Assembly (NCBI RefSeq): GCF_016026235.1
Contig: NZ_CP065613.1
Source of the DNA: Escherichia coli
Lineage (GTDB): Bacteria; Pseudomonadota; Gammaproteobacteria; Enterobacterales; Enterobacteriaceae
Length of the DNA stretch: 64,000 nt
Direction: 5' to 3' (one strand)
This document shows, in pieces, positions 1 through 64,000 of this stretch. A program made the translations under genes and the position numbers. How positions within the stretch are numbered: the first letter of the stretch is position 1; each line of letters starts with the position of its first letter. The notes beneath the pieces were generated by a model that did no database searches, was not told where the DNA came from, and worked only from the letters and a program-made list of their open reading frames with translations.

Positions 1-507
1 ACAACCAATCGGAATGGTCACAATGCCCGCCAGCACGCCGAGCGCCAGATAACGACGGTCAGAAGGTTCGATAATGCCGAGCGCCACCGGAATGGAAAAC
101 ACAATCGTTGGCCCCATCATCGACCCGAGAATTAACCCAGAGTATAGCCACGCGGCTACGTCGCCGCCCGCCAGCTCTTTGGCGAGGAAGAAGCCGCCCA
201 TATCGCACGCCAGCAGCGTTCCGGCGAACATCGATGGGTTAGCGCCGAGCATTTCGTAAACCGGAATAATTACCGGCCCGAGAACGTGAGCCAGTACCGG
301 TGCCAGCGCGGTCATACCGACCATCGCCAGGCCCAGTGCGCCCATTGCCATAAAGCCTTCTTCGAACTGACCGCCTGATCCTTCGATACTTTTACCGAAC
401 TTACCGAGGAAACGAGCAGAACCGCCGAACTGCGACAGGATCCTGTCTACGGCAGCTATCAGCATAAAGAACATCATGATGTACATGATGATTTCGTTAA
501 TTCCCAT
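1..507 (-). CDS. eutH: Ethanolamine permease EutH, 5' portion only (gene runs off the window start)
   Basis: Reverse-strand ATG at 505-507 with GGAG upstream; N-terminus reads MGINEIIMY; open frame continues to position 1; sits downstream of eutG as in the eut operon. Confidence 0.8.
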   Translation of the reverse strand, partial: MGINEIIMYIMMFFMLIAAVDRILSQFGGSARFLGKFGKSIEGSGGQFEEGFMAMGALGLAMVGMTALAPVLAHVLGPVIIPVYEMLGANPSMFAGTLLACDMGGFFLAKELAGGDVAAWLYSGLILGSMMGPTIVFSIPVALGIIEPSDRRYLALGVLAGIVTIPIGC

Positions 508-539
508 CGCCTTTACTCCCTGTTAGTTGTTATTTATTA

Positions 540-723
<184 letters not shown>

Positions 724-1911
724 TTATTGCGCCGCCGCGTACAGGCCGACAATCTGCTCCAGGCTGGCGGTACGCGGGTTGCTGCGCAGACAAATATCTT
801 CCAGCGCGGCCTGCGCCCATGCACCGTAATGCGCAGATGTCGCGCCAACATCGCCCAGTCGTTTACCAATCCCAACTTCCGCAATCAGCTCACTTACCGC
901 GTTAATAGCGTCACGATCGTCGGATTTTTTAGTTCGCAGTGCCCGACCAATCTGACTAAAGCGTCCGCGACAAACCATCCGGTTAAACTCCATCACCGTT
1001 GGCAGCAACATAGCGTTCGCGAGACCGTGCGGAATATGCAGCGCCGCGCCCGGCTGATGCGCCATCGCGTGGCACAACCCAAGACCCGCACTGGAAAACG
1101 CCATTCCCGCCATACATGAAGCCAGCAACATGCTCTCGCGCGCGGCAAGGTCGTGACCGTAGCCCACCGCTTTCGGCAGCGATTTGCCAATCATCGCAAT
1201 GGCACCAATCGCCAGACTGTCGGTAAACGGTGTAGCGTTCAGGGCGCTGTATGCTTCAATGGCATGGGTTAACGCATCAATGCCGGTCATCGCCGTGACA
1301 TGCGACGGCACACCCTCGGTCAATGCGGCGTCGAGGATCGCCACATCCGGCATCAACGAGGCATGGGCTAACACCTGCTTGCGCCCGCTCACCGCGTCGA
1401 TAATCACCGTTACGTTGGTGGTTTCAGAGCCGGTTCCGGCAGTAGTCGGAATGGCAATCAGCGGCAAGCGCGGTTGCAGAACGCTGGTTTCTGACATTTC
1501 TGCCAGCGTGCTATCCGGGTTCGTCACCAGCAACGCCACGGCTTTTGCGGCATCCAGCACCGAGCCGCCGCCAAATGCGATCACCCCGTCACAACCTGAC
1601 TCACGCAACTGCGCCACGGCTGCACACACGTCGGTAATGCACGGTTCGCCCACCGGACATGGCCAGAGCGTCATGGCGATACCTTTAACGGTCAGGCTAC
1701 GCGTCAGCCCGGCGGTCATCCCTGCCTGATGCAAAAAGCTGTCTGCCATCACGAACAGATGTTTCAGCCCACGCGTTTGCGCTTGCTGTCCGCAACTGCT
1801 CACCGAGCCCGGACCACAAAGCGTCACCGGTGGAACACTAAATGTTTTTACCCGTTGCAGATTCAGGGTATCGAACGCCTGAAAGAGCGCGGTCTGCAAT
1901 TCATTTTGCAT
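724..1911 (-). CDS. eutG: Ethanolamine-utilisation alcohol dehydrogenase EutG
   Basis: ORF track 724..1938; start moved to the internal Met (MQNELQTALF) to give 395 aa; iron-type ADH-like sequence; operon position. Confidence 0.85.
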   Translation of the reverse strand: MQNELQTALFQAFDTLNLQRVKTFSVPPVTLCGPGSVSSCGQQAQTRGLKHLFVMADSFLHQAGMTAGLTRSLTVKGIAMTLWPCPVGEPCITDVCAAVAQLRESGCDGVIAFGGGSVLDAAKAVALLVTNPDSTLAEMSETSVLQPRLPLIAIPTTAGTGSETTNVTVIIDAVSGRKQVLAHASLMPDVAILDAALTEGVPSHVTAMTGIDALTHAIEAYSALNATPFTDSLAIGAIAMIGKSLPKAVGYGHDLAARESMLLASCMAGMAFSSAGLGLCHAMAHQPGAALHIPHGLANAMLLPTVMEFNRMVCRGRFSQIGRALRTKKSDDRDAINAVSELIAEVGIGKRLGDVGATSAHYGAWAQAALEDICLRSNPRTASLEQIVGLYAAAQ

Positions 1912-2737
1912 ATAGCCCCTCCGCTTTCTCTCGCCCACTACTGGCGATCGCCAGCGGGGTCATAAACAAACTGTGCTGCGGTAAATGCACCTGTAACGCC
2001 GGGAATTGTTTGCGAAACAGTTCCGCCACGCCCGGTTGCATACAAGAGCCGCCCGCCAGCCATAAATCAGTAATGCCCTGCCCTTCAATATGCCGAGCGA
2101 CAATGTCCGCCATTTTTTCGTACACCGGTTTCACCGCAGGCCAAATCTCTTCACCGTGACCGCGCTTGTACTGCTCCGCCTCTTCCAGCGAAATACGGCG
2201 ATTTCCGGCGAGAGTCAGAGAGATGTGATGTCCGCCGGTGGCTTCATCCGCCGAGTACGTCACCTTGCCCTTTTTCACGATGGCAATGCCGGTAGTGCCG
2301 CCGCCGATATCCACTACACCGGCGTTGTCCAGTTGCAGCAGATCCGCAACTGCGGTTGGCTCATCCAGCACATGGCTCACTTCCAGTCCGGCAGATTCCA
2401 GCACGTTGATGGAAATACGCGGGTCCGTACCTGGAGGAAATGAAGTCGCCGCATGGCTAAAACGACGACCGAATTGCTGCTCGAGCGTGTCGAGATGGCG
2501 ACGAACAATGGTGACAGCGCCGAAGAAATCCCAGACGATGCCGTCGCGAACCACATCGGCCCAGTCGAGGCATACCGCCACTGGCTGACCGTCGCGGTCG
2601 ACAACCATCGACACCACATCGCAGGTGCCCAGATCCACCCCCAGCCACAGCGGAGATTCCGTCGCGGCGGGCGTCTGGTTACACAGCGTTGCCGCCGTTT
2701 GCAGACGTGGGGTGAGCCATTGTTCGTCGTGCGCCAT
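1901..2737 (-). CDS. eutJ: EutJ, actin/Hsp70-fold chaperone-like protein
   Basis: 278-aa ORF; GVDLGTCDV and DIGGGTTGIA ATPase motifs; operon position. Confidence 0.85.
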   Translation of the reverse strand: MAHDEQWLTPRLQTAATLCNQTPAATESPLWLGVDLGTCDVVSMVVDRDGQPVAVCLDWADVVRDGIVWDFFGAVTIVRRHLDTLEQQFGRRFSHAATSFPPGTDPRISINVLESAGLEVSHVLDEPTAVADLLQLDNAGVVDIGGGTTGIAIVKKGKVTYSADEATGGHHISLTLAGNRRISLEEAEQYKRGHGEEIWPAVKPVYEKMADIVARHIEGQGITDLWLAGGSCMQPGVAELFRKQFPALQVHLPQHSLFMTPLAIASSGREKAEGLYAK

Positions 2738-2747
2738 CTGTTACTCC

Positions 2748-4151
2748 TTAAACAATGCGAAACGCATCGACTAATACACAGCGACGCAGACGGACAAACG
2801 TACGCGCGCTGGTTACCCCTTCACCGGTTGGCGTGGTGATGGTCATGGTGGTCCAGCCTTCCCCGCCCAGCCCCAGCCCAGCAATGCACGGTCCGTTCTT
2901 AACGAAAATGCTGGTATCAATAGCGTTCGCCATCTGGTTCATGTTCTCAATATTGCGCGAGTGCATTGCCGCCGTGTGGTGGCAACCGCCTTCCAGTTTC
3001 ACCGCCAGCGCAATGGCATCCGCCACGTTGGCGACGCGCACGACGGGCAGCACCGGCATCATCAGTTCGGTCACGGCAAATGGATGTTCTGCAGTGGTTT
3101 CCACAAACAGCAAACGCGTTTCTTGCGGCACGTTCAGGCCGATTGCCGCCGCGATTTTCGCCGCATCGCGACCAACCCAGTCACGGCTGACGGTGCCTTT
3201 TCCGCGCTCGTCGATATTTTTCAGCAACACCGGTTGCAGCTGCTGCGCCTGTTCTGCGGTCAGTTTCACCGCGTGCTGGCCTTCCATCAGACGCATCAGT
3301 TCATCGGCTACGCTATCAACAACAATCAGTACCTTTTCGTCGGCACAAATGATGTTGTTATCGAAAGACGCGCCTTTGACGATGGACTGAGCAGCACGGG
3401 CGAGGTCAGCGGTTTCATCCACCACTACCGGCGGGTTGCCAGCGCCTGCGGCAATCAGACGTTTATTGGTGTGTTTACGCGCCGCTTCTACTACCGCTTC
3501 GCCGCCGGTCACCACCAGTAGGCCTATACCCGGAAACTTGAACAAGCGTTGCGCGGTTTCGATATCCGGATTTGCCACAGTAACCAGTAAGTTTTCCGGC
3601 CCGCCTGCGGCAACAATCGCCTGGTTGAGCAGCGTGATCGCCCGCTGGGAGACTTTTTTCGCCGCCGGATGCGGGGCAAAAATGACGCTGTTGCCCGCGG
3701 CAATCAGGCTGATGGCGTTGTTAATTACGGTTGCCGCCGGGTTAGTGGAAGGCGTCACCGAAGCCACCACGCCCCAGGGTGCGTTTTCAATTAGGGTCAG
3801 GCCGTTGTCGCCAGTCAGCACTTGCGGAGAGAGGCACTCAACGCCTGGTGTGCCGCGCGCCTGAGCGACGTTTTTTGCAAATTTATCTTCAACGCGCCCC
3901 ATGCCGGTTTCACTGACGGCAAGTTCCGCTAAATCTCTGGCGTGTTTTTCGCCTGCTTCACGAATGGCAGCAATGGCTAACTGGCGCATTGCCACGCTCT
4001 TTAACCCTTGCTGGGCAATTTTGGCTGCCGCAACAGCGTCATCCAGGGACGCGAAAACGCCCATCTCATGAACGGCGGCGGGCGGCGTGTCACTGCTTTG
4101 CATTTTCAGCAGTACCGCTTTCACCACCTGTTCAATATCCTGTTGATTCAT
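2748..4151 (-). CDS. eutE: Acetaldehyde dehydrogenase (acetylating) EutE
   Basis: 467-aa ORF with aldehyde dehydrogenase family features; operon position. Confidence 0.9.
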   Translation of the reverse strand: MNQQDIEQVVKAVLLKMQSSDTPPAAVHEMGVFASLDDAVAAAKIAQQGLKSVAMRQLAIAAIREAGEKHARDLAELAVSETGMGRVEDKFAKNVAQARGTPGVECLSPQVLTGDNGLTLIENAPWGVVASVTPSTNPAATVINNAISLIAAGNSVIFAPHPAAKKVSQRAITLLNQAIVAAGGPENLLVTVANPDIETAQRLFKFPGIGLLVVTGGEAVVEAARKHTNKRLIAAGAGNPPVVVDETADLARAAQSIVKGASFDNNIICADEKVLIVVDSVADELMRLMEGQHAVKLTAEQAQQLQPVLLKNIDERGKGTVSRDWVGRDAAKIAAAIGLNVPQETRLLFVETTAEHPFAVTELMMPVLPVVRVANVADAIALAVKLEGGCHHTAAMHSRNIENMNQMANAIDTSIFVKNGPCIAGLGLGGEGWTTMTITTPTGEGVTSARTFVRLRRCVLVDAFRIV

Positions 4152-4162
4152 GATGTTCTGCC

Positions 4163-4450
4163 TTATTTGTGGAAAATTACCTGACCGCCAGACACCACCT
4201 CATCGACGATGCCAATCACGCACAGATCGACCGGTGACGTTTCGCTTTTATGCGCCTGGCGGGCGGAACTGCCACTCACCAGCAACACCCACTCCCCGGT
4301 TCCCGCGCCAATATTGTCGATGGCGACGGCACATTGCCCGTCAGGATTACCTTGTGGATCAATCATTTCCACCATCAGCAATTTGTCATGCGCCAGTCCG
4401 TGATGGCGTACGGTACAAACAATTTGTCCAGTGACGACTGCCAGTTTCAT
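4163..4450 (-). CDS. eutN: Microcompartment vertex protein EutN
   Basis: 95-aa ORF, EutN/CcmL-like; operon position. Confidence 0.85.
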   Translation of the reverse strand: MKLAVVTGQIVCTVRHHGLAHDKLLMVEMIDPQGNPDGQCAVAIDNIGAGTGEWVLLVSGSSARQAHKSETSPVDLCVIGIVDEVVSGGQVIFHK

Positions 4451-4556
4451 ACCCGCCTCCGTGGCGTATTTCAGGTAAAAGCTCCCCCTACCCTCCGCGG
4501 AAGGTAAAATGAAAAATGAGAGAGCGTGACGCCCGAATCGACGTCACACAGGGTGA

Positions 4557-4850
4557 TTACAGGTTGCTGCTATCGCCTTTCAGGCCGATCGGGAACACTT
4601 CTTCCAGGTCGCCGTGCGGACGCGGGATAACGTGTACAGATACCAGCTCGCCGATACGCTGTGCCGCTGCGGCACCGGCATCGGTCGCCGCTTTACAGGC
4701 TGCAACATCACCACGAACCATGGCAGTACACAGGCCGCCGCCAATCTGCTTAACACCAACCAGCTTGACGCGCGCAGCTTTCACCATCGCGTCAGAAGCC
4801 TCAATCAGTGCAACCAGGCCCCGGGTTTCGATCATTCCTAATGCTTCCAT
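4557..4850 (-). CDS. eutM: Microcompartment shell protein EutM (BMC domain)
   Basis: ORF track 4557..4892; start at the internal Met ([11 protein letters not shown]) gives 97 aa. Confidence 0.85.
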
Positions 4851-4888
4851 TGTGCTTTCCTCTTTATCAGGGTCCAGAACGGGACCGT

Positions 4889-5905
4889 TCATTCAACCAG
4901 TGTTTGTAAACTGCTTTCGCGGTTCATTTCTGTCTGACGCGGCACAGCTGCCACCAGCGCCAGCTCGATAATTTCCTGCACGCTACAACCACGAGAGAGA
5001 TCGTGCATCGGCGCGGCAAGTCCTTGTATCAATGGCCCGACGGCACGATATCCGCCGAGTCGTTGTGCGATTTTGTAGCCAATATTTCCGGCTTCCAGCG
5101 ACGGAAAAACCATCACATTGGCCTTGCCCTGTAGCGGGCTGGCAGGCGCTTTTTGCGCCGCCACTTCCGGCACGAAGGCGGCGTCAAACTGCAACTCGCC
5201 ATCGACTACCAGCTTTGGTGCGCGCTCACGGACGATTTCTGTCGCCTGCTGGACATTGGCAACGCAGGGGTGACGGGCGCTACCGTTGCTGGAAAACGAC
5301 AACATCGCCACGCGCGGCTCTTCTCCGGTGATGGCGCGCCAGGTTTCAGCGCTGGCAAGTGCGATATCCGCCAGCTGCGCCGCCGTCGGCTGTGGCACCA
5401 CGCTGCAATCCGCAAAACCCAACGCCGGACCGCTGTACTGTGGCAGCATCAGGAAAATGGAAGAGAGCGTTTTACAGCCTGGCTGCAAGCCGATAATGCG
5501 TAATCCGGCACGCAGCACATTCGCCGTGGAAGAGAGGTTGCCCGCGATACAGACATCCGCTTTACCGGCGCTGACCATTGCGGCGGCGAACATCAGCGGA
5601 TCGGTAAGTTTTTCCAGCGCATCCGGCGGCGTTTTTTCGCCCGCGCGGGCCAGCCAGCGATGAGCAAATTCTTCCCGCATTGCGAGGTTGCCATGCGGAT
5701 CAATCACCTGTAGCCCGTCCATCGCCACGCCGTGACTGAGCGCAAACTGACGAAGTTCAAACGGATTGGCGACCAGAATGGGCGTTGCCAGACCTTGTTG
5801 ATGTAAATATTGCGCAGCTTTCAGCACACGTTGATCTAACGCATCCGGAAAAACCACTCTGGCGGGCGCTCGCAACGCCAGTTCACGACAACGTTCAATA
5901 ATCAT
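4889..5905 (-). CDS. eutD: Phosphotransacetylase EutD
   Basis: 338-aa ORF, Pta-like; start overlaps the eutT stop. Confidence 0.9.
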
Positions 5906-6705
5906 TGCGTTTCCCCCAGTCGTTGTTGGATCTGCTTCACCGTTAGCGGCTGCTTCGTTACGCTCAGGATCATCATCACGTAGACCGTGCTGGAAAGGCG
6001 GTTCAGCGCCTGCAAAATGTCCGGGCGTAATACTTCAAAGCTGCGGGTGATAAAGACCTGCGCCGCTACGGTTTCGGTTTCCCGCACTTTGGTGCGTAGC
6101 AGATTGAGCAACGCAGCATCGCGCCCGTGGCTGGCTTCCGGCACCAGATGATCGTGGTCGAGATAGCGCAGCGGCTGATGAGAAAGCCGATGCAGATCTT
6201 CGTCAGAAAGCCCGACAATCGCCTGGCAGCCCAACGGTTCCCCCAGCGCATCGGCACGCATAATGTTGCCAAGACGCGAACGGATATCCGCCAGCCACGG
6301 CTGCCACGGTTCCGCCAGTTCAATTTGCAGCCACACTGCCAGCGCAATGGTGCTGTCGAGAACCGCGCGAAAACCCAGACGCGGATCGCTTTTGGCGACC
6401 ATTTTTTCCGCCGACAGATGAGTCAGCGTATCCGGCTTTTTTGCCACCGGCTGGCGGCACAGTTCGCAGCACGCCTGCGGATGTTCATCGCTACTGGTCA
6501 GCCCATGAACGGGCTGCGGCTGCTGCTGTTCATCGTCAACAAACAGGCGGCCCTGCTCGTCAATAAACTTGATGCGCAGATGGCGGCTTTCCAGTAACTC
6601 CCGGGCAGAGGGCGTCAGGCGACTGTCCGCAGGGAGATGGATCTCTGCGCCTTCGCTGAGCGTATGGTTCGCTCTTAGCCATGCTTCGGTGATGAAATCT
6701 TTCAT
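5902..6705 (-). CDS. eutT: Cobalamin adenosyltransferase EutT
   Basis: 267-aa ORF; operon position; overlapping stop/start with neighbours. Confidence 0.85.
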
Positions 6706-7403
6706 AGGGATTGCCAGTTAGCCGGCCAGGCGACATACAGGAATTTCACGCTGGATGTCGTACCAAATTCGATGCTGGAGCCTTTCGGGATAAACATTAC
6801 GTCGCCTGCTTTGGCGATCATGGTTTCGCCTTCGTGGCGAACATGCAGCTCGCCTTCCAGCACCATGTCGATTTCGTCGTAGTTCAGGGTCCACGGGAAG
6901 AATGCGTTGTCCCACTGCATAAAACCAGCGGCCATGCTGCTGCCGTCGTCTCCGGTCACAAGGTCAGTTAAGCCCACGCAATGCGGCTCTGCGCCATCAA
7001 AGCGACCAAACTTGACGCTGCTGCCATCAATCACTTTGATGCCGCCTTTGCCGGTCACCGATTTGAAGCTCGGCTGCATTGCACCCTGCTCCAGCGACTG
7101 TTTTTCCTTCATCACTTTTTCCATCAACTGCGCGACCAGACTTTCGGTAAACTGGCCTTCCGGCAGCTGGGCAATGATGGTTTCGCGGATGCGCTGACTT
7201 TCGGTTTTATCGGCTGGCACGCTGGCGGGAACGGACGCCGTTACCGGGGACGATTCATCACATTCGGTGATGGTAAAACCCAGTAGATCCGCCACTTCAC
7301 GGGCTTCCGGGGTAATAATGCTGGCGCGCAGAACCACGGACATTGCCTGTTCGCCGCGCGCGTGTGCTTCACGAATATCATTCGCTGTGATGAGTTTTTT
7401 CAC
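6702..7403 (-). CDS. eutQ: EutQ, cupin-fold protein
   Basis: 233-aa ORF; operon position. Confidence 0.85.
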   Translation of the reverse strand: MKKLITANDIREAHARGEQAMSVVLRASIITPEAREVADLLGFTITECDESSPVTASVPASVPADKTESQRIRETIIAQLPEGQFTESLVAQLMEKVMKEKQSLEQGAMQPSFKSVTGKGGIKVIDGSSVKFGRFDGAEPHCVGLTDLVTGDDGSSMAAGFMQWDNAFFPWTLNYDEIDMVLEGELHVRHEGETMIAKAGDVMFIPKGSSIEFGTTSSVKFLYVAWPANWQSL

Positions 7404-7857
7404 CTGCTTCCTCCTGTTTGGTGAGAGATGCCAGATAATCCACCAGTTGCTGCACGCTTTGCGGGTCGTGGCTGTTTAGCTCGAAAATCGGCTCTTCGAA
7501 GCCCGTCTCAAGCAATAACTTTCGCGTTGCGGCGACGTCAGCATCTGGCATGTCCGTTTTACTGATGACGGCGATTTGCCGTTTGCTGACGCCAATATCC
7601 AGCAACCCGGCAGGCAACCGACTTTCCGGGTCATTCGCGCCGTGGACATAGATCAGCATGTCCACATCCTGTAGCGTGGTAATTAAGGCGTGATACCAGC
7701 GGGGATGGCTAAAATATTCACCCGGCGTATCAATATCGCCCTTATCATTAAATTCCACGGCCTGTGTTTTTCTGGCGAGGGTATAATTCCCCTGCAACGC
7801 ATTAAATAACGTTGTTTTCCCTGCCCCGACGGTACCCACAAACGCAATTCGTTTCAT
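7378..7857 (-). CDS. eutP: EutP, GTPase-like protein
   Basis: 159-aa ORF with P-loop GTVGAGKTT. Confidence 0.85.
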   Translation of the reverse strand: MKRIAFVGTVGAGKTTLFNALQGNYTLARKTQAVEFNDKGDIDTPGEYFSHPRWYHALITTLQDVDMLIYVHGANDPESRLPAGLLDIGVSKRQIAVISKTDMPDADVAATRKLLLETGFEEPIFELNSHDPQSVQQLVDYLASLTKQEEAGEKTHHSE

Positions 7858-7869
7858 GAATGCCTCGTA

Positions 7870-8205
7870 TTAACTTTTGGTCATTTCACAAAGCGTATAA
7901 TTTAATAAGCGACCTAAACCGCTGACGGTTTGTGATAACGCTTCTTCTACTGCGCCCACCGAGCCATAAATCACCAATGCACCACTGAAGCGGTCGAGAA
8001 AACCGATATGCACATCAGCGGCTTTCAATGCTAAATCACCGGCGATCATCGCCGTTTCGCCAGGAGTTAGCGTCATAATGCCAATTGCGCCCGCATCCGG
8101 AACGCCGATTTTCTTCGCCAGTTCCTCGCCGGGATGCGCGATGAGATGCGCCAGCGTGACCTGTTTGCCGGGCACAAATTCCTGAATGATGCGTTCTTTA
8201 TCCAT
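7870..8205 (-). CDS. eutS: Microcompartment shell protein EutS; first gene of the operon
   Basis: ORF track 7870..8277; start at the internal Met ([10 protein letters not shown]) gives 111 aa. Confidence 0.8.
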
Positions 8206-8450
8206 GAGTCGCCGCCTGTGAAAAACTTTCGTGTATCGTGACAATTTTTCGTCAGAGTAAATAACAAAATTCGGCAAGCGCGTTTAAAAGGTGAGGTAGA
8301 TCACTAAGAATGGAGAGATATTTACTGTTATGAATAAACTTTCATATGCGACGCATGAATATAAATAAAATAATATCGAGATATTTTATATTGCTTTTTT
8401 TATTATTCGTAAACTCAGTAATAAGCTTTACTAATATATTGCAGCTGGAC
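8206..8450 (-). promoter_or_regulatory. AT-rich eut operon promoter/leader region upstream of eutS
   Basis: About 250 bp of AT-rich non-coding DNA immediately upstream of the first eut gene; no specific -10/-35 or EutR site assigned. Confidence 0.4.
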
Positions 8451-8495
8451 CGCTTACCCTGAATATTCAGGGTAAGCGTGAGAGTTAAAAAAGAA

Positions 8496-10775
8496 TTACA
8501 GCGGTTGGGTTTGCGCTTCAACCACGGCCAGCGCCACCATGTTGACGATACGACGCACCGATGCGATCGGCGTTAACACGTGAACCGGTTTCGCCACGCC
8601 CATCAGCACCGGACCGACAGTCACACCTTCTGAGCTGGAAACGCGCAGTAAGTTGTAACTAATGCGGGCAGCTTCCATGTTCGGCATCACCAGAATATTG
8701 GCAGAACCTTTCAAAGGGCTGTCCGGCATACGGTCGTTGCGAATCGCTTCCACCAGCGCTGCATCGCCGTGCATTTCACCATCAATCATCAGTTCTGGTG
8801 CACGTTCCCTGACCAGTTCCAGCGCCTGACGCATTTTGCTCGACGACGGGCAGTCAGAAGAACCAAAGTTGGAGTGCGACAACAAAGCAACGCGCGGCTC
8901 AATACCAAAACGACGGACAGTTTCTGCCGCCATCAAGGTGATCTCCGCCAGCTCTTCTGCGTCTGGTTCGTCATTGACGTAGGTATCGGCAATAAAGGTG
9001 TTACCACTCGGCAGCAGCAGCGCGTTCATTGCACCTGCGGTGTGAACGCCATCGCGATAACCAAAGACATTTTTCACCACGCTAAAATGTTCATGATAAT
9101 CACCCACCGTACCGCAGATCATTGCATCGGCTTCCCCACGCTGAACCATGATCGCGCCGATCACTGTCGGGTTACTGATCAGCGCCCGCTGCGCCTGTTC
9201 CTGAGTGACGCCGCGACGCTTCATGATCTGGAAGTATTCGGTCCAGTACTCTTTAAAGCGCGGATCGGATTCGTTATTGACGATCTCAAAATCAACGCCC
9301 GCTTTGATCTGCAAGCCCAGTTTCTGAATGCGCATTTCGATCACGTTCGGACGACCGATAAGGATCGGTTTCGCCAGTCCCAGCGTTACCAGTTCCTGAG
9401 TGGCATGCAGAACGCGCGCCTCTTCCCCTTCCGGCAGAACTACGCGCTTCGGCGCTTTGCGAGCCTGGGAGAAAATCGGCTTCATAAACAGGTTGGTTTT
9501 GTAAACGAACTCAGTCAGCTTGTCGATGTAGACGTCGAAATCAGCAATCGGACGCGTCGCCACGCCCGACTCCATCGCCGCTTTCGCGACCGCAGGAGCG
9601 ATCTTAACGATCAAGCGCGGATCAAACGGTTTTGGAATGATGTATTCCGGACCAAAGCTCAGATCCTGATCGCCATACGCTGAAGCCACCACTTCGCTCT
9701 GTTCCGCATGGGCCAGTTCTGCAATCGCGCGTACCGCCGCCAGTTTCATCTCTTCGTTGATGGCGGTTGCGCCAACGTCCAGCGCGCCACGGAAGATGAA
9801 CGGGAAGCAAAGGACGTTGTTGACCTGGTTTGGATAGTCAGAACGACCGGTGCAGATGATGGCATCCGGACGCACTTCTTTCGCCAGCGGCGGCAGAATT
9901 TCCGGTTCCGGGTTCGCCAGCGCCAGGATCATTGGTGCCCGAGCCATTTTCTTCACCATTTCCTGGGTCAGCACTTTCGGGCCGGAACAGCCGAGGAAAA
10001 TATCTGCGCCTTCAATCACATCATCGAGGGTACGTTTGCCGTCATCCACTACCGCATATGCGGCTTTGGTTTCCGCCATGTTTGGCTCACGGCCTTGATA
10101 GATAACGCCTTTTGAATCGCAAACCACGATGTTATGTTTTTGCAGACCCAGCGCTACCAGCAGGTTCATACAGGCGATTGCTGCAGCACCCGCGCCGGAA
10201 ACCACCATACGCACATCAGAGATGTTTTTCTCCACCACGCGCAAGCCGTTGAGGATGGCGGCAGTGCTGATAATTGCCGTGCCGTGCTGATCGTCGTGGA
10301 ATACCGGAATATTCATCCGCTCGCGCAGTTTCTGTTCAATATAGAAACATTCTGGCGCTTTAATGTCTTCGAGGTTGATGCCGCCGAAGGTCGGTTCGAG
10401 CGCAGCGACGACTTCAATAAATTTGTCCGGGTCGAGTTCATCAACTTCAATGTCAAATACATCAATTCCGGCGAATTTCTTAAACAGAACGCCCTTGCCT
10501 TCCATCACCGGTTTGCCCGCCAGCGCGCCAATGTTGCCTAACCCCAGCACCGCCGTACCGTTAGAGATCACCGCCACCAGGTTACCGCGCGCGGTATATT
10601 TGTAGGCTTTTAACGGGTCTTTTTCGATTTCAAGACAAGGTGCGGCAACGCCTGGTGAGTAGGCCAGCGCCAGATCGCGCTGCGTTGCCAGAGGCTTGGT
10701 TGGAGAAACCTGGATTTTCCCTGGAACTGGAAATTCATGGAAATCAAGTGCACTTTGTTTTAACTGGTCATCCAT
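8496..10775 (-). CDS. maeB: NADP-dependent malic enzyme (malic enzyme domain fused to a Pta-like domain)
   Basis: 759-aa ORF with N-terminal malic enzyme and C-terminal phosphotransacetylase-like halves. Confidence 0.92.
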
Positions 10776-11063
10776 TTGGTTGTTCCTTTCACGTAACGTT
10801 CACAAATAAAGTGTGTGGGCAACAGCCCCTGCCCACAACGTGGCGCACATTATTACCTTGCCGGAGTCTACAGACTTTGAGCAAGTCCAAACTCTCACCA
10901 TTAATATAATGTTTTGGTAATAATCCTATAACACTGATGTTACCTGCTTAATCCAGCAATACCATGCCTGTCTGCTATGCTTTTTTGATGCGTTTAGCGA
11001 AATTTCTCAGAAGTGTGAATTAACGCACTCATCTAACACTTTACTTTTCAAGGAGTATTTCCT

Positions 11064-12014
11064 ATGAACGAGTTAGACGGCATCAAACAGTTCACCACTG
11101 TCGTGGCAGACAGCGGCGATATTGAGTCCATTCGCCATTATCATCCCCAGGATGCCACCACCAATCCTTCGCTGTTACTCAAGGCTGCCGGATTATCACA
11201 ATATGAGCATTTAATAGACGATGCTATCGCCTGGGGTAAAAAAAATGGCAAGACCCAGGAACAACAGGTGGTCGCAGCGTGTGACAAACTGGCGGTCAAT
11301 TTCGGTGCTGAAATCCTCAAAATCGTACCCGGTCGCGTGTCAACAGAAGTTGATGCACGCCTCTCTTTTGATAAAGAAAAGAGTATTGAGAAGGCGCGCC
11401 ATCTGGTGGACTTGTATCAGCAACAAGGCGTTGAGAAATCACGCATTCTGATCAAGCTGGCTTCGACCTGGGAAGGAATTCGCGCGGCAGAAGAGCTGGA
11501 AAAAGAAGGTATTAACTGCAACCTGACGCTGCTGTTTTCTTTTGCACAGGCACGGGCCTGTGCGGAAGCAGGCGTTTTTCTGATTTCGCCGTTTGTCGGG
11601 CGTATTTATGACTGGTATCAGGCACGCAAACCGATGGACCCGTATGTGGTGGAAGAAGATCCGGGCGTTAAATCGGTGCGCAATATCTACGACTACTATA
11701 AGCAACACCACTATGAAACCATTGTGATGGGCGCGAGCTTCCGTCGCACCGAACAAATCCTCGCCTTAACCGGCTGCGATCGACTGACTATCGCACCGAA
11801 TTTGCTGAAGGAGGTGCAGGAAAAAGTTTCGCCAGTGGTACGTAAATTAATCCCACCTTCTCAGACGTTCCCACGCCCAGCTCCCATGAGCGAAGCGGAG
11901 TTCCGTTGGGAGCACAATCAGGATGCGATGGCGGTAGAAAAACTGTCTGAAGGCATTCGTCTGTTCGCCGTTGATCAACGCAAACTGGAAGATCTTCTTG
12001 CCGCCAAACTATAA
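11064..12014 (+). CDS. talA: Transaldolase A
   Basis: 316-aa ORF, transaldolase family; immediately upstream of tktB. Confidence 0.92.
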
Positions 12015-13131
12015 ACCAGCCACGGAGTGTTATATGTCCCGAAAAGACCTTGCCAATGCGATTCGCGCACTCAGTATGGATGCGGTACAAAAAGCCAATT
12101 CTGGTCATCCCGGCGCGCCGATGGGCATGGCTGATATTGCCGAAGTGCTGTGGAACGATTTTCTTAAACATAACCCTACCGACCCAACCTGGTATGATCG
12201 CGACCGCTTTATTCTTTCCAACGGTCACGCGTCGATGCTGCTCTACAGTTTGCTACATCTGACCGGTTACGACCTGCCGCTGGAAGAACTGAAGAACTTC
12301 CGTCAGTTGCATTCGAAAACCCCTGGCCACCCGGAAATCGGCTATACGCCCGGTGTTGAAACCACCACCGGTCCACTTGGACAAGGTTTGGCGAACGCCG
12401 TCGGACTGGCGATAGCAGAGCGTACACTGGCGGCGCAGTTTAACCAGCCGGATCATGAAATTGTCGATCACTTCACCTATGTGTTTATGGGCGACGGCTG
12501 CCTGATGGAAGGTATTTCCCACGAAGTCTGTTCGCTGGCGGGCACGCTGGGACTGGGCAAGCTGATTGGTTTTTACGATCACAACGGTATTTCGATTGAT
12601 GGAGAAACCGAAGGCTGGTTTACCGACGATACGGCAAAACGTTTTGAAGCCTATCACTGGCATGTGATCCATGAAATCGACGGTCACGATCCGCAGGCGG
12701 TGAAGGAAGCGATCCTTGAAGCGCAAAGCGTGAAAGATAAGCCGTCGCTGATTATCTGCCGTACGGTGATTGGCTTTGGTTCGCCGAATAAAGCAGGTAA
12801 GGAAGAGGCGCACGGCGCACCACTGGGGGAAGAAGAAGTGGCGCTGGCACGGCAAAAACTGGGCTGGCACCATCCGCCATTTGAGATCCCTAAAGAGATT
12901 TATCACGCCTGGGATGCCCGCGAAAAAGGCGAAAAAGCGCAGCAGAGCTGGAATGAGAAGTTTGCCGCCTATAAAAAGGCTCATCCGCAACTGGCAGAAG
13001 AGTTTATCCGTCGGATGAGCGGTGGTTTACCGAAGGACTGGGAGAAAACGACTCAGAAATATATCAATGAGTTACAGGCAAATCCGGCGAAAATCGCTAC
13101 CCGTAAGGCTTCGCAAAATACGCTTAACGCT

Positions 13132-13396
13132 GATATGACTTTCCGTGTCAAACCGGAATCTCTAATTTTGACGATTTTCTTTTTAGGTTTAATTCCCTGA
13201 GGGCGACGTAGCAGTAAATCCGACGGTGAATCACGCTGATATTCGCGGGTTGGATACCGCATTACAGAGGTCCGTCATATGAGCCTGCCACTTTCTTACG
13301 TCGCGAATCAGCTTTGTTCCGCCGTCGCCAAGCGCTAACGTGGGTTACTCTTGTACCGGGCTACGTCGCCTTCAGGGAACTGGTTATTCTCATTTT
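13132..13396 (-). ncRNA. Candidate structured non-coding RNA (bridge/seek-type guide RNA) in the 3' non-coding region of the IS110-family element
   Basis: No credible ORF; long-range inverted repeat CCCTGAGGGCGACGTAGC (13195-13212) pairs with GCTACGTCGCCTTCAGGG (13360-13377) at 17 of 18 positions; strand and exact ends not determined. Confidence 0.3.
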
Positions 13397-14524
13397 TTAT
13401 TTGTGACATTGTGGTTGTTGTGCGACAGACATTGCTATTCGGCCCATATCCCAGATAAAACCCGCCAGCTCACGTGCAACAGCAACAATTGTAATATTGA
13501 CATTCTTTCCTTTGGCCTGAAGTTTTCGATACCTCTTACAAAGCCTGAGTTGAGCATCCCATGCTCTGTCAATGACGGGGCGGGGTAAATTTTCCTGCCT
13601 TTTTTGTATTGCCGGACTGATGCGTGCCGGATGACGGTAACTCCACGCTGCCTCGACCAATAGCTTTCTGGCATAGCTGTTTCCGGCTTTGGTAATGCTG
13701 CCCTGATGTCTGCTTCCACCCGATGAATATTCTGATGGCGTGATACCAAACCATGACATCAGTTGTCGTGGATGTTCAAAACGGGTCAGATCACCCAGTT
13801 CAGAAATTAATCCAACCGCAGTAATAAACTGAATCCCTCGCATGGCTTGCAGCGCCTCTACTACCGGATACAGCCTCCATTCGGTAACGGCCTCCTTCAG
13901 GGCGGATTCCAGCCGTTCACATTGTGCCTGCCGGTCTTCTATTGTACGACGGTGTTCGTCAAAAGCTAATTGTCGCCAGGGACTTTCGAATGAGTATTTG
14001 CTGAGCCAGCGTCGGTGTGCAGGGCCCCAATCTGCTCGCCCGACATAATGGACCCCATGAACCAGAAGAAACGATTTCAGACGTTGCCTTGCATGCCGTA
14101 AATCATCGCGGGCAGATGCCCATGCCCGGGCCAAATCCCGGAATGCCTCATCTTCAATGCCGGGTACGTAGACAGCAGAAAGATCTCCTGCACGCAGTGA
14201 ACGCACAAGTCTGATGGCATCACGGCGATCGGTTTTAACCCGCTCCCCCGGTTTTTTCGGGATAAGTGAGGGGGCGCAGACCATGCAGTCAAAACCGGAT
14301 TTCACCAGCCGACGATAAAGTCCATAACCACAGGGCCCCGCTTCATAAACGATACTGACCTGCGATGACTTTGACCTGAGACGTTTACAAAGATTCTGAA
14401 TATCAGTAGGTGATGTGCCAATTTTACCCATCAGTTCAACAGGTTCTGAATTGATAGCATAAGCGACAGTAATCGATTCTTTGTGAACATCTAACCCGAC
14501 GTACAATGTGTTATTGTTGTTCAT
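13397..14524 (-). CDS. IS110-family (DEDD) transposase/recombinase, 375 aa
   Basis: ORF track 13397..14572; start assigned at MNNNNTLYVGLDVHK; RuvC-like acidic motifs (LYVGLDVHK, VYEAGPCGY, KTDRRDA) and a C-terminal GITPSEYSSGGS...SITKAGNSYARK region. Confidence 0.85.
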   Translation of the reverse strand: MNNNNTLYVGLDVHKESITVAYAINSEPVELMGKIGTSPTDIQNLCKRLRSKSSQVSIVYEAGPCGYGLYRRLVKSGFDCMVCAPSLIPKKPGERVKTDRRDAIRLVRSLRAGDLSAVYVPGIEDEAFRDLARAWASARDDLRHARQRLKSFLLVHGVHYVGRADWGPAHRRWLSKYSFESPWRQLAFDEHRRTIEDRQAQCERLESALKEAVTEWRLYPVVEALQAMRGIQFITAVGLISELGDLTRFEHPRQLMSWFGITPSEYSSGGSRHQGSITKAGNSYARKLLVEAAWSYRHPARISPAIQKRQENLPRPVIDRAWDAQLRLCKRYRKLQAKGKNVNITIVAVARELAGFIWDMGRIAMSVAQQPQCHK

Positions 14525-15559
14525 GCTGGCCTCCGTGGTGGAAATACCGGGGTGTAGCAACAGCTCACCCATGCGGCTCTGACAACGATGTTAACCCGCG
14601 TTAAATATCCCACGTTGGCCAGCATCTGTCTCACGGAAAGTCATACTGCCTTACGGGCCGATGCTACCGGAGCTGCTCGGCGGTTCGGCGGATCTGGCTC
14701 CCAGCAACCTGACCATCTGGAAAGGTTCTGTTTCGCTGAAGGAAGATCCGGCGGGCAACTACATTCACTACGGGGTGCGTGAATTTGGCATGACCGCTAT
14801 CGCCAACGGCATTGCGCACCACGGCGGCTTTGTGCCGTATACCGCAACGTTCCTGATGTTTGTTGAATACGCCCGTAACGCCGCGCGGATGGCGGCACTG
14901 ATGAAAGCGCGGCAGATTATGGTTTATACCCACGACTCAATTGGTCTGGGCGAAGATGGTCCGACGCACCAGGCTGTTGAGCAACTGGCCAGCCTGCGCT
15001 TAACGCCAAATTTCAGCACCTGGCGACCGTGCGATCAGGTGGAAGCGGCGGTGGGCTGGAAGCTGGCGGTTGAGCGCCACAACGGACCGACGGCACTGAT
15101 TCTCTCCAGGCAGAATCTGGCCCAGGTGGAACGTACGCCGGATCAGGTTAAAGAGATTGCTCGTGGCGGTTATGTGCTGAAAGACAGCGGCGGTAAGCCA
15201 GATATTATTTTGATTGCCACCGGTTCAGAGATGGAAATCACCCTGCAAGCGGCAGAGAAATTAGCGGGAGAAGGTCGCAATGTTCGCGTAGTTTCCCTGC
15301 CCTCGACCGATATTTTCGACGCCCAGGATGAGGAATATCGGGAGTCGGTGTTGCCTTCTAACGTTGCGGCTCGCGTGGCGGTGGAAGCAGGTATTGCCGA
15401 TTACTGGTACAAGTATGTTGGTCTGAAAGGGGCAATTGTCGGGATGACGGGTTATGGGGAATCTGCTCCGGCGGATAAGCTGTTCCCGTTCTTTGGCTTT
15501 ACCGCCGAGAATATTGTGGCAAAAGCGCATAAGGTGCTGGGAGTGAAAGGTGCCTGATG

Positions 15560-15597
15560 GTGATCGCCGGATGCTGATTGCCGGATGCGACGCTGAC
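15560..15597. repeat. Left half of a REP palindrome split by IS150
   Basis: GCCGGATGCGACGCTGAC immediately left of the IS; the matching half GCGTCTTATCCGGCCTACA lies at 17030-17062. Confidence 0.7.
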
Positions 15598-16456
<859 letters not shown>

Positions 16457-16481
<25 letters not shown>

Positions 16482-16978
16482 TTCTCCAGCTCCTGGCGCT
16501 TTTTTTCCAGGAGATGCTCCTGCATGGCTTTCAGATATGCATTTTCTGCGCGAAGATAACGCAGCTCATTCTTCATCTCTTCCGGCGTCATGTTTCCCTC
16601 GTTTTCATGGGTATCATTAGAACGGGTCATGCTTTTCTCCTTCCTGCGCCTGATAAAGGCCTCATTACCAGATTTGCGGTAGCCTTTTATCCAGTTTTTA
16701 ACCATGTTGTGGCTGGGAATGTTAAACCGGGCAGCTACCCGGGGTAGAGACTCAGAATGCCCGAGAGCATAAAGAACCACGCAAAGTTTATCTTCAGGAG
16801 AATAGCTACGCTTGTGTCTGCAATCCAGTGCCTGAGGACCGTGAAGAAGAAAAAGATTAATCCAGTGTGAGAGGCTGGTGTGAGAAAGTTGAAAGAGTTT
16901 TGCCGTAGAAATGATGCCTGCATGACCGGCCAGGTAATGATTTACAGCGGCAAGTTTTACTTCAAATGAATGTTTCAT
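16457..16978 (-). CDS. insJ: IS150 OrfA (InsJ), helix-turn-helix DNA-binding protein
   Basis: 173 aa starting MKHSFEVKLAAVNHYLAGHAG; leucine-zipper-like C-terminus. Confidence 0.88.
16499..16505 (-). other. Probable programmed -1 ribosomal frameshift heptamer A-AAA-AAG in the IS150 orfA/orfB overlap
   Basis: Reverse-strand CTG GAA AAA AAG CGC near the end of orfA, with orfB open in the -1 frame. Confidence 0.55.
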
Positions 16979-17029
16979 AAACTGCACCTTCAGATGTCAG
17001 ATTATGTCCAACATTTGGGGTGCAGTTCA

Positions 17030-17062
17030 TGACGCGTCTTATCCGGCCTACAGCGTCTTAAC
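17030..17062. repeat. Right half of the REP palindrome split by IS150
   Basis: TGACGCGTCTTATCCGGCCTACA directly right of the IS. Confidence 0.7.
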
Positions 17063-17088
17063 CGGTCTACATGTCCCCGCTATTTTGT

Positions 17089-18132
17089 TTAACGGGTGAT
17101 CCACAACGTGGGCCAGGCGTCTGGCCCATGCCAGTTATCGCAGGTGGGTTCTGCGGCGTAACGCACCAGGCGAAAACGCTGACCGTCAAAGCGCCAGCGC
17201 GCCTGAATGCCACAATCGCTTAATCCGCGCCCTTTCGCTAAGGTCACCAGCTCACGCGATTTCTCATCAAATGTTGCGTTCATCAGTTCCAGTTCATTCG
17301 TCTCCTGACCGTTGTTGAACGGCAAACGCAACCGAACCGGGCGCGAGGCCAGCGGCTTTTTACGCGACACAATCCATGCCAAATCAATGGTGTTATAGGC
17401 CCCTGCCTCACAGCTAATCATCATCAGCGCTTTATCATCAGTCAGCGCAGTGACATTCACCTCACGACGCAATGGATCAAGCGAGCAGCGCAGACCATTC
17501 ATCCGCCAGTTTCCATAATCCAGCAAATCGTTGCGTTCTTCGAGTGAGAGTGGCGTCGGCGTTGGGTTAACCACCGCGACCTCTTTCAGCGCAGGCGCGG
17601 GCGGTACGCTGAGCGGCGGTTCGTCCCCTTTCTTTATCCACGCGGTTTCACTGCCAACGCGCTTTTGCTGAGCATCAATAAACAACAACGCCGCTTTTAA
17701 GCCACTCAGAGAAATGGTCTGATTGCCGTCGCGTAAGGTGATCGCCTTCCCTTCCTGAATCATCTGCAAAAACGCGGTGATGGTTGCCGTATCATCGGTT
17801 ACTAATAACCATGGTGAAATCCGCCACTTGTCACCACTTAACGCCAACGGCTCACCATCTAACAGCAGCCGTGGCGCTATCTCCCCTTCAGACGCATCCG
17901 GCGATTTCAACCCGCCGCGCTCAATACGTAAAACGGCATCGGTATGCGCCCCGGCGCTGCGGCTCAGGGTCATCACCAGTCCATTATGATCGCCCGTATT
18001 GCGCGCCACGCAGAAGTTTTGGTTATTACAGGTGACCTGCCAGTCGGAAAACGCCCGTTGCGCTGGTGCCGCCCACACCAAAGACGTCGGCAACAAAGCG
18101 AAAAAAAAGAGAAGGAAAATGCGATAGCGCAT
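17089..18132 (-). CDS. ypfG: Conserved exported protein YpfG (DUF1176)
   Basis: 347-aa ORF with an N-terminal signal-peptide-like segment; conserved position. Confidence 0.8.
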   Translation of the reverse strand: MRYRIFLLFFFALLPTSLVWAAPAQRAFSDWQVTCNNQNFCVARNTGDHNGLVMTLSRSAGAHTDAVLRIERGGLKSPDASEGEIAPRLLLDGEPLALSGDKWRISPWLLVTDDTATITAFLQMIQEGKAITLRDGNQTISLSGLKAALLFIDAQQKRVGSETAWIKKGDEPPLSVPPAPALKEVAVVNPTPTPLSLEERNDLLDYGNWRMNGLRCSLDPLRREVNVTALTDDKALMMISCEAGAYNTIDLAWIVSRKKPLASRPVRLRLPFNNGQETNELELMNATFDEKSRELVTLAKGRGLSDCGIQARWRFDGQRFRLVRYAAEPTCDNWHGPDAWPTLWITR

Positions 18133-18257
18133 GGACGGTACGACCCCAGAAGTTCAAACAAACAGCACAAGTCGTATCTTCGTTGCGCAGGTAGCGCGGC
18201 TCAATCGGATTTGTCGGATTGAGCCAACAATAAACAACGAAATATTATTGTTATTTT

Positions 18258-18833
18258 TCAGTCCATTAAATGTGACGTTTGCAAATAGTTAAGCAATAAC
18301 ACCGTCTTACCGTCACGTATCTTGCCGGTTTTGATCATCTCCAGCGCCTGGCTGAACGGCACCTCGAGCACTTCAATATCTTCATCTTCGACACCGCCAC
18401 CGGCGTTAGCGCGCTGATTGTCACTGTATTCGGCGATAAAAAAGTGGATTAGCTCAGTCACACCGCCTGGCGACATATACAGTTCAAATAATTTGCGCAC
18501 TTCGCCCACTTCATAGCCCGTCTCTTCAATCGCTTCTTTGCGAATGCACACTTCCGGTTCGTCGTTATCCAGCAGCCCGGCGCAGGTTTCAATCAGCTGC
18601 CCGCTTTCATTGCCATTAACCCAGGTAGCGACACGGAACTGACGAATCAGAACCACGGTCTTTTTCTTCGCGTTGTACAGGAGGATCGTCGCACCATTGC
18701 CGCGATCGTACACTTCACGTTTATGGCGGATAACTTCGCCATCTTTGCGCGTGAGATCGTAAGTAATGTTGTGCAGGGTGAAATAGTTATCGGAGAGAAT
18801 TTTGTCTTTAATGAGGGTGATTTGTTGCGTCAT
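18258..18833 (-). CDS. nudK: GDP-mannose pyrophosphatase NudK (Nudix hydrolase)
   Basis: ORF track 18258..18860; start at MTQQITLIK gives 191 aa; Nudix-type E-x2-EE-x-GY motif region. Confidence 0.85.
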
Positions 18834-18900
18834 ACCGACTCCACAGCGCGAAATGAACAATTATCTTACGCTGTGAAGTCGGGTTTGTCTGCGCAGGCTA

Positions 18901-20880
18901 TCAGTGAGATTTGACTGATTTTACCCCCAGCCAGTCAATAATCCCCTGTGCCGCATGACGTCCTTCTGCCATTGCGGTAACCACCAGATCCGCACCACGC
19001 ACGGCGTCGCCACCGGCGAAGATTTTCGGATTGGTGGTCTGGTAACGGTACTGGCTTTCCACATCCGCGATGATGCGGCCCCATTTGTCTACCGTTACAC
19101 CGTGCGACTCCAGCCACGGCATCCCGTGCGGATTGAAGCCAAACGCCATAATCACCGCGTCGGCTGGCATGACAAATTCACTGCCTTCCACCGGTACTGG
19201 ACGCCGACGCCCCTGGGCATCCGGCTCGCCAAGACGCGTACGCAGGAAACGAATCCCGCAAACGTGACCTTGTTCATTCAGCTCAAGCGCCACCGGCTGG
19301 ACGTTAAATTCGAAGTTGGCCCCCTCTTCGCGGGCGTTCTTCACCTCTTTCTTCGAGCCTGGCATGTTAGCTTCATCACGACGATAAGCGCAGGTGACGT
19401 TACTCGCGCCGTGGCGCAGCGCAGTACGCACACAGTCCATCGCGGTGTCGCCGCCGCCCAGTACCACGACGTTAAGTCCGGCGGTATTGATAAACGGCTC
19501 TTCCGGTAGCTCTTCGAGCCCCATCACCTGTTTAGTGTTGGCGATGAGGAACGGCAGCGCGTCATAAACGCCCGGCGCATCTTCATTGGGTAAACCCGCT
19601 TTCATGGAACGGTAAGTGCCTACGCCAACGAAGACCGCGTCGTATTGTTCCAAAAGCGAATCCAAAGAGACATCTTTACCCACTTCACAATTGAGTTCGA
19701 AGTGAATCCCCATCGCGCTGAAGATTTCCCGACGGCGTGCCAGCAGGGATTTATCCAGTTTGAAAGAAGGAATGCCGAAAGTGAGCAAGCCACCGATTTC
19801 TGGATGGCGATCGTACACCGTCACCGCCATGCCATTGCGGGTCAGAACATCCGCACAGGCCAGCCCTGCCGGACCTGCACCGATAATCGCCACCCGCTTG
19901 TCCACTTTGGTGACATGGCTTAAGTCAGGACGCCAACCTTTCGCCAACGCCTGATCTGAAATGTAGCGTTCAATGTTGCCGATAGTTACCGCACCGTGCT
20001 CATCGCGAATAGTACAGGCACCTTCACACAAACGGTCTTGCGGACAAACGCGTCCGGTAATTTCCGGCAGGGTGTTGGTCAGGTGAGAAAGCTCGACGGC
20101 GGCGTCGATGTTTCCGGCTTTCACCAGTTCAATCCACTGCGGTATATGGTTATGCAGCGGGCAGGTCCATTCACAAACGCTGTGCTCGCCGCATTTAAGG
20201 CAGCGCGAGGCTTCCCGTTGTGCCTGATCGGCACGGAATGGCAGATAAATTTCATCAAAACCGGTTTTGCGCGCTTCAATCGCCAGTTTATCCGGCTCGC
20301 CACGCGCGGGCGTTGCCTGCATTTGTTCGACTTTACTCATTACCGGCATTTCTTGTGCAGCGGTACTGGCATGCCACGGTTGATGTTCCTGACGTGCGGT
20401 ACGCAAGCGGCGGGATTTCGCCATGCCTGAGAGTGCGGCGTCAGTGACCAGCTGCAGCGCGTCCGCCGGGCAATTCTCGACACAGGCAGGACCGTTTTCG
20501 CGCCCTGCACAAAGGTCGCATTTATGCGCCGTGGCTTTAACTTTGCCCGCTGCGACGGGTGTCAGGACGATTTGCATCGTACCAAACGGACAGGCCACCA
20601 CGCAGGATTTACAGCCAATACACTTTTGCTGATTGACCTGAATGCTGTCATCAACGTGGCTGATTGCGCCATTAGGGCAGCTACGGGCGCAGGGCGCATC
20701 TTCACAATGGTGACAGGTCACTGCACTACGTTGCTGCTGATGTTTGATAACCGTAATTCGGGGATGAAAATGGTGTTGGCTCAGGACATGTTGCTCATCA
20801 TTGTGAGCCATGACACAAGCGATTTCACAAGCATGACAACCCAGACATTGCTGACTGTTGGCCATAATAAAACGATTCAT
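18901..20880 (-). CDS. aegA: AegA, Fe-S cluster-containing oxidoreductase (GltD-like NAD(P)-binding domain plus ferredoxin-like domain)
   Basis: 659-aa ORF with multiple CxxCxxCxxxCP motifs and a GAGPAG dinucleotide-binding motif. Confidence 0.88.
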   Translation of the reverse strand: MNRFIMANSQQCLGCHACEIACVMAHNDEQHVLSQHHFHPRITVIKHQQQRSAVTCHHCEDAPCARSCPNGAISHVDDSIQVNQQKCIGCKSCVVACPFGTMQIVLTPVAAGKVKATAHKCDLCAGRENGPACVENCPADALQLVTDAALSGMAKSRRLRTARQEHQPWHASTAAQEMPVMSKVEQMQATPARGEPDKLAIEARKTGFDEIYLPFRADQAQREASRCLKCGEHSVCEWTCPLHNHIPQWIELVKAGNIDAAVELSHLTNTLPEITGRVCPQDRLCEGACTIRDEHGAVTIGNIERYISDQALAKGWRPDLSHVTKVDKRVAIIGAGPAGLACADVLTRNGMAVTVYDRHPEIGGLLTFGIPSFKLDKSLLARRREIFSAMGIHFELNCEVGKDVSLDSLLEQYDAVFVGVGTYRSMKAGLPNEDAPGVYDALPFLIANTKQVMGLEELPEEPFINTAGLNVVVLGGGDTAMDCVRTALRHGASNVTCAYRRDEANMPGSKKEVKNAREEGANFEFNVQPVALELNEQGHVCGIRFLRTRLGEPDAQGRRRPVPVEGSEFVMPADAVIMAFGFNPHGMPWLESHGVTVDKWGRIIADVESQYRYQTTNPKIFAGGDAVRGADLVVTAMAEGRHAAQGIIDWLGVKSVKSH

Positions 20881-21085
20881 AACGACCTTCTTTTTTGGTT
20901 GTAAAAACCTTATTCTTTATATGAGTGTTGTTATTACCCGACTTACAGGGGAATCGGCAATGTTCATGTGCCCAGAATAAGTAACTATTTCGCTATAAAC
21001 TGTGGCAGATCAAATAATCCCATCATTGACTAAATTGCGTTTCAGCGAACTGGAACATTAATGATTTTTTGTGGAGAAGACGCGT

Positions 21086-22786
21086 GTGATTGTTAAACGA
21101 CCCGTCTCGGCCAGTCTGGCCCGGGCCTTTTTTTACATTGTGCTGCTGTCGATTCTTTCCACGGGTATCGCTCTGCTAACTCTGGCGAGCAGTTTGCGCG
21201 ACGCTGAGGCTATCAATATTGCCGGATCGCTGCGTATGCAGAGTTACCGCCTGGGCTACGACTTGCAAAGTGGCAGTCCACAACTCAATGCACATCGCCA
21301 GCTGTTTCAGCAGGCACTGCATTCACCGGTATTAACCAATCTCAACGTCTGGTATGTGCCAGAAGCAGTAAAAACTCGCTATGCGCATCTGAATGCCAAC
21401 TGGCTGGAGATGAATAATCGTCTCAGCAAGGGCGACTTGCCGTGGTATCAGGCCAATATTAATAACTATGTTAATCAGATAGACCTGTTCGTGCTGGCTT
21501 TACAGCACTACGCTGAACGCAAAATGCTGCTGGTGGTGGCGATTTCCCTAGCTGGCGGCATCGGTATTTTCACGCTGGTCTTTTTTACTTTGCGCCGCAT
21601 ACGCCATCAGGTGGTTGCCCCGCTGAATCAGCTGGTTACCGCCAGTCAGCGTATTGAACACGGGCAGTTCGACTCGCCGCCGCTGGATACCAGCCTGCCG
21701 AATGAGCTTGGTCTGCTTGCAAAAACCTTTAACCAGATGTCGAGCGAGCTGCATAAATTGTACCGTTCGCTGGAGGCGTCAGTAGAAGAAAAGACTCGCG
21801 ATCTCCACGAGGCCAAGCGTCGTCTGGAGGTGTTGTATCAATGTTCGCAGGCGCTGAACACCAGCCAGATTGATGTGCATTGTTTCCGCCATATTTTGCA
21901 GATTGTTCGCGACAATGAAGCGGCTGAATATCTGGAGTTAAATGTCGGTGAAAACTGGCGGATTAGCGAAGGGCAACCAAACCCGGAATTGCCGATGCAG
22001 ATTTTACCGGTGACAATGCAAGAGACGGTTTACGGCGAACTGCACTGGCAAAATAGTCACGTTTCATCATCAGAACCGCTGCTTAACAGCGTTTCGTCGA
22101 TGCTGGGACGCGGTTTGTACTTTAATCAGGCGCAGAAGCATTTTCAGCAGTTATTGTTGATGGAAGAACGTGCAACCATCGCCCGCGAATTGCACGACTC
22201 GCTGGCTCAGGTACTTTCTTACTTACGTATCCAGTTGACGTTACTTAAGCGTTCGATACCGGAAGATAACGCCACCGCACAAAGTATCATGGCCGATTTT
22301 TCCCAGGCGTTGAATGATGCTTATCGGCAGTTACGCGAGCTGTTGACTACTTTCCGCCTGACGCTGCAGCAGGCGGATCTCCCCTCCGCGTTGAGGGAAA
22401 TGCTGGATACGTTACAAAATCAAACCAGCGCCAAACTGACCCTCGACTGCCGTCTGCCAACCCTGGCGCTGGATGCGCAAATGCAGGTGCATTTGTTGCA
22501 AATTATTCGCGAAGCGGTGCTGAATGCGATGAAGCACGCCAACGCCAGCGAAATCGCCGTCAGTTGCGTCACCGCGCCGGACGGCAATCACACGGTTTAT
22601 ATCCGTGATAACGGGATTGGTATCGGTGAACCGAAAGAACCCGAAGGTCATTATGGTCTGAATATCATGCGCGAACGCGCGGAACGGCTAGGTGGGACGC
22701 TGACTTTTTCACAACCTTCCGGCGGCGGCACGTTAGTGAGTATTAGCTTTCGCTCTGCGGAGGGTGAGGAAAGTCAGTTGATGTAA
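21086..22786 (+). CDS. narQ: Nitrate/nitrite sensor histidine kinase NarQ
   Basis: ORF track 21071..22786; probable GTG start at 21086 (MIVKRPV) gives 566 aa; two transmembrane segments, HAMP and histidine kinase (ELHDSLAQ) regions. Confidence 0.88.
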   Translation: MIVKRPVSASLARAFFYIVLLSILSTGIALLTLASSLRDAEAINIAGSLRMQSYRLGYDLQSGSPQLNAHRQLFQQALHSPVLTNLNVWYVPEAVKTRYAHLNANWLEMNNRLSKGDLPWYQANINNYVNQIDLFVLALQHYAERKMLLVVAISLAGGIGIFTLVFFTLRRIRHQVVAPLNQLVTASQRIEHGQFDSPPLDTSLPNELGLLAKTFNQMSSELHKLYRSLEASVEEKTRDLHEAKRRLEVLYQCSQALNTSQIDVHCFRHILQIVRDNEAAEYLELNVGENWRISEGQPNPELPMQILPVTMQETVYGELHWQNSHVSSSEPLLNSVSSMLGRGLYFNQAQKHFQQLLLMEERATIARELHDSLAQVLSYLRIQLTLLKRSIPEDNATAQSIMADFSQALNDAYRQLRELLTTFRLTLQQADLPSALREMLDTLQNQTSAKLTLDCRLPTLALDAQMQVHLLQIIREAVLNAMKHANASEIAVSCVTAPDGNHTVYIRDNGIGIGEPKEPEGHYGLNIMRERAERLGGTLTFSQPSGGGTLVSISFRSAEGEESQLM

Positions 22787-22949
22787 TGCCTCCTACTGAC
22801 CAAAGAATACTTGCACTTAAGGTTCAGTATAAAAGGGCATGATAATTTACATTAACTCCTTTTTTTCTCCACGATTGGCTCGTACCTTGCCGCTACAGTG
22901 AAGCAAGTCAAGCCTACAACGATACGCAGAAACACGAGGTCCTCTTTTA

Positions 22950-25900
22950 ATGGCGAATTTCTTTATTGATCGCCCCATTTTTGCCTGGGTGCTGGCAATC
23001 CTGTTGTGTCTGACAGGTACCCTGGCGATTTTTTCATTGCCCGTTGAACAATACCCCGATCTCGCGCCACCGAATGTGCGAGTGACCGCTAACTATCCCG
23101 GCGCATCGGCCCAGACGCTGGAAAACACCGTGACCCAGGTTATCGAGCAAAATATGACCGGCCTCGATAATCTCATGTATATGTCATCTCAGAGCAGTGG
23201 CACCGGTCAGGCATCTGTCACTTTAAGTTTTAAAGCAGGCACCGATCCGGACGAAGCCGTGCAGCAAGTACAAAACCAGCTGCAATCAGCCATGCGAAAG
23301 TTACCGCAGGCGGTGCAAAATCAGGGCGTGACGGTGCGTAAAACCGGCGATACCAATATTCTGACCATTGCTTTCGTCTCTACCGATGGTTCGATGGATA
23401 AACAGGATATTGCCGATTATGTTGCCAGTAATATTCAGGACCCGTTAAGCCGCGTGAATGGCGTCGGGGATATCGATGCCTATGGTTCGCAATATTCCAT
23501 GCGTATCTGGCTGGACCCGGCGAAACTCAACAGTTTCCAGATGACGGCTAAAGATGTCACTGATGCCATTGAGTCACAGAACGCGCAGATTGCGGTTGGG
23601 CAACTTGGGGGTACACCTTCCGTCGATAAGCAGGCGCTCAACGCCACCATTAACGCCCAGTCACTGCTGCAAACACCAGAACAGTTCCGCGATATCACCT
23701 TGCGGGTGAATCAGGATGGCTCAGAGGTAAGGCTGGGCGATGTCGCCACCGTCGAAATGGGGGCGGAGAAATACGATTATCTTAGCCGCTTCAATGGTAA
23801 GCCAGCCTCCGGGTTGGGGGTAAAACTGGCCTCCGGCGCAAACGAAATGGCGACAGCGGAGCTGGTGCTCAATCGTCTCGACGAGCTGGCGCAGTACTTC
23901 CCGCACGGACTGGAATACAAGGTGGCGTATGAAACCACCTCGTTTGTTAAAGCCTCCATTGAAGACGTGGTGAAAACGCTGCTGGAAGTTATCGCCCTGG
24001 TTTTCCTCGTTATGTATCTGTTCCTGCAAAACTTCCGCGCCACGCTGATACCCACTATCGCCGTGCCGGTGGTGTTGATGGGAACCTTCTCCGTACTTTA
24101 CGCCTTCGGTTACAGCGTCAACACCTTAACCATGTTTGCGATGGTACTGGCGATCGGTCTGCTGGTGGATGACGCCATCGTGGTGGTGGAAAACGTCGAA
24201 CGTATTATGAGTGAGGAAGGACTCACTCCTCGCGAAGCCACACGTAAATCGATGGGGCAGATCCAGGGGGCACTGGTCGGGATTGCGATGGTGCTTTCGG
24301 CGGTATTTGTACCAATGGCCTTCTTCGGCGGCACCACCGGTGCCATCTATCGCCAGTTCTCTATTACCATTGTTGCGGCGATGGTGCTGTCAGTACTGGT
24401 AGCGATGATCCTCACTCCGGCTCTGTGTGCCACGCTACTTAAGCCACTGAAAAAAGGTGAGCATCACGGGCAAAAAGGCTTTTTTGCCTGGTTTAACCAG
24501 ATGTTTAACCGCAACGCCGAACGCTACGAAAAAGGGGTGGCGAAAATTCTCCACCGTAGCCTGCGCTGGATTGTGATTTATGTCCTGCTGCTTGGCGGCA
24601 TGGTGTTCCTGTTCCTGCGTTTGCCGACGTCGTTCTTACCGCTGGAAGACCGTGGCATGTTTACTACCTCGGTACAATTGCCCAGCGGTTCAACCCAACA
24701 ACAGACCCTGAAAGTCGTTGAGCAAATCGAGAAATATTACTTCACCCATGAAAAAGACAACATCATGTCGGTGTTTGCCACTGTTGGTTCTGGCCCCGGG
24801 GGTAACGGGCAAAACGTGGCGCGAATGTTTATCCGCCTGAAAGACTGGAGCGAACGCGACAGTAAGACCGGCACCTCATTTGCCATTATCGAGCGTGCAA
24901 CGAAGGCGTTTAACAAGATTAAAGAAGCTCGCGTTATCGCCAGCAGCCCGCCAGCAATTAGCGGTCTTGGTAGTTCTGCGGGTTTTGATATGGAGTTGCA
25001 GGACCACGCTGGAGCAGGTCACGATGCGCTGATGGCAGCACGTAACCAGTTGCTGGCGCTGGCGGCGGAAAACCCGGAGCTAACCCGTGTGCGCCATAAC
25101 GGCCTCGACGACAGTCCGCAGTTGCAGATTGATATCGACCAGCGTAAAGCTCAGGCGCTGGGCGTTGCTATCGACGATATTAACGACACACTGCAAACCG
25201 CCTGGGGTTCGAGCTATGTGAATGACTTTATGGATCGCGGTCGCGTGAAGAAAGTCTATGTGCAGGCAGCTGCGCCGTATCGCATGCTGCCAGATGACAT
25301 CAATCTCTGGTATGTCCGAAATAAAGATGGCGGCATGGTGCCCTTCTCTGCTTTCGCGACCTCACGCTGGGAAACAGGCTCGCCGCGTCTGGAACGCTAT
25401 AACGGTTATTCTGCGGTTGAGATTGTTGGGGAAGCCGCACCGGGGGTCAGTACCGGTACGGCGATGGATATTATGGAATCGTTAGTGAAGCAGTTGCCAA
25501 ACGGCTTTGGTCTGGAGTGGACGGCGATGTCGTATCAGGAGCGACTTTCCGGCGCGCAGGCTCCGGCGCTGTACGCCATTTCCTTGCTGGTGGTATTCCT
25601 GTGTCTGGCGGCGTTGTATGAAAGCTGGTCGGTGCCGTTCTCGGTAATGCTGGTCGTGCCGCTGGGGGTTATCGGCGCGCTGCTGGCAACCTGGATGCGC
25701 GGGCTGGAAAACGACGTTTACTTCCAGGTGGGCCTGTTAACGGTCATTGGTTTATCGGCGAAAAACGCCATCCTGATCGTCGAGTTTGCTAACGAGATGA
25801 ACCAAAAAGGCCACGACCTGTTTGAAGCGACGCTCCACGCCTGCCGTCAGCGTTTACGCCCGATTCTGATGACCTCGCTGGCATTTATCTTCGGCGTATT

Positions 25901-26063
25901 GCCAATGGCAACCAGCACGGGTGCCGGTTCCGGTGGTCAGCATGCGGTGGGTACTGGCGTAATGGGCGGGATGATTTCGGCCACTATTCTGGCTATTTAC
26001 TTCGTGCCGCTGTTCTTTGTACTGGTGCGCCGCCGCTTCCCGCTGAAGCCGCGCCCGGAATAA
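22950..26063 (+). CDS. acrD: RND-family multidrug efflux transporter AcrD
   Basis: 1037-aa ORF, AcrB/AcrD family. Confidence 0.92.
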
Positions 26064-26074
26064 GCAATAAAAAA

Positions 26075-26101
26075 GGCGACATGCTAATGTGTCGCCTTTT
26101 T
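26075..26101. terminator. Bidirectional rho-independent terminator between acrD and ypfM
   Basis: GGCGACA-N8-TGTCGCC hairpin followed by TTTTT on the plus strand and preceded by AAAAAAA (a T-run on the minus strand). Confidence 0.8.
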
Positions 26102-26161
26102 CAACTTTCCGATTAAGAACCTGCTCAGCGGGTTCTTGCTGTTTGTACTTTGTCTCAGGAA

Positions 26162-26221
26162 TTACTTACGAAGCATAACTTCGATAAAGTCTTTCCAGTT
26201 CCCCAGTTCACGTTCAATCAT
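26162..26221 (-). CDS. ypfM: Small protein YpfM (19 aa)
   Basis: Reverse strand reads ATG ATT GAA CGT GAA CTG GGG AAC TGG AAA GAC TTT ATC GAA GTT ATG CTT CGT AAG TAA (MIERELGNWKDFIEVMLRK); not in the ORF track because it is too short. Confidence 0.7.
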   Translation of the reverse strand: MIERELGNWKDFIEVMLRK

Positions 26222-26583
26222 AACAACCTCTCTTATAATTATGGGTATTCTACGGAAACAATATACCGTGGTGAAGCTAATTTACTCGATTGCTGCGATG
26301 ACTACCTCCGGGGGACAAACCTTATGTAAATACTATGGTCCTGCGGTGATAATTTGTATGTGATACACAGCAACATTTCGAGATATTCATACGGCATCTA
26401 ATACTGATTTAATTCTGGTTAAAATACAGACAGATAACAAGATGAATATTCTTAATGTTTACGTTAAAAATGTTTAATATTATTTAATAGTTGTTAATTT
26501 GAATACTTCGATAATGTTATATTTCCTGATAATCATTTGCAGGCAAAATGTTTTCACCCTTAAATGAGTATTTATTCTCATAG

Positions 26584-26958
<375 letters not shown>

Positions 26959-26961
26959 TCT

Positions 26962-28089
26962 ATGTCGTGCCCGGTTATTGAGCTGACACAACAGCTTATT
27001 CGCCGCCCTTCCCTGAGTCCTGATGACGCAGGATGCCAGGCTTTGTTGATTGAACGTTTGCAGGCGATCGGTTTTACCGTTGAACGCATGGATTTTGCCG
27101 ATACGCAGAATTTTTGGGCATGGCGTGGGCAAGGTGAAACGTTGGCCTTTGCCGGGCATACCGACGTGGTGCCGCCTGGCGACGCCGACCGTTGGATCAA
27201 TCCGCCGTTTGAACCGACCATTCGTGATGGCATGTTATTCGGGCGCGGTGCGGCAGATATGAAAGGCTCGCTGGCGGCGATGGTGGTAGCGGCAGAACGC
27301 TTTGTCGCACAACATCCCAACCATACGGGGCGACTGGCATTTCTGATCACCTCTGATGAAGAAGCCAGTGCACACAACGGTACGGTAAAAGTCGTCGAAG
27401 CGTTAATGGCACGTAATGAGCGTCTCGATTACTGCCTGGTCGGCGAACCGTCGAGTATCGAAGTGGTAGGTGATGTGGTGAAAAATGGTCGTCGCGGATC
27501 GTTAACCTGCAACCTCACCATTCATGGCGTTCAGGGGCATGTTGCCTACCCGCATCTGGCTGACAATCCGGTACATCGCGCAGCACCTTTCCTTAATGAA
27601 TTAGTGGCTATTGAGTGGGATCAGGGCAATGAATTTTTCCCGGCGACCAGTATGCAGATTGCTAATATTCAGGCGGGAACGGGCAGTAACAATGTTATTC
27701 CGGGTGAACTGTTTGTGCAGTTTAACTTCCGCTTCAGCACCGAACTGACTGATGAGATGATCAAAGCGCAGGTGCTTGCCCTGCTTGAAAAACATCAACT
27801 GCGCTATACGGTGGATTGGTGGCTTTCCGGGCAGCCATTTTTGACCGCGCGCGGTAAACTGGTGGATGCGGTCGTTAACGCGGTTGAGCACTATAATGAA
27901 ATTAAACCGCAGCTACTGGCCACAGGCGGAACGTCCGACGGGCGCTTTATTGCTCGCATGGGGGCGCAGGTGGTGGAACTCGGGCCGGTCAATGCCACTA
28001 TTCATAAAATTAATGAATGTGTGAACGCTGCCGACCTGCAGCTACTTGCCCGTATGTATCAACGTATCATGGAACAGCTCGTCGCGTGA
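26962..28089 (+). CDS. dapE: Succinyl-diaminopimelate desuccinylase DapE
   Basis: 375-aa ORF, M20 peptidase family ([16 protein letters not shown] motifs). Confidence 0.92.
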
Positions 28090-28116
28090 TGAGTGGTTCT
28101 GCAAGAGGAAATAAGC

Positions 28117-28317
28117 ATGGACTGGCTGGCTAAATATTGGTGGATTCTGGTGATTGTCTTTTTGGTAGGCGTCCTGCTGAACGTGATTAAAGATCTCAAG
28201 CGCGTCGACCATAAGAAATTTCTCGCCAACAAGCCGGAGCTTCCCCCGCATCGTGATTTCAACGATAAGTGGGACGATGACGACGACTGGCCGAAAAAGG
28301 ATCAACCGAAGAAGTAA
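28117..28317 (+). CDS. ypfN: Small membrane protein YpfN
   Basis: ORF track 28093..28317; start at [21 protein letters not shown] gives 66 aa. Confidence 0.75.
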
Positions 28318-28332
28318 GCTGAGTGCTCAACC

Positions 28333-28412
28333 GTAGGCCGGATAAGGCGTTAACGCCGCATCCGGCAATGGTGAACGATGCCTGATGCGACGCTCACGCG
28401 TCTTATCAGGCC
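28333..28412. repeat. Pair of REP palindromes (BIME)
   Basis: GTAGGCCGGATAAGGCGTTAACGCCGCATCCGGCA and GCCTGATGCGACGCTCACGCGTCTTATCAGGCC. Confidence 0.85.
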
Positions 28413-28426
28413 AGGTAATCTGTCTT

Positions 28427-29125
28427 TTACATCATTTCAATCACATCATCATCGCCAGGCTTACCGCCACTTAGCGCTTCGTCGAAATAATGTTTCGGAA
28501 TGGTATAACGCAAGTGATCCAGGGCAAATTGCATACTGCGATTGTCGATCGCATGGCCTAAATCCTCCACGATATCCAGCGTCACGTCACCACCGGCACT
28601 GATTAATGCTTCCTGCGCCGCAACCGCATGCGCCAGATCGATAACCGGATCTTCACCACCATGAATCAAGTGAATTGTCGTGGCTGTAGACGCGGTTTCC
28701 GGCAGGCTCGCATAGCGTCCGTTAAAGGCAATGACGCGCGAAGCAAGGCCCGGTTCGGCTTTAATGCTCTCCAGCGCCATAATCGCGCCTTGTGAGAAAC
28801 CAATTAGCGCCGTGGCGTTAGCCCCTACTCCGCTCTGTTTCTGCCAGTAGCGTACCGTCTCAATAAACGTCGGCATGATCGCATCCACACGCGCCTGGCG
28901 ATTATCTTCCGTAATACCCTGCACCGAAAACCACTGACGCCCCGCCGGATTACCGCTCGGCTCCGCGCCTCCGACACTCACCACCAGCGCATCAGGAAAT
29001 AGCGGCGCAAACCAGCTGCCTATTTCCCCCATTGCCACCGGGTTATCCCCGACACCGTGGAAAAGCAGTAACAACTGTTGCGCAGGTTTATCCGGGCTTT
29101 GAACAACAAAATGGTCATGTTTCAT
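28427..29125 (-). CDS. ypfH: Alpha/beta-hydrolase (esterase) YpfH
   Basis: ORF track 28427..29149; start at MKHDHFVVQ gives 232 aa; GFSQGA nucleophile elbow. Confidence 0.85.
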   Translation of the reverse strand: MKHDHFVVQSPDKPAQQLLLLFHGVGDNPVAMGEIGSWFAPLFPDALVVSVGGAEPSGNPAGRQWFSVQGITEDNRQARVDAIMPTFIETVRYWQKQSGVGANATALIGFSQGAIMALESIKAEPGLASRVIAFNGRYASLPETASTATTIHLIHGGEDPVIDLAHAVAAQEALISAGGDVTLDIVEDLGHAIDNRSMQFALDHLRYTIPKHYFDEALSGGKPGDDDVIEMM

Positions 29126-29198
29126 GGCGAACTCCTTAACTGATGTCATTAATTTTACGCCGCTGACTCACAATGACCATGGGAGAAAATTGAAGGAG

Positions 29199-31214
29199 TC
29201 AGTGAAAAAATTGCCATTGCGTTATGCGATCGCGCAGACGCTCAGTGCGAACATCATTAAGTGCGAACAGCGCCTGCGCGGCCTCTTCCCGCTGACGGAC
29301 CAGTAACATCTTGCGGCCTGAAAGTTTAAGTGTGGTACATAACTGCGCGTCGCTGACGTTTTTCTGTAAACGCCCACGCAGCGCCGGTAATGCCAGTTCA
29401 CTGGTTTGTAGCAGACGCAATAAGCAACCTAACGATGTTAATAGCGGACGATGAGCGAAAGCAAAACCGGCCAGTTCAAGCCAGTCGTCGTCAGAAAGGA
29501 CGGCATCGTTTAGTGGATCAACAGGAAGCGTTTCGCCATTCCACTTTGCGAGAGCTTGCGCATCGCGACGTAAACGGTAATGCTCACGTTCAGCCAGCTG
29601 TTTACCCGCATCACTCGTCGGTAACAGCGCCATCGCCGTATAGCAACCGCTGCTGGCTTCACGATGATTACCCATTCGCACCAGCACAAAACCGCAGCGT
29701 TGCCAGAAACGCCATAACTCCCCGGTGTAACCAAAACTCACCGAAAGATAGTCGAGGTCATGCGTATATTGCAAAGCACCAGCAATAAGTTGCTGCCCTG
29801 TGCCTTCGCGCTGACGCGCCGGATGAACTGCTATCCGGCTGACCCGCCGTCCGCGCAATGTCGCCGCCAGTGGATTGCTGCCGTGCGCCGCCAGCGACTG
29901 GGCCACCAGATTACCCCGCGGGCGACGAAAACCCGCCCATACCGCCTGACTGAGTTCTTGAGATAATCCACCCTCATCCACCAGCCACAGCGCTCCGGCA
30001 ATCTCGTTTTCGCCAGCCGCCTGTAAAAAATGTTGCCCTGGTGCATCCATCATGCGGCGTAAATCCAGTGGCGAAGTCCGGTAGTGCGCACCAGACAATA
30101 ACTGATAAACCTTTAACGGCGTTTCTGGCTCGATTCGCCATAACGTCTGTTCAAATGCGGAAATGACGATATTGCCTTGTGGTGTATGGGTGAAGTTTTC
30201 ATCGCCAAAAACCAGTGCCTCGCTGACCATTTTCTCCAGCGGGCATCCCTGCGCCCAGCGGATCGGTTGTTGCAGTTCAAAACGGTGTAAATGCGGAAAG
30301 CGAGCGCAAAATTTCAGCAAAAAACCACGTCCGGTGCCTTCGTAGCCCTGCACCGTAGTGGTTAACAACGTTCGAGGAAAACGCGATACCAGTTGATGCA
30401 ACAACGGCGCAGGTATGGCTGCGGCTTCGTCGACCACCAGCCAGTCGGCTTGCTCATCGCTGGCTAACAAGGCATCCGGCGCAATAAAGCGAAACTTCTC
30501 GCCCGCAAATTGTGCCAGTACATCCGTTGCCGCTTTTGCGGGCGCGGTGACAATCGCACTGCCCGCAATACGAGAAATGAGTTGCCCTGCCAACGCCGAC
30601 TTACCGCGCCCACGCGCAGCAGTTACCGCTGCCACGCCCGACGGCATGGTCAGTAGCTGCTGTAAGAGTTGCTGTTGTTCTGGTTGTGGTGCGCCGGTCG
30701 CGGGGTGCCAGTCAGTACGGGGAGTAAAATGCGCCAACGAGAACGGCTGGTTTTGCCGCCAGAGGATAGCGTCGTTATCCGCCGTAAGTACGCGTTTGAA
30801 ATGCTGGACAAAATGCGGCGTCGCAATAGGGTCAGGGCAATCACTCCAGCGCAGCGAGTCGGCATCAGGTTGGTTTTCCCACTCTTCCCATACAGGGAGT
30901 AACAAAACCAGCCAGCTTCCCGCTTTCAACGTTCCGCTAAGTGCGGCAAAGGCAGCGGCATCAAAGCCGTGGCGGGCGTCGAAAACCGCATGCCGGAACT
31001 CGCGCCCAAGTAAAGTTTGTAGTGCCGAGGGAGAACAGTGGTTTTCAGCATCTGGCTGCGGCGAAATCCACAGCCAGTCGCCAGGTAAGGCATCACGTAA
31101 CTTAAGCGCATGATCAAAACACCAACCCTCTTCCCCGCTCAACACCAGCAAGCGGCGGATCCCTTCACGTTTCATTTGCGCTGTTAATGTGTGAAGCGCA
31201 GTCAGTTCAGCCAT
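29199..31214 (-). CDS. tmcA: tRNA(Met) cytidine acetyltransferase TmcA
   Basis: 671-aa ORF with a Walker A motif (ARGRGKS) and a GNAT-like C-terminal half. Confidence 0.88.
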   Translation of the reverse strand: MAELTALHTLTAQMKREGIRRLLVLSGEEGWCFDHALKLRDALPGDWLWISPQPDAENHCSPSALQTLLGREFRHAVFDARHGFDAAAFAALSGTLKAGSWLVLLLPVWEEWENQPDADSLRWSDCPDPIATPHFVQHFKRVLTADNDAILWRQNQPFSLAHFTPRTDWHPATGAPQPEQQQLLQQLLTMPSGVAAVTAARGRGKSALAGQLISRIAGSAIVTAPAKAATDVLAQFAGEKFRFIAPDALLASDEQADWLVVDEAAAIPAPLLHQLVSRFPRTLLTTTVQGYEGTGRGFLLKFCARFPHLHRFELQQPIRWAQGCPLEKMVSEALVFGDENFTHTPQGNIVISAFEQTLWRIEPETPLKVYQLLSGAHYRTSPLDLRRMMDAPGQHFLQAAGENEIAGALWLVDEGGLSQELSQAVWAGFRRPRGNLVAQSLAAHGSNPLAATLRGRRVSRIAVHPARQREGTGQQLIAGALQYTHDLDYLSVSFGYTGELWRFWQRCGFVLVRMGNHREASSGCYTAMALLPTSDAGKQLAEREHYRLRRDAQALAKWNGETLPVDPLNDAVLSDDDWLELAGFAFAHRPLLTSLGCLLRLLQTSELALPALRGRLQKNVSDAQLCTTLKLSGRKMLLVRQREEAAQALFALNDVRTERLRDRITQWQFFH

Positions 31215-31228
31215 CCCTGCCCCGGAAG

Positions 31229-32092
31229 TTAAATGCTTTTACCAAAAGTATTGCATTGTGCCGGATCGCCGCTGTCGAAACCACGTTTAAACCAGCTGTA
31301 GCGTTGCTGAGAAGTGCCATGAGTGAAACTGTCTGGTACTACTCGCCCCTGACTTTGCTGTTGTAAACGGTCATCGCCGATGGCCTGCGCCGCGTTCAGC
31401 GCCTCTTCCAGATCGCCGGTTTCCAGAACGCCTTGCTGCTGCATACTATGCCCCCAGACACCGGCAAAACAGTCGGCCTGGAGTTCCATACGCACAGATA
31501 AGCGGTTCACTTCCGCCTGCGTCGCGTTTTGTTGCAGTTGACGAACTTTCGGCTCGATGCCTAACAGTTTCTGCACATGATGACCGACTTCATGGGCGAT
31601 AACGTACCCTTGGGCAAAATCGCCATCCGCGCCAAGTTTGTCTTTCATGTCATCATAGAAGGAGAGATCGATATAAACCGTGCCATCCGCCGGGCAATAG
31701 AACGGCCCCATTATGGACTGGCCCGCCCCGCATCCGGTACGCGTCATTCCACGGTACATGACCAGCTTCGGTTGCTGATAGGTCTTACCCATCTTCTCGA
31801 ACTGTTGTCCCCAGGTGTCTTCCGTGGTTGCCAGAATCACCGAGGTGAATTTTGCGGCTTCGTCTTCATTTGGGCTAATTGATCGCGTTGATTGCTGTTG
31901 AGAAACCGGCTGCCCGGTCATCAACCCGGTTAAATCAACGCCATAGTAGCCTGCAACCAGCACGACTATCAGTAAAATCAGCCCGCCTTTACCGCTCGGC
32001 AGACGGAAACCGGGACCGCCCATTGACGGACCACCGGAGCTATTGCGCCTGTCTTCAACATTGTCACTTTCACGTCGCCCTTGCCAACGCAT
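31229..32092 (-). CDS. ypfJ: Putative zinc metalloprotease-like protein YpfJ
   Basis: 287-aa ORF with an HEVGHH zinc-binding motif and an N-terminal transmembrane segment. Confidence 0.85.
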
Positions 32093-32259
32093 AGATACCT
32101 CAACAATATATTCATTATAGAAATGATCGTAGGTGGTTCAGAGGAAGATTACCACAGGAAAGCGGGATGAAATGGCGGAGGAATGAGCGTTCAATGCACA
32201 TCTTACGAGAATGGTTGTCTTGCCGTGCCAGCAGCACGGCAAGATGATGAACAGAAAAA

Positions 32260-32973
32260 TCAGTCCAGCTGTACACCCAGGCGGCGGGCGACGGCTTCAT
32301 AGGCTTCGATCAGGCCACCGAGGCTCTGGCGGAAACGGTCTTTGTCCATTTTCTCCAGCGTTTCTTTGTCCCACAGGCGGCTACCGTCCGGGGAGAACTC
32401 ATCACCCAGTACCACTTCGCCTTTGTACAGACCAAATTCCAGCTTGAAGTCGACCAGAATCAGACCAGCATCATCGAACAGTTTTTTCAGCACGTCGTTC
32501 GCTTTGTAGGTCAGCTCTTTCATACGCGCCAGGTTCTCTTTGCTCACCCAGCCAAAGGTTTCGCAGTAAGATTCGTTGACCATCGGATCGTGCATGGCGT
32601 CGTTTTTCAAGAACAGATCGAACAGCGGCGGGTTCAGCTCAATACCTTCTTCGATTCCAAGACGTTTCACCAGAGAGCCCGCAGCACGGTTACGCACGAC
32701 ACACTCAACCGGTACCATATCCAGCTTTTTCACCAGACATTCGGTATCGGAGAGCAGACGCTCCATTTGAGTCGGGATACCCGCTTCAGCCAGTTTGCTC
32801 ATAATGAAGTAGTTGAACTTGTTGTTCACCATACCTTTGCGATCAAACTGCTCAATGCGCGCGCCATCCCCTGCTGACGTATCATTGCGGAATTCGAGCA
32901 CCAACAGGTCCGGGTTTTCCGTGCTGTATACGGTTTTCGCTTTACCACGATACAACTCAGCTTGCTTTTGCAT
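32260..32973 (-). CDS. purC: SAICAR synthetase PurC
   Basis: ORF track 32260..32982; start at [16 protein letters not shown] gives 237 aa. Confidence 0.92.
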
Positions 32974-33024
32974 CTTTATCACTCCTGGGTGTGAATTAAC
33001 GTTTTAAAATCTTTTGCTGTCTGG

Positions 33025-33082
<58 letters not shown>

Positions 33083-33185
33083 ACAAATTTCGTGCGAATT
33101 ACCGCTAAAATCGCGTTTTCCTGCCGACGCACACGTTTGCGTATCATATCAGAAAAAAGGGCCGGATGATTCCAGCCCTGTATTT

Positions 33186-34220
33186 TTACTTGCTAAACGC
33201 AGCCTGGAAGACAGCTACCAGCGCGTCGTTCTGACTCTGAGTCAGAGTATGACCTTTCGGATCGATGAACTGTAGGCTGCTGCGGTTATCTAAATCGCCA
33301 ACCTGCAGTTTATAGTCACCGGATGCCAGGCCTGGATCGCTCGCGCCCAGTTCCTGCCAGTCGCTGTCAGACAGCGGCTTATAAGTTACGGCCATGTTGC
33401 CCTGCGAACGGGTGCTGTCGGTCACTTTCATGCCCACTTTTTCCAGCGCCGCTGGCAGACGTTGCCAAACCACATTGAACGGCCCGCGTACGACCAGCAT
33501 TGGTAAACCGGTGTCATCAGCTGCACTTTGTACGTCCATAGTGGTGGAGGCACGATTTTGCGCAGCGTTCGCGGCGTCAGTGGCAGATTTATCCAGACCA
33601 GCGGAAATAACGTTCATCATCTCCGTGCTGTAACGCTGCATGGAAGCCGCGTCTGCAACCGGTTTGCCCGCCTGTTCCAGGTTCAGCAGTTTAACCGTAA
33701 CCGCCTGCTGATAACCCTGCGGCTTAACAGAGATTTGATAACGACCACGATACTGCTCGTCTTCGTCCAGACGGTTCCATTGTACCCAATCGGTGGTCAG
33801 TGTCTGACCAGCATCATCACGTTGGGTGATGGTGTAGTTTTTCGCCTGCAGCACGCTAACCACCTGCGGCCACAGAGTATTGCCACGACCATTTTCCACC
33901 AGCAATGAAGCGGTATCGCCCGTGAACTGGGTACGCGCGCCAGAAACCAGTGCCAGCGGCTGGGCTGGTGGACGAATGTCCAGCGCCTTACCGACAGCAC
34001 CACTACCGTTGGTCACCGGGATTGCATAATCACCGGAGGTCACCGGCAAAATCATTCCAGCCGGGGCATGAAGCTCCGCAAGCGGTGCCGCTTCCAGGTA
34101 GGCTTCATCACCACTGACCTGACGCTTATAGCGTGAGTCAGAACTACAGGCAGCGAGTAATAAAACAAGCGAAACACCCGCAACCTTTGCCAGGCGCGAC
34201 TTTTGAACAGAGTAAGCCAT
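33186..34220 (-). CDS. bamC: Outer-membrane assembly lipoprotein BamC (NlpB)
   Basis: 344-aa ORF with lipobox LLAACSS. Confidence 0.9.
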
Positions 34221-34236
34221 CAAATCTCCCTAAACT

Positions 34237-35115
34237 TTACAGCAAACCGGCATGCTTAAGCGCCGCTCTGACCGTCTCACGACCACTGTCGGTGATTGGT
34301 GTCATTGGCAGGCGCAGCGTATCGGTCGCCACAAGACCCAGTTCCTTACATGCCCATTTCACCGGGATTGGATTGGGTTCGACAAATAGTTTGTTGTGTA
34401 ATGGCATCAGACGCTGATTAATAACGCGTGCCTCGGCAAAATGCCCTTCTGCTGCCAGTTTGCACATCTGGGCCATATCACGCGCTGCGACGTTAGCCGT
34501 AACGGAAATAACCCCATGACCGCCTAATTGCATGAAGTCCAGCGCGCTCGCATCATCGCCGCTCAGCAGAACAAAATCATCTGAAACCAGCTCTTTGATC
34601 TGGTTTACACGCGTTAAGTTCCCTGTTGCCTCTTTGATTCCGATAATATTTTTTACTTTCGCCAGACGGCCCACCGTTTCCGGGAGCAGATCGCAGCCAG
34701 TACGGGACGGCACATTATACAGAATTTGCGGCAGGTCAGTATGCTCAGCGATGGCTTTGAAATGCTGATACAAACCTTCTTGCGACGGACGATTGTAGTA
34801 AGGGGTTACCGTCAGGCAGCCGACGATACCACTGTCATTGAAGCGCTGCGTCAGGCTAATGGCTTCCGCAGTAGCGTTAGCACCGGTCCCGGCAATCACC
34901 GGAATGCGCCCGTCAGCCAGCTCCAGCGTCATCATCACCACATCAGCATGTTCGTCATGATTTAAGGTAGCGGACTCGCCAGTGGTGCCAACAGAAACGA
35001 TCGCCGAAGTACCGCTGGCGACATGATAATCAATCAGTTTTTTCAAGCTAGCCCGACAGACATTACCTTTTTCATCCATCGGAGTAACAATCGCGACAAT
35101 ACTTCCCGTGAACAT
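34237..35115 (-). CDS. dapA: 4-hydroxy-tetrahydrodipicolinate synthase DapA
   Basis: ORF track 34237..35133; start at [17 protein letters not shown] gives 292 aa. Confidence 0.92.
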
Positions 35116-35260
35116 GGGCCATCCTCTGTGCAAACAAGTGTCTCAATGGTACGTTTGGTATGGCATTAAAAGCAAGCAGACAGAACCGTTCTGATTGTTG
35201 TATGCATGTTTTTTTTATGCTTTCCTTAAGAACAACTCACCCCTTAAAGGAATAACCAGT

Positions 35261-35833
35261 TTGACACTGTCATCGCAACATTATCTGGTGATCACTGCGT
35301 TGGGTGCCGATCGCCCTGGAATTGTGAACACCATCACCCGTCATGTCAGTAGTTGCGGCTGTAATATTGAAGACAGTCGCCTGGCGATGCTGGGAGAAGA
35401 GTTCACGTTTATCATGCTGCTTTCCGGTTCATGGAATGCCATCACTCTGATTGAATCAACGTTACCGTTGAAAGGTGCCGAACTGGATCTTTTAATCGTG
35501 ATGAAGCGCACGACGGCGCGTCCGCGTCCGCCAATGCCAGCATCTGTCTGGGTTCAGGTCGATGTGGCAGACTCCCCGCATTTAATTGAACGCTTCACAG
35601 CACTTTTCGACGCGCATCATATGAACATTGCGGAGCTGGTGTCGCGCACGCAACCTGCTGAAAATGAACGGGCTGCGCAGTTGCATATTCAGATAACCGC
35701 CCACAGCCCCGCATCTGCGGACGCAGCAAATATTGAGCAAGCGTTCAAAGCCCTATGTACAGAACTCAATGCACAAGGCAGTATTAACGTCGTCAATTAT
35801 TCCCAACATGATGAACAGGATGGAGTTAAGTAA
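35261..35833 (+). CDS. gcvR: Glycine cleavage system transcriptional repressor GcvR
   Basis: ORF track 35195..35833; probable TTG start at 35261 (MTLSSQHYLVITALGADRPG) gives 190 aa; tandem ACT-like domains. Confidence 0.8.
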   Translation: MTLSSQHYLVITALGADRPGIVNTITRHVSSCGCNIEDSRLAMLGEEFTFIMLLSGSWNAITLIESTLPLKGAELDLLIVMKRTTARPRPPMPASVWVQVDVADSPHLIERFTALFDAHHMNIAELVSRTQPAENERAAQLHIQITAHSPASADAANIEQAFKALCTELNAQGSINVVNYSQHDEQDGVK

Positions 35834-36303
35834 TGAATCCACTGAAAGCCGGTGATATCGCACCGAAATTTAGCTTGCCGGATCAAGACAGAGAACAAGT
35901 TAATTTGACCGACTTCCAGGGACAGCGTGTTCTGGTTTATTTCTACCCGAAAGCCATGACCCCCGGCTGTACCGTACAGGCCTGCGGCTTACGCGATAAC
36001 ATGGATGAGTTGAAAAAAGCGGGCGTTGATGTGCTGGGTATCAGCACCGATAAACCCGAAAAACTCTCCCGTTTTGCGGAAAAAGAGCTGCTTAACTTTA
36101 CGCTCCTGTCTGATGAGGACCACCAGGTGTGCGAACAATTCGGCGTCTGGGGTGAAAAGTCCTTCATGGGCAAAACCTACGATGGCATTCATCGCATCAG
36201 CTTCCTGATTGACGCTGATGGCAAAATCGAACATGTCTTTGACGATTTCAAAACCAGCAATCACCACGACGTTGTGCTGAACTGGCTGAAAGAACACGCC
36301 TGA
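35833..36303 (+). CDS. bcp: Thiol peroxidase Bcp (peroxiredoxin)
   Basis: 156-aa ORF with PKAMTPGCT peroxidatic cysteine motif; TAATG overlap with gcvR. Confidence 0.92.
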   Translation: MNPLKAGDIAPKFSLPDQDREQVNLTDFQGQRVLVYFYPKAMTPGCTVQACGLRDNMDELKKAGVDVLGISTDKPEKLSRFAEKELLNFTLLSDEDHQVCEQFGVWGEKSFMGKTYDGIHRISFLIDADGKIEHVFDDFKTSNHHDVVLNWLKEHA

Positions 36304-36498
36304 TTACTTTGCTCCATTCCGTGCTGGCTGCGCTTGCGGCCAGCATACCTCACTTCTCGTGATCAAGATCACATTCTCGCTTTCCCCTGCGACACGGGTG
36401 TCGAATCCATTTTTTGCTGAACGTTAATGACCATCATTTTTGTACCGTTCAGAATCCAGTTAATTCATAACTTATTGAATATATTAAATTAATCAGAC

Positions 36499-36514
36499 TG
36501 GCATCCTTTATGCA
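36499..36514 (+). promoter_or_regulatory. Sigma-54 (-24/-12) promoter for the hyf operon
   Basis: TGGCAT-N7-TGCA with correct GG/GC spacing, about 40 bp upstream of the hyfA ATG; hyf encodes its own sigma-54 activator HyfR. Confidence 0.65.
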
Positions 36515-36555
36515 ATATGAAATGCAATGTTTCATATCATTTTCAAGGAGCCGAC

Positions 36556-37173
36556 ATGAACCGCTTTGTGGTGGCCGAACCACTGTGGTGTACAGGATGT
36601 AATACCTGTCTCGCTGTCTGTTCGGACGTGCATAAAACGCAAGGTTTACAGCAACACCCGCGCCTGGCCCTGGCGAAGACGTCAACACTCACTGCCCCTG
36701 TCGTGTGTCATCACTGTGAGGAAGCCCCTTGCCTGCAGGTCTGCCCGGTCAATGCCATCTCCCAGAGGGATGATGCGATCCAACTCAACGAAAGCCTCTG
36801 TATTGGCTGCAAGCTTTGCGCCGTGGTCTGCCCATTTGGCGCAATCAGCGCTTCAGGAAGCCGTCCGGTGAATGCCCCTGCGCAATATGTTTTTCAGGCT
36901 GAAGGCTCACTCAAAGACGGCGAAGAAAACGCGCCAACACAACATGCTTTGCTGCGCTGGGAACCGGGTGTCCAGACCGTCGCGGTGAAATGCGACCTGT
37001 GTGATTTCTTGCCAGAAGGTCCGGCCTGCGTTCGCGCTTGCCCGAATCAGGCGTTACGGCTGATCACCGACGATAGCCTGCAACGTCAGATGAAAGAAAA
37101 ACAGCGCCTTGCCGCAAGCTGGTTTGCCAATGGCGGGGAGGATCCCCTTTCCCTCACTCAGGAGCAACACTAA
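36556..37173 (+). CDS. hyfA: Hydrogenase-4 component A, 4Fe-4S ferredoxin-type
   Basis: 205-aa ORF with multiple CxxCxxCxxxCP motifs. Confidence 0.9.
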   Translation: MNRFVVAEPLWCTGCNTCLAVCSDVHKTQGLQQHPRLALAKTSTLTAPVVCHHCEEAPCLQVCPVNAISQRDDAIQLNESLCIGCKLCAVVCPFGAISASGSRPVNAPAQYVFQAEGSLKDGEENAPTQHALLRWEPGVQTVAVKCDLCDFLPEGPACVRACPNQALRLITDDSLQRQMKEKQRLAASWFANGGEDPLSLTQEQH

Positions 37174-39195
37174 TGGATGCCCTGCAATTATTAACCTGGT
37201 CGCTGATCCTCTATCTGTTTGCCAATCTGGCTTCGCTGTTTTTACTCGGTCTGGACAGACTGGCTATTAAGCTTTCCGGCATCACATCGCTGGTGGGCGG
37301 CGTGATTGGCATCATCAGCGGAATTACGCAATTACATGCTGGTGTAACTTTAGTCGCCCATTTTGCCACCCCTTTTGACTTTGCCGATTTAACCCTGCGA
37401 ATGGATAGCCTCTCGGCATTTATGGTGCTGGTTATCTCCTTGCTGGTGGTGGTTTGTTCGCTCTATTCATTGACTTATATGCGCGAATACGAGGGCAAAG
37501 GCGCGGCGGCGATGGGCTTCTTTATGAATCTTTTCATCGCATCGATGGTTGCCCTGCTGGTGATGGACAACGCTTTTTGGTTCATCGTGCTGTTTGAAAT
37601 GATGTCGCTGTCTTCCTGGTTTCTGGTCATTGCCAGGCAGGATAAAACGTCGATCAACGCTGGCATGCTCTACTTTTTTATCGCCCACGCCGGATCGGTG
37701 CTGATTATGATCGCCTTCTTGCTGATGGGGCGCGAAAGCGGCAGCCTCGATTTTGCCAGTTTCGCACGCTTTCACTTTCTCCGGGGCTGGCGTCGGCGGT
37801 GTTTCTGCTGGCCTTTTTCGGTTTTGGCGCGAAAGCCGGGATGATGCCGTTGCACAGCTGGTTGCCGCGCGCTCACCCTGCCGCACCATCGCACGCTTCG
37901 GCGTTGATGTCTGGCGTAATGGTCAAAATCGGTATTTTCGGCATCCTGAAAGTAGCGATGGATCTGCTGGCGCAAACGGGTTTGCCTCTGTGGTGGGGCA
38001 TTCTGGTGATGGCGATCGGCGCAATCTCCGCGCTCCTGGGCGTGCTATATGCGCTGGCGGAACAGGATATCAAACGGCTGCTGGCCTGGAGTACCGTCGA
38101 AAACGTCGGCATTATTTTGCTGGCAGTCGGTGTGGCGATGGACGGTCTGTCACTGCACGACCCGCTGCTCACCGTGGTTGGACTGCTCGGCGCACTGTTT
38201 CATCTGCTCAACCATGCGCTGTTCAAAGGGCTGCTATTTCTCGGCGCGGGCGCGATTATTTCGCGTTTGCATACCCACGACATGGAAAAAATGGGGGCAC
38301 TGGCGAAACGGATGCCGTGGACAGCCGCAGCATGCCTGATTGGTTGCCTCGCGATATCAGCCATTCCTCCGCTGAATGGTTTTATCAGCGAATGGTACAC
38401 CTGGCAGTCGCTGTTCTCACTAAGTCGTGTGGAAGCCGTAGCGCTACAACTTGCGGGTCCTATTGCTATGGTAATGCTGGCAGTCACTGGTGGGCTGGCA
38501 GTAATGTGCTTCGTAAAAATGTACGGTATTACTTTCTGTGGTGTGGTGCGCCGCGCAGTACACACGCTGAAGAGGCACAGGAAGTGCCAAATACGATGAT
38601 CGTCGCCATGCTACTGCTCGCGGCACTCTGCGTATTAATTGCGCTTAGTGCCAGTTGGCTGGCACCGAAGATAATGCATATTGCCCATGCGTTTACCAAT
38701 ACCCCTCCCGTCACTGTCGCCAGCGGAATAGCACTTGTACCCGGCACGTTTCATACACGGGTCACTCCTTCATTACTGTTGCTGTTACTACTGGCGATGC
38801 CTTTGCTGCCTGGCCTTTACTGGCTGTGGTGTCGTTCGCGCCGCGCAGCGTTTCGTCGCACAGGAGATGCCTGGGCATGCGGCTACGGCTGGGAAAATGC
38901 GATGGCCCCGTCAGGCAATGGCGTGATGCAGCCGCTGCGTGTGGTCTTTTCTGCGCTATTTCGTCTACGACAACAGCTCGACCCTACGCTGAGGCTAAAT
39001 AAAGGTCTTGCGCACGTCACCGCCAGGGCTCAGAGCACAGAACCCTTCTGGGATGAGCGGGTGATCCGCCCCATCGTGAGCGCCACCCAACGGCTGGCCA
39101 AAGAAATACAGCATCTGCAAAGCGGCGACTTTCGTCTCTATTGCCTGTATGTGGTCGCCGCACTGGTTGTGCTGCTAATCGCTATTGCCGTCTAA
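37173..39195 (+). pseudogene. hyfB: Hydrogenase-4 membrane subunit HyfB, disrupted by two frameshifts
   Basis: Three consecutive ORF segments in frames 0, 2 and 1 (37173..37844, about 37760..38547, about 38548..39195); total 2023 nt, which equals a 673-codon gene minus 1 plus 5. Confidence 0.8.
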
Positions 39196-39205
39196 GGAAA
39201 TCACC

Positions 39206-40153
39206 ATGAGACAAACTCTTTGCGACGGATATCTGGTCATTTTTGCGTTAGCACAGGCCGTGATTCTGCTGATGCTAACCCCACTTTTTACGGGTATTTC
39301 CCGGCAGATACGCGCGCGTATGCACTCCCGCCGCGGGCCGGGGATCTGGCAGGATTATCGCGATATCCACAAACTGTTTAAACGCCAGGAAGATGCGCCG
39401 ACATCTTCAGGTCTGATGTTCCGCCTGATGCCGTGGGTATTAATCAGCAGCATGCTGGTGCTGGCGATGGCCCTACCACTATTTATTACCGTTTCCCCTT
39501 TTGCGGGCGGCGGCGATCTGATCACCCTTATCTATCTTCTTGCCCTGTTTCGTTTTTTCTTTGCTCTTTCAGGGCTGGATACCGGAAGCCCGTTTGCGGG
39601 AGTCGGTGCCAGTCGCGAGTTGACGCTCGGCATTCTGGTCGAACCCATGCTCATTCTCTCACTGCTGGTATTGGCGCTGATAGCAGGTTCCACGCATATC
39701 GAGATGATCAGCAATACGCTGGCAACGGGCTGGAACTCGCCGCTAACCACCGTACTGGCGTTACTGGCCTGTGGTTTTGCCTGCTTCATTGAGATGGGAA
39801 AAATTCCCTTTGATGTTGCTGAAGCAGAACAGGAATTACAGGAAGGCCCGCTGACAGAATATTCCGGTGCCGGGCTGGCGCTGGCGAAATGGGGGCTGGG
39901 GCTGAAACAGGTCGTGATGGCAGCACTGTTTGTGGCCCTGTTTCTGCCCTTTGGGCGCGCGCAAGAACTTTCTCTCGCCTGCCTGCTGACTTCACTTGTC
40001 GTTACGCTGCTCAAGGTTTTGCTGATTTTTGTACTGGCCTCAATCGCAGAAAACACGCTGGCACGCGGGCGTTTTTTACTCATTCACCATGTGACCTGGC
40101 TTGGCTTCAGCCTTGCTGCGCTTGCATGGGTCTTCTGGTTAACCGGTCTGTAA
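39206..40153 (+). CDS. hyfC: Hydrogenase-4 membrane subunit HyfC (NuoH-like)
   Basis: ORF track 39185..40153; start at MRQTLCDGYLVIF gives 315 aa. Confidence 0.88.
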   Translation: MRQTLCDGYLVIFALAQAVILLMLTPLFTGISRQIRARMHSRRGPGIWQDYRDIHKLFKRQEDAPTSSGLMFRLMPWVLISSMLVLAMALPLFITVSPFAGGGDLITLIYLLALFRFFFALSGLDTGSPFAGVGASRELTLGILVEPMLILSLLVLALIAGSTHIEMISNTLATGWNSPLTTVLALLACGFACFIEMGKIPFDVAEAEQELQEGPLTEYSGAGLALAKWGLGLKQVVMAALFVALFLPFGRAQELSLACLLTSLVVTLLKVLLIFVLASIAENTLARGRFLLIHHVTWLGFSLAALAWVFWLTGL

Positions 40154-40169
40154 GGAGCACTGACGGAAT

Positions 40170-41608
40170 ATGGAAAATCTTGCTCTGACGACGTTATTGC
40201 TGCCTTTTATCGGCGCACTGGTCGTTTCGTTTTCGCCACAACGTCGGGCCGCCGAATGGGGGGTTTTGTTCGCCGCGCTGACCACGCTGTGCATGTTGTC
40301 GCTGATCTCCGCGTTTTATCAGGCCGATAAAGTTGCCGTCACGTTGACGTTGGTCAACGTGGGGGATGTGGCATTGTTTGGCCTGGTCATTGATCGCGTG
40401 AGTACGCTGATTCTGTTTGTGGTGGTGTTTCTCGGTTTGCTGGTCACGATCTACTCCACGGGTTATCTGACGGATAAAAATCGCGAACACCCGCATAACG
40501 GCACGAATCGTTATTACGCATTTTTGCTGGTGTTTATCGGCGCGATGGCGGGACTGGTACTCTCCTCGACGCTGCTCGGTCAGTTGTTGTTTTTTGAAAT
40601 TAGGGCGGCTGCTCCTGGGCGTTGATCAGTTATTACCAGAGCGATAAAGCGCAGCGTTCAGCACTAAAAGCGTTGCTTATCACCCATATCGGTTCGTTGG
40701 GGTTGTATCTTGCCGCCGCCACGCTGTTTTTGCAGACCGGAACGTTTGCGCTTAGCGCAATGAGCGAGTTACACGGCGACGCACGTTATCTGGTTTATGG
40801 CGGGATCCTGTTTGCCGCGTGGGGGAAATCGGCCCAGCTACCGATGCAAGCGTGGCTACCGGATGCAATGGAAGCGCCAACACCGATCAGCGCCTATCTC
40901 CACGCCGCATCGATGGTGAAAGTGGGCGTTTACATTTTTGCCCGCGCAATTATCGACGGCGGCAATATCCCGCATGTGATTGGCGGCGTTGGCATGGTCA
41001 TGGCACTGGTCACCATTCTTTATGGCTTTCTGATGTATTTGCCACAGCAGGATATGAAGCGGTTGCTGGCCTGGTCGACCATCACTCAACTTGGCTGGAT
41101 GTTCTTCGGCTTGTCGCTCTCCATCTTCGGCTCGCGGCTGGCGCTGGAGGGTAGCATCGCCTACATCGTCAACCACGCGTTCGCTAAAAGCCTGTTTTTC
41201 CTTGTAGCAGGTGCGCTGAGTTACAGCTGCGGCACGCGCTTGTTGCCGCGTCTGCGTGGCGTATTGCACACCCTGCCGTTGCCAGGCGTGGGTTTCTGCG
41301 TGGCAGCGCTGGCGATTACCGGCGTGCCGCCGTTCAACGGCTTCTTCAGTAAATTCCCGCTGTTTGCTGCCGGTTTTGCGTTGTCAGTGGAGTACTGGAT
41401 CCTGCTGCCCGCCATGATTCTGCTGATGATTGAATCGGTCGCCAGTTTCGCCTGGTTTATTCGCTGGTTTGGTCGCGTTGTGCCTGGCAAACCGAGCGAG
41501 GCCGTCGCCGATGCCGCACCGCTGCCAGGGTCAATGCGCCTGGTGTTGATTGTACTGATTGTGATGTCGCTGATTTCCAGCGTAATCGCCGCGACCTGGT
41601 TGCAGTAA
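40170..41608 (+). pseudogene. hyfD: Hydrogenase-4 membrane subunit HyfD, disrupted by one frameshift
   Basis: Two ORF segments (40170..40625 and 40622..41608) in different frames; total 1439 nt, which equals a 480-codon gene minus 1. Confidence 0.8.
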
Positions 41609-41619
41609 GGAGATGATGA

Positions 41620-42270
41620 ATGACCGGTTCTATGATCGTAAATAATCTGGCGGGACTGATGATGCTGACATCGCTGTTTGTGATTAGCGTCAAAAGCTAT
41701 CGCCTGTCATGCGGATTTTACGCCTGCCAGTCGCTGGTGCTGGTGTCTATTTTCGCCACTCTCTCGTGCCTGTTCGCCGCAGAGCAACTGCTGATCTGGT
41801 CCGCCAGCGCCTTTATCACCAAAGTGCTGCTGGTACCGTTAATCATGACTTACGCTGCACGAAATATTCCCCAGAACATCCCGGAAAAAGCGTTATTCGG
41901 TCCGGCAATGATGGCACTGCTCGCGGCGTTAATTGTCCTGCTTTGCGCATTTGTCGTTCAGCCCGTGAAGCTACCGATGGCTACCGGGCTGAAACCGGCG
42001 CTGGCGGTAGCGTTAGGTCATTTTCTGCTTGGCCTGCTGTGCATTGTCAGCCAGCGCAATATCCTGCGGCAAATTTTTGGTTACTGCCTGATGGAAAACG
42101 GCTCCCATCTGGTGCTGGCGCTTCTTGCCTGGCGAGCACCGGAACTGGTGGAAATAGGTATCGCTACCGACGCCATCTTCGCCGTCATTGTGATGGTGTT
42201 ACTGGCAAGAAAAATATGGCGTACCCACGGCACGCTGGACGTGAACAACTTGACCGCGCTGAAGGGATAA
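41620..42270 (+). CDS. hyfE: Hydrogenase-4 membrane subunit HyfE
   Basis: 216-aa hydrophobic ORF; operon position. Confidence 0.88.
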
Positions 42271-42274
42271 TGAG

Positions 42275-43855
42275 ATGAGTTATTCTGTGATGTTCGCTTT
42301 ACTCCTGCTCACGCCGCTGCTTTTTTCGCTGCTCTGTTTTGCCTGCCGGAAACGGGGGCTCTCTGCGACTTGTACGGTGACTGTATTACATAGCTTAGGG
42401 ATCACACTGCTGCTGATTCTAGCACTCTGGGTGGTCCAAACTGCCGCTGATGCAGGAGAAATATTCGCTGCGGGACTGTGGCTTCATATTGATGGTCTGG
42501 GCGGTTTGTTCCTCGCCATTCTTGGTGTGATTGGCTTTCTCACCGGTGTTTACTCGATTGGCTACATGCGTCATGAAGTGGCACACGGCGAGCTTTCACC
42601 CGTTACGCTGTGCGATTACTACGGTTTCTTCCATCTGTTTTTGTTCACCATGCTGCTGGTTGTTACCAGCAATAACCTGATTGTGATGTGGGCGGCGATC
42701 GAAGCCACCACCTTAAGCTCGGCGTTTCTGGTAGGCATTTACGGTCAGCGTTCATCGCTGGAAGCTGCATGGAAGTACATCATTATTTGTACTGTTGGTG
42801 TCGCTTTTGGTCTGTTCGGTACCGTGCTGGTATACGCCAACGCCGCCAGCGTTATGCCGCAGGCAGAAATGGCGATATTCTGGAGCGAGGTTCTTAAGCA
42901 ATCGTCCTTGCTTGACCCAACATTAATGCTGTTGGCCTTTGTGTTTTTGCTAATTGGCTTTGGTACCAAAACCGGGCTATTTCCCATGCACGCCTGGCTG
43001 CCGGATGCTCACAGTGAAGCGCCGAGTCCGGTCAGCGCCCTGCTCTCCGCCGTATTGCTGAACTGCGCGCTGTTGGTGCTGATTCGCTATTACATCATTA
43101 TTTGCCAGGCCATCGGCAGCGATTTCCCCAACCGGTTGTTGCTCATCTTCGGCATGTTGTCGGTTGCCGTGGCGGCATTTTTCATTCTGGTACAGCGGGA
43201 CATTAAGCGTCTGCTGGCGTACTCCAGCGTGGAGAACATGGGGCTGGTCGCGGTGGCGCTAGGCATTGGCGGGCCGCTGGGAATTTTTGCCGCGCTGCTG
43301 CACATCTTAAACCACAGTCTGGCAAAAACGCTGCTGTTCTGCGGTTCCGGCAATGTACTGCTCAAGTACGGCACGCGCGATCTCAACGTCGTCTGTGGGA
43401 TGCTCAAAATCATGCCATTTACCGCCGTGCTGTTTGGCGGCGGTGCGCTGGCGCTGGCAGGGATGCCGCCCTTCAACATTTTTCTTAGCGAATTTATGAC
43501 CATTACCGCCGGACTGGCACGTAATCACCTGCTGATTATCGTCCTGCTGTTATTGCTGTTAACGCTGGTGCTGGCGGGCCTGGTACGGATGGCAGCGCGG
43601 GTGTTAATGGCGAAACCGCCGCAGGCCGTTAACCGGGGTGATCTCGGCTGGTTGACCACCTCGCCAATGGTGATTCTGCTGGTCATGATGCTGGCGATGG
43701 GAACGCATATTCCACAACCTGTCATCAGGATCCTGGCGGGCGCTTCCACTATAGTCCTCTCAGGGACGCACGACCTGCCTGCACAACGTAGCACCTGGCA
43801 TGATTTTTTGCCTTCAGGCACCGCATCTGTTTCGGAGAAACACAGTGAACGTTAA
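42275..43855 (+). CDS. hyfF: Hydrogenase-4 membrane subunit HyfF (NuoL/M/N-like antiporter module)
   Basis: 526-aa polytopic ORF. Confidence 0.88.
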
Positions 43856-45512
43856 TTCATCGTCAAATCGTGGCGAAGCGATTCTCGCCGCCCTGAAAAC
43901 GCAGTTCCCCGGCGCGGTGCTGGATGAAGAGCGACAAACGCCTGAACAGGTCACCATTACGGTGAAAATCAATCTGCTGCCTGACGTTGTACATTATCTT
44001 TATTATCAACATGATGGCTGGCTTCCAGTCCTGTTTGGCAACGACGAGCGGACACTTAACGGTCATTACGCGGTTTATTATGCCCTTTCAATGGAAGGGG
44101 CCGAAAAATGCTGGATCGTGGTGAAGGCACTGGTCGATGCCGACAGTCGGGAGTTTCCGTCAGTCACACCGCGCGTCCCTGCCGCGGTCTGGGGCGAGCG
44201 AGAAATTCGCGATATGTACGGGCTGATTCCGGTTGGCCTGCCGGATCAGCGTCGCCTGGTGTTGCCCGATGACTGGCCGGAAGATATGCATCCGCTGCGC
44301 AAAGATGCGATGGATTATCGACTGCGCCCTGAACCGACGACAGATTCCGAAACGTATGCGTTTATCAATGAGGGCAACAGCGATGCGCGGGTGATCCCTG
44401 TCGGCCCGCTGCATATCACCTCCGATGAACCGGGTCACTTCCGCTTGTTTGTGGATGGCGAGCAAATTGTCGATGCTGATTACCGCCTGTTATATGTCCA
44501 TCGCGGCATGGAGAAACTGGCAGAAACGCGGATGGGCTACAACGAAGTGACCTTCTTATCGGACCGCGTGTGTGGGATTTGCGGTTTTGCCCACAGTGTG
44601 GCCTATACCAACTCGGTTGAAAATGCACTGGGGATTGAGGTGCCGCAACGAGCACATACTATTCGCTCGATTCTGCTGGAAGTCGAACGGCTACACAGTC
44701 ATTTGCTTAACCTTGGCCTCTCCTGCCATTTCGTTGGTTTTGATACCGGCTTTATGCAATTTTTCCGCGTGCGGGAAAAGTCGATGACGATGGCGGAATT
44801 GCTGATCGGGTCGCGTAAAACCTACGGTCTGAATCTGATTGGTGGTGTTCGCCGCGATATTCTCAAAGAGCAACGTCTGCAAACGCTGAAACTGGTGCGC
44901 GAGATGCGCGCCGACGTGTCGGAGCTGGTAGAGATGCTGCTTGCTACGCCGAATATGGAACAACGCACTCAGGGCATTGGCATTCTCGACCGACAAATCG
45001 CCCGTGATTTGCGCTTTGATCACCCCTACGCCGACTACGGCAATATTCCAAAAACACTGTTTACCTTTACCGGCGGCGATGTTTTCTCCCGCGTGATGGT
45101 CCGTGTCAAAGAGACGTTTGATTCGCTGGCAATGCTGGAATTTGCCCTCGACAACATGCCGGATACCCCACTGCTGACCGAAGGCTTTAGCTATAAACCT
45201 CACGCATTCGCGCTGGGCTTTGTTGAAGCGCCACGCGGTGAAGACGTGCACTGGAGCATGCTCGGTGATAACCAAAAATTGTTCCGCTGGCGCTGCCGTG
45301 CCGCCACCTACGCCAACTGGCCGGTGTTGCGTTACATGCTGCGCGGCAATACCGTTTCTGACGCACCGCTGATTATCGGTAGCCTTGATCCCTGCTACTC
45401 CTGTACCGACCGTGTGACGCTGGTAGATGTGCGCAAGCGCCAGTCAAAAACCGTGCCGTATAAAGAGATCGAACGCTACGGCATTGATCGTAACCGTTCA
45501 CCGCTGAAGTAA
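43845..45512 (+). CDS. hyfG: Hydrogenase-4 large [NiFe] catalytic subunit HyfG
   Basis: ORF track 43800..45512; probable GTG start at 43845 gives 555 aa; [11 protein letters not shown]-terminal and [10 protein letters not shown]-terminal Ni-binding motifs. Confidence 0.88.
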
Positions 45513-45521
45513 GGACAGAAG

Positions 45522-46067
45522 ATGCTGAAGTTACTGAAAACTATTATGCGCGCCGGAACCGCGACGGTGAAATATCCCTTCGCGCCACTGGAGGTCAGCC
45601 CAGGCTTTCGCGGGAAACCGGACCTGATGCCCAGCCAATGTATTGCCTGCGGTGCCTGCGCCTGTGCTTGTCCGGCAAATGCGCTGACTATCCAGACCGA
45701 CGACCAGCAAAATTCGCGCACCTGGCAGCTCTATCTGGGGCGTTGTATTTACTGCGGACGTTGTGAAGAAGTGTGTCCGACCAGAGCCATCCAGCTTACC
45801 AATAACTTTGAACTGACCGTCACCAATAAAGCCGATCTCTATACCCGCGCGACGTTCCATCTACAACGTTGCAGCCGTTGCGAACGCCCGTTTGCCCCGC
45901 AAAAAACCGTCGCACTGGCTGCTGAATTGTTGGCACAGCAACAAAATGCGCCACAAAACCGCGAAATGTTATGGGCGCAAGCGAGCGTCTGCCCGGAGTG
46001 CAAACAACGCGCGACGCTGCTCAACGACGATACAGATGTACCGCTGGTGGCTAAGGAGCAGCTATGA
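45522..46067 (+). CDS. hyfH: Hydrogenase-4 Fe-S subunit HyfH
   Basis: 181-aa ORF with [12 protein letters not shown] and [12 protein letters not shown] motifs. Confidence 0.9.
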
Positions 46068-46822
46068 GTCCAGTGCTTACACAACATGTCAGCCAGCCCA
46101 TCACGCTGGACGAGCAAACGCAAAAGATGAAGCAGCATTTGCTACAGGATATCCGTCGCTCGGCTTACGTTTATCGCGTCGATTGCGGCGGCTGCAACGC
46201 CTGTGAAATCGAAATTTTTGCTGCCATCACCCCCGTATTCGACGCAGAACGTTTTGGCATTAAGGTTGTTTCATCACCGCGTCACGCCGATATTTTGTTA
46301 TTTACTGGCGCAGTCACTCGGGCGATGCGTATGCCTGCACTTCGGGCGTATGAGTCTGCCCCCGATCATAAAATCTGTGTTTCCTACGGCGCGTGCGGTG
46401 TCGGCGGCGGTATTTTCCACGATCTCTACAGCGTCTGGGGCGGCAGCGACACCATTGTCCCCATTGATGTTTGGATCCCCGGCTGCCCGCCAACACCGGC
46501 CGCCACCATTCACGGTTTCGCCGTGGCGCTCGGTTTGCTGCAACAGAAGATTCACGCTGTGGATTATCGCGATCCCACCGGGGTGACTATGCAACCGTTG
46601 TGGCCGCAGATCCCGCCATCACAGCGTATCGCCATTGAGCGAGAAGCGCGGCGGCTGGCGGGCTATCGTCAGGGGCGAGAAATTTGCGATCGGCTCCTGC
46701 GCCATTTAAGCGACGATCCTACAGGAAATCGGGTTAACACCTGGTTGCGCGATGCCGACGATCCACGTCTCAATAGTATCGTTCAGCAACTCTTTCGCGT
46801 ACTCCGGGGGTTACATGACTGA
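46064..46822 (+). CDS. hyfI: Hydrogenase-4 small subunit HyfI (NuoB-like)
   Basis: 252-aa ORF with [16 protein letters not shown] and GCPP motifs. Confidence 0.9.
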
Positions 46823-47228
46823 AGAGTGCGGGGAAATTGTTTTCTGGACGCTGCGAAAAAAGTTTGTCGCCAGTAGCGACGAGATGCCGGAACACAGCTC
46901 TCAGGTAATGTATTACTCGCTGGCTATCGGCCATCACGTTGGCGTGATTGATTGTCTGAATGTCGCCTTCCGCTGCCCACTGACGGAATACAAAGATTGG
47001 CTTGCACTGGTCGAAGAGGAGCAAGCCCGACGTAAGATGCTGGGGGTGATGACTTTTGGTGAGATTGTTATTGACGCCAGCCACACCGCCCTGTTGACCC
47101 GGGCATTCGCGCCACTGGCAGATGACGCGACGTCTGTGTGGCAAGCGCGTAGCATTCAATTCATTCATCTGTTGGATGAAATTGTGCTGGAACCGGCTAT
47201 CTATCTGATGGCCAGAAAAATTGCGTGA
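46815..47228 (+). CDS. hyfJ: HyfJ (HycH-like hydrogenase maturation/processing protein)
   Basis: ORF track 46752..47228; start at [11 protein letters not shown] gives 137 aa. Confidence 0.8.
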
Positions 47229-47257
47229 GAAGGATTTCTCATTAATAAGGACTGTTG

Positions 47258-49269
47258 ATGGCTATGTCAGACGAGGCGATGTTTGCCCCGCCGCAAGGAA
47301 TAACAATTGAAGCGGTAAACGGAATGCTCGCGGAGCGGTTAGCGCAGAAACACGGCAAGGCGTCTTTATTACGCGCCTTCATCCCGCTGCCGCCGCCGTT
47401 CAGCCCGGTACAACTTATTGAACTGCATGTTCTCAAAAGCAACTTCTATTACCGCTACCATGATGATGGCAGCGATGTGACGGCAACAACAGAGTATCAG
47501 GGCGAGATGGTCGATTATTCGCGTCACGCCGTCCTTCTCGGCAGTAGTGGAATGGCGGAGCTACGCTTTATTCGTACCCACGGCAGCCGTTTTACTCCCC
47601 AGGATTGCACACTGTTTAACTGGCTGGCACGCATTATCACTCCGGTTCTGCAATCATGGCTCAATGATGAAGAACAACAGGTGGCGCTGCGTTTGCTGGA
47701 GAAAGATCGCGATCATCATCGGGTACTGGTTGATATTACTAATGCAGTGCTGTCACATCTTGATCTCGACGATCTGATCGCTGACGTCGCTCGTGAGATC
47801 CATCATTTTTTCGGTCTGGCTTCAGTCAGTATGGTACTGGGCGATCATCGAAAGAACGAGAAGTTTAGCCTGTGGTGCAGCGATCTTTCTGCCTCACATT
47901 GTGCGTGTCTGCCACGCAATATGCCTGGCGACAGTGTATTGCTGACACAAACGCTACAAACCCGACAACCGACCTTGACGCACCGTGCAGACGTCTGTTT
48001 CTCTGGCAACGCGACCCGTTATTACTCTTACTTGCATCTAACGGCTGCGAATCTGCGCTCCTTATACCGCTTACCTTTGGCAACCATACACCGGGTGCAT
48101 TGTTGCTGGCGCATACCTCTTCCACTCTCTTTAGTGAGGAAAACTGCCAGCTACTACAACACATAGCCGATCGCATCGCTATTGCCGTTGGCAATGCCGA
48201 TGCCTGGCGTAGAATGACCGATTTGCAGGAAAGTTTGCAGCAAGAAAACCACCAGCTTAGCGAGCAGCTCCTTTCGAATCTGGGCGTCGGTGACATTATC
48301 TATCAAAGCCAGGCAATGGAAGACCTACTCCAGCAGGTAGATATTGTGGCGAAGAGCGACAGTACGGTGTTGATTTGCGGTGAAACCGGAACCGGCAAAG
48401 AGGTGATCGCCAGAGCGATCCATCAACTTAGCCCGCGACGCGACAAGCCGCTGGTCAAAATCAACTGCGCTGCCATCCCCGCCAGTCTTCTGGAAAGTGA
48501 GTTATTCGGTCATGACAAAGGAGCGTTTACTGGTGCGATTAATACCCATCGTGGTCGTTTTGAAATTGCCGATGGCGGCACGTTGTTTCTCGATGAAATT
48601 GGCGATCTGCCGTTAGAACTTCAGCCTAAACTGCTGCGCGTATTGCAGGAACGGGAGATTGAGCGTCTCGGCGGGAGTAGAACGATCCCGGTAAATGTCA
48701 GAGTCATTGCCGCCACCAACCGTGATTTGTGGCAAATGGTTGAAGATCGCCAGTTTCGCAGCGATCTCTTTTATCGCCTGAATGTCTTCCCACTGGAATT
48801 GCCGCCGCTGCGCGACCGTCCGGAAGATATCCCTCTTTTAGCAAAGCATTTCACGCAAAAAATGGCGCGCCATATGAATCGTTCAATTGACGCCATCCCG
48901 ACCGAGGCGCTACGCCAGTTGATGTCGTGGGACTGGCCGGGCAACGTGCGCGAGCTGGAAAACGTGATTGAGCGAGCGGTACTGCTGACTCGCGGTAACA
49001 GTCTGAATTTACATCTTAATGTCCGACAAAGCCGTTTACTGCCGACGCTAAATGAAGATTCAGCGCTTCGCAGTTCAATGGCGCAGTTGCTGCACCCGAC
49101 GACGCCAGAGAATGACGAAGAAGAACGTCAGCGCATTGTTCAGGTATTGCGAGAAACCAATGGCATTGTTGCCGGGCCCCGTGGCGCGGCGACACGATTA
49201 GGGATGAAGCGCACCACGCTGCTGTCACGAATGCAGCGTCTGGGGATCTCGGTTCGCGAGGTGTTGTAA
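47258..49269 (+). pseudogene. hyfR: Sigma-54-dependent activator HyfR (GAF + AAA+ + HTH), disrupted by one frameshift in the GAF region
   Basis: Two overlapping ORF segments in different frames (47255..48166 and 47872..49269); total 2012 nt, which equals a 671-codon gene minus 1; the downstream segment has the sigma-54 activator motifs GETGTGKE and GAFTGA. Confidence 0.8.
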
Positions 49270-49290
49270 TCTGCTTTTGCAGGAGTATGC

Positions 49291-50139
49291 ATGAGAAACA
49301 AACTCTCTTTCGACTTGCAGTTGAGCGCCAGAAAAGCGGCAATCGCTGAACGGATTGCCGCCCATAAAATTGCCCGCAGTAAAGTGTCGGTCTTTTTAAT
49401 GGCGATGTCCGCTGGCGTGTTTATGGCGATCGGATTTACTTTTTACCTTTCCGTTATCGCCGATGCCCCGTCTTCACAGGCATTAACCCATCTGGTGGGC
49501 GGCCTTTGCTTTACACTCGGCTTTATTTTGCTGGCGGTTTGCGGCACCAGCCTGTTCACCTCGTCGGTAATGACGGTGATGGCAAAAAGTCGGGGCGTTA
49601 TTAGTTGGCGAACTTGGCTGATTAACGCACTTCTGGTGGCCTGTGGTAATCTGGCAGGTATTGCCTGTTTCAGTTTGTTAATCTGGTTTTCCGGGCTGGT
49701 GATGAGTGAAAACGCGATGTGGGGAGTCGCGGTTTTACACTGCGCCGAGGGCAAAATGCATCATACATTTACTGAATCTGTCAGCCTCGGCATTATGTGC
49801 AATCTGATGGTTTGCCTGGCGCTGTGGATGAGTTATTGCGGGCGTTCGTTATGCGACAAAATCGTCGCCATGATTTTGCCCATCACCCTGTTTGTCGCCA
49901 GTGGCTTTGAGCACTGTATCGCCAATTTGTTTGTGATTCCGTTCGCCATTGCCATTCGCCATTTCGCCCCTACCTCCTTCTGGCAACTGGCGCACAGTAG
50001 CGCAGACAATTTTCCGGCACTGACGGTCAGCCATTTTATTACCGCCAATCTGCTCCCGGTGATGCTGGGTAATATTATCGGCGGTGCAGTGCTGGTGAGT
50101 ATTTGTTATCGGGCTATTTATTTACGTCAGGAATCCTGA
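49291..50139 (+). CDS. focB: Formate channel FocB (FNT family)
   Basis: 282-aa polytopic ORF at the end of the hyf operon. Confidence 0.88.
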   Translation: MRNKLSFDLQLSARKAAIAERIAAHKIARSKVSVFLMAMSAGVFMAIGFTFYLSVIADAPSSQALTHLVGGLCFTLGFILLAVCGTSLFTSSVMTVMAKSRGVISWRTWLINALLVACGNLAGIACFSLLIWFSGLVMSENAMWGVAVLHCAEGKMHHTFTESVSLGIMCNLMVCLALWMSYCGRSLCDKIVAMILPITLFVASGFEHCIANLFVIPFAIAIRHFAPTSFWQLAHSSADNFPALTVSHFITANLLPVMLGNIIGGAVLVSICYRAIYLRQES

Positions 50140-50176
50140 AAAATCAGCCCGGCGAAACAGTTCGTCGGGCTGAAGA

Positions 50177-51238
50177 TTATTCTTGCGCGATTTGCCCATC
50201 GGGCCAGGCGTGGATCACGGCTTTGATCAGCGTCGCCAATGGAATGGCGAAGAATACGCCCCAGAATCCCCACAAACCACCGAAGATCACCACCGATAAA
50301 ATAATCACCAGCGGATGCAGGTTAACCGCTTCGGAGAACAACACCGGTACTAGCAGGTTGCCGTCCAGCGCCTGAATAATCAGATACACCGCGAAGCAGC
50401 TCCAGAATTCCGTGCCTGCGCCAAACTGGAATAGCGCCACGCCAACCACCGGAATGGTCACCACAAATGCGCCAATGTACGGAATAAGAACCGAGAAGCC
50501 GACCAGCACCGCCAGCAGCAGCGAATAGTTCAGCCCAAAGAGCAAGAACCCCAGCCAGGTGGCGATCCCCACCACGATCATCTCCAGCACTTTGCCGCGG
50601 ATATAGTTGGTGATTTGTTGATTCATCTCCTTCCACACCTGTCCTGCCAGTCCACGGTTGCGCGGCAGCACCCGACGAACGGCGTTCAGCATCTGCTCTT
50701 TGTCTTTCAGCAGGAAGAAGACCATCAATGGCACCAGCACCAGATAGACGGCAATGGTCAGCAAACCGACCAGCGAGGCGAGGGAAATTTTCACCACCGA
50801 ATCGCCCATGGTCAGCATCCGACTGCGCATATTTTCGGCCATTGCATCAATAATGCCCGCGTCCATTAACGCCGGATAGCGGCGCGGCAACGTGGCGGCA
50901 AAGTCAGAAAGCTTATTGAGCATCCCCGGCATATCGCGGATTAAGTAGATGCCCTGTTGCCAGGCGATAGGCAGTACCACGAACGCCATCAGTAGCAATA
51001 TACCGACAAAAACCACCAATACAATCGACGTCGCCCAGCGGCGGGAGCAGCCAATAGATTGCAGGCGCACGGTTGGCCATTCCAGCAAATAGGCCAGCAC
51101 AATAGCCACCAGCAACGGAGCAAGCAGGCCACTAAAGAAAAAGATAATGCCAAATCCGGCAACTAAAATAACCAGCAAGGCAATCGCTTCCGGGTCGCTA
51201 AAACGGCGGCGATACCATTGCATCAACATTTCGAGCAT
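50177..51238 (-). CDS. perM: Putative permease PerM (AI-2E/UPF0118 family)
   Basis: 353-aa polytopic ORF. Confidence 0.85.
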   Translation of the reverse strand: MLEMLMQWYRRRFSDPEAIALLVILVAGFGIIFFFSGLLAPLLVAIVLAYLLEWPTVRLQSIGCSRRWATSIVLVVFVGILLLMAFVVLPIAWQQGIYLIRDMPGMLNKLSDFAATLPRRYPALMDAGIIDAMAENMRSRMLTMGDSVVKISLASLVGLLTIAVYLVLVPLMVFFLLKDKEQMLNAVRRVLPRNRGLAGQVWKEMNQQITNYIRGKVLEMIVVGIATWLGFLLFGLNYSLLLAVLVGFSVLIPYIGAFVVTIPVVGVALFQFGAGTEFWSCFAVYLIIQALDGNLLVPVLFSEAVNLHPLVIILSVVIFGGLWGFWGVFFAIPLATLIKAVIHAWPDGQIAQE

Positions 51239-51450
51239 AAAAACCTTCCCTGAACCTCAAGAGCGGGATTGCGATCCGCAATTGTATCGAAATGTCACAA
51301 AAAAGACTTCGCTTTTTATGACGGATTCAGGAAACTGAAAAGTCATTTGAGTGGGCTAATCTTCGCCGTTACACTCAAAGGCGGCGCGGTGGGAACGATA
51401 TTTAACAGTATCGGTCAAATGACTATCTTCAGAAATACAGGATAGAGGTT

Positions 51451-52914
51451 ATGTTCAGGCAGTTGAAAAAAAACCTGGTTGCAACCCTCATTGCTGCTAT
51501 GACCATTGGTCAGGTAGCCCCGGCGTTTGCCGACAGCGCAGACACCTTGCCGGATATGGGAACCTCCGCAGGAAGCACGCTTTCCATTGGTCAGGAAATG
51601 CAGATGGGCGACTATTATGTCCGCCAGCTACGCGGCAGCGCGCCGTTAATTAATGACCCGCTGTTAACGCAATATATTAATTCGCTGGGGATGCGTCTGG
51701 TTTCGCATGCCAATTCGGTTAAGACACCGTTTCATTTTTTTCTGATCAACAACGACGAAATTAACGCCTTTGCTTTCTTTGGCGGCAACGTGGTGCTGCA
51801 CTCTGCCCTGTTCCGTTATTCCGATAACGAAAGTCAACTGGCTTCAGTTATGGCGCACGAAATCTCCCACGTCACCCAACGTCACCTGGCGCGAGCGATG
51901 GAAGATCAACAACGCAGCGCGCCGCTGACCTGGGTCGGCGCGTTAGGTTCTATTTTACTGGCGATGGCCAGTCCGCAGGCGGGGATGGCGGCGCTGACCG
52001 GTACACTGGCGGGAACACGTCAGGGGATGATCAGTTTCACCCAGCAAAATGAACAGGAAGCGGACCGCATTGGTATTCAGGTGCTGCAACGCTCGGGATT
52101 CGATCCGCAGGCGATGCCAACCTTCCTCGAAAAATTACTCGATCAGGCGCGTTACTCCTCGCGCCCGCCGGAAATTTTATTGACTCACCCGTTGCCGGAA
52201 AGTCGTCTGGCAGATGCCCGCAACCGTGCTAATCAGATGCGACCGATGGTGGTGCAGTCGTCGGAAGATTTCTATCTGGCGAAAGCGCGCACACTGGGGA
52301 TGTATAATTCCGGACGTAACCAGCTCACCAGTGATTTGCTGGATGAATGGGCGAAAGGAAACGTTCGTCAGCAACGAGCGGCGCAATATGGTCGTGCTTT
52401 ACAGGCGATGGAAGCCAATAAATACGACGAGGCGCGTAAAACGCTGCAACCGTTACTGGCGGCAGAACCTGGCAACGCATGGTATCTCGATCTGGCTACC
52501 GATATCGATCTTGGGCAAAACAAAGCCAATGAGGCAATCAATCGCCTGAAAAATGCCCGTGATTTGCGCACCAATCCGGTGTTGCAGCTCAACCTGGCAA
52601 ACGCTTATCTGCAAGGCGGTCAACCACAAGAAGCGGCCAATATTCTCAATCGCTACACCTTTAATAATAAAGATGACAGCAACGGCTGGGATTTACTGGC
52701 ACAGGCGGAAGCCGCGCTAAATAACCGCGATCAGGAGCTGGCTGCGCGAGCAGAAGGTTATGCGCTCGCCGGACGACTCGATCAGGCCATTTCGCTGTTG
52801 AGTAGCGCCAGTTCGCAGGTGAAATTAGGCAGCCTGCAACAAGCGCGTTACGATGCGCGCATCGACCAGTTGCGCCAGCTGCAGGAACGCTTTAAGCCTT
52901 ATACCAAGATGTAA
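51451..52914 (+). CDS. bepA: Periplasmic metalloprotease/chaperone BepA (M48 peptidase with TPR domain)
   Basis: 487-aa ORF with signal peptide and [10 protein letters not shown] zinc motif. Confidence 0.9.
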
Positions 52915-52934
52915 TTCGCATTAAAGGAAGAACA

Positions 52935-53294
52935 ATGACCAAACAGGTAAAAATCTACCATAACCCACGCTGTTCAAAGAGCCGGGAAACGCTGAACCTG
53001 CTGAAAGAAAACGGCGTGGAGCCAGAAGTGGTACTCTACCTTGAGACACCCGCCGATGCGGCAACGCTGCGCGATTTGCTGAAAATGCTGGGGATGAATA
53101 GCGCCCGTGAATTGATGCGCCAGAAAGAGGATCTTTATAAAGAACTGAACCTGGCTGACAGTTCGCTTAGCGAAGAGGCGCTGATTCAGGCAATGGTGGA
53201 TAATCCGAAGCTGATGGAGCGCCCGATTGTGGTCGCGAATGGCAAAGCGCGGATTGGTCGTCCACCGGAGCAGGTACTGGAAATCGTGGGTTAA
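52935..53294 (+). CDS. yfgD: ArsC-family arsenate reductase-like protein YfgD
   Basis: 119-aa ORF with an N-terminal HNPRCSKS motif. Confidence 0.85.
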   Translation: MTKQVKIYHNPRCSKSRETLNLLKENGVEPEVVLYLETPADAATLRDLLKMLGMNSARELMRQKEDLYKELNLADSSLSEEALIQAMVDNPKLMERPIVVANGKARIGRPPEQVLEIVG

Positions 53295-53322
53295 GATGTG
53301 CTCCATCGCTAGTTGAAGCACA

Positions 53323-53422
53323 TTGCCGGATGCGACGCTTGCCATGTCTTATCCGGCCTACGAATACTATGGATTAACTTCGCGTAGTTCGGATAAGGCG
53401 TTCGCGCCGCATCCGACAATAA
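53323..53422. repeat. REP/BIME palindromes
   Basis: TGCCGGATGCGACGCTTGCC...TTATCCGGCCTAC and GTTCGGATAAGGCGTTCGCGCCGCATCCGAC. Confidence 0.8.
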
Positions 53423-53431
53423 ACACCTTAT

Positions 53432-54133
53432 CTACAACTTCAGAATTTCTTTCACAAACGGAATGGTCAGCTTACGTTGCGCGGTAATCGACGCACGATC
53501 CAACTGATCCAACGTCATAAATAGCGTGCGCATTTCTCTGTCGAGCCGCTTCAGCAAGAAACGCCCCACATCTTCCGGCAGTTCAAAACCACGCAAACGC
53601 GCGCGTAACTGTAGCGCCTGCAACTTATCTTCATCAGAAAGTGGCTGCAATTTGTAGATCTGCCCCCAGTCGAGTCGCGACGCGAGATCCGGTAATCCCA
53701 GATTCAACTGCCGCGGTGGACGATCGCCGGTGATCAACAATCGTGTTTTGCCCGATTCCAGAATTCGATTGTAGAGATCGAAAATCGCCATCTCCCACAA
53801 CTCATCGCCTGCAATACACTCAATGTTGTCGATACAGACCAGCGACAAATGCTCCATACCGTCGAGCACTTCCGGAACAAACCAGGTGCGTTTATCCAGC
53901 GGGACATAGCCCACCGCATCGCCACGCTGCGACAATTCCGCGCAAGCCGCGTGCAGCAGATGGCTGCGCCCCGCGCCTTCGCGTGCCCAGAGATAGATGT
54001 AACCGCTATGTTCCTGACGCAGCACGTTTTGCAGCGCGGCCAGTAAAGAGGAGTTATCCCCCGGCCAGAAACTTGCAAAGGTTTCGTCGTCAGGAAGATA
54101 AAGTGGCAAAGAGAGCTGTGCCGGTGTGTTCAG
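53432..54133 (-). CDS. hda: DnaA-inactivating protein Hda (RIDA factor), AAA+ family
   Basis: ORF track 53432..54178 (248 aa from an upstream ATG); I recall Hda initiating at an internal CUG ([11 protein letters not shown]...), which gives 233 aa; the start is uncertain. Confidence 0.75.
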
Positions 54134-54227
54134 AGATACCTCAACCAGGATTTCACAAAATCGCGAGAAGTTTACCACAGAATCCCATGATGTTTGAACC
54201 GGGCAGCAACACTGCCCGGTCGGTACA

Positions 54228-55517
54228 TTATTTGTCTGTTATATCCGCGTCTTCTGCGTCCAGCACCACTTCTTCAGGGCGCAGCACACTGATCAGTTTG
54301 AAAATCAAACTTAAGCCGATACCGACGATGGTCGCCAGCGCCATACCTTTTAACTCCGCCGCGCCGATGTTTACCTTCGCGCCACTGACGCCGATGATCA
54401 AAATCACGGAAGTCAGGATCAGGTTCTGTGCTTTGTTGTAATCCACTTTCGATTCGATCAAAACACGAATACCGGAAGCACCGATGACACCATAAAGCAG
54501 CAGCGAAACGCCGCCCATCACCGGCAATGGGATCATCTGGATAGCGGCAGCCAGTTTACCGACGCAGGAAAGCAGGATAGCGAAAATCGCCGCCCCGCCG
54601 ATAACCCAGGTACTGTAAACACGGGTGATCGCCATCACGCCAATGTTTTCTCCGTAAGTGGTATTTGGCGTGGAGCCAAAGAAGCCGGAGATCACGGTCG
54701 ACAGGCCGTTAGCAAACATCGAACGGTGCAGACCTGGATCGCGCAGCAGATCTTTTTTGACGATATTAGCCGTTACTACCAGGTGCCCTACGTGTTCGGC
54801 AATAACCACTAACGCCGCTGGCAGAATAGTCAGAATGGCAAACCACTCGAAGCGCGGCGTATAGAGGGTTGGCAGCGCAAACCAGTGAGCATTAATAATC
54901 GGCGTGGTATCGACAATTCCCATTGCGAAAGAGAGCGCGTAGCCCACCAGCACGCCAATTAAAATCGGGATAATTGCCAGGAAACCACGAAACAGCACGG
55001 AACCTAAAACCGTGACCGCCAGGGTGGTAATAGAGATGATGATGGTTTTGGAGTCTGGCGTTTGCCCTTCAGCCGGGAGTAAACCCGCCATACCGGCAGC
55101 TACGCCCGCCAGCTCCAGACCGATGACGGCAACGATTGCGCCCATTGCCGCAGGTGGAAACAGCACGTCCAGCCAGCCGGTCCCCGCTTTCTTCACGATA
55201 AAAGAAACCAGGCAGAACAGCACGCCGCACATAATAAAGCCGCCCAGCGCGACTTCATACCCTAACGGCAACAGTAACAATACCGGTGAAATAAAGGCAA
55301 AGCTGGAACCAAGATAAGCCGGAATTTTCCCTTTACAGATGAAGAGATACAGCAGCGTTCCAATACCGTTAAATAACAGTACAGTCGCCGGGTTAATATG
55401 AAATAAGACGGGCACCAGGACGGTTGCACCAAACATGGCGAACAAATGTTGCAAACTAAGCGGGATTGTCTGTAAAAGTGGCGGTCTTTCACTCACCCCG
55501 ATAGCACGGCGCGTCAT
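54228..55517 (-). CDS. uraA: Uracil:H+ symporter UraA
   Basis: ORF track 54228..55559; start at [16 protein letters not shown] gives 429 aa; NCS2 family. Confidence 0.9.
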
Positions 55518-55556
55518 AGTATTATCCTCTGTATTATGTGTTATAGGCGCTTTACT

Positions 55557-55586
55557 CAAAAAAAAGCCGACTCTTAAAGTCGGCTT
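55557..55586 (-). terminator. Intrinsic terminator/attenuator in the upp-uraA intergenic region
   Basis: On the minus strand, hairpin AGCCGACTTTAAGAGTCGGCT followed by a run of eight or more U. Confidence 0.7.
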
Positions 55587-55602
55587 TAATTATTTTTATT
55601 CT

Positions 55603-56229
55603 TTATTTCGTACCAAAGATTTTGTCACCGGCATCGCCGAGGCCCGGAATAATGTATCCGTGCTCGTTCAGTCCCTGATCAATCGATGCGGTATACAGTT
55701 CGACGTCCGGGTGCGCTTTTTCCAGCGCAGCGATACCTTCTGGCGCAGCGACCAGCACCAGAACTTTGATGCTGCTGCAGCCCGCTTTTTTCAGCAGGTC
55801 GATGGTCGCGATAACGGAACCACCGGTTGCCAGCATTGGGTCAACGATCAGCGCCATACGCTCATCGATGTTAGAAACCAGTTTCTGGAAGTACGGTACC
55901 GGCTCCAGCGTTTCTTCATTACGGTACATACCGACAACGCTGATGCGCGCGCTCGGAACATTTTCCAGCACACCGTCCATCATCCCCAGACCGGCACGCA
56001 GAATTGGCACAACGGTAATTTTCTTACCTTTGATCTGGTCGATTTCTACCGGGCCGTTCCAGCCTTCGATAGTTACTTTTTCCGTTTCGAGGTCGGCGGT
56101 CGCTTCGTAAGTCAGCAGGCTACCCACTTCGGAAGCGAGTTCGCGAAAGCGCTTGGTGCTGATATCTTGCTCACGCATCAGTCCCAGCTTGTGTTTGACG
56201 AGTGGGTGTTTGACTTCCACGATCTTCAT
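55603..56229 (-). CDS. upp: Uracil phosphoribosyltransferase Upp
   Basis: ORF track 55603..56256; start at [14 protein letters not shown] gives 208 aa. Confidence 0.92.
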
Positions 56230-56474
56230 ACTCTTTCTCCTTTGAGGGGCAGCCACAAAAAAAATCGACGGATTATACCTCCTTTCTTCAAGGCGGCAAT
56301 ATTCTTTTCGTTGACTTTAGTCAAAATGATAACGGCTTGAGATAAAGTTATTTTATATTCAGATGGTTATGAAAGAAGATTATTCCATCCGAAAACTAAC
56401 CTTTACCCTGGTACAAGTCTTCTTTCGCCGCGCGCCTGGGCAAAAGACGTGCAAAAAGGTTGTGTAAAGCAGTC

Positions 56475-56490
56475 TCGCAAACGTTTGCTT
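56475..56490 (+). promoter_or_regulatory. PurR operator (PUR box) of purMN
   Basis: TCGCAAACGTTTGCTT matches the palindromic PurR consensus (aCGCAAACGTTTtCgT), about 65 bp upstream of purM. Confidence 0.7.
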
Positions 56491-56535
56491 TCCCTGTTAG
56501 AATTGCGCCGAATTTTATTTTTCTACCGCAAGTAA

Positions 56536-57590
<1,055 letters not shown>

Positions 57591-57591
<1 letters not shown>

Positions 57592-58229
57592 TGAATATTG
57601 TGGTGCTTATTTCCGGCAACGGAAGTAATTTACAGGCAATTATTGACGCCTGTAAAACTAACAAAATTAAAGGCACCGTACGGGCAGTTTTCAGCAATAA
57701 GGCCGACGCGTTCGGCCTTGAACGCGCCCGCCAGGCGGGTATTGCAACGCATACGCTCATCGCCAGCGCGTTTGACAGTCGTGAAGCCTATGACCGGGAG
57801 TTGATTCATGAAATCGACATGTACGCACCCGATGTGGTCGTGCTGGCTGGTTTTATGCGCATTCTCAGCCCAGCGTTTGTCTCCCACTATGCCGGGCGTT
57901 TGCTGAACATTCACCCTTCTCTGCTGCCGAAATATCCCGGATTACACACCCATCGTCAGGCGCTGGAAAATGGTGATGAAGAGCACGGTACATCGGTGCA
58001 TTTCGTCACCGATGAACTGGACGGTGGCCCGGTTATTTTACAGGCGAAAGTCCCGGTATTTGCTGGTGATACGGAAGATGACATCACCGCCCGCGTGCAA
58101 ACCCAGGAACACGCTATTTATCCACTGGTGATTAGCTGGTTTGCCGATGGTCGTCTGAAAATGCACGAAAACGCCGCGTGGCTGGATGGTCAACGTCTGC
58201 CGCCGCAGGGCTACGCTGCCGACGAGTAA
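57591..58229 (+). CDS. purN: Phosphoribosylglycinamide formyltransferase PurN
   Basis: 212-aa ORF; TAATG overlap with purM. Confidence 0.92.
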
Positions 58230-58244
58230 TGCCCCGTAGTTAAA

Positions 58245-58270
58245 GCGCCAGCTCTGCCGCTGGCGTTTTT
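58245..58270 (+). terminator. Rho-independent terminator after purN
   Basis: GCGCCAGC-loop-GCTGGCG hairpin followed by TTTTT. Confidence 0.8.
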
Positions 58271-58399
58271 CAATTCACCTGTAAATCGCAAGCTCCAGCA
58301 GTTTTTTTCCCCCTTTTCTGGCATAGTTGGACATCTGCCAATATTGCTCGCCATAATATCCAGGCAGTGTCCCGTGAATAAAACGGAGTAAAAGTGGTA

Positions 58400-62012
<3,613 letters not shown>

Positions 62013-62018
62013 TGCTTT

Positions 62019-62045
62019 GCGGGCCGACGAGAAATGTCGGCCCGC
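62019..62045. terminator. Hairpin between the convergent ppx and pdeF genes; probable bidirectional terminator
   Basis: GCGGGCCGAC-GAGAAAT-GTCGGCCCGC, a 10-bp GC-rich stem with weak U-tracts. Confidence 0.6.
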
Positions 62046-62050
62046 ATTAT

Positions 62051-64000
62051 TCAGGCACTTTCGCGAATGGGTTCGATTTCATTCAACGTATCAATTAACG
62101 GCTGCGGCTTACCAATAAGATAACCCTGCATATAATCGATCCCCAAAGAGAGCACCGCCTCGCGGATCTCTTCGTTTTCAACGTACTCTGCCACTACCCG
62201 CATTTTCTTCATTCGCGCCAGGTGGCAAATCGATGCCACTATCTGATAATCCAGACTATTTGACACAATATTGCGGATAAAACTGCCGTCAATTTTAAGC
62301 AGATCGGCATTCACATTTTTAAGCCGTGCATAGCTGGCGTAGCCGGTGCCGAAATCATCAATCGCAATCTGGCAGCCTAATTCCTGAAGATGCTGCAAGG
62401 TGATTTGCGCCTGCTTAACATTGGTCAGAGCATTACTTTCGGTGACTTCAAAAATAAGTTGCCACGCTTCAATCTGATATTTAGCCAGCAACTGACTGAC
62501 TTCAACAGGAAAACGAGCCTGACATACCGAGGTTGGAGACAGATTAATAGCAAAACGGTGAGCGGGCATCTTCGCTCTGTTTTCAGCCATAAATTGCAGC
62601 GTATGCTCAATGACCCACATGTCGATACTCGACGATAAACCAAATTCGTGCGCGACCGGCAAGAAGCTATCGGGGCCGATCAGTTCATCATTCTCACCTT
62701 TCATGCGCAGAAGAATTTCATGGTAAACATCACCACGCATACCGGTAATCGGCTGGGCCATCAGGAAAAAATGGTTGTGTTCCAGCGCCTGCTGTAGTCG
62801 ATTCATCATCGCGACTTTATCTTTCAATTCGCGTTGCAAATACATTGCCCCGCGACGCTGCATATTTTCCGGGGCGTTGGTCACGATGGAAAGTTCGGCG
62901 ACCGTATTTAGCTCTCCCAGCAGCAGGTAGATATGATTCACTGGCGAGCGCACATAGCAGTAACTGACGCCAATCTGCGGTTGCATCGGCATGCCATCCC
63001 AAAAGAAACGAAATTGCTTGAGATGGCTATCCAGTGCGGTAATGCGCTCCTGGTGCGATTCTGTATTCAGTCGCAGCGCGAGATCGTTACCCGAAAGCTG
63101 ATAAACATCTTCACCCGGTTCCAGCAAGGGTGACAGCCAGTGAGAAAGTTTTTGCTTGTATTGAATCCGCAGCATGATGCCATAGTTCTTAACCAGCATT
63201 TCCATGCCAGGGATGCGTAAATAACAAAGCGCAGACCAGGGGGCATCACGCAACGCGCGATTCAGGGCGCGAACATTTGGCAGATGAACCACCGGGTCCA
63301 CATACGCAAGCCGCTGAATGCGTCTGACTACCGCTCTCTGACGGGTTGCCAGTACAGCCATATAATTGACAATAAAAGAGAATACCAGATAACTGGAGGA
63401 GGTTATGGTCAGCTGCGTGGTATAGCCAGGATAAATGGGAATGTAATTTTGATAGCTGTGGATGCTGATCATCAACACGACCGCCCAGAGCAGCGAAATC
63501 AGCTTATAACCATAGCGCATCGCTCCCCACATCATCAGGGGCAGCAATAATGACAAGGTATAATTGGTGCTAAAAATTGTGCTTTTTTCATTTAACGGCA
63601 TGCATAACAGCAACAATAAAGCACCTAATGCCAGTAGCCAGAGCGCGAACTCTTTTTTGGTGACTTTGGCATCAACCTGCTGTTTTAATTGCGAATAATA
63701 GCTACGTAAATAAAATGGATTTCGCACTACCCGAATGATGAAGTAGCACAGCGGGACACCGATCAGATTACCCACCAGTAAGGCCTGATAATTGATTAAA
63801 GTCCCGAGGTTAAAAGGCATGACACCGACCAGATTTTCTCTGCTCGCCAATAATCCTACAAATGCAGCAAACTGGAAAAGTATCAGAAACAGCGTTGCAG
63901 GAAACACAATCTGCCAGAATATACGCTGGGAAATTAAACGGGTATCACCATGTGAAACGTTGTTACGCCGGGGAGTAAAGACCCTGTAACCGCCCCAACA
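62051..64000 (-). CDS. pdeF: Cyclic-di-GMP phosphodiesterase PdeF (YfgF), 3' 649 codons; the 5' end lies beyond the window
   Basis: ORF track 62051..63907 (618 aa from an internal GTG); the frame stays open to position 64000; C-terminal EAL domain and N-terminal transmembrane MASE-like region. Confidence 0.85.
   Translation of the reverse strand, partial: CWGGYRVFTPRRNNVSHGDTRLISQRIFWQIVFPATLFLILFQFAAFVGLLASRENLVGVMPFNLGTLINYQALLVGNLIGVPLCYFIIRVVRNPFYLRSYYSQLKQQVDAKVTKKEFALWLLALGALLLLLCMPLNEKSTIFSTNYTLSLLLPLMMWGAMRYGYKLISLLWAVVLMISIHSYQNYIPIYPGYTTQLTITSSSYLVFSFIVNYMAVLATRQRAVVRRIQRLAYVDPVVHLPNVRALNRALRDAPWSALCYLRIPGMEMLVKNYGIMLRIQYKQKLSHWLSPLLEPGEDVYQLSGNDLALRLNTESHQERITALDSHLKQFRFFWDGMPMQPQIGVSYCYVRSPVNHIYLLLGELNTVAELSIVTNAPENMQRRGAMYLQRELKDKVAMMNRLQQALEHNHFFLMAQPITGMRGDVYHEILLRMKGENDELIGPDSFLPVAHEFGLSSSIDMWVIEHTLQFMAENRAKMPAHRFAINLSPTSVCQARFPVEVSQLLAKYQIEAWQLIFEVTESNALTNVKQAQITLQHLQELGCQIAIDDFGTGYASYARLKNVNADLLKIDGSFIRNIVSNSLDYQIVASICHLARMKKMRVVAEYVENEEIREAVLSLGIDYMQGYLIGKPQPLIDTLNEIEPIRESA

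Follow-up and report, generated by a model that had tools for sequence, protein, structure and literature searches.

The hyf operon of Escherichia coli encodes hydrogenase-4, and in the stretch of E. coli DNA analysed here (64,000 nt, called the window below) the reading frame of hyfB, the gene for subunit B, is broken. Is this break an error of sequencing, a signal read by the ribosome, or a true loss of the gene? The preliminary description of the locus claimed that at 37758-37765 the reading frame changes from 0 to 2 while the protein continues sensibly; it took the cause to be the loss of one T from an ancestral TTTT, and named a homopolymer sequencing or assembly error as another possibility. 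The gene starts in frame 0 at 37173, and the letters at 37758-37765 are AGTTTCGC. Frame 0 gives ...GSLDFASF and then arginine- and cysteine-rich nonsense (ARFHFLRGWRRRCFCW...) up to the TGA stop listed in Table 1, while frame 2, from 37763, gives RTLSLSPGLASAVFLLAFFGFGAKAGMMPL..., in agreement with K-12 HyfB starting at residue 198, and runs without a stop to the end of its segment. The switch of frame and the continuity of the protein are both borne out by direct alignment with K-12 hyfB. In this MAFFT alignment one base is missing at gene position 591, after window position 37762, and over the 2,019 nt of K-12 hyfB the window gene shows 18 substitutions besides two indels in all. The 1-bp deletion behind the break is real and is read directly from the alignment, not from a statistical signal.

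Which base was lost? The intact allele reads AGTTTCCGC (TTC CGC), and the comparison of TTTCGC in the window with TTTCCGC in the intact gene shows that a CC pair has lost one C. The codons AGT TTC CGC are found in all intact alleles that were aligned, from K-12, two K-12-like strains, two divergent strains and IAI1, and a 71-mer carrying TTTT has an exact match in none of the 4,292 complete genomes that bear hyfB. Thus the 1-bp deletion stands as first described and the T does not. Since TTT and TTC both encode phenylalanine, the choice between T and C could not have been made in the preliminary description. If one C is put back and the second lesion of the gene is removed, a 672-aa ORF is restored, with 8 residues different from K-12 HyfB.

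Can the broken gene still be placed in a family? In K-12 HyfB the Pfam domain Proton_antipo_M covers residues 136-425, and the break, at codon 197 of 672, lies inside it. Of the 294 profile positions of Proton_antipo_M, the window fragments cover 6-77 and 85-286, the latter range in the middle segment, and Proton_antipo_N is also present. Together with the orthology to K-12 and the gene order hyfA-hyfB-hyfC...hyfR-focB, the same as in K-12, this places the gene in the HyfB family. Its reading frame of about 672 codons is interrupted by two frameshifts and by the premature stop, and because of this interruption the window hyfB is filed as a HyfB-family pseudogene. One other candidate was rejected: the long ORF at 37753-39195 (480 aa) might be taken for a C-terminal HyfB, but it lies in frame 1, where over its first ~260 codons it is stop-free nonsense read out of frame, and it becomes meaningful only past the 5-bp duplication. 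The features of the operon are collected in Table 1. [quoted passage not shown]

Table 1. Positions of the hyf operon and its lesions in the window.
Feature	Position	Strand	Remarks
hyfABCDEFGHIJR-focB operon	36556..50139	+	PGAP table of near-identical record, operon alignment
hyfB pseudogene (hydrogenase-4 / FHL-2 membrane subunit B)	37173..39195	+	2,023 nt vs 2,019 nt in K-12; three frame segments
1-bp deletion site, gene position 591, codon 197/198, adjoining 37763	37760..37765	+	alignment, exact-match counts
Premature TGA, frame 0	37842..37844	+	predicted product 223 aa (197 native and 26 out-of-frame residues)
hyfB middle segment, frame 2, HyfB residues 198-455	37763..38536	+	open for 774 nt; rest of Proton_antipo_M
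Second hyfB lesion, 5-bp tandem duplication (TGTGG to TGTGGTGTGG), gene position 1365	38537..38541	+	frame 2 to frame 1
hyfB C-terminal segment, frame 1, to native stop	38542..39195	+	
hyfD pseudogene, 1-bp deletion (C, gene position 434) after 40602	40170..41608	+	
hyfR pseudogene (sigma-54 activator of hyf operon), 1-bp deletion (A, gene position 737) after 47993	47258..49269	+	

How common is the hyfB deletion in the species? Exact matches to queries across the site were counted in 5,426 complete E. coli genomes. The 70-mer with the deletion occurs in 1,254 of them (1,256 with a 66-mer), that is in about 23%, and many of these carriers come from collections of non-O157 Shiga-toxin and enterotoxigenic strains. 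The intact 71-mer with CC occurs in 2,517 genomes, about 59% of those bearing hyfB. Some 520 remaining hyfB-bearing genomes match exactly none of the deleted, CC and TTTT queries; the rows sampled from this group (for example O157:H7) are 71 bases long, a sign of a nearby SNP, and all non-carrier rows sampled have this length as well. No hyfB match was obtained in 1,128-1,134 of the 5,426 genomes. On the protein side, the exact 223-aa truncated product was found on 426 public contigs in NCBI, ENA and Logan; the cluster to which it belongs counts 921 members, other 223-aa variants among them. The label "frameshifted" is given to hyfB by PGAP in all six carrier records fetched, and the window from 37100 to 39300 is 100% identical to NZ_CP065615.1, where PGAP has "hyfB, frameshifted". 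The pseudogene status of hyfB is already known through this RefSeq/PGAP annotation. No published account of the deletion or its frequency was found in the full-text literature on frameshift, pseudogene or phylogroup together with hyfB, hyf or hydrogenase 4; the hyf literature found there concerns engineered hyf deletions, selection scans in Shigella sonnei and the absence of hyf from phylogroup B2.

The record NZ_CP065615.1 belongs to FDAARGOS_943, an assembly of the window lineage that is distinct from the window, with 20 SNPs over 49 kb (window 14650-64000), nearly all of them transitions. The two also differ outside the hyf operon. An insertion of ~1.5 kb at 13132-14649 is not present in FDAARGOS_943 at that site; it contains a 391-aa ORF on the minus strand (13400-14572), which NCBIfam assigns to the IS110-family RNA-guided transposases (E 2e-81). 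The gene narQ (~21082-22782) looks intact in the window and is "frameshifted" in FDAARGOS_943 by a 4-bp CTTA duplication (at window 22217). In the eut region, two tandem copies of an 86-nt palindromic REP/BIME-like element lie at 540-725 with a spacing of 100 nt and 97% identity, and FDAARGOS_943 has one copy fewer. Further features were noted in the window itself: an IS3-family transposase with programmed frameshift between ypfG and tkt (~15630-16978, from the PGAP annotation of the near-identical record), and, on the minus strand at 62051-64000, another pseudogene, pdeF, which is incomplete in the near-identical record with its N-terminus missing and whose break lies past the window end.

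Could a base simply have been dropped at a short run during assembly, so that the real hyfB is intact? Indels are a common class of error. However, the same deleted 70-mer stands in the 1,254 carrier genomes, which were assembled independently, and the truncated product stands on contigs from several archives. The lost base belonged to a CC pair and not to a long homopolymer, so that the site is not of the indel-prone homopolymer kind. FDAARGOS_943, though not identical to the window, carries the hyfB deletion too, and the two assemblies share all four hyf lesions despite their SNPs, the narQ indel and the IS110 insertion. Because the deletion recurs in 1,254 genomes, on 426 contigs, in all six PGAP records and in this pair of distinct assemblies, a sequencing error is for all practical purposes excluded. 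The possible artefact named in the preliminary description thus finds no support, as an artefact should not be reproduced in independent assemblies, and reference sequences that share the frame break were found 1,254 times.

If the deletion is real, might a HyfB protein still be made from it? One way would be a programmed or tolerated -1 ribosomal frameshift, in which tRNA-Phe slips from UUC to UUU (context A GUU UCG), CGC is decoded next and HyfB is made at some level. Read by eye, the sequence would allow this: one -1 slip in the P site, on U UUC, would be enough to recreate the wild-type ...S-F-R-T-L... exactly. But the site (GCC AGU UUC GCA) has no slippery heptamer X XXY YYZ, leaving only the single-tRNA slip on U UUC, and the downstream 87 nt, with an MFE of -28.8 kcal/mol where shuffled sequences average -30.1 (z = +0.41), fold no better than these. 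Nor is the break conserved: it is confined to one haplotype group, against 2,517 genomes with the unshifted CC allele. Moreover, the +5 frameshift further downstream in the window is beyond repair by a -1 slip, and other hyf genes are broken in every carrier sampled, which makes recoding very improbable. Another way would be a split gene, the 223-aa N-terminal piece forming a working HyfB with a C-terminal piece re-initiated at, for example, GTG 37799 or ATG 37839. Carriers without the 5-bp duplication have no stop in the downstream frame between 37799 and the native one, which would allow such a piece. Yet the break cuts Proton_antipo_M at profile position ~77-85 of 294, the downstream piece of the window is broken again at 38537, other subunits are lost in carriers too, and inspection of the local sequence by eye, without scoring, gave no clear ribosome-binding site. 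We consider two cooperating pieces to be just as improbable as recoding. Finally, a change of 1 bp in a short run is also what slipped-strand mispairing would leave at a phase-variable on/off switch. Known contingency repeats are far longer than the CC/C tract, which is neither a long homopolymer nor a tandem repeat; the carriers form one haplotype cluster and are not scattered, and the secondary lesions accumulated in them argue against frequent reversion, so the probability of such a switch is close to nil.

Did the deletion arise once or many times? The hyfB genes of six carriers differ from each other by 5-16 substitutions, while at least 17 separate any carrier from any non-carrier, and the six carriers share one flanking SNP haplotype around the deletion site. 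Because the carriers share one hyfB haplotype, the comparison, with its small sample of six carriers, points to a single mutational event that would then have been inherited. A more specific reading, in which the deletion marks phylogroup B1 and is the founding lesion of the operon, was dropped: the B1 reference strain IAI1 has an intact hyfB and a broken hyfD and focB. To judge from the lesions seen, hyfB dC is not demonstrably the founding lesion. The same strains were found to differ at another locus as well: between ypfJ and purC (window ~32000-32170), IAI1 and the other five fetched carriers of hyfB dC (loci L002, L004-L007 and L012) have a vapBC toxin-antitoxin cassette, which is missing in the window lineage and in the remaining five non-carriers fetched, the K-12-like strains among them.

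What happened to the rest of the operon? To describe the co-occurrence of lesions, the operon from hyfA to focB was aligned for the window and ten other genomes, and a sample of 12 genomes was used. Extra disruptive lesions, in hyfC, hyfD, hyfF, hyfR or focB, are present in 6/6 carriers and in 1/6 non-carriers, and the lesions differ between carriers. All twelve hyf-focB genes are intact in five of the six non-carriers; the exception is IAI1, which has hyfD dG89 and focB dT681 beside its intact hyfB. Our own calculation with a one-sided Fisher test puts the contrast of 6/6 and 1/6 at ~0.008, for a small sample in which two non-carriers (L008 and L011) are near-identical. In the other carriers, hyfD shows dG89, a 208-bp deletion or an in-frame deletion of 216 bp, and outside hyfD there are hyfC dC290, hyfF dT47, hyfF dG225, stop codons in hyfF, and focB dT681. 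Across strains the lesions of hyfD number at least five, namely dG89 within a run of G, dT352, dC434, the 208-bp deletion and the in-frame 216-bp deletion, and they occur in combinations that do not pass the four-gamete test.

The lesions of the window differ much in frequency. An exact 70-mer across hyfD dC434 occurs in 351 complete genomes, whereas among complete E. coli genomes the +5 duplication of hyfB is found only in FDAARGOS_943, and so is hyfR dA737. The context of the last one is non-repetitive (GACGATCTG to GACGTCTG), and the exact 302-aa truncated hyfR product lies on at least 24 public contigs. For hyfB dC and hyfD dG89 all four combinations of alleles are present. This failure of the four-gamete test points to recombination (or recurrent mutation), which would have reshuffled the lesions among the decayed hyf alleles. 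The operon-wide pN/pS is 0.17 for decayed alleles and 0.11 for intact ones. The gap is a weak sign of relaxed constraint, too slight to count as evidence, and long-standing relaxed selection is not clearly shown. The operon also holds an in-frame polymorphism, an indel of 48 bp in hyfG at ~45350 (gene position 1155) that gives forms of 1,668 and 1,716 nt; the window has the short form, and the indel segregates independently of the hyfB lesion among strains.

What would the loss of HyfB mean for hydrogenase-4? In Pectobacterium, deletion of hyfBCDEF leaves ~5% of FHL-2 activity, while deletion of hyfDEF has no effect, and in E. coli FHL-1 is inactive without HycC, the homologue of HyfB (PMC7384014). 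The E. coli hyf operon is poorly expressed natively, and that of K-12 is described as silent or poorly expressed and as being without an accessory gene (PMC7384014). Because of the Pectobacterium hyf and E. coli HycC deletion results, the loss of HyfB would be expected to abolish hydrogenase-4 activity. From these observations a scenario may be drawn. One C of the CC pair at nucleotide 591 of hyfB, a gene for a NuoL/M/N-like membrane subunit, was lost, probably once and on one hyfB haplotype, and the mutation has since been inherited vertically. Translation from the hyfB start is predicted to depart from the native frame after Phe197 and to stop 26 codons on, and the resulting 223-aa fragment, cut within the antiporter-like domain, would provide no functional HyfB. 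The operon of the carriers has further independent lesions elsewhere, with the 5-bp duplication and the hyfD and hyfR frameshifts probably added in the window lineage. All this may be the neutral decay of an operon that, even in its intact form, is poorly expressed. We therefore hold, with high confidence, that the break in hyfB is a genuine, vertically inherited loss-of-function frameshift and that the gene is an ordinary pseudogene in a decaying hyf operon.

Is there any reason to think of selection instead of neutral decay? One explanation is that the loss of FHL-2 was selected and defines a lineage, in a major clade rich in bovine and in Shiga-toxin or enterotoxigenic strains. This draws on HyfB being the membrane subunit whose loss should abolish activity, while HyfD-F are dispensable in Pectobacterium. 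If it is true, the later mosaic of hyfD, hyfF, focB and hyfR lesions, reshuffled by recombination, records the loss of FHL-2. In a weaker variant, strains that have only hyfB dC would keep a trickle of HyfB through -1 slippage on U UUC at a low level. We regard these as unlikely, though not so remote as the artefact, recoding, split-gene and switch readings considered above.

Under the preferred reading, in which hyfB is an inherited pseudogene in a decaying operon, several consequences follow for the use of these genomes. The window hyfB is a true pseudogene, and annotation should not "repair" it. Through one point deletion that they have in common, about a quarter of the complete E. coli genomes would be left with a genetically inactive hydrogenase-4, and about a fifth more have no hyfB match. 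Because of the frequencies of the deletion and of hyfB absence, conclusions on Hyd-4/FHL-2 based on K-12 would fail for much of the species. The deletion site also provides a simple one-base marker of lineage. The loss of hyfB is unsurprising for an operon that has long been described as silent or poorly expressed.

How does the locus compare with known systems? Like hyfB of K-12 (b2482, hydrogenase-4 component B), the window gene lies between hyfA and hyfC and has the same Proton_antipo_N/M architecture; unlike it, the window gene is broken by the -1 deletion (nt 591) and the +5 duplication (nt 1365) and cannot encode 672 aa. The deletion and its position are identical to those in many RefSeq E. 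coli records that PGAP labels "hyfB, frameshifted" (for example NZ_CP065615.1, NZ_AP019856.1, NZ_CP025892.1 and NZ_CP016546.1). Most of the genomes with this PGAP label, unlike the window, are without the 5-bp duplication and the hyfR deletion, and have instead hyfD dG89, the 208-bp hyfD deletion, hyfF lesions and focB dT681. In addition, hyf is among the genes missing from phylogroup B2 (PMC2617782; PMC6896753). That absence, in B2 and related lineages, is, like the lesion in the window, another route by which a large share of the species would be without Hyd-4/FHL-2. The difference is that here the operon is present, ~99% identical to functional alleles, and inactivated by point indels.

Follow-up and report, generated by a model that had tools for sequence, protein, structure and literature searches.

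Simple-sequence contingency loci include phase-variable pentanucleotide repeats, such as CTCTT in the opa genes of Neisseria. Bacterial pseudogenes produced by slippage duplication carry two head-to-tail copies of a unit that was single in the ancestral allele. The gene hyfB of Escherichia coli K-12 (b2482) encodes a membrane subunit of the NuoL/Proton_antipo_M type and belongs to the operon hyfABCDEFGHIJR-focB. The genes hyfA-J are listed in a table of differences in gene content associated with phylogroup B2 (PMC2617782), and H2 from Hyd-4 was not detectable after the K-12 hyf promoter had been replaced and HyfG engineered (PMC7654741).

Here we describe a hyfB allele that departs from the K-12 gene by two frame-breaking indels, one of which is a 5-bp tandem duplication. 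It is located in a stretch of 64,000 nucleotides of an E. coli genome (contig NZ_CP065613.1), which is referred to as the window and to which all positions apply. We consider it highly likely (probability of roughly 0.9) that the duplication is vertically inherited, that it arose by slippage on a hyfB haplotype that was already dead, that it was fixed neutrally, and that it later reached a second genomic background.

Structure of the split hyfB gene

In the window, hyfB occupies positions 37173-39195 on the + strand, between hyfA and hyfC in the hyfABCDEFGHIJR-focB operon. Both its sequence and its place in the hyf operon identify it as the orthologue of HyfB (hydrogenase-4 subunit B; Proton_antipo_M / NuoL-like). 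Its fragments match the Pfam families PF00662 and PF00361, and its nucleotide identity to K-12 hyfB is 99.1%. The gene is a pseudogene of 2,023 bp, against 2,019 bp for K-12, owing to the loss of one base and the gain of five, and alignment with K-12, O8:H8 16F5M1D1, and NN5 revealed exactly two indels. The first of these, frameshift 1, is the loss of one C at 37762/37763 on the + strand (K-12 AGTTTCCGC, window AGTTTCGC), which moves the reading frame from 3 to 2. The second is the duplication, which adds five bases at 38537-38541. With these two frame-breaking indels, an intact full-length translatable hyfB coding sequence is absent from the window, and PGAP labels hyfB in the genome of FDAARGOS_943, a close relative, as a ‘frameshifted’ pseudogene. 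Repair of both indels in silico restored a 672-aa ORF, with 18 nucleotide differences from K-12 in 2,019 nt and 8 amino-acid differences in 672 aa.

The duplication lies within positions 38530-38559 (tactttctgt ggtgtggtgc gccgcgcagt). The preliminary description of this DNA had reported the repeat GTGGT GTGGT at 38538-38547, and it is present there, with one copy at 38538-38542 and the second at 38543-38547. The repeated tract is slightly wider and comprises TGTGGTGTGGTG at 38537-38548 on the + strand, that is, 2.4 copies of a 5-bp unit, in place of the ancestral TGTGGTG. A 5+5 tandem can be read in three registers (starts 38537-38539), and the register decides whether the unit is named TGTGG, GTGGT or TGGTG; the position corresponds to Cys456/Gly457 of hyfB. 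Tandem 5+5 repeats were found at 51 separate loci in the window, compared with ~62 positions expected at 4^-5 per position. Judged from the letters of the window, the GTGGT repeat is by itself not beyond chance, and only the comparison with other genomes makes it significant.

The five extra bases are not a multiple of three. As had been proposed before, the frame switches from 2 to 1 at the duplication: the ORF 37799..38599 is in frame 2, after which frame 1 continues to the stop at 39195. In this ORF, authentic HyfB extends to ...MYGITFCG and is followed by an out-of-frame tail, CG-VVRRAVHTLKRHRKCQIR, which ends at a premature stop codon at 38597-38599. Frame 1 downstream of the duplication reads GAPRSTHAEEAQEVPNTMIV... 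up to the natural stop at 39195, and K-12 HyfB from residue 453 reads ITFCGAPRSTHAEEAQEVPNTMIV (ITFCGAPRS). The +2 frame shift stops translation 18 codons on, at 38599, with loss of the final 215 residues. The preliminary description had also stated that removal of one copy gives a continuous ORF. This is correct with respect to the frame-2 segment, which then yields the K-12 peptide ...ITFCGAPRSTHAEEAQEVPNTMIV, but the full 672 aa also need the C at 37762/37763.

The two indels leave three ORF fragments on the + strand. The first (37173-37844; 223 aa) contains the HyfB N-terminus in frame 3 and then an out-of-frame tail, the second (37841-38599; 252 aa) runs from MMPLH to ITFCG and into the tail VVRRAVHTLKRHRKCQIR created by the duplication, and the third (38596-39195; 199 aa) begins with MIVAMLLL and reaches the native stop. 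The tetranucleotide ATGA at 37841-37844 and 38596-38599 joins the TGA of each out-of-frame ORF to an overlapping in-frame native Met codon. Because of these stop-start overlaps, gene callers give three abutting hyfB ORFs. The overlaps are probably the trivial outcome of a shifted frame reaching ATG-A.

Rarity and authenticity of the duplication

A 70-bp query spanning the duplication was searched in complete E. coli genomes, 4,297 of which contained a match. Only one, that of FDAARGOS_943 (NZ_CP065615.1), carried the duplication and matched the query at 100%. The other 4,296 showed a 5-base gap against the query and are single-copy. In the reciprocal search with a single-copy 65-mer from K-12, we obtained 2,319 exact matches, 1,977 matches at 95-99% identity, and a single record at 90-95%, which is the identity expected from a 5-bp insertion; the sampled rows of the 95-99% class all cover the same 65 bases of the K-12 query. 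Other length variants at the duplication site were not found among the 4,297 complete genomes. At the level of individual alleles, K-12, O8:H8 16F5M1D1, and NN5 have the single-copy CTGTGGTGC, and the window and FDAARGOS_943 have CTGTGGTGTGGTGC; the unit is thus present once in related alleles and twice in tandem in the window. Hence, the single-copy form is the intact allele, as judged from 4,296/4,297 genomes and the intact hyfB of K-12. The opposite possibility, raised in the preliminary description, that the normal, intact gene has the duplicated form, was examined in related genomes and does not hold.

A 5-mer repeated in this manner could also be the target-site duplication left by a mobile element that was inserted and later removed. 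The length fits a 5-bp target-site duplication, which is made by IS2, Tn3, Mu, and Tn7, for example. Insertion sequences are active in the lineage (an IS3-family and an IS110-family element are found in the window), and IS421 resides inside hyfB in other strains. Against such a footprint, neither an element nor a split match was detected at the site in the 4,297 complete genomes, each of which aligns contiguously over at least 80% of the 70-bp query. Loss of a bacterial DDE element usually either re-creates the original sequence or removes additional bases, and a clean duplication is rarely left. In addition, the TG...TG microhomology of the ancestral sequence is sufficient for slippage, and we regard a footprint as very unlikely.

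The preliminary description had considered the extra bases a real mutation and not a base-calling error, and this is borne out by the presence of the duplicated form in independent assemblies from different technologies. FDAARGOS_943 is closely related to the window strain but not identical in sequence: 24 SNPs, a 4-bp indel, and an IS element separate the two, which also differ in a repeat region near the window start, and the duplication is found in both. The 252-aa ORF that is specific to the duplication is recorded exactly as CAD7363588.1 and STM06474.1, and it was encoded by 26 contigs in 43 blocks of the searched collection. Among these are the short-read Logan assemblies of SRR13627082, SRR11406016, and SRR13615176, which are separate SRA runs. 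One Logan assembly (L013) is 100% identical to the window across 11.5 kb, and another (L011) differs from it at 3 sites. Of the four candidate starts for this ORF, only ATG 37841 (252 aa) is the recorded one; an exact protein look-up of the GTG-start 266-aa, the 251-aa, and the 230-aa versions returned no record.

A sequencing or assembly origin of the extra 5 bases, which would then be absent from the organism, might be suspected from FDAARGOS_943, where several genes within these 64 kb (hyfB, hyfD, hyfR, narQ) are called ‘frameshifted’, as could be the case in a noisy assembly. However, the duplication is common to the window, FDAARGOS_943, the independently assembled SRA runs, and the ENA/NCBI records, and an insertion of 5 bp outside a homopolymer is not the kind of error that any platform typically makes. 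Moreover, the 4-bp insertion in narQ is missing from the window, which marks it as a lesion specific to one genome and not as a systematic error of the region. Based on these sequence comparisons, an assembly artefact is effectively refuted.

An older upstream deletion and the second genomic background

The loss of one C at 37762/37763 is located ~775 bp upstream of the duplication and truncates HyfB at about residue 197. It is shared with O8:H8 16F5M1D1 and NN5 and was present in all closest relatives examined. As an exact 50-bp allele, it occurs in 1,257 of 4,293 complete E. coli genomes (29%). In 7/7 deletion carriers that were examined, hyfB was called ‘frameshifted’ by PGAP. Among the matches listed, most carriers of the 1-base deletion are without another hyfB indel (match length 2,196), and the other deletion-bearing hyfB haplotypes differ from the window at 5-6 sites. 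The duplication was seen only within the set of deletion carriers. As this nesting shows, hyfB was already truncated when the duplication arose, and the duplication is a second lesion in a gene that had been broken by the older and commoner upstream deletion. Compensatory restoration of the frame was also considered and rejected, as -1 and +5 give a net +4 and the frame is not restored. Speculatively, the wild-type peptide SFRTLS would be recovered at the upstream lesion if tRNA-Phe made a -1 slip in the P site on AGU UUC GCA.

The duplicated haplotype was also found in a second genomic background. The assembly of SRR11406016 (L012) is ~0.5% divergent from the window on both flanks of hyfB, while it shows zero differences across 37024-39282, with hyfB 100% identical. 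Its hyfD lesions differ from that of the window, with one G lost at 40258 and a ~206-bp deletion, and the C at 40602 is kept. These sequences are most simply read as one origin of the duplication and a later homologous recombination, by which either the haplotype or its flanks came into the second background; recombination could have replaced the flanks of the identical hyfB block in L012 instead of importing hyfB. Near the hyf region, vapBC between ypfJ and purC (window ~32185-32251) is a presence/absence polymorphism: the genes are present in O8:H8, 2013C-3264, A31, RM8352, and L012, and absent from the window, FDAARGOS_943, K-12, and D72.

The identical hyfB haplotype in two backgrounds with flanks ~0.5% different could be taken to mean that the duplication is a primary or adaptive loss of function, which was selected and spread between backgrounds as a favoured allele. 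The listing of hyfB among genes with an excess of non-synonymous change in S. sonnei (PMC6811581) would be in line with this. Such a role is highly improbable, however, as HyfB is already truncated by the upstream 1-base deletion, so that the duplication adds no further loss. That deletion is carried by 29% of the genomes, including every close relative examined, in contrast to just 1/4,297 complete genomes for the duplication, and the second background is accounted for by neutral hitch-hiking of the duplication with a recombined segment.

Decay and dispensability of the hyf operon

Beyond hyfB, two other hyf genes are broken in the window. The hyfD pseudogene (40170-41608, + strand) measures 1,439 bp compared with 1,440 bp and has lost one base near 40602; this exact allele was found in 352 of 4,048 genomes. 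A different hyfD lesion, a deletion of ~206-216 bp, was observed in several relatives. The hyfR pseudogene (47258-49269, + strand) has lost one A at 47993, and its allele was detected in a single one of 4,288 complete genomes (FDAARGOS_943), making it private to the lineage among complete genomes. Three of the four small indels that separate window positions 17030-64000 from the outgroups are in hyf genes, the hyfD one having been compared with K-12 alone. Such a concentration of indels is what relaxed selection on a dead operon is expected to leave.

The carriers of the upstream deletion show varied stages of hyf integrity. In O8:H8 16F5M1D1, hyfB, C, F, H, and I are flagged as pseudogenes and hyfD is cut to 1,224 bp; in 2013C-3264, hyfC-hyfR are deleted and focB has an internal stop. 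Both hyfD and hyfR are broken in A31, and hyfD is broken in O121 RM8352. In NN5, hyfB carries a further 1-base deletion, and D72 has no further hyf lesion, with the rest of the operon intact. Since most of the deletion carriers among the matches listed are without another hyfB indel and the operon of D72 is otherwise intact, the decay is recent or incomplete, and the split hyfB may have retained a residual function before the duplication.

We also weighed whether the duplication marks a functional site, that is, either a phase-variable repeat or a recoding site or split gene whose three ORFs form a working subunit. The ATGA overlaps with an in-frame native Met provide a geometry that permits termination-reinitiation. 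Such overlaps are nevertheless expected wherever a +1-shifted frame ends at ATG-A, and the net +4 leaves the frame unrestored. Only 1-copy and 2-copy alleles exist, the latter in 1/4,297 genomes, and two copies of a 5-mer are not hypermutable. Both hyfD and the activator gene hyfR are broken in the same genome, and a functional site is scarcely credible. Two specific candidates were rejected. A phase-variable locus is at odds with the lack of length polymorphism among the 4,297 complete genomes apart from the one 2-copy allele. A programmed ribosomal frameshift or recoding site is at odds with the absence of the arrangement from all other hyfB alleles and of a slippery heptamer: no X XXY YYZ motif was found at 38530-38550. 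Translation of the three ATGA-joined ORFs by termination-reinitiation and their assembly into a functional split antiporter-like HyfB would be similarly hard to credit, because hyfD and hyfR are also broken. If it were true, the 1-base deletion and the duplication would be tolerated gene fissions and not inactivations.

No hyfB match at all was obtained in 1,128 of 5,426 complete genomes. Together with the phylogroup B2 table and the null H2 result for K-12 described above, these genomes show that hyfB is dispensable. Of the hyfB-bearing complete E. coli genomes, ~29% have one common hyfB frameshift, accompanied by varied further hyf decay. This pattern agrees with the experience that Hyd-4 activity in E. 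coli has long been hard to detect (PMC7654741), and with a frameshifted hyfB in this proportion of genomes, the choice of strain matters for Hyd-4 studies.

Other variable features of the window

Several features outside the hyf genes distinguish the window from its relatives. In FDAARGOS_943, narQ (about 21082-22782) contains an extra CTTA at window position 22217, which causes a frameshift (1,705 bp vs 1,701 bp). The CTTA is not present in the window strain, where narQ is intact, and the insertion is private to one clone member. A 1.5-kb IS110-family element at 13132-14649 interrupts tktB at about codon 366. Its transposase of 391 aa (13397-14572, - strand) scored 274 bits against NF033542 ‘IS110 family RNA-guided transposase’. 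This element is bordered by a CT dinucleotide at either end, and FDAARGOS_943, K-12, and O8:H8 lack it. The tktB-ypfG intergenic region harbours an IS3-family element of ~1.43 kb (15598-17029), for whose two ORFs the FDAARGOS_943 annotation gives a programmed frameshift. Neither K-12 nor O8:H8 has this IS3-family element, which is associated with a target duplication of 3-4 bp. In the eutH-eutG intergenic region, two copies of an 83-bp segment (540-622 and 640-722) lie ~100 bp apart. The window has one unit more than FDAARGOS_943, O8:H8 and K-12 align in several registers, and the segment looks like a variable REP-like array. At the other end of the window, pdeF (62051-64000) runs off the end; in FDAARGOS_943 it is annotated by PGAP as incomplete with a missing N-terminus (2,073 bp vs 2,244 bp).

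The SNPs between the window and FDAARGOS_943 (e.g. 2096, 21550, 35890, 42421, and 57872) are almost all G:C to A:T transitions. When polarised with O8:H8 and K-12, such transitions accounted for 10/11 SNPs on the window branch and 9/12 on the FDAARGOS_943 branch, and on the + strand there were 15 G>A changes against 4 C>T. A normal spectrum was seen for the 419 older shared-derived SNPs, with a transition/transversion ratio of 3.2 and changes in both directions. L011 lacks the SNP sets of both branches. The bias on both branches suggests recent exposure to a mutagen or a defect in repair or deamination.

Origin of the duplication and comparison with known systems

A slipped-strand origin, as put forward in the preliminary description, is supported by the ancestral TGTGGTG, whose TG...TG microhomology suffices for the event, while we infer the slippage step itself. 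The mechanism would rest on this 2-nt microhomology: the nascent strand would have copied TGTGGTG and slipped back 5 nt on TG...TG, and TGGTG would then have been copied a second time, yielding exactly the observed +5. A hairpin or inverted repeat spanning the duplication site was not found, and only weak 6-9-nt inverted repeats are nearby. Structure-driven template switching at a hairpin or quasi-palindrome was rejected, as no inverted repeat spans the duplication. The duplication arose on a hyfB haplotype already inactivated by the common 1-base deletion and, as the nesting of the alleles suggests, would have carried no added fitness cost and been fixed by drift. It may be one of several late lesions, with those in hyfD and hyfR, in a dispensable and decaying operon, and the duplicated haplotype would later have entered the second genomic background, most likely via homologous recombination.

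The duplication is most likely an ordinary slipped-strand duplication, and it is a late lesion in an existing pseudogene that PGAP already annotates as frameshifted; the literature searched on hyfB frameshifts yielded nothing specific to the duplicated allele. This allele can be diagnosed by the 252-aa ORF or the 12-bp tract, either of which might act as a lineage marker for this E. coli clone. The duplication also represents a well-documented case of a secondary, presumably neutral lesion in an already inactivated operon.

Compared with K-12 hyfB, the window gene occupies the same place in the operon and differs in being split into three ORFs by the 1-base deletion and the 5-base duplication. 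It resembles simple-sequence contingency loci in having a 5-nt unit within a coding region, where the copy number sets the frame. Unlike these loci, it has only two copies and no sign of switching, and it is not a member of the class. The closest match is to bacterial slippage-duplication pseudogenes, which likewise have one unit in the ancestral allele and two head to tail in the derived allele, with microhomology, a frameshift, and relaxed selection. Nothing material sets hyfB apart from them; its microhomology is minimal (2 nt), and the event is reconstructed by comparison.

Follow-up and report, generated by a model that had tools for sequence, protein, structure and literature searches.

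The lesion in hyfD

In the stretch of Escherichia coli DNA analysed here (the window, 64,000 nucleotides of contig NZ_CP065613.1), the gene for hydrogenase-4 subunit D breaks in the middle of its reading frame, and the question arises whether it is a genuine inherited pseudogene, a product of sequencing or assembly, or a gene whose subunit is still made by an unusual route. The gene is annotated by PGAP as 'frameshifted' and lies at 40170..41608 on the + strand, where it comprises 1439 nt, compared with 1440 nt for hyfD of K-12 MG1655. A preliminary description had proposed a frameshift by a 1-bp deletion, noting that this span is one nucleotide short of a 480-codon gene; both points are borne out by the alignment with K-12, which contains one gap only, directly after A40602 (ATT A-G GGC GGC in the window, ATT ACA GGC GGC in K-12), at the place of the missing middle C of Thr145.

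Codons 1-144 are translated in the native frame at 40170..40601 (+) and cover TM1-4 together with the first half of TM5, ending in ...LLFFE143-I144. They are followed by the two nucleotides AG at 40602..40603 (+), which had been described as standing in place of a codon and which alignments with K-12, SE11 and 13 other strains identify as the rest of Thr145 (ancestral ACG), with the C between both bases deleted. Codons 146-479 and the stop codon, located at 40604..41608 (+), are now in the -1 frame and contain nearly all of the Proton_antipo_M domain, as revealed by translation and Pfam. In terms of homology, the gene is composed of 144 codons, the AG at 40602-40603, and 334 codons plus the stop from 40604 onwards. 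The 151- and 328-codon segments reported before agree with the list of open reading frames, which gives 40170..40625 (151 aa, starting with ATG) and 40622..41608 (328 aa, starting with TTG), and can now be refined to the homologous 144 and 334 codons: the first figure counts seven out-of-frame residues before the TGA stop at 40623-40625, and the second begins at the first start-like codon, a TTG six codons past the point where homology resumes.

From position 40584, the frame set by the ATG at 40170 reads TTG TTG TTT TTT GAA ATT AGG GCG GCT GCT CCT GGG CGT TGA, the part at 40602..40625 (+) being translated into the out-of-frame tail RAAAPGR and terminated by the TGA. At the protein level, frame 0 yields ...LLFFEIRAAAPGR* and frame 2 yields ...*GGCSWALISYYQ...; the fuller translations are ...LLGQLLFFEIRAAAPGR* for frame 0 and ...*N*GGCSWALISYYQSDKAQ... 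for the frame offset by two, which continues until the stop at 41606-41608. The letters at the site are ATTAGGGC in the deletion state and ATTACGGGC in the C-present state.

Alignment with intact hyfD alleles, which had been suggested as a check, returned the same one-base gap, and codon 145 was intact (ACG or ACA) in all eight strains examined that do not carry the deletion, these belonging to several lineages. The codon encodes Thr and is ACG in most strains and ACA in K-12. Since six strains that are intact at the site, namely BL21(DE3), O157:H7 2149, O111:NM FWSEC0005, 2012C-4606, IMT16316, and 2-C14-1, all read ATT ACG GGC, the lost base can be assigned to the middle C of an ACG codon. 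It was a lone C, flanked by A and GGG and outside any homopolymer run, and the deletion is therefore not a homopolymer contraction. Chance is not at issue, as the gap is a deterministic result of alignment against thousands of orthologues.

Predicted consequences for the HyfD protein

The identity of the gene is well supported. It is situated between hyfC and hyfE in a region that is collinear with K-12 for 16 kb (98.96% identity), in agreement with the annotation of the closest genome; locus and gene order (hyfABCDEFGHIJR-focB) are those of K-12 hyfD, which encodes the antiporter-like subunit of hydrogenase-4 / formate hydrogenlyase-2 (FHL-2) (b2484, NP_416979.1). Restoring the C yields a window protein with 100% identity to K-12 HyfD, the two genes being separated by 15 synonymous and no nonsynonymous differences. 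The repaired protein contains, like that of K-12, Proton_antipo_N (PF00662) at residues 70-103 and Proton_antipo_M (PF00361) at residues 133-413, the latter also being found in the 328-aa open reading frame with E=1e-50. The window gene differs from K-12 hyfD in its missing base and broken frame, and in that the ancestor of the deletion allele had ACG at Thr145 where K-12 has ACA. An uninterrupted frame of about 479 codons is absent from the window, as the frame breaks at codon 145.

Using phmmer, HyfD was aligned with E. coli NuoL (3rko_L) at E=7e-47, and ...LLFFE143ITGGCSWALISYY of HyfD was paired with ...YLGWE144GVGLCSYLLIGFY of NuoL. NuoL E144 is the conserved glutamate in transmembrane helix 5 of the antiporter-like subunits. 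NuoL/M/N of Complex I and MrpA/D of Mrp belong to the same fold family, and HyfD E143 corresponds to NuoL E144 in a motif of the form W/F-E-x-x-G-x-C-S; while those proteins are intact and functional, the window hyfD is truncated directly past that glutamate. The break is located two codons past Glu143, and since this residue aligns with the TM5 glutamate of NuoL, the frameshift cuts the gene in the middle of TM5. All residues beyond the cut are read out of frame, among them those aligned with the remainder of the ion-translocation module.

Ribosomes starting at 40170 would thus read 144 native codons, add seven wrong ones and halt at 40623-40625. The predicted product is a 151-aa stub consisting of TM1-4 and half of TM5, with almost no Proton_antipo_M, and it would lack the antiporter-like module, that is, everything past the TM5 glutamate. 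We infer that functional HyfD is not made by the deletion allele.

Further lesions in the hyf operon of the window

Relative to K-12, the hyf operon of the window (compared over 36556-50139) contains three further frameshifting indels, two in hyfB and one in hyfR. The hyfB pseudogene (37173..39195, +) was recognised by alignment and is annotated by PGAP as 'frameshifted' in the nearest genome; its two lesions, also identified by alignment, are a 1-nt deletion between 37762 and 37763 (+), by which TTTCCGC became TTTCGC, and a tandem duplication of the 5-nt unit TGTGG (TGTGG TGTGG) at 38537-38541 (+). The pseudogene of hyfR, the sigma-54 activator of the operon (47258..49269, +), has a 1-nt deletion between 47993 and 47994, again seen in the alignment and labelled 'frameshifted' in the nearest genome. 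Among complete genomes, both the hyfB duplication and the hyfR deletion occur only in FDAARGOS_943. The hyfB 1-nt deletion is much more widespread, with exact matches of its 71-mer in 1254 of 4292 complete E. coli genomes, which makes it commoner than the hyfD lesion, and it is also present on unrelated hyfD haplotypes such as that of strain 720632; with this distribution and the label 'frameshifted' in five other records, it was dismissed as a private change or an error. Because hyfB, encoding the core membrane subunit, and the activator gene hyfR are frameshifted in addition to hyfD, hydrogenase-4 is presumably dead in the window strain, and the operon (hydrogenase-4 / FHL-2) is, judged from its sequence, non-functional as a whole.

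In the window region 43845-46067, hyfG and hyfH show in-frame polymorphisms among strains. A 48-nt insertion lengthens hyfG in SE11, HUSEC2011, O157, and IMT16316, a deletion shortens hyfH by 6 nt in SE11 and BL21, and the window agrees with K-12 in both genes. Possessing the K-12 state at hyfG and hyfH but an SE11-like hyfD, the window therefore provides evidence of recombination within the operon. As a separate observation on variation among strains, a vapBC toxin-antitoxin pair is located between ypfJ and purC in some of them, for example HUSEC2011, RM8082, and O111, and was not found between these two genes in the K-12-like 720632, BL21, O157, and IMT16316.

Null alleles of hyf across the species

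Lesion frequencies were determined as the number of genomes containing the exact 71-mer, and 16 strains, eight carriers of the hyfD codon-145 deletion and eight non-carriers, were compared for combinations of lesions. Besides the 1254 genomes with the hyfB 1-nt deletion, a G deletion at codon 30 of hyfD was present in at least 994 genomes, the C deletion at codon 145 in 351, a T deletion in hyfI in at least 681, and a T deletion in focB in at least 624. The codon-30 lesion, which reduces a run of six G to five and is found in BL21(DE3), resembles the codon-145 lesion as a 1-bp inactivating deletion at high frequency, but affects another site, lies in a homopolymer run and is of independent origin; it is absent from the window, and some strains carry both. 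Further lesions in the sampled strains were a C deletion in hyfC, the loss of 208 nt from hyfD, and stop codons within hyfC or hyfF.

These lesions recur in mosaic combinations in the 16 strains. In each of the eight strains with the codon-145 deletion, one or more other hyf genes are broken as well, and in four of the eight hyfD itself has a second lesion, namely the codon-30 G deletion, accompanied in two of these four by the 208-nt deletion. SE11 and HUSEC2011 also possess a frameshifted focB, with an internal stop in hyfC in the latter, while the window and FDAARGOS_943 have the broken hyfB and hyfR. A fully intact operon was encountered in only three of the 16 strains, K-12, IMT16316, and O157:H7 2149, all of them non-carriers. 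In about 1130 of 5426 genomes, hyfD is missing altogether, in line with a report that phylogroup B2 lacks hyfABCDEFGHIJ (PMC2617782).

Selection and the persistence of the deletion

Pairwise Nei-Gojobori counts for hyfA-focB in the 16 strains gave pN/pS values of 0.058 for hyfD and 0.030 for hyfE, with a range of 0.03-0.35 for the hyf genes. Together with the exclusively synonymous differences between the hyfD genes of the window and K-12, these low values show that most of the diversity arose under purifying selection. This implies that the operon would have been under such selection until recently and that the null alleles are probably young relative to nucleotide diversity. Variants private to carriers amount to three nonsynonymous and seven synonymous changes in hyfD, and these ten in eight carriers are too few to reveal a relaxation of constraint. 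This scarcity is the main weakness of the argument for a hyfD pseudogene, and it is offset by the secondary lesions. Beyond the indel, the window hyfD reveals no coding decay, which fits a young lesion but, taken alone, fits continued constraint as well.

We infer that the loss of hyfD persists through weak or absent selection on hydrogenase-4 in the carrier lineages. A different answer would be that the loss of hyf is adaptive rather than neutral, the null alleles including the hyfD deletion being favoured by selection, for example by sparing the cell the expense of large membrane proteins or by reducing FHL-2 to an FHL-1-like core. Such a view leaves the identity of the lesion untouched and departs from our explanation only on the reason for its persistence, and we regard it as unlikely. 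Several different null alleles have reached high frequency (in hyfB 1254 genomes, in hyfD at least 994 and 351, in hyfI at least 681, and in focB at least 624), the SNP pattern testifies to strong purifying selection in the past, and phylogroup B2 lacks the operon entirely (PMC2617782). Moreover, a deletion of hyfDEF in Pectobacterium atrosepticum slightly raised H2 production and HyfG levels (PMC7384014). However, hitch-hiking with successful clones and recombination can lift neutral null alleles to such frequencies, collections of complete genomes are heavily biased, and the operon is reportedly poorly expressed in K-12, which predicts a near-neutral loss.

Could the reading frame be rescued?

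One way to keep hyfD working would be a split gene, in which products of 151 aa and about 328 aa are made by termination and reinitiation at the TTGA of 40622-40625 and assemble into a working subunit. The stop codon TGA (40623-40625) does overlap a TTG of the resumed frame (40622-40624), which is the sole suggestive feature of the sequence; only seven residues would be lost, and the downstream coding sequence of hyfD in the window is undamaged. Nevertheless, no Shine-Dalgarno-like motif was detected before 40622 or before the other restart codons in the resumed frame within the next 200 nt, six candidates (ATG/GTG/TTG) in all, and a restart was discarded on this ground. The cut inside TM5, directly past the conserved glutamate, leaves half a helix missing, four of the eight carriers have the extra frameshift or the 208-nt deletion in hyfD described above, and hyfB and hyfR are broken in the window strain anyway. 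On either side of the break, the sequence does not differ from that of intact alleles, which shows that nothing has adapted to a split. We therefore consider this explanation very unlikely. The preliminary description had itself raised the possibility that hyfD is naturally two genes in this lineage, and there is no sign of it, given the missing Shine-Dalgarno-like restart, the cut in TM5 and the further lesions in half of the carriers.

The same site was scanned for slippery heptamers of the form X_XXY_YYZ, for stops in all frames, and for a stable fold in the 100 nt downstream in comparison with shuffled sequence. In the -1 frame, stops are located near the site at 40595-40597 (TGA) and 40601-40603 (TAG), and a productive shift would therefore be possible only within 40604-40622. 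Neither in this stretch nor elsewhere in the N-terminal open reading frame of hyfD was such a heptamer present, and the 100 nt downstream gave an MFE of -21.1, compared with a mean of -24.1 for shuffled sequence (z=+0.8), which means no stimulatory structure stabler than the latter. The outcome for programmed frameshifting and slippage is given at the end of the next section.

Sharing and origin of the deletion allele

With a 71-nt query centred on the deletion, the stretch was located in 4047 complete E. coli genomes, 351 of which matched it exactly; the K-12 version was matched exactly in 900 genomes, and most of the remaining genomes differ from the window 71-mer by the one-base gap alone. 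Among the carriers are SE11, HUSEC2011 (O104:H4), and cattle, soil, and human isolates collected on several continents, and the nine carrier records examined represent more than one country, host, and submission. PGAP labels hyfD as 'frameshifted' in every one of the eight annotated carriers that were inspected, SE11 and HUSEC2011 among them. The hyfD genes of SE11 (ECSE_RS14415), HUSEC2011 (HUS2011_RS30000), and FDAARGOS_943 (I6H00_RS25600) have the identical deletion at the same position and a length of 1439 nt. That of SE11 differs from the window gene by 2 nt, that of FDAARGOS_943 (NZ_CP065615.1) is 100% identical to it, and thousands of other E. coli hyfD genes show 95-99.9% identity. FDAARGOS_943 is the closest complete genome, with nine SNPs, mostly transitions, and no indels over 19.5 kb (window 35170-54660), and, alone among complete genomes, it has the hyfB duplication and the hyfR deletion in common with the window. 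The window would thus come from a very close relative of it or from a separate assembly of the same strain.

In an alignment of the whole operon from the eight carriers and eight non-carriers, the deletion was the sole site fixed in carriers and missing from non-carriers, and all eight carriers agreed without exception over at least 292 nt surrounding it. Because of this shared tract, and because the deletion is the only carrier-fixed site, the comparison indicates a single origin of the allele, followed by recombination into different backgrounds.

Against this distribution, it is highly improbable that the deletion is an error of sequencing or assembly and that the real hyfD of the sample is intact. 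Single-base indels are the commonest assembly error, and the window is byte-identical to no complete genome, differing from FDAARGOS_943 at the nine SNPs mentioned. But a deletion shared by 351 complete genomes is not private to one assembly or technology, it sits on a shared local haplotype, and the lost base, a single C between A and GGG, is not part of a homopolymer run. An artefact, and with it the intact frame in the real sample that the preliminary description had named as a refutation, was rejected on the population sharing.

A return to full-length HyfD by programmed -1 ribosomal frameshifting or by transcriptional slippage is, in our view, extremely improbable and was discarded on the heptamer scan, the stop map and the downstream fold. 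The needed direction is indeed a -1 shift, a T6 run (40590-40595) is found 7 nt upstream, and the site itself has the rare codon AGG. However, an extra U in this run leads to an immediate TGA, the only productive stretch is devoid of a slippery heptamer, the fold is no stabler than shuffled sequence, and the frameshift is a derived, minority state within one species (351/4047) that is not conserved across relatives.

Relation to known systems and significance

Taken together, the loss at codon 145 is, with high confidence, a genuine inherited 1-bp deletion, transmitted both vertically and by recombination, which makes hyfD a pseudogene. The allele would have arisen once on an ACG background and is now present in a subset of E. 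coli (351/4047) in varied haplotype mosaics, alongside other common null alleles of the hyf (hydrogenase-4 / FHL-2) operon. It is an ordinary shared pseudogene in a dispensable, widely decaying operon, and it is already known insofar as RefSeq annotates the exact allele as a frameshifted pseudogene and a high pseudogene frequency has been published (PMC13322260). In that pangenome study from 2026, covering 2377 E. coli genomes, hyfD was among the metabolic genes of highest pseudogene frequency, and reaction diversity of formate hydrogenlyase was localised to HyfD (PMC13322260). Our search of the literature for a hyfD frameshift or a hyf operon pseudogene returned nothing specific, and for a hyfD pseudogene it led to this study.

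E. coli hydrogenase-4 has been described as hard to study, due to poor native expression and a missing accessory gene (PMC7384014), and the same paper cites Self et al. 2004 for hyf as a silent operon. In Pectobacterium atrosepticum, deletion of hyfDEF did not lower the hydrogen production of FHL-2 (PMC7384014), and by analogy the loss of HyfD alone may be tolerated.

For users of genome annotations, these results mean that 'hyfD, frameshifted' denotes a real inherited allele and not a mistake of assembly. The FHL-2 reaction should be removed from metabolic models of the window lineage and from predictions of its phenotype. Convenient markers of lineage and recombination are also provided by the deletion, as well as by further hyf indels shared among strains. 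A bolder reading, which we put forward only tentatively and consider rather unlikely, is that at least five independent, high-frequency null alleles of hyf, shuffled by recombination, reflect that hydrogenase-4 / FHL-2 is being given up throughout the species, a recent process that is still under way and that selection may have favoured. On this reading, SE11-like strains, having lesions in hyfD and focB only, might keep a working FHL-1-like core enzyme without HyfD, comparable to the hyfDEF mutant of Pectobacterium. The presence of many common null alleles in an operon that was well conserved until recently may bear on whether hydrogenase-4 has a physiological role in E. coli.

Follow-up and report, generated by a model that had tools for sequence, protein, structure and literature searches.

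A single-base deletion in hyfR of a small Escherichia coli lineage as probable neutral decay in an already broken hyf operon

The hyfR gene in the window, the 64,000-nucleotide stretch of Escherichia coli DNA analyzed here, lacks one base in the codon for Asp246. It is very probably a true pseudogene that has decayed neutrally within a hyfABCDEFGHIJR-focB operon that was already broken. A sequence-only reading of the window had pointed to a frameshift in this gene, placed it in the GAF-domain region between positions 47960 and 48000, and considered the activator of the operon probably non-functional. The lesion was already known: the RefSeq entry of FDAARGOS_943 (NZ_CP065615.1), a sister strain, flags hyfR as frameshifted, and its PGAP label reads "DNA-binding transcriptional regulator HyfR, frameshifted". 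No paper on this allele was found in a literature search for hyfR pseudogenes. The gene, its lesion, and its product in the natural frame are located as follows.

47258..49269, + strand: hyfR pseudogene of 2012 nt, delimited by the PGAP annotation of the near-identical NZ_CP065615.1 and by alignment to K-12 and STEC711.
47993..47994, + strand: the lesion, with the A of GAT (Asp246) absent between both bases, placed by pairwise alignments and codon numbering.
47258..48166, + strand: truncated natural-frame product of 302 aa, consisting of 245 native and 57 out-of-frame residues, by translation.

The order hyfA-J, hyfR, focB is the same in the window as in K-12, and hyfR occupies its position at the 3'-end of the operon between the end of hyfJ (47228) and focB (49291). 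An intact hyfR measures 2013 nt (670 codons and a stop), which agrees with the earlier count of a 671-codon gene minus one base. In alignments with STEC711, K-12, and six further loci, the gene showed a single 1-nt gap. Where intact hyfR of STEC711 and K-12 has GCAGACGATCTG, the window reads GCAGACG-TCTG; the letters at the lesion itself thus change from GACGATCTG to GACG-TCTG, and the missing A destroys a Dam site (GATC). The alignment with intact hyfR that had been proposed as a check has therefore pinned the indel to 47993/47994, within the interval first suggested.

Relative to the intact orthologues, the gene carries an indel that is not a multiple of three and that leads to a premature stop. 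From the ATG at 47258, the natural frame (frame A) runs to ...TRQPTLTHRAD, continues into an unrelated tail, VCFSGNATRYY..., and ends at a TAG (48164-48166). The second frame (frame B) is open from 47872 to 49269, and its translation includes ...RRLFLWQRDPLLLLLASNGC... and ...LFLWQRDPLLLLLASNGC..., so the change of frame after TRQPTLTHRAD was described correctly. Frames A and B overlap openly over 295 nt (47872-48166). When the A is re-inserted, the gene encodes a 670-aa protein, the exact sequence of which is known from 269 public contigs.

The repaired protein, the 302-aa product, and the frame-B ORF were compared with Pfam. The coding regions of the three principal domains are the following.

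47762..48189, + strand: GAF coding region, residues 169-311 of the repaired protein (Pfam GAF, E = 2.7e-13), split by the frameshift.
48295..48795, + strand: Sigma54_activat (AAA+), intact in the shifted frame (Pfam, E = 2.5e-75), residues 142-308 of the frame-B ORF.
49117..49239, + strand: Fis-type HTH in the shifted frame (Pfam HTH_8), residues 621-661 of the repaired protein.

Codon 246 falls within the GAF domain, as the sequence-only reading had it. The 302-aa natural-frame product matched no Pfam family above threshold, and frame B obtained a GAF score from the C-terminal half of the domain only. The continuity between GAF and AAA+ is thus lost, the GAF domain being recognized solely after the base is restored. 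In the repaired protein, the AAA+ domain spans residues 347-513, the lid 519-585, and the HTH 621-661. Frame B contains Sigma54_activat, AAA_lid_14, and HTH_8, and both the Walker A motif GETGTGKE and the GAFTGA loop of a sigma-54 activator are readable in it. The HTH_8 match is marginal (21.0 bits against a gathering cut-off of 22, E = 2.8e-4), and its sequence is identical to that of intact HyfR. No stops or obvious damage were found in the AAA+/HTH frame. The Pfam results thus bear out that the AAA+ and HTH domains lie together in one frame and are cut off from the natural start.

The in-frame starts available to this second frame appear weak. Their predicted Shine-Dalgarno pairing ranges from -1.5 kcal/mol (ATG at 48214) to -4.3 kcal/mol (the best, TTG at 48235); for the twelve hyf and focB starts and those of the upstream bcp and gcvR, it ranges from -5.1 to -9.2 kcal/mol. 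From the split of the domains and the weak internal starts, we infer that activator function has been lost, so the earlier assessment of a probably non-functional activator appears reasonable. A low level of N-terminally truncated activator may still be made.

The closest known counterpart is HyfR of K-12 (b2491, NP_416986.4), the sigma-54-dependent activator of hyf (hydrogenase-4), which is found at the same position (hyfJ-hyfR-focB), has the same length as the repaired protein (670 aa), and shows the same order of GAF, AAA+, and HTH. The gene in the window differs from it by a few amino-acid substitutions and by the one base missing in codon 246, which leaves it in two frames. Among curated families, the formate hydrogenlyase activator FhlA (NF011958) scored best, with 642.6 bits across the repaired protein's residues 101-668, and it has its architecture in common with HyfR. 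The score lies below the FhlA equivalog cut-off (830 bits), and the first ~130 model positions are unmatched; the repaired protein is therefore a paralogue and not FhlA itself. FhlA's N-terminal domain is believed to be the formate sensor (PMC11291172), and PMC7384014 presents HyfR as an FhlA-related, formate-sensing activator. In Pectobacterium, deletion of hyfR resulted in very low FHL-2 activity (PMC7384014).

The loss of hyfR has to be viewed against the state of the other hyf genes, two of which are also broken in the window.

37173..39195, + strand: hyfB pseudogene, in which a -1 deletion lies at 37762/37763 and 5 bp (TGTGG) are duplicated at 38537-38541; the ORF stops after 223 of 672 aa.
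40170..41608, + strand: hyfD pseudogene, interrupted by a -1 deletion at 40602/40603, with an ORF of 151 of 479 aa.
36499..36514, + strand: -24/-12 sigma-54 promoter-like element 5' of hyfA, CTGGCATCCTTTATGC, with a core identical to K-12.

The lesions in hyfB and hyfD were defined relative to K-12, and the remaining nine genes are full length. The exact 61-mer context of the hyfB -1 deletion was present in 1256 of the 4292 complete E. coli genomes compared; for the hyfD -1 deletion, this applied to 352 of 4047. The TGTGG duplication in hyfB, like the hyfR deletion, occurs among complete genomes only in FDAARGOS_943. Since the -1 deletions in hyfB and hyfD are widespread and that in hyfR is rare, some of the hyfB and hyfD lesions are older than the one in hyfR. 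This distribution suggests a stepwise decay of hyf with hyfR among the latest lesions; the nesting of the hyfB, hyfD, and hyfR genome sets was spot-checked among the matches listed.

The control region of the operon is well preserved at the sequence level. The promoter-like element was located through direct alignment with K-12, in which its TGGCAT-N5-ATGCA sequence is identical, and the bcp-hyfA intergenic region shows 4 substitutions in 252 bp relative to K-12, none of them in the GG-N10-GC core. A strict sigma-54 scan (TGGCAC-N5-TTGCW, at most one mismatch) gave zero matches upstream of hyfA, and its matches were no commoner than expected by chance.

In K-12, hydrogen production by Hyd-4 was undetectable even when hyf was placed under hyc or T5 promoters (PMC7654741). 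As hyfB and hyfD are already frameshifted in the window and hyf is inactive in K-12 (PMC7654741), stressing the lost activator would overstate the consequence of the deletion. On the same grounds, the loss of hyfR was presumably neutral. The repeated, independent decay of hyf in different E. coli lineages, described below, agrees with the published failures to detect Hyd-4 activity in K-12 and suggests that the operon is under weak selection in E. coli. A polar effect of the hyfR lesion on focB is possible.

A megablast search with the gene covered 5,426 complete E. coli genomes and located hyfR in 4297 of them. One genome, FDAARGOS_943, had the same 2018-nt span; the 29 other matches listed had a 2019-nt span each at 99.3-99.4% identity. 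Likewise, a 61-mer over the lesion was exact in one of 4286 complete genomes, again FDAARGOS_943; the other 4285 had less than 99% identity to it, and the seven listed each matched at 98.4% over a 62-base span. The exact 302-aa product is known from at least 24 contigs, spread over 29 blocks, of independent origin in NCBI and Logan; among them are a Logan assembly made from the reads of SRR13627082, the draft assembly GCA_001907565.1, and the GenBank proteins CAD7363577.1 and STM06463.1. An intact hyfR in independent data from the same lineage would have spoken against the frameshift, and the truncated product was found instead.

The window, FDAARGOS_943, SRR13627082, and GCA_001907565.1 all carry the deletion. 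Across 6.9 kb surrounding hyfR, 1-3 SNPs separate these sequences from each other. The deletion is thus reproduced in at least four distinct sequences and on at least 24 contigs, with this support coming from sister assemblies. Compared with FDAARGOS_943, the window shows ~28 substitutions, almost all of them transitions, together with a narQ indel of 4 bp, an insertion of an IS of ~1.5 kb, and a duplication of ~100 bp. As the deletion occurs in assemblies that have diverged by SNPs, it is an inherited allele of a small lineage. Loci L009-L014 encode an identical intact HyfR and are 0.7-1.1% divergent in DNA; given this divergence, they are not the immediate intact ancestor, and the age of the lesion is not derivable from them.

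Three other accounts of the interrupted frame were weighed against the pseudogene. One is that hyfR is really intact and that the A was dropped through a consensus error, such as a long-read miscall where a GATC is methylated. Such an error would be in keeping with the location of the lesion inside a GATC Dam site and with the annotation of FDAARGOS_943, in which hyfB, hyfD, hyfR, and narQ are all called frameshifted within the same 64 kb. It would, however, have had to arise identically in the four or more SNP-distinct sequences, including the Logan assembly SRR13627082 and GCA_001907565.1, and to give the exact truncated protein on 24 or more contigs. The hyfB and hyfD -1 contexts, moreover, are common to hundreds of genomes, the 4-bp insertion in narQ is confined to FDAARGOS_943 and absent from the window, and the lesion site is no homopolymer. 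We therefore regard an artefact as extremely improbable. A programmed or reversible event that brings back full-length HyfR in a fraction of molecules or cells, be it ribosomal frameshifting, transcriptional slippage, or phase variation, is next to impossible. The two frames are both open across the 295 nt of their overlap (47872-48166), and nothing further speaks for it. An X XXY YYZ heptamer was not found in this overlap, and the two-frame arrangement is not conserved as programmed frameshifts are, being missing from 4285 of the 4286 complete genomes that have the stretch. The site GACGTCTG (context GCAGACG^TCTGTTT) contains neither a homopolymer nor a short or tandem repeat at which a phase-variable indel could be placed, and a single frame of the intact allele encodes this same protein.

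The remaining account is that the deletion has created a constitutive activator. Gene callers predicted a 351-aa ORF with an internal ATG (48214..49269, + strand; loci L005 and L006) that comprises the AAA+ and HTH parts only. This ORF is intact. Its alignment with the FhlA model runs from position 355 to 690 and takes in AAA+, lid, and HTH, and its ATG lies just 48 nt past the premature stop. Re-initiation at 48214, or nearby, after the TAG at 48164 could therefore yield a HyfR without its sensory N-terminus. According to earlier work cited in PMC11291172, FhlA without its N-terminal domain is said to direct constitutive, formate-independent transcription. We nevertheless judge a constitutive activator of this kind, whose action on sigma-54 promoters carrying FhlA/HyfR sites would need no formate, to be very unlikely. 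The pairing at 48214 is the weakest of the internal starts, at -1.5 kcal/mol, and in the operon that such a protein would activate, hyfB and hyfD are already broken. The hyfR genes of other lineages break elsewhere, including in or after the start of AAA+ (a 391-aa allele), which fits loss of the gene and not a selected truncation. By analogy with FhlA, low-level re-initiation at 48214 might by chance produce an FhlA-C-like protein, that is, a constitutive, formate-independent AAA+/HTH HyfR active on hyf and possibly on hyc/fdhF, and we give this a slimmer chance still. If true, fermentative hydrogen and formate metabolism would be altered in the lineage, beyond the mere loss of a regulator.

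The evidence is best explained by ordinary loss of the gene. One base, the A in the GAT codon of Asp246, was lost in a forebear of the small E. coli lineage that carries the allele. Translation that begins at the natural start now leaves its frame in the middle of the GAF sensor and stops 57 codons on, giving a 302-aa fragment without the ATPase domain and without the DNA-binding domain. The coding sequence for AAA+ and HTH is still intact but has no good start of its own, so that little or no activator would be made. The deletion is fixed in the lineage and was inherited through the later divergence by SNPs. It struck an operon already non-functional through the older frameshifts in hyfB and hyfD and is best read as neutral decay, with selection relaxed, in an IS-rich strain that is probably Shigella/EIEC-like. 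As a case of ordinary gene decay, the finding carries little weight beyond correct annotation. In studies of hydrogen or formate physiology in this strain, HyfR or Hyd-4 function should not be expected. The hyfR deletion also serves as a clean allelic marker of this small, probably EIEC/Shigella-like E. coli lineage.

Decay of hyfR has occurred elsewhere as well. A 327-aa nonsense allele is found on 126 contigs, and further independent alleles encode products of 335, 360, and 391 aa. Isolates labeled S. flexneri carry another independent -1 deletion, which also gives a 302-aa product, ~9 codons further downstream, after ...DLFLWQRDP. As in the window, these E. coli and Shigella pseudogene alleles lie at the syntenic locus and encode a truncated N-terminal product, but their lesions are at other positions, which indicates an independent origin. 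Across lineages, hyfB, hyfD, hyfF, hyfI, and hyfR have been hit, and judged from these sequences the hyf operon seems to decay independently in many E. coli lineages.

Loci L009-L014 show a different set of interruptions in the operon. Examples among them are a -1 deletion in hyfI at the position matching 46411 of the window (HyfI called as 173 aa), hyfF called as two ORFs (209 and 309 aa), hyfB indels near 37783 and 38228, and, in hyfD, an indel unlike that of the window, located in a G-run near 40258. Some of the G-run indels of these loci could be assembly errors.

Other parts of the window fit a Shigella/EIEC-like background that is rich in IS elements and accumulates pseudogenes. An ISSso6 element (IS110-like, ~13125-14655, with a 391-aa transposase on the - strand) lies inside a transketolase gene (tkt, next to tal) and splits it into ORFs at 11971-13200 and 14661-15557. 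In FDAARGOS_943 the transketolase gene is intact, and 13 places elsewhere on the chromosome match ISSso6. Matches to the element also include strain CFSAN029787, which we take to be an EIEC strain. An IS3-family element (15626-16990, - strand) is present in both strains between ypfG and the transketolase gene, and its two ORFs are annotated with a programmed frameshift in FDAARGOS_943. The window thus resembles known pathoadaptive or neutral gene decay in IS-rich Shigella and EIEC in its ISSso6 and IS3-family elements, which also occur in Shigella and EIEC, its IS-disrupted transketolase gene, and its several frameshifted genes. Unlike the known cases, hyfR is no described pathoadaptive target.

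Three further observations concern genes and sequences outside the hyf region. The narQ gene is one intact ORF in the window (21071-22786), while that of FDAARGOS_943 has four extra bases (CTTA) at window site 22218 and is annotated as frameshifted; the sets of broken genes therefore differ between the two strains. For pdeF (62051-64000), the annotation of FDAARGOS_943 is incomplete with the N-terminus missing, and by coordinates the missing end lies just outside the window. In the eutG-eutH intergenic region (~540-722), a segment of ~83-100 bp is present twice in the window and once in FDAARGOS_943, which may reflect copy-number variation of a repetitive extragenic element.

Finally, hyfR contains a cluster of Dam sites, with 8 GATC in 180 bp (47705-47882). 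The gene as a whole has 16, corresponding to ~8 per kb compared with 4 per kb across the window, and hyfR was among the GATC-cluster genes of a 2004 paper (PMC493266). The GATC lost to the frameshift lies ~110 bp downstream of the cluster.
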